This document shows, piece after piece, positions 1-6,195 of a stretch of 6,195 nt of DNA. How positions within the stretch are numbered: the first letter of the stretch is position 1; each line of letters opens with the position of its first letter. A program made the position numbers and the translations under genes. Source of the DNA: Candidatus Odinarchaeota archaeon (GTDB lineage: Archaea > Asgardarchaeota > Odinarchaeia > Odinarchaeales > Odinarchaeaceae); the NCBI GenBank assembly GCA_038826135.1, contig JAWBON010000070.1, forward strand, positions 1 through 6,195, written 5' to 3'. The notes beneath the pieces were generated by a model, which saw only the letters and a program-made list of their open reading frames with translations, was not told where the DNA came from and did not search any database.

Positions 1-386
1 ATTATATTTTTATTGGATAGCTCGCCTGTGGAGTAAATTCCCGGCAGGATCTCTGTTTTATTTTTTATCTCAATTATTTCAGTGGATTTTTCAACTTCTT
101 TTTTAAAGTTCGCTGAGAACGATTTTAACACATAAACTACTGGTTTTATATGCTGGAGTAGGTCTGGTAGGCCGCCTATGTGATCCCAGTGGAAGTGTGA
201 TAGGAAAACGTATTTTATTTTTTCAATGTTGATTTTAAATTTTTTAATGTTTTCAAGCAGGATCGGCCCGCTCCATCCAGTGTCGAATAAAAGATAGTTG
301 TCTTTCAAATCTATTAGACAGGAGAAACCGTGGGATGCTGTGAATCCGGGTGTGGAATAGTTATCGTAGACTATTTTTACTTCCAT
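1..386 (-). CDS. MBL-fold metallo-hydrolase, COG1237/MJ0301-like; partial, 3' end runs off the left edge
   Basis: Translated by hand from ATG at 386-384, open to the window edge: MEVKIVYDNYSTPGFTASHGFSCLIDLKDNYLLFDTGWSGPILLENIKKFKINIEKIKYVFLSHFHWDHIGGLPDLL...IYSTGEL. Contains HGFSCLI, LFDTG and the HxHxDH metal motif (SHFHWDH). Not in the ORF track because no stop lies in the window. Confidence 0.9.
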   Translation of the reverse strand, partial: MEVKIVYDNYSTPGFTASHGFSCLIDLKDNYLLFDTGWSGPILLENIKKFKINIEKIKYVFLSHFHWDHIGGLPDLLQHIKPVVYVLKSFSANFKKEVEKSTEIIEIKNKTEILPGIYSTGELSNKNI

Positions 387-411
387 AGCTATAGGTGTAG
401 ATGAAAGACGA

Positions 412-426
412 TTATATTATTTTTGT
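412..426 (-). promoter_or_regulatory. Putative BRE/TATA for a leaderless MBL-hydrolase transcript
   Basis: Minus strand reads CAAAAA-TAATATAA, ending about 26 nt upstream of ATG 386, and no SD-like motif precedes the ATG. The AT-rich context makes this weak. Confidence 0.35.
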
Positions 427-478
427 TTTTTAAAAAAGATTTATAAATTTTTAAAAATGAATAAATAGAATTTTATTT

Positions 479-1366
479 TCAGATTAATCCTTTCTCCATA
501 AGAACTTGGAATTCTTCGAAGCTGAGTTTTTCACCTGATTTTAATTTCTCCTGAGCGGTTTTAATCATTTGGTTGAGTTTCAGTTCTATAAGTTTCTCTC
601 TCTCCTTTTTATCTTTAAGTTTTAACTGGTGTATTTGGTCAATGATTTTTTTCATTTCCTTTCTGGCTTCTAAATATTGGGTATGAAATTCGTCAGCTTT
701 TTTCTTGGCTTCAACGAATTTATTATGGAATTCGTCAGCTTGCTTTCTAACATCGTCAACTTGCTTATATATACCAGTCATGGTAGTATGCTCACTCTGT
801 GAGGATTTAGCTGAGGAGACTACTCCATTTTTAATATTTCTCAGAAGAAGTTTATTAGCACCGATCTGTGTCTTGCACAGGATTATTTGATTCTTTAAAG
901 CCTCTGCTTTTTTCTTAGTCTCGATTAGTTTTTCAAGCTCGGATATTTCTTTAACAAGATCTTTCTCTCTTTCTAATGAGATAACAGAGGTCTGTAGCTT
1001 CCATTCGAGGTCTTTAACCCTGTTTACAAGGGTTTTTAACGGGGTTTTAGGCGGGTTGAGAGTATTCAATTCCTCTTTTAGCTTATCATACTCTTTTAAA
1101 AGCTGTTCGTTAGTTTTCTCTAATTCCTCTCTCTTAGCTTTTAAATCAGCTACGTTTGAATTAAGTTTATCTCTTAGAGACTTCTTCTCCTTAGCCTGTG
1201 CTAGTAGTGAGGCTATCACGGTGTTTTTAGCATCTCTCTCCTCAGCGTATTTTTTAGCAATTTCATTATACTCGTCTCTTTGCTTTCTAGCATCGTTAGC
1301 TTTCTCCTTCAACTCACCTAGTTGTCTGATTAGATCCTCCGTCAAATTATCAGCCTCTAAAATCAC
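479..1366 (-). CDS. Archaeal coiled-coil protein, COG1340-like (295 aa)
   Basis: K/E-rich heptads, repeated RDxxN and ADEFH motifs, central LEWKLQTSVISLEREKDLVKEISELE, C-terminal KLKSGEKLSFEEF, all typical of this family as I recall it. GTG start at 1366; an in-frame TTG at codon 8, behind GAGGCTGAT, is an alternative start. Confidence 0.8.
   Translation of the reverse strand: MILEADNLTEDLIRQLGELKEKANDARKQRDEYNEIAKKYAEERDAKNTVIASLLAQAKEKKSLRDKLNSNVADLKAKREELEKTNEQLLKEYDKLKEELNTLNPPKTPLKTLVNRVKDLEWKLQTSVISLEREKDLVKEISELEKLIETKKKAEALKNQIILCKTQIGANKLLLRNIKNGVVSSAKSSQSEHTTMTGIYKQVDDVRKQADEFHNKFVEAKKKADEFHTQYLEARKEMKKIIDQIHQLKLKDKKEREKLIELKLNQMIKTAQEKLKSGEKLSFEEFQVLMEKGLI
687..741. repeat. Intragenic 13-bp exact direct repeat with 42-bp period
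   Basis: AATTCGTCAGCTT at 687-699 and 729-741, encoding the two ADEF(H) motifs 14 residues apart. Confidence 0.85.
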
Positions 1367-1393
1367 GCCTCACAGTTCACCAATAGATTAGCA

Positions 1394-1412
1394 GTTATAT
1401 ATAGCTTTTACC
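1394..1412 (-). promoter_or_regulatory. Putative BRE + TATA box for the coiled-coil gene
   Basis: Minus strand GGTAAAAGC-TATATATA-AC: purine-rich element directly followed by TATATATA (1403-1396), about 30 nt upstream of GTG 1366. Confidence 0.6.
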
Positions 1413-1498
1413 TTTAATGCTGTAAAACGGCTTCTAGCAAGTGTTTAAAAATGGTTTAAATCAGTAAATAAATATTTCGAATAGCATTTAATGCAGGT

Positions 1499-2278
1499 TC
1501 AGAGATTTCTAATATTGAATAGTTTAACAGTGTTTTTGAAAGTTACTTCAGCAAGTTCTTTTACATCTGTAGATTTGAGTTTAGCGATCTCGTTTAGGGA
1601 AACCACCAGGTTTTCTAAAGTGTTTCTAACACCTTTTACCGGAGATAAAGCAGGTGAGTCTGTTTCAAGTAATATTTGCTCTAAAGGAAGTTTTTTAACA
1701 AGCTTTCTTTTCTGTAAACTATAAGCTACACTTGGGGGTATACTGAAGAAAAAGCCGTTTTCAACACCGAGTTTAGCAGATTTAAACGAGCCGTCGAACG
1801 CGTGGAGTAATACTTTCTCAGCTCGGCTCTCAACTAATACTTCCAGAGCATATTTACCAGCGCTTCTACTGTGAACTATTATTGGAAGCTTATGCTCATT
1901 TGCAAGGGATATAAAACTTTTAAAATATGAACGCTGTTTCTCCCTATCATACTGGTTTTCTACTTGATAGAAGTCTAAGCCAATCTCACCTATAGCGGTT
2001 AGCCGTTGAATATTATCCTCTATAAACTTATAATTCTCTTTAAAATACGTCGCATCTAGGCTAGACGGGTTTAAGCCGACTGAAAGATAGATTTTCACAT
2101 TAGTAGTAGGAGATTCTATTTCATGAAGGGTTTTTAAAGCTGTTTTTACATCTAAAGCGGATTCAACAATCCCTATAATCCCTTTCTCATAAGCTCTTTT
2201 TAGAATAATAAATCTGTCTCCGTCAAACTCCTCTGAGAAAATATGGCAGTGCGAGTCTATTAGCTTATAACTTGGCAT
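1499..2278 (-). CDS. tatD: TatD-family metal-dependent hydrolase/DNase (259 aa)
   Basis: Motifs DSHCH, AIGEIGLDFY, LPIIVHSR, VLLHAF, LLETDSP. ATG preceded by GGTGAAGCTGGTGTAA (SD-like). Confidence 0.93.
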   Translation of the reverse strand: MPSYKLIDSHCHIFSEEFDGDRFIILKRAYEKGIIGIVESALDVKTALKTLHEIESPTTNVKIYLSVGLNPSSLDATYFKENYKFIEDNIQRLTAIGEIGLDFYQVENQYDREKQRSYFKSFISLANEHKLPIIVHSRSAGKYALEVLVESRAEKVLLHAFDGSFKSAKLGVENGFFFSIPPSVAYSLQKRKLVKKLPLEQILLETDSPALSPVKGVRNTLENLVVSLNEIAKLKSTDVKELAEVTFKNTVKLFNIRNL

Positions 2279-2358
2279 TTACACCAGCTTCACCAGTTAA
2301 TAATCTAGATTTATTTATTTCTTGAACTAATATATTTTAAGTATGGAAACATTTATGG

Positions 2359-3627
2359 TTGGTGGAATATTTGGATAAGCCTACTACCACGCTTGACATT
2401 TATAAGAGGTTTATAAATTTAAAGTTCAAATCAGAAGCCGCTGACAGGCTTAGGAAGTATTTAAATAATATACGTGAGAAAACTATGCTGGAAAATTCTT
2501 CCAGTAACCGTTTTTTAAAAATATTTGAAGCATTTATTGTTTTCTTTTCAAAAACAGTTAGTTTAAAAAATAATCACAGCGCTATTGAAACAGAAGATTT
2601 AGATAAAGCCGCATATTTTATCGAGTTTTACTCAACTTCGAAGTTATGGGCGGAGTTAGCTACCGGTAAAACATTTAAAAACTTGAAAATTTCGGAGAGT
2701 GATTTCTTAACGGAAATTAAGAAAATATATAGTTTAGAGGTCTCCTTTAACGCTAAGAACGCTGTTGACAGGATTATGGAGCGTTTCACACTTCATGTAA
2801 ACCAGATGTTTAGTGAAAATGAAAATATTGTTAAAGAAAAATTCTTGCTATTAATAAGATACACTATTATAATGCTATCTTTCTTGATATCTATCTCGAG
2901 AGATGAAGGGAGATTAACCGTTGACACGGTTTTAAAAGGGTATGAATTATTTAGAAGTATATTGTTTAGGATTCCGAGTTTTGAATTCGATTCATTGTTT
3001 AATCTTAAAAATTTTATTAAAAAAGAGGTTATAATGCGGCTACTAGAGTACATGGAGGAGGCTGAGAGAAACAGAATCACTGGGGAAGTTACTGAAAAAT
3101 TAGTGAATAGTTTAGTGGTAAGAGACTTAACTGATGAAAAACCGATGTTTTATGCTGAGCTTAAATCCGCCATCTATGTTATTTTCCTTTTCATCCATTA
3201 TGCTAGAGGAGTGTTTCGATTTAATGATAAAGACTCTCTGGAACTGTTAAAAATTTATAATAATATTAAAAATGGAATAGTTGAAGAGGCGGATGTAACA
3301 GTAGATGATAGTTTTTATGAATGTCTTTCAAACATAGAATTATCTATAGATGCTAGGATTTTTTTAAACAGTATAACTAATATGATAATTAGTTTTGAAG
3401 CAGAGCTGAACATAGCTGATAGAATGAATTTAATCCCTGAACTTGCGCGTAAAATTTCACACACAATTTCATTATTATCTAAAATGTTTTCTCTCAGATA
3501 TAAAAAAACAGAATGCGATGTGGATGATTTGAAAAAAGGCTTGAATATAATTTCAAATGTTTTTTCAAAAGCTAAGCAAGGTTTACTTCTGGCCTCTAAG
3601 GATTATTCTAGCATCAACAACGGATAA
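2359..3627 (+). CDS. Hypothetical all-helical protein (422 aa) with four tandem AAA+-lid-like repeats
   Basis: Long open frame with no enzyme motif I recognise; internal ~100-aa periodicity found by manual alignment (see findings). Start uncertain: TTG 2359, GTG 2362 or TTG 2371. Confidence 0.75.
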   Translation: MVEYLDKPTTTLDIYKRFINLKFKSEAADRLRKYLNNIREKTMLENSSSNRFLKIFEAFIVFFSKTVSLKNNHSAIETEDLDKAAYFIEFYSTSKLWAELATGKTFKNLKISESDFLTEIKKIYSLEVSFNAKNAVDRIMERFTLHVNQMFSENENIVKEKFLLLIRYTIIMLSFLISISRDEGRLTVDTVLKGYELFRSILFRIPSFEFDSLFNLKNFIKKEVIMRLLEYMEEAERNRITGEVTEKLVNSLVVRDLTDEKPMFYAELKSAIYVIFLFIHYARGVFRFNDKDSLELLKIYNNIKNGIVEEADVTVDDSFYECLSNIELSIDARIFLNSITNMIISFEAELNIADRMNLIPELARKISHTISLLSKMFSLRYKKTECDVDDLKKGLNIISNVFSKAKQGLLLASKDYSSINNG

Positions 3628-4302
3628 ACCGTTTTCGTAAACAATAACAGGGTTAAGATCAAGCTCTAATATTTCAGGGTATTTTAATACGAGAGATGAT
3701 ATTTTAAGGAGTGTTTCTTTAATACTTTTTATATCAGCTTTACAACCACTCCTATATCCGTTTAAAATAGGATAAGCCTTTAATTCTTTCAACATTTCCT
3801 CAGCGTCAAGATCTGAAATCGGTATTAAGCGCATACTAAAATCTTTCAATAACTCTACGAATACACCACCTAACCCAACCATTATCGTATGACCGAACTG
3901 CTCATCGAAGGATACGCCTATTATAAGTTCAACTATTCCTCTAGGAGCCATTTTAGAAACCATAACACCGTCTATTCTAGCATGTTTAGCCTTCGCCGAT
4001 ACGTTACTTATAATTTTATTATACGCTTCAGCCACATCTTTCTTATCGGTTAAATTGAGCATAACACCCCCGTAGTCGGATTTATGAATTATGTCCGGTG
4101 ACGTAATTTTAAGCACAACCGGGTAACCTAACTTTTCAGCTGCTTCAAGCGCTTCTTTAACACTCCTAACTAGTTTATATTCTGGGATGGGGACGCTGAT
4201 TTCTCTAAGAATATTTTTACTCTCATACTCTGTTAACACATATCGACCTGATGAAATAGTTTTTGAAATAATCTCACTGATCAATTCATTAGTTGAAGGC
4301 AT
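3583..4302 (-). CDS. acdB: ADP-forming acetate/acyl-CoA synthetase beta subunit, ATP-grasp (239 aa)
   Basis: Motifs LTEYESK, GYPVVLKITSPDIIHKSDYGGV, ELIIG..DEQFGHTIMVGLGGVFVELLKD, ELDLNP, VVDARI. Length fits a stand-alone beta subunit. Confidence 0.9.
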   Translation of the reverse strand: MPSTNELISEIISKTISSGRYVLTEYESKNILREISVPIPEYKLVRSVKEALEAAEKLGYPVVLKITSPDIIHKSDYGGVMLNLTDKKDVAEAYNKIISNVSAKAKHARIDGVMVSKMAPRGIVELIIGVSFDEQFGHTIMVGLGGVFVELLKDFSMRLIPISDLDAEEMLKELKAYPILNGYRSGCKADIKSIKETLLKISSLVLKYPEILELDLNPVIVYENGLSVVDARIILRGQK

Positions 4303-4339
4303 GTTAATACACTCTTACTTTAGTTATCTATAAAATTTA

Positions 4340-5104
4340 TTATGTGATGTAACCGTCTTCGCCGCCGAAAAATATTCTTGAAATCTGCCCGTATATTTTT
4401 TCAATGCTTATAACGTCATTTATAGAGACGGGTTGAAGACCAGATATCAACCCTATATTCTCCAGATTATAGTAGAGTTGAATCGCCAGCTCCCTGTAAA
4501 TGCTACTATCCTCCTCACTTAAGGATTCTAGCAGGCTATACGGTTCTGACCCCCATTTCAATATTCTTTCAAGTTCACTCTCAGTGATTAAATCCACTTT
4601 TGTAAGCAAATTCACTTGAGGAGTGTTAAACCTGAACTGGGTTGATATACTTAATAGAAGTATTGAAACAAAATCGGATGGTTTCCGCGCCAGCGTCGGG
4701 TCTATTAAAAAAAACACCATACAATTCTTACGCCCTAGGGATTCGACTATAAAAGGACCTGAAGACCTATATGTGAAAAGTTCCATTTGACCAGGAGTGT
4801 CAACTAAAACAATCTCGTTACCTAACTCTAGTATTTCCTGCTGTATATCATTTATTTTAGCAGCCATAATATCAGCTGCAGCTATCAGTGCACCGTTAGG
4901 ACCCAGGTTATAGTCTAAAATAATCCTCTCTATATCCACATAGTTTCTCACATCAACGTCAGCGCCGTAAGGGAGTGTCACAACCCCAGGGTCGAGGTTA
5001 ACAGTTGTAGCATCTATTTTATGATCACTCAACCATTTAGATACAGAGTTAACAAGTGAAGATTTACCTGACCCCGCAGGCCCAATGAAAAAAGAATAAT
5101 ACAT
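4340..5104 (-). CDS. GPN-loop GTPase (254 aa)
   Basis: G1 GPAGSGKS, NLDPG, signature LGPNGA, G3 DTPGQMELF, G4 TKVD. SD-like GGGGTGG upstream of ATG 5104. Confidence 0.93.
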   Translation of the reverse strand: MYYSFFIGPAGSGKSSLVNSVSKWLSDHKIDATTVNLDPGVVTLPYGADVDVRNYVDIERIILDYNLGPNGALIAAADIMAAKINDIQQEILELGNEIVLVDTPGQMELFTYRSSGPFIVESLGRKNCMVFFLIDPTLARKPSDFVSILLLSISTQFRFNTPQVNLLTKVDLITESELERILKWGSEPYSLLESLSEEDSSIYRELAIQLYYNLENIGLISGLQPVSINDVISIEKIYGQISRIFFGGEDGYIT

Positions 5105-5229
5105 TTACGTAAACCACCCCATTAGATTAAACAAAGTTTAACAGAGAATATTGAAATTAATTAAATATAAAAAGCCACAGATTAAAATATGTTGGGGAAA
5201 GTTCATAAATAAAACTGTGAGGAGTTAAA
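5105..5229. promoter_or_regulatory. Divergent promoter region between the GPN GTPase gene and pyrD
   Basis: 125-bp AT-rich gap between head-to-head starts. TTAAATATAAAAAG at 5161-5174 is TATA-like on either strand; GTGAGGAG SD-like motif at 5217-5224 before pyrD. Confidence 0.45.
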
Positions 5230-6153
5230 ATGAGTTTGTTGAAAACGGCTTTAGGTTCAGTATCACTTATCAATCCTGTTATAATAGCTTCCGGTGTTTT
5301 AGGAACTACAGCTGAAGGTATTAGATTATTATATGAGAGAGGGGCTGGCGCTATCGTGACTAAGACGACTACTTTAAACCGTAGGGAGGGTAACGTTAAT
5401 CCGACTGTTGTGTCCACACCTTCAGGGATTCTTAACTGTATGGGGCTTCCGAACCCGGGGATAGATGAAATGTGCAGGGAGGTTGAGATAGTCTGCAGGG
5501 AGGGTGTGCCGGTTATAGGAAGCGTTGCCGGCTCTTCAATCAATGAATTCGTACAGGTGGCGGGTAGATTTGAGGAGGCGGGTGTGATTGCGGTTGAATT
5601 AAACGTCTCATGCCCTCATGAAGAAGTTGGTTTAATAGGTCAAGACTGTAAGTTAACATATCAAGTTGTTAAAGCGGTGAAAGATGCGGTTAACATACCT
5701 GTAATAGTGAAACTGACACCGAACGTGACAAGTATAGTGGATGTGGCGTTAGAGGCTGAGAAAGCTGGGGCGGATGCGCTAACAGCTATCAACACGGTGA
5801 AAGGGATGGTTATTGACGTAGACACAGGTTACCCCACTCTAAGTAATAGGGTTGGGGGATTATCAGGGCCTGCTATAAAACCTATTGCAGTACGGTGTGT
5901 TTACGAAATCTATAGCAGTGATGTTAAGATACCGATTATAGGGGTGGGGGGTATCGCTAACTGGAGAGATGCACTAGAATTCATAATGGCTGGGGCCTCC
6001 GCCATACAAATAGGAACAGCTCTTATACGAGGTTATCATATTATCGAAAACGTAAAGAAAGGTTTACTACAATATATGCGGAAAAATAATATTAAAACGA
6101 TTAGTGAAATCGTAGGCTTATCTCATAAGAGGGATAGGGTTGCATACACCTAA
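5230..6153 (+). CDS. pyrD: Dihydroorotate dehydrogenase, family 1B catalytic subunit (307 aa)
   Basis: Motifs IIASG, KTTT..RREGN..P, NCMGLPNPG, catalytic-Cys loop ELNVSCPH, VKLTPNV, AINT, GGLSGPAIKPIA, IPIIGVGGI, AGASAIQIGTA. Confidence 0.95.
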   Translation: MSLLKTALGSVSLINPVIIASGVLGTTAEGIRLLYERGAGAIVTKTTTLNRREGNVNPTVVSTPSGILNCMGLPNPGIDEMCREVEIVCREGVPVIGSVAGSSINEFVQVAGRFEEAGVIAVELNVSCPHEEVGLIGQDCKLTYQVVKAVKDAVNIPVIVKLTPNVTSIVDVALEAEKAGADALTAINTVKGMVIDVDTGYPTLSNRVGGLSGPAIKPIAVRCVYEIYSSDVKIPIIGVGGIANWRDALEFIMAGASAIQIGTALIRGYHIIENVKKGLLQYMRKNNIKTISEIVGLSHKRDRVAYT

Positions 6154-6195
6154 AGTTAGGAAAATATTGAAAGTTGAATCTGAAACTGAGAATAT
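6140..6195 (+). CDS. pyrK: Probable DHODH electron-transfer subunit PyrK; 5' fragment, runs off the right edge
   Basis: TTG at 6140, 6 nt after GAGGG and overlapping the pyrD stop by 14 bp, reads MHTPKVRKILKVESETEN. This fits the ferredoxin-reductase-type N-terminus P-x3-(K/R)I-x2-(V/I)-x2-E(T/S), and family 1B PyrD is expected to have a PyrK partner. Only 18 codons are visible. Confidence 0.6.
   Translation, partial: MHTPKVRKILKVESETEN

Follow-up and report, generated by a model that had tools for sequence, protein, structure and literature searches.

Proton pump interactor 1 (PPI1) of plants stimulates the plasma-membrane H+-ATPase, to whose C-terminus it binds, and this binding has been attributed to full-length PPI1 or to its N-terminal domain (PMC11394911). 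The Arabidopsis protein, AtPPI1, also appears in the table of an mRNA-interactome study, under the heading 'stress granule associated proteins' (PMC6985371). The Bfr1/ERBP1 family comprises ER- and polysome-associated mRNA binders of fungi, kinetoplastids and other eukaryotes (PMC6859859, PMC7025706). Bfr1 is localised to the ER by RNA binding. Its in vivo RNA cross-link sites include R38, H79 and K138, and its RNA contacts are located in coiled coils one and two and in the connector between them, K138 included; with about 470 amino acids and a third coiled coil, it differs from the archaeal DUF7121 proteins described here (PMC6859859). In T. brucei, ERBP1 is an ER-associated mRNA binder of the same family (IPR039604), and outside the kinetoplastids the proteins that match it most closely come from a red alga, an oomycete, a brown alga and a diatom (PMC7025706). 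In the literature that we searched, no paper names Bfr1 together with PPI1, and none mentions DUF7121 or reports an experiment on any DUF7121 protein. Here, we analysed a DUF7121 protein from an Asgard archaeon and compared it with these eukaryotic proteins. A specific likeness to plant PPI is found in the tip of its predicted helical hairpin.

The window analysed is a stretch of 6,195 nucleotides from an Odinarchaeia-like Asgard genome (1.26 Mb, 93% complete) that holds DUF7121 in single copy. The minus-strand ORF of interest (Table 1) matches the PF23435 profile with 77.9 bits (E 1.2e-21) over residues 17-294, which correspond to profile positions 35-306 of 307, and the curated cut-off is 29 bits; in a whole-genome search with this profile it scores 79.6 bits. 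With a length of about 290 amino acids and all the motifs of the family, the ORF is an ordinary, full member of DUF7121/COG1340, in which nothing essential differs. Its nearest named relative, with 55% identity, comes from an Odinarchaeia archaeon and is annotated as 'coiled-coil protein'. The labels 'phosphoserine phosphatase' and 'DUF342 family' are often given in error to proteins of DUF7121/COG1340. Residues are numbered here from the GTG codon. The true start is probably the TTG at position 1345, which would give a product of 288 amino acids and shift the numbering by 7; this codon is favoured because the closest homologues have 288 amino acids and the Atlas record begins at residue 8. 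The ORF is flanked by a TatD hydrolase gene upstream, at a distance of 132 nt, and by an MBL-fold gene downstream, neighbours that give no clear pointer to function. A putative A/T-rich element on the 5' side of the ORF suggests that the DUF7121 gene may have its own promoter, apart from the TatD gene.

Table 1 Features of the DUF7121 locus in the window, with residue numbers counted from the GTG codon.
Feature	Coordinates	Strand	Description
DUF7121/COG1340 coiled-coil ORF	479..1366	minus	295 aa from GTG at 1366
TATA-like A/T-rich element (putative)	1394..1406	minus	read from sequence, 5' of ORF
N-arm helix (predicted)	1058..1363	minus	residues 2-103; AlphaFold pLDDT >90
N-arm RDxxN-type motifs (n=3)			R30; R44 D45 N48; R65 D66 N69; conserved alignment columns
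Tip module	917..1045	minus	residues 108-150; sole part with a specific plant PPI match
Reported motif	932..1003	minus	residues 122-145, sequence WKLQTSVISLEREKDLVKEISELE
Parts of reported motif			tip-helix end WKLQT, loop SVIS (4 residues), C-arm start LEREKDLVKEISELE; translation and AlphaFold
C-arm helix (predicted)	536..976	minus	residues 131-277; AQxEHxxM and two KxADxxH; AlphaFold
C-terminal end	494..535	minus	GEKLS residues 278-282, then short helix 283-291

In the AlphaFold2 model, for which an alignment of 25 DUF7121 family members served as input (pLDDT 92), the protein is a long antiparallel helical hairpin of about 290 residues, composed of helices 2-103, 110-126, 131-277 and 283-291. 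At the predicted tip, a loop leads into a helix of 17 residues (110-126), from which a loop of 4 residues (127-130) connects to the first part of the return helix. By the AlphaFold secondary structure, the motif of the initial annotation covers the last residues of the tip helix, crosses the loop and runs into the return arm. Conservation was read from the same 25-member alignment. The invariant residues, all of which are present in the window ORF, are R44, R65, D66, N69, T126, E134, H193, M196, G278, K280 and L281. Two of these, T126 and E134, lie inside the reported motif, and the near-invariant E121 stands directly before it. The conserved residues of the C-arm are A186, Q190, H193, M196, K221, A224 and H228. 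The central motif of the family reads LE[WF]K.[QM]T ... E[KR], and the consensus of the tip is L-E-[WFY]-[KR]-x-[QM]-T ... E-[KR]-x-L-[VI]-x-x-I-x-x-L. Some Asgard copies of DUF7121 carry C-terminal tails that are basic and then acidic. A Foldseek comparison of DUF7121 with the PDB returned generic hairpins alone, namely the dynein stalk, SMC arms and the MukB elbow. Like DUF7121, the arms of SMC and Rad50 and the dynein stalk are long antiparallel coiled-coil hairpins, and they are its top structural and whole-length profile matches. However, an ATPase head, a hinge and a zinc hook are all missing from DUF7121, and SMC, Rad50 and dynein have no counterpart of the DUF7121 tip. This likeness is generic.

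The initial annotation had set the motif beside a segment that it gave for PPI1, and both were reproduced accurately. The translation of the minus-strand ORF agrees with the reported reading, and the opposite, plus-strand frame at 932-1003 has many stops and is noncoding. The PPI1 segment is genuine, with 100% identity and coverage to PPI1 of Arabidopsis thaliana and A. lyrata. The bait used for this check had 42 residues, including the 24 quoted ones, with flanks that the matches confirmed; it retrieved 345 plant proteins. The quoted segment corresponds to residues 191-214 of A. thaliana PPI1 (At4g27500, 615 aa). Its ungapped pairing with the archaeal motif holds as well, since 10 of the 24 residues are identical and profile methods independently pick the same register. 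The RDxxN-type motifs ascribed to PPI1 do exist (RDETN and RDKAYSN) and are located in its C-arm, whereas the three of DUF7121 are in the N-arm. Precomputed matches to PF23435 are found on some PPI1 proteins, and PF27883 and PF28572 are also precomputed on PPI1. The local PF23435.1 model gave no match to PPI1 at E <= 1, and the local Pfam and NCBIfam profile libraries hold no PPI or Bfr1 model.

Over their whole length, the two families align with high scores. In hhalign, the 25-member DUF7121 alignment gives Prob 70% and P 4e-5 over 117 columns with 24 angiosperm PPI1 sequences, and Prob 95.3% and P 2e-8 over 178 columns with 42 diverse land-plant PPI sequences, which were collected by searching 1.84 billion representatives. 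A set of 49 Asgard DUF7121 sequences reaches Prob 97.2% and P 3e-11 over 222 columns of the plant PPI domain. Each of these alignments has the register of the initial annotation, and reversed and column-shuffled nulls score 13-26, compared with the 65 observed. The natural control behaves similarly: when aligned over 275 columns with SMC proteins of Asgard archaea (n=22), DUF7121 profiles reach Prob 95-96% at P 4e-9 to 7e-8, and the best NCBIfam match of the window protein is the SMC model (35 bits, E 2.5e-9). The shuffled and reversed nulls are too lenient for coiled coils. Because long coiled coils score 'significantly' against each other, the whole-length values are unusable. Whole-length hhalign (95-97%) was accordingly rejected as proof of homology, the Asgard SMC control being equally high, and arm HMM-to-sequence scores of 27-34 bits were discarded in view of the 35-bit SMC match. 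The specific signal is therefore confined to about 38-45 columns. When the C-arms of DUF7121 and PPI are compared alone, P is 0.04; judged from the profiles, the arms of the two families are colinear, without specific similarity.

Scores inflated to this degree are what would be expected if the resemblance were a chance or compositional likeness of two E/K/L-rich coiled coils with no common ancestry. The weak matches of PPI proteins to many coiled-coil Pfam families point the same way, as do the generic hairpins returned by Foldseek and the origin of the comparison itself, since a match made without database searches is an uncontrolled one. The tests restricted to the tip argue against this explanation. 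An alignment of the tip from 46 diverse archaeal sequences (43 profile positions), to which the window contributes the tip module of Table 1, was compared with the full-length 42-member plant PPI alignment. With the coiled-coil flanks masked in this manner, as the initial annotation had proposed, the specific match is kept: there is a single match, with a score of 41.1, P 1e-6 and Prob 91%, and it falls exactly on plant columns 187-224, in the expected register. The controls are negative. The archaeal tip scores 18.4 (P 0.048) against SMC in hhalign, 14.1 (P 0.13) against the plant PPI alignment from which the tip was excised, and 11.5 (P 0.37) against the reversed plant PPI alignment. In the reverse direction, the plant tip profile locates the correct place in 154 archaeal DUF7121 sequences with P 7e-6 and has no match in SMC (P 0.34).

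Searches with tip HMMs gave a similar picture. When the plant tip HMM was run over all 3849 six-frame ORFs of the host genome, the window ORF came first with 18.4 bits, and the runner-up had 7.2 bits. Plant proteins score up to 27-31 bits with the archaeal tip HMM, and thirty of them exceed 17.8 bits, the best noise level found among 177,635 PDB sequences, where the matches are designed coiled-coil peptides alone and partial. Sequence searches of the PDB with archaeal and plant profiles returned coiled-coil noise only. The tip of Arabidopsis PPI1 itself scores just 11 bits with the archaeal HMM. For an unbiased search, a single-plant-exon profile, made of natural fragments, was run over 121 Asgard genomes in six frames. 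All eight of its best matches lie within DUF7121 genes, with E 1.7e-5 to 0.014 per genome. Three of the eight are in ORFs of 284-309 aa, which escape the Pfam model and which a broader archaeal HMM recognises as DUF7121 members (77-85 bits). When the PPI domain was used to query the ESM Atlas, 18 of the 30 nearest clusters were DUF7121, and one cluster holds archaeal and plant members together. Chance likeness is improbable in the face of these results: the tip-only tests are specific and their natural controls are near background, the exon profile ranks DUF7121 genes first, the main Atlas neighbour of the PPI domain in an unbiased search is DUF7121, and the predicted lengths of the tip helix and of its loop are identical in the two families.

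The resemblance to plants is uneven among Archaea. With the plant tip HMM, DUF7121 proteins of Asgard archaea have a median of 8.4 bits (maximum 24.8) and those of Bathyarchaeia 10.1 bits (maximum 20.4), while those of Thermoplasmatota-type loci have a median of 1.3 bits and a maximum of 6.0, none of 68 reaching 10 bits. The most eukaryote-like tips of the family belong to Asgard and Bathyarchaeia lineages. The tip of the window ORF is among the most PPI-like archaeal tips and its genus among the most PPI-like lineages, so the initial annotation happened on a favourable case. If the eukaryotic family arose on the Asgard/TACK side, such a distribution would fit, but it does not show that it did.

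The tip motif of plant PPI, SLxYRIQHESIPLxEEKQxLxEIKxLE, is matched specifically and reciprocally by the DUF7121 tip. The two families also have a common predicted layout, in which a long helix is followed by a loop, a 17-residue helix, a 4-residue loop and another long helix; in the AlphaFold model of the plant PPI domain (42-member alignment, pLDDT 82), these correspond to helix 92-171, helix 180-196, loop 197-200 and the long return helix. Outside the hairpin, the proteins differ. Plant PPI has about 90 extra N-terminal residues, which form a disordered stretch followed by a conserved EWPxPKQIHSFYF block, and at the other extremity it has a long, charged, P/E/K-rich region and a C-terminal membrane anchor. 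The EWPxPKQIHSFYFV block was not found in the archaeal protein, which starts with the N-arm helix. A hydrophobic tail or membrane anchor was likewise not found in the window protein, whose end, GEKLS and a short helix, is present in DUF7121 and absent in plant PPI. The plant PPI domain that is common to DUF7121 begins near residue 92. Morandini 2002 and Viotti 2005 are said to have found the first 88 residues of PPI1 sufficient for pump binding. A search with the 25-member DUF7121 alignment for longer proteins found none, which is weak evidence.

Because the tip-only match is specific and the natural controls are negative, a homologous tip module in DUF7121 and plant PPI is supported, and on these profile comparisons the tips of DUF7121 and of PPI1-4 are likely to be homologous. 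Part of what the initial annotation suggested, that the archaeal family may be the counterpart of PPI1 and Bfr1, is thereby supported, namely the homology of the PPI tip; the Bfr1 part is considered below. A similar tip could also have arisen twice, as a structural 'cap' that long antiparallel coiled coils acquire under the same packing constraints. The shortness of the signal, about 40 residues, is consistent with such convergence, as are the arms, in which no specific similarity is seen, and the occurrence of RDxxN motifs in opposite arms, N-terminal in the archaeal protein and C-terminal in PPI. However, some pairs of tips are about 40% identical, as in the three Asgard ORFs missed by Pfam, which have SLEWKIQ..LP..EEK where plants have SLEWRIQ..IP..EEK; the common residues include polar positions that do not pack (E, Q, EEK); and nothing similar exists in the hinge-proximal arms of SMC or in the dynein stalk. 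We therefore give convergence a low probability.

The specific connection of DUF7121 with plant PPI is new, in that we did not find it, or the probable one to Bfr1, stated in the searched literature; the precomputed PF23435 matches on some PPI1 proteins and the mixed archaeal and plant Atlas cluster are hints of it that already existed. For the connection to Bfr1/ERBP1 (IPR039604, PTHR31027), there are leads. Like DUF7121, these proteins are helical coiled coils that have no canonical RNA-binding domain. In the ESM Atlas query with the PPI domain, 3 of the 30 nearest clusters are annotated as 'Nuclear segregation protein Bfr1'. In a search of representatives that started from the PPI domain, the best 150 of 606 matches are from land plants only, with no fungal Bfr1 among them. 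We also compared a 42-residue segment that is presumed to come from Bfr1. Assuming this sequence, the segment matches the archaeal tip profile with P 9.4e-6, is 38% identical to the window ORF, and matches the plant exon profile in the same register with P 0.008. In the presumed alignment, K138, one of the RNA cross-link sites, is paired with K139 of the window ORF, in a common LVKE, and the numbering of R38, H79 and K138 in what we take to be the Bfr1 sequence agrees with the published cross-link sites. K139 of the window ORF is not conserved across archaea. Taken together, a link between the DUF7121 tip and the Bfr1/ERBP1 family is probable.

DUF7121 is present in 101 of the 121 sampled Asgard genomes and also in Thermoplasmatota, Bathyarchaeia, Archaeoglobi and methanogen-related lineages. 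Of the control genomes of H. volcanii, S. acidocaldarius and M. acetivorans, at least two have a match to the Pfam model that exceeds its cut-off. A pattern built on the GEKLS motif collected 326 DUF7121 relatives in genome contigs. In 43 of 80 DUF7121 loci, all of Thermoplasmatota type, the gene for SRP54 is the next one downstream on the same strand, at a median distance of about 279 nt, and it is often followed by genes for an RNA methyltransferase and a tRNA synthetase. This adjacency to SRP54 belongs to a single phylum and was not found in the window. In several Asgard genomes (five named), the DUF7121 gene is located 4-12 kb from smc. This proximity would suit a chromosome- or DNA-associated scaffold that is related to SMC arms and has no link to RNA, as would the best NCBIfam match, the 95% hhalign probability with SMC arms and the nuclease-family TatD hydrolase upstream in the window. 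Against such a scaffold, the SMC alignment lays the whole hairpin onto one continuous SMC helix, which indicates generic heptad similarity, the tip has no match in SMC, and the conserved neighbours elsewhere are those of the SRP54 loci; a role of this kind has little likelihood. The other role that the initial annotation had considered, that of an adaptor which binds and stimulates a membrane ion-pumping ATPase as PPI1 does with the plasma-membrane H+-ATPase (PMC11394911), is very improbable, because the archaeal protein has neither the pump-binding N-terminal part of PPI1, which precedes the common domain, nor a membrane anchor, and the survey of conserved neighbours of DUF7121 loci found no ATPase gene.

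A function linked to RNA or ribosomes is our preferred, and still tentative, proposal for DUF7121. It is drawn by analogy, because Bfr1 and ERBP1 bind mRNA without canonical domains and PPI1 is listed in an mRNA interactome. Further hints are the location of the RNA contacts of Bfr1, the SRP54 neighbourhood of the Thermoplasmatota-type loci and the basic and then acidic tails of some Asgard copies. In this proposal, the hairpin would be a rod-like scaffold for RNA, mRNPs or ribosomes engaged in translation, with which it would make contact through its tip and through charged 'rungs' (Arg/Asp/Asn-His) on its arms. The reading that joins these parts, an ordinary DUF7121 member with a PPI-homologous tip, a probable kinship with Bfr1/ERBP1 and a scaffolding role on RNA or ribosomes, is in our estimation somewhat favoured. 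A wider extension is speculative and rather doubtful: DUF7121/COG1340 could be the archaeal ancestor of a eukaryote-wide superfamily of ER mRNA-binding coiled-coil proteins that includes Bfr1, ERBP1 and PPI, and could serve in archaea as an mRNP or ribosome factor alongside SRP-dependent targeting.

COG1340/DUF7121 is among the most widespread archaeal families without a function, and the link to PPI, and probably to Bfr1/ERBP1, provides a testable hypothesis for it, namely association with RNA or polysomes through the tip and the arms. The link also suggests that the 'proton pump interactor' proteins of plants and the 'brefeldin resistance' proteins of yeast may be lineage-specific elaborations of one ancient module. 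It would add a candidate to the proteins of eukaryotic RNA biology that have archaeal, possibly Asgard, roots.

Reversed and column-shuffled nulls grossly understate the false positives of hhalign for long coiled coils. These nulls are too lenient: SMC, an unrelated natural coiled coil, reached a probability of 95% and a P value of 1e-8 against DUF7121. Whole-length HH scores for DUF7121 are thus to be read with caution, given false positives at the level of SMC.

The DUF7121 copies of the Asgard family f6 (loci L109 and L111-L122) carry C-terminal extensions of 40-150 amino acids, in each of which a basic patch (KKRSKKK or GRRGKPRRRARK) precedes an acidic tail rich in S, T, E and P. N-terminal extensions are also present in some of these copies.

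The gene for SRP54 is located directly 3' of DUF7121, on the same strand, in 43 of 80 archaeal loci (within L003-L080, for example L008:5047-6417:+). These 43 loci are without exception of the Thermoplasmatota type, with a median gap of about 279 nt between the two genes, and SRP54 is often followed by a Methyltrn_RNA_2 gene and a class I tRNA synthetase. SRP54 is not found downstream of DUF7121 in the 6,195-nt window. In Bathyarchaeia (L002, L009, L016, L017, L025, L036 and L038), DUF7121 has an ATP-grasp_5 gene immediately upstream and a DUF373 gene immediately downstream. An ATP-grasp_5 gene is also found in the window (see table), where its 3' end and that of a convergent 422-aa ORF overlap by 45 nt. 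The GPN-loop GTPase of the window, which belongs to the same family as eukaryotic Npa3/GPN1, is encoded next to a dihydroorotate dehydrogenase gene. In several Asgard genomes (G011:C23, G022:C40, G012:C1, G023:C1 and G034:C81, given as genome and contig), smc is only 4-12 kb from the DUF7121 gene, a proximity that may reflect synteny or chance.

Features of the window and DUF7121 genes of Asgard family f7
Feature	Location	Strand	Remarks
422-aa ORF	window 2359-3627	+	no match in Pfam and NCBIfam search
ATP-grasp_5 gene	window 3583-4302	-	same strand as DUF7121, 2.2 kb upstream
GPN-loop GTPase gene	window 4340-5104	-	PF03029 (ATP_bind_1), E 1.2e-55
f7 DUF7121 gene	L156:1815-2741	+	
f7 DUF7121 gene	L157:1555-2406	-	
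f7 DUF7121 gene	L158:1813-2676	+	

Among the plant proteins, P0029, a PPI1-like protein from Lycium barbarum, has a second, tandem copy of the tip segment (columns 201-300 of A2, the alignment of angiosperm PPI1 sequences). This copy, which reads CSSEEEL...YRIQHE.IPL.EEKQILREIK..., may have arisen by duplication of an exon or be an artefact of the annotation.

In the Asgard family f7, the local Pfam model PF23435.1 scored in none of five (0/5). The family nevertheless has DUF7121 proteins, of 284-309 amino acids: a broader archaeal HMM scores them at 77-85 bits, and the HMM of the plant PPI domain at 37-50 bits. Their tips (L156-L158) are the most plant-like among those examined.

Follow-up and report, generated by a model that had tools for sequence, protein, structure and literature searches.

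The window analysed here, a stretch of 6,195 nucleotides that makes up the entire 6.2-kb contig of a 1.26-Mb Asgard MAG, carries a gene for what appears to be a conserved Asgard protein built from four AAA+ lid-like modules in a row, in which we are inclined to see a non-catalytic, rigid scaffold or adaptor. This four-lid gene occupies positions 2359..3627 of the plus strand, stop included, and its entry in the list of open reading frames translates into 422 aa; its start codon is TTG, and the GTG codon that follows immediately (2362) is an alternative start. The neighbouring genes were assigned using Pfam. To one side, all on the minus strand, lie the genes for an MBL-fold protein (3-386), for a 295-aa DUF7121 coiled-coil protein (479..1366; PF23435, E 1.2e-21) and for TatD (1499-2278), which sits between DUF7121 and the four-lid gene. 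To the other side, also on the minus strand, are a stand-alone ATP-grasp_5 protein of 239 aa (3583..4302; PF13549, E 2e-82), whose gene is convergent with the four-lid gene and shares 45 nt with it at the 3' ends, and a GPN-loop GTPase of 254 aa (4340..5104; PF03029, E 1.2e-55), followed on the plus strand by a dihydroorotate dehydrogenase (5230-6153). The nearest named relative is OdinLCB4_001545 of Candidatus Odinarchaeum yellowstonii, which is 53% identical and has the identical gene order. A hot-spring sequencing run labelled as metatranscriptomic, which is probably DNA, contained low-depth pieces over the entire stretch, and a second RNA run contained none.

A profile built from 56 sequences was searched in 400 Asgard genomes, and the gene was found in 111 of them as a single copy whose frame, of about 400 aa, is intact. 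The homologues are full-length (395-450 aa) and highly diverged (12-17% identity), with one per genome, and 56 of them were extracted and aligned. Nearly all genomes of families f1 (that of the source genome), f2, f3, f13, f17-19 and f30-33 carry the gene, and in the 24 other families, which include the two largest, f22 (135 genomes) and f8 (31 genomes), and several closed genomes, the search returned two chance-level fragments (E about 0.005-0.01) with internal stops. Word-indexed protein searches recovered few members of the family, all annotated as 'hypothetical protein', and a full representative search with a profile of four sequences found six proteins; one named match is a 'Hodarchaeota' MAG. 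Judged by this conservation, the four-lid gene is a real gene, found so far in Asgard archaea alone.

The internal repeat had been proposed in a first-pass annotation of the DNA, which placed four 33-residue segments at residues 59-91, 169-201, 271-303 and 369-401 of the protein, spaced 110, 102 and 98 aa apart. These positions proved exact, in residues as in nucleotides, and when the 422-aa protein was searched without bias for its best four ungapped segments, the identical four came back. The sum-of-pairs BLOSUM62 score of the set is 73, as compared with 44 +/- 12 in shuffled sequences, and was reached by one of 200 shuffles, so that the repeat, if judged from this single sequence, would be marginal. 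With three to four close homologues, only the pairs formed by units 1 and 4 (P 1e-3) and units 2 and 4 (P 0.04) were apparent, and the signal stayed weak. We therefore rely on the 56-sequence family alignment, which was cut into the four units for comparison by hhalign: all six pairs align over 85-97 columns in the register of the first-pass annotation, with P values of 4.6e-12 (units 1 and 2), 1.6e-9 (units 1 and 4), 5.7e-9 (units 2 and 4), 5.9e-7 (units 2 and 3), 1.9e-6 (units 1 and 3) and 1.9e-5 (units 3 and 4). This check of repeat significance had clean controls, the lowest P among 120 trials with column-shuffled units being 0.017. The 'helix starts' that had been noted 50-60 aa before the segments (residues 21, 125, 238 and 326) lie in register as well, and they correspond to strand 1 and helix 1 of the respective units. 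The four-fold repeat is thus real. Since every full-length aligned member carries all four copies, of which unit 3 is the most diverged, the quadruplication is older than the split of these Asgard lineages.

AlphaFold2, run on the 56-sequence alignment, modelled the protein with a pLDDT of 89.4 and a pTM of 0.88; the corresponding run with four sequences had a pLDDT of 45 and was usable for residues 11-90 alone. In the 56-sequence model, unit 1 (residues 11-93; 2389..2637, plus strand) comprises helix 11-20, a strand at 23, helix 25-42, helix 47-70, a strand at 76 and helix 78-93. Unit 2 (residues 116-204; 2704..2970, plus strand) has helix 116-125, strand 127-128, helix 130-148, helix 153-180, strand 185-186 and helix 188-204, and unit 4 (residues 318-406; 3310..3576, plus strand) has helix 318-324, strand 327-328, helices over 330-350, helix 358-380, strand 385-386 and helix 388-406. 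Units 1, 2 and 4 are thus modelled in the order typical of lids, that is helix, strand, helix, helix, strand, helix, and unit 3 (residues 222-311; 3022..3291, plus strand) is modelled with helices only (222-237, 239-252, 255-260, 262-283 and 290-311) and without strands. The central helix is interrupted in all four units of the model, at 43-46, 149-152, 253-261 and 351-357. Overall, the predicted product is all-helical, a chain in which four homologous bundles of ~90-100 residues are packed rigidly.

How the strands pair bears on the type of fold. In the DSSP string both strands are present in unit 4 and none in unit 3, and the strand lengths agree within units. Because unit 4 has two strands and unit 3 has none, the strands of unit 4 can pair with each other only, and such pairing within a unit favours, at the level of the model, the closed arrangement of an AAA+ lid, unlike the handshake of histones.

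An exhaustive VIA structure alignment against 48,161 PDB chains points in a similar direction. Among the best 50 matches, which we considered, most are lids, from MCM2-7, archaeal MCM, MCM8/9, ORC1/4/5, Cdc6, RuvBL, LonB, BchI, MuB and Rpt3, with histone folds and Clp N domains coming after them. MCM lids match residues 51-204 and the HMk histone doublet matches residues 123-202; unit 4 matches the lids of RuvBL, LonB, ORC4/5 and Cdc6 together with Clp/Hsp100 N domains. On the histone side, the matches are the doublets HMk, Melbournevirus, H2A-H2B and SOS, and also TAFs. Searches with the whole chain returned no comparable protein: Foldseek gave nothing at E <= 0.001 in PDB and BFVD, its rows being transporters and tail proteins with TM values below 0.2, and a shape search of the ESM Atlas reached a TM of 0.36 or lower without a whole-chain look-alike, with a similar outcome when the Atlas's own model was used.

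The transporter rows of the whole-chain search (E 0.07 or worse), together with a 19-residue window (162-180) that has a mean Kyte-Doolittle value of 2.1, are what could be cited in favour of a membrane protein or generic helical solenoid that is unrelated to lids and resembles them by chance. We hold this to be very improbable, as those rows have TM values of 0.09-0.17 and an rmsd above 17, the hydrophobic window lies buried in the AlphaFold2 model, as the central helix of unit 2, and has an Arg at a conserved position, the longest charge-free stretch is 13 aa, and both the sequence profiles and the uniform list of VIA matches indicate lids.

For the comparison of sequence profiles, we built reference alignments from Asgard genomes for the lids of MCM, TIP49, Cdc6, LonB and the classic clade, and for histones. 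In hhalign, unit 1 matched the MCM lid with a P of 2.8e-5 over 75 columns, with all helices and both strands in register, and the TIP49 lid and histones with a P of 1.2e-3 each, and unit 2 matched histones (P 2.2e-5) and the TIP49 lid (P 2.9e-4). Unit 4 matched the reference profiles in register and weakly (P 0.011-0.026), and unit 3 alone had no significant match to the lid and histone profiles; that it matches no lid profile was counted against the reading as a lid-based scaffold. As a yardstick, the known families compared with each other gave P values of 1.2e-6 to 0.3, and reversed or column-shuffled templates gave P >= 0.04, so that by profile comparison the distance of the units from MCM lids, TIP49 lids and histones is like that among these families themselves. 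Pfam TIP49_C is matched by six of the 56 members, and two of these exceed the curated cut-off; the score is a sum over several units. The 422-aa protein itself, searched against Pfam whole and as single units, has no family match (the sole row at E <= 10 is noise), NCBIfam gave noise alone, and an hmmsearch of PDB sequences with the full-length and unit 4 profiles gave noise, mostly from designed repeat proteins. By the profile comparisons, the units belong to the helix-strand-helix superfamily, in which AAA+ lids, histone folds and Clp N domains are grouped (Alva et al. 2007, PMC1847821). Taken together, the AlphaFold2 topology, the lid-dominated PDB matches and the significant profile scores back the earlier description of the protein as four tandem AAA+/MCM-lid-like modules.

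Since sequence leaves the choice between lid and histone undecided, a second possibility is a single-chain pseudo-histone, a DNA-binding or DNA-bending protein whose four units would together resemble a histone tetramer. Comparable proteins are the histone quadruplets of viruses and the acidic ones of Poseidoniales (cluster 5), the latter with a median length of 262 aa (PMC13260811). Such a reading could draw on the hhalign scores of units 2 and 1 against Asgard histones given above, on the histone doublets and TAFs among the structure matches and on an Arg/Asp clamp that most units have, as histones do. Language-model neighbours of the protein, a mere lead, are Thermoplasmatota proteins of 262-270 aa that in part carry PF00808 (score 0.82); they are probably explained by the histone quadruplets of ~262 aa, whose size they match. 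It is the modelled topology that decides, in favour of lids. A histone fold has a continuous central helix of about 28 aa, whereas the predicted central helix is broken in all units here, and the strands of unit 4, which in the model pair only with each other, have the arrangement of a lid. Size argues in the same sense: histone quadruplets hold four folds of ~65 aa within ~260 aa, as compared with units of ~100 aa, spaced 98-110 aa apart in 422 aa, for the four-lid protein, and the earlier statement that the spacing is too long for a plain histone fold and fits a lid holds. Moreover, none of the 56 members matches PF00808 or PF00125 at E <= 1, and neither does the 422-aa protein at E <= 10. 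The pI of family members ranges from 5.0 to 9.8 (median 7.7) and the net charge of single units from -9 to +9 (medians 0 to 2); as charge is unconserved, there is no conserved basic surface, an obligatory histone-like surface for DNA binding is disfavoured, and the option of a DNA binder is weakened. We consider a pseudo-histone unlikely.

We return to the reading as a scaffold made of lids, for which the pattern of conservation is the main guide. In the 56 sequences, the conserved columns are almost entirely core hydrophobics, clamp residues and one junction motif between units. The conserved Asp of the strand-2 motif is present in units 1, 2 and 4 (D80, D190 and D390), and a basic residue precedes strand 2 by three positions in units 1 and 2 and by one position in unit 3, and is weak in unit 4. 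In most units, the resulting Arg/Asp pair (Arg-x-x-V-x-x-x-Asp) matches the clamp that is common to lids and histones. The family's most conserved motif is the junction between units 2 and 3 (residues 203-210; 2965..2988, plus strand), with the consensus F-R-x-P-x-x-D-F; it includes P206, and by column statistics over the 56 sequences R199 and F203 are invariant in 93-96%.

An ATPase core, which the first-pass annotation had reported missing, is indeed absent, as is any other catalytic domain: no AAA domain of Pfam matches in the 56 members, the AlphaFold2 model lacks a beta sheet core, and of the 56 members just one has a Walker A string. This lone string belongs to the 422-aa protein itself, where A-E-L-A-T-G-K-T stands at 98-105 in a linker, and it is absent even from the closest homologues, so that no conserved Walker A exists in the family. 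Because conservation is limited to core hydrophobics, clamp and junction motif, and charge is unconserved, we infer that the protein acts as a non-catalytic scaffold or adaptor, one that would offer lid-type surfaces for protein-protein contacts without catalysis. There are described cases of related domains in such roles: the Clp N-domain recognises substrates (PMC1847821), and the N-domain of the DNA polymerase epsilon B subunit is a stand-alone lid-like domain engaged in protein contacts (PMC2528186). Calling the protein a scaffold is in part the fallback for a conserved protein that has no catalytic residues.

One residue hints at something further. In AAA+ lids, the sensor-2 arginine stands where the third helix begins. 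At position 365 of unit 4, which is sensor-2-like, 33 of the 56 members have R and 11 have K, making the position basic in 44 (79%), and the residue often lies within P-R-Q, resembling the A-R-Q of MCM. At position 54 of unit 1, K is found in 13 and R in 3 of the 56 members, and in units 2 and 3 the equivalent position is unconserved. The earlier observation of an inconsistently placed sensor-2 Arg is correct and can be made more specific, in that the basic residue is mostly kept in unit 4 alone. An Arg or Lys conserved to this degree would be superfluous for a pure scaffold and hints at a nucleotide- or ATPase-related contact.

The same residue, together with the fact that the nearest relatives in sequence and structure are the lids of MCM and TIP49, leads to another alternative: the protein could work in trans on an AAA+ ring (MCM, Orc1/Cdc6, RFC or another), as its partner or its mimic, with the lids docking on the ATPase cores and there supplying or blocking lid and sensor-2 contacts, thereby regulating loading or activity. 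In MCM, sensor 2 is said to act in trans. The genomes, however, give no sign of such a partnership, as the four-lid gene does not co-localise with any AAA+ gene in 24 loci and the Asgard families that lack it still possess MCM and Cdc6; in addition, units 1-3 have no conserved sensor-2 residue. On balance, a role as AAA+ partner seems unlikely. A more specific and more doubtful version, which we offer as speculation, has four rigidly spaced lids of the MCM type docking in trans on MCM or Orc1/Cdc6 rings by way of the sensor-2-like Arg of unit 4, with a protein that may also exemplify a tandem-lid ancestor of histone folds. If docking of this kind were true, it would be a new way of regulating the loading or activity of the helicase.

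The genomic neighbourhood suggests a different set of partners. The four-lid gene stands tail-to-tail with ATP-grasp_5, GPN or both in 22 of 24 loci, which come from distant Asgard families; the GPN gene adjoins the four-lid gene or the ATP-grasp gene in many loci, and DUF7121 is the divergent upstream neighbour in 10 of 24, being directly adjacent in 7. The four-lid gene always lies on the strand opposite to this cluster. In f31, the largest family, neither GPN nor DUF7121 is still close to it. A diverged copy was sought beside GPN in five Asgard genomes negative with the profile, and none was found; in two of these five gene-lacking genomes, the genes for GPN, ATP-grasp and DUF7121 follow one another directly and in the same direction. 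The context is most simply read as a single insertion of the four-lid gene, in antisense orientation, into an older cluster of GPN, ATP-grasp and DUF7121, where it was kept.

The persistence of this neighbourhood, with its tail-to-tail arrangement in 22 of 24 loci and its often divergent DUF7121, might nevertheless reflect a function as accessory factor of the GPN / ATP-grasp / DUF7121 cluster, for example as an adaptor or a client-holding platform for the GPN assembly chaperone, and the fact that the partners of archaeal GPN proteins are unknown (PMC10746158) was counted in its favour. We rate this idea low, as a single ancient insertion explains the neighbourhood without any functional link. 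The constant opposite strand, the loss of GPN and DUF7121 from the vicinity in f31 and the finding that the cluster works without the four-lid gene in families lacking it all speak against an accessory factor, which we regard as quite improbable.

What a lid-only scaffold would mean follows from how lids are otherwise known, which is almost only as appendages of AAA+ ATPases; a conserved protein made of lids alone shows that the module can stand by itself as a building block. Several lineages of Asgard archaea, the closest archaeal relatives of eukaryotes, carry the four-lid gene. Should a partner be found, for instance a replication ATPase or a GPN assembly GTPase, the protein would represent a new kind of regulator. 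Histone folds have been proposed to derive from AAA+ lids by domain swapping (PMC1847821), and the four-lid protein bears on this proposal because its units score equally against lids and histones.

No description of the family was found in Pfam, NCBIfam, PDB or the searchable literature (on DUF7121, Asgard tandem lids and histone quadruplets), in agreement with the first-pass annotation, which knew of no described family with this architecture. Among known systems, the lids of MCM (PF17855) and TIP49/RuvBL (PF17856) share with the units the order of helices and strands and the register of the motifs: helix 0 has an aromatic residue, strand 1 is hydrophobic, and R-x-x-V-x-x-x-D-x-x-x-A surrounds strand 2. 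They differ in that MCM and TIP49 lids follow a P-loop ASCE core, which precedes none of the units, and in that the four-lid protein has four copies per chain and the sensor-2 residue mostly in unit 4 alone; moreover, the 422-aa protein stays below every Pfam lid threshold, unlike the two family members that pass TIP49_C. The N-domain of DNA polymerase epsilon subunit B, compared by description alone, is likewise a lid-like bundle without an ATPase core, but it is eukaryotic, present in a single copy and fused to other domains (PMC2528186). The Clp/Hsp100 N-domain, with a weak structure match, is built of two repeats, both shorter, within about 145 aa, and has an ATPase fused to it in every case. 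The nearest described proteins with four units in a row, those of Poseidoniales and giant viruses, are true histone quadruplets of ~262 aa (PMC13260811). The histone fold (PF00808, the HMk doublet 1F1E, the viral and Poseidoniales quadruplets) belongs to the same superfamily, gives comparable profile scores and has the Arg/Asp clamp, and the quadruplets also hold four units in one chain; yet histone folds form handshake pairs, whereas each unit of the four-lid protein is predicted to close on itself.

The GPN-loop GTPase, stand-alone ATP-grasp_5 protein and DUF7121 coiled-coil protein encoded around the four-lid gene form a gene cluster that is kept across distant Asgard families (window 479-5104; loci L144 and L147, and also L068, L079 and L082). 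Where the four-lid gene is absent, the genes for these three proteins adjoin one another and run in the same direction. The partners of archaeal GPN proteins are unknown (PMC10746158), and we found no mention of DUF7121 in the literature searched. The DUF7121 gene directly adjoins the four-lid gene, in divergent orientation, in other lineages (L065, L067, L068 and L082); in the window's genus, a TatD gene (window 1499-2278) separates the two. On the opposite side, the 3' ends of the convergent four-lid and ATP-grasp_5 genes overlap by 45 nt (window 3583-3627), and their counterparts in other families lie end to end or share a few bases, arrangements that leave no room for separate terminators.

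Within the four-lid protein itself, a Walker-A-like string, A-E-L-A-T-G-K-T, lies in the linker following unit 1 (residues 98-105, window 2650-2673). The string was found in only one of the 56 aligned family members and is taken as a chance occurrence. In one sister-family genome that also carries a full four-lid gene, a separate 112-aa open frame (G300:C141:3346-3654) matches unit 1 only (E 7.5e-33), and could be either an independent copy of a single lid or a fragment produced by the assembly.

Among the AAA+ ATPases, TIP49/RuvBL-type proteins occur in only some of the Asgard families sampled (f2, f5, f6, f15 and f27; loci L108-L116); in this sample, none was found in the window's genus, and their occurrence bore no clear relation to whether the four-lid gene is present. 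In the window's own genome, the MCM lid (G000:C9:16726-16983, locus L094) lies inside a 1992-aa open frame, and the corresponding frames of close relatives span 1130-1653 aa, as against ~690 aa in other Asgard genomes; these lengths suggest that the MCM of the window's genus is interrupted by inteins.

By language-model features, the ESM Atlas clusters nearest to the four-lid protein, putative relatives at most, are Thermoplasmatota proteins of 262-270 aa, some with PF00808; their size agrees with that of the 'acidic histone quadruplets' of Poseidoniales (PMC13260811).
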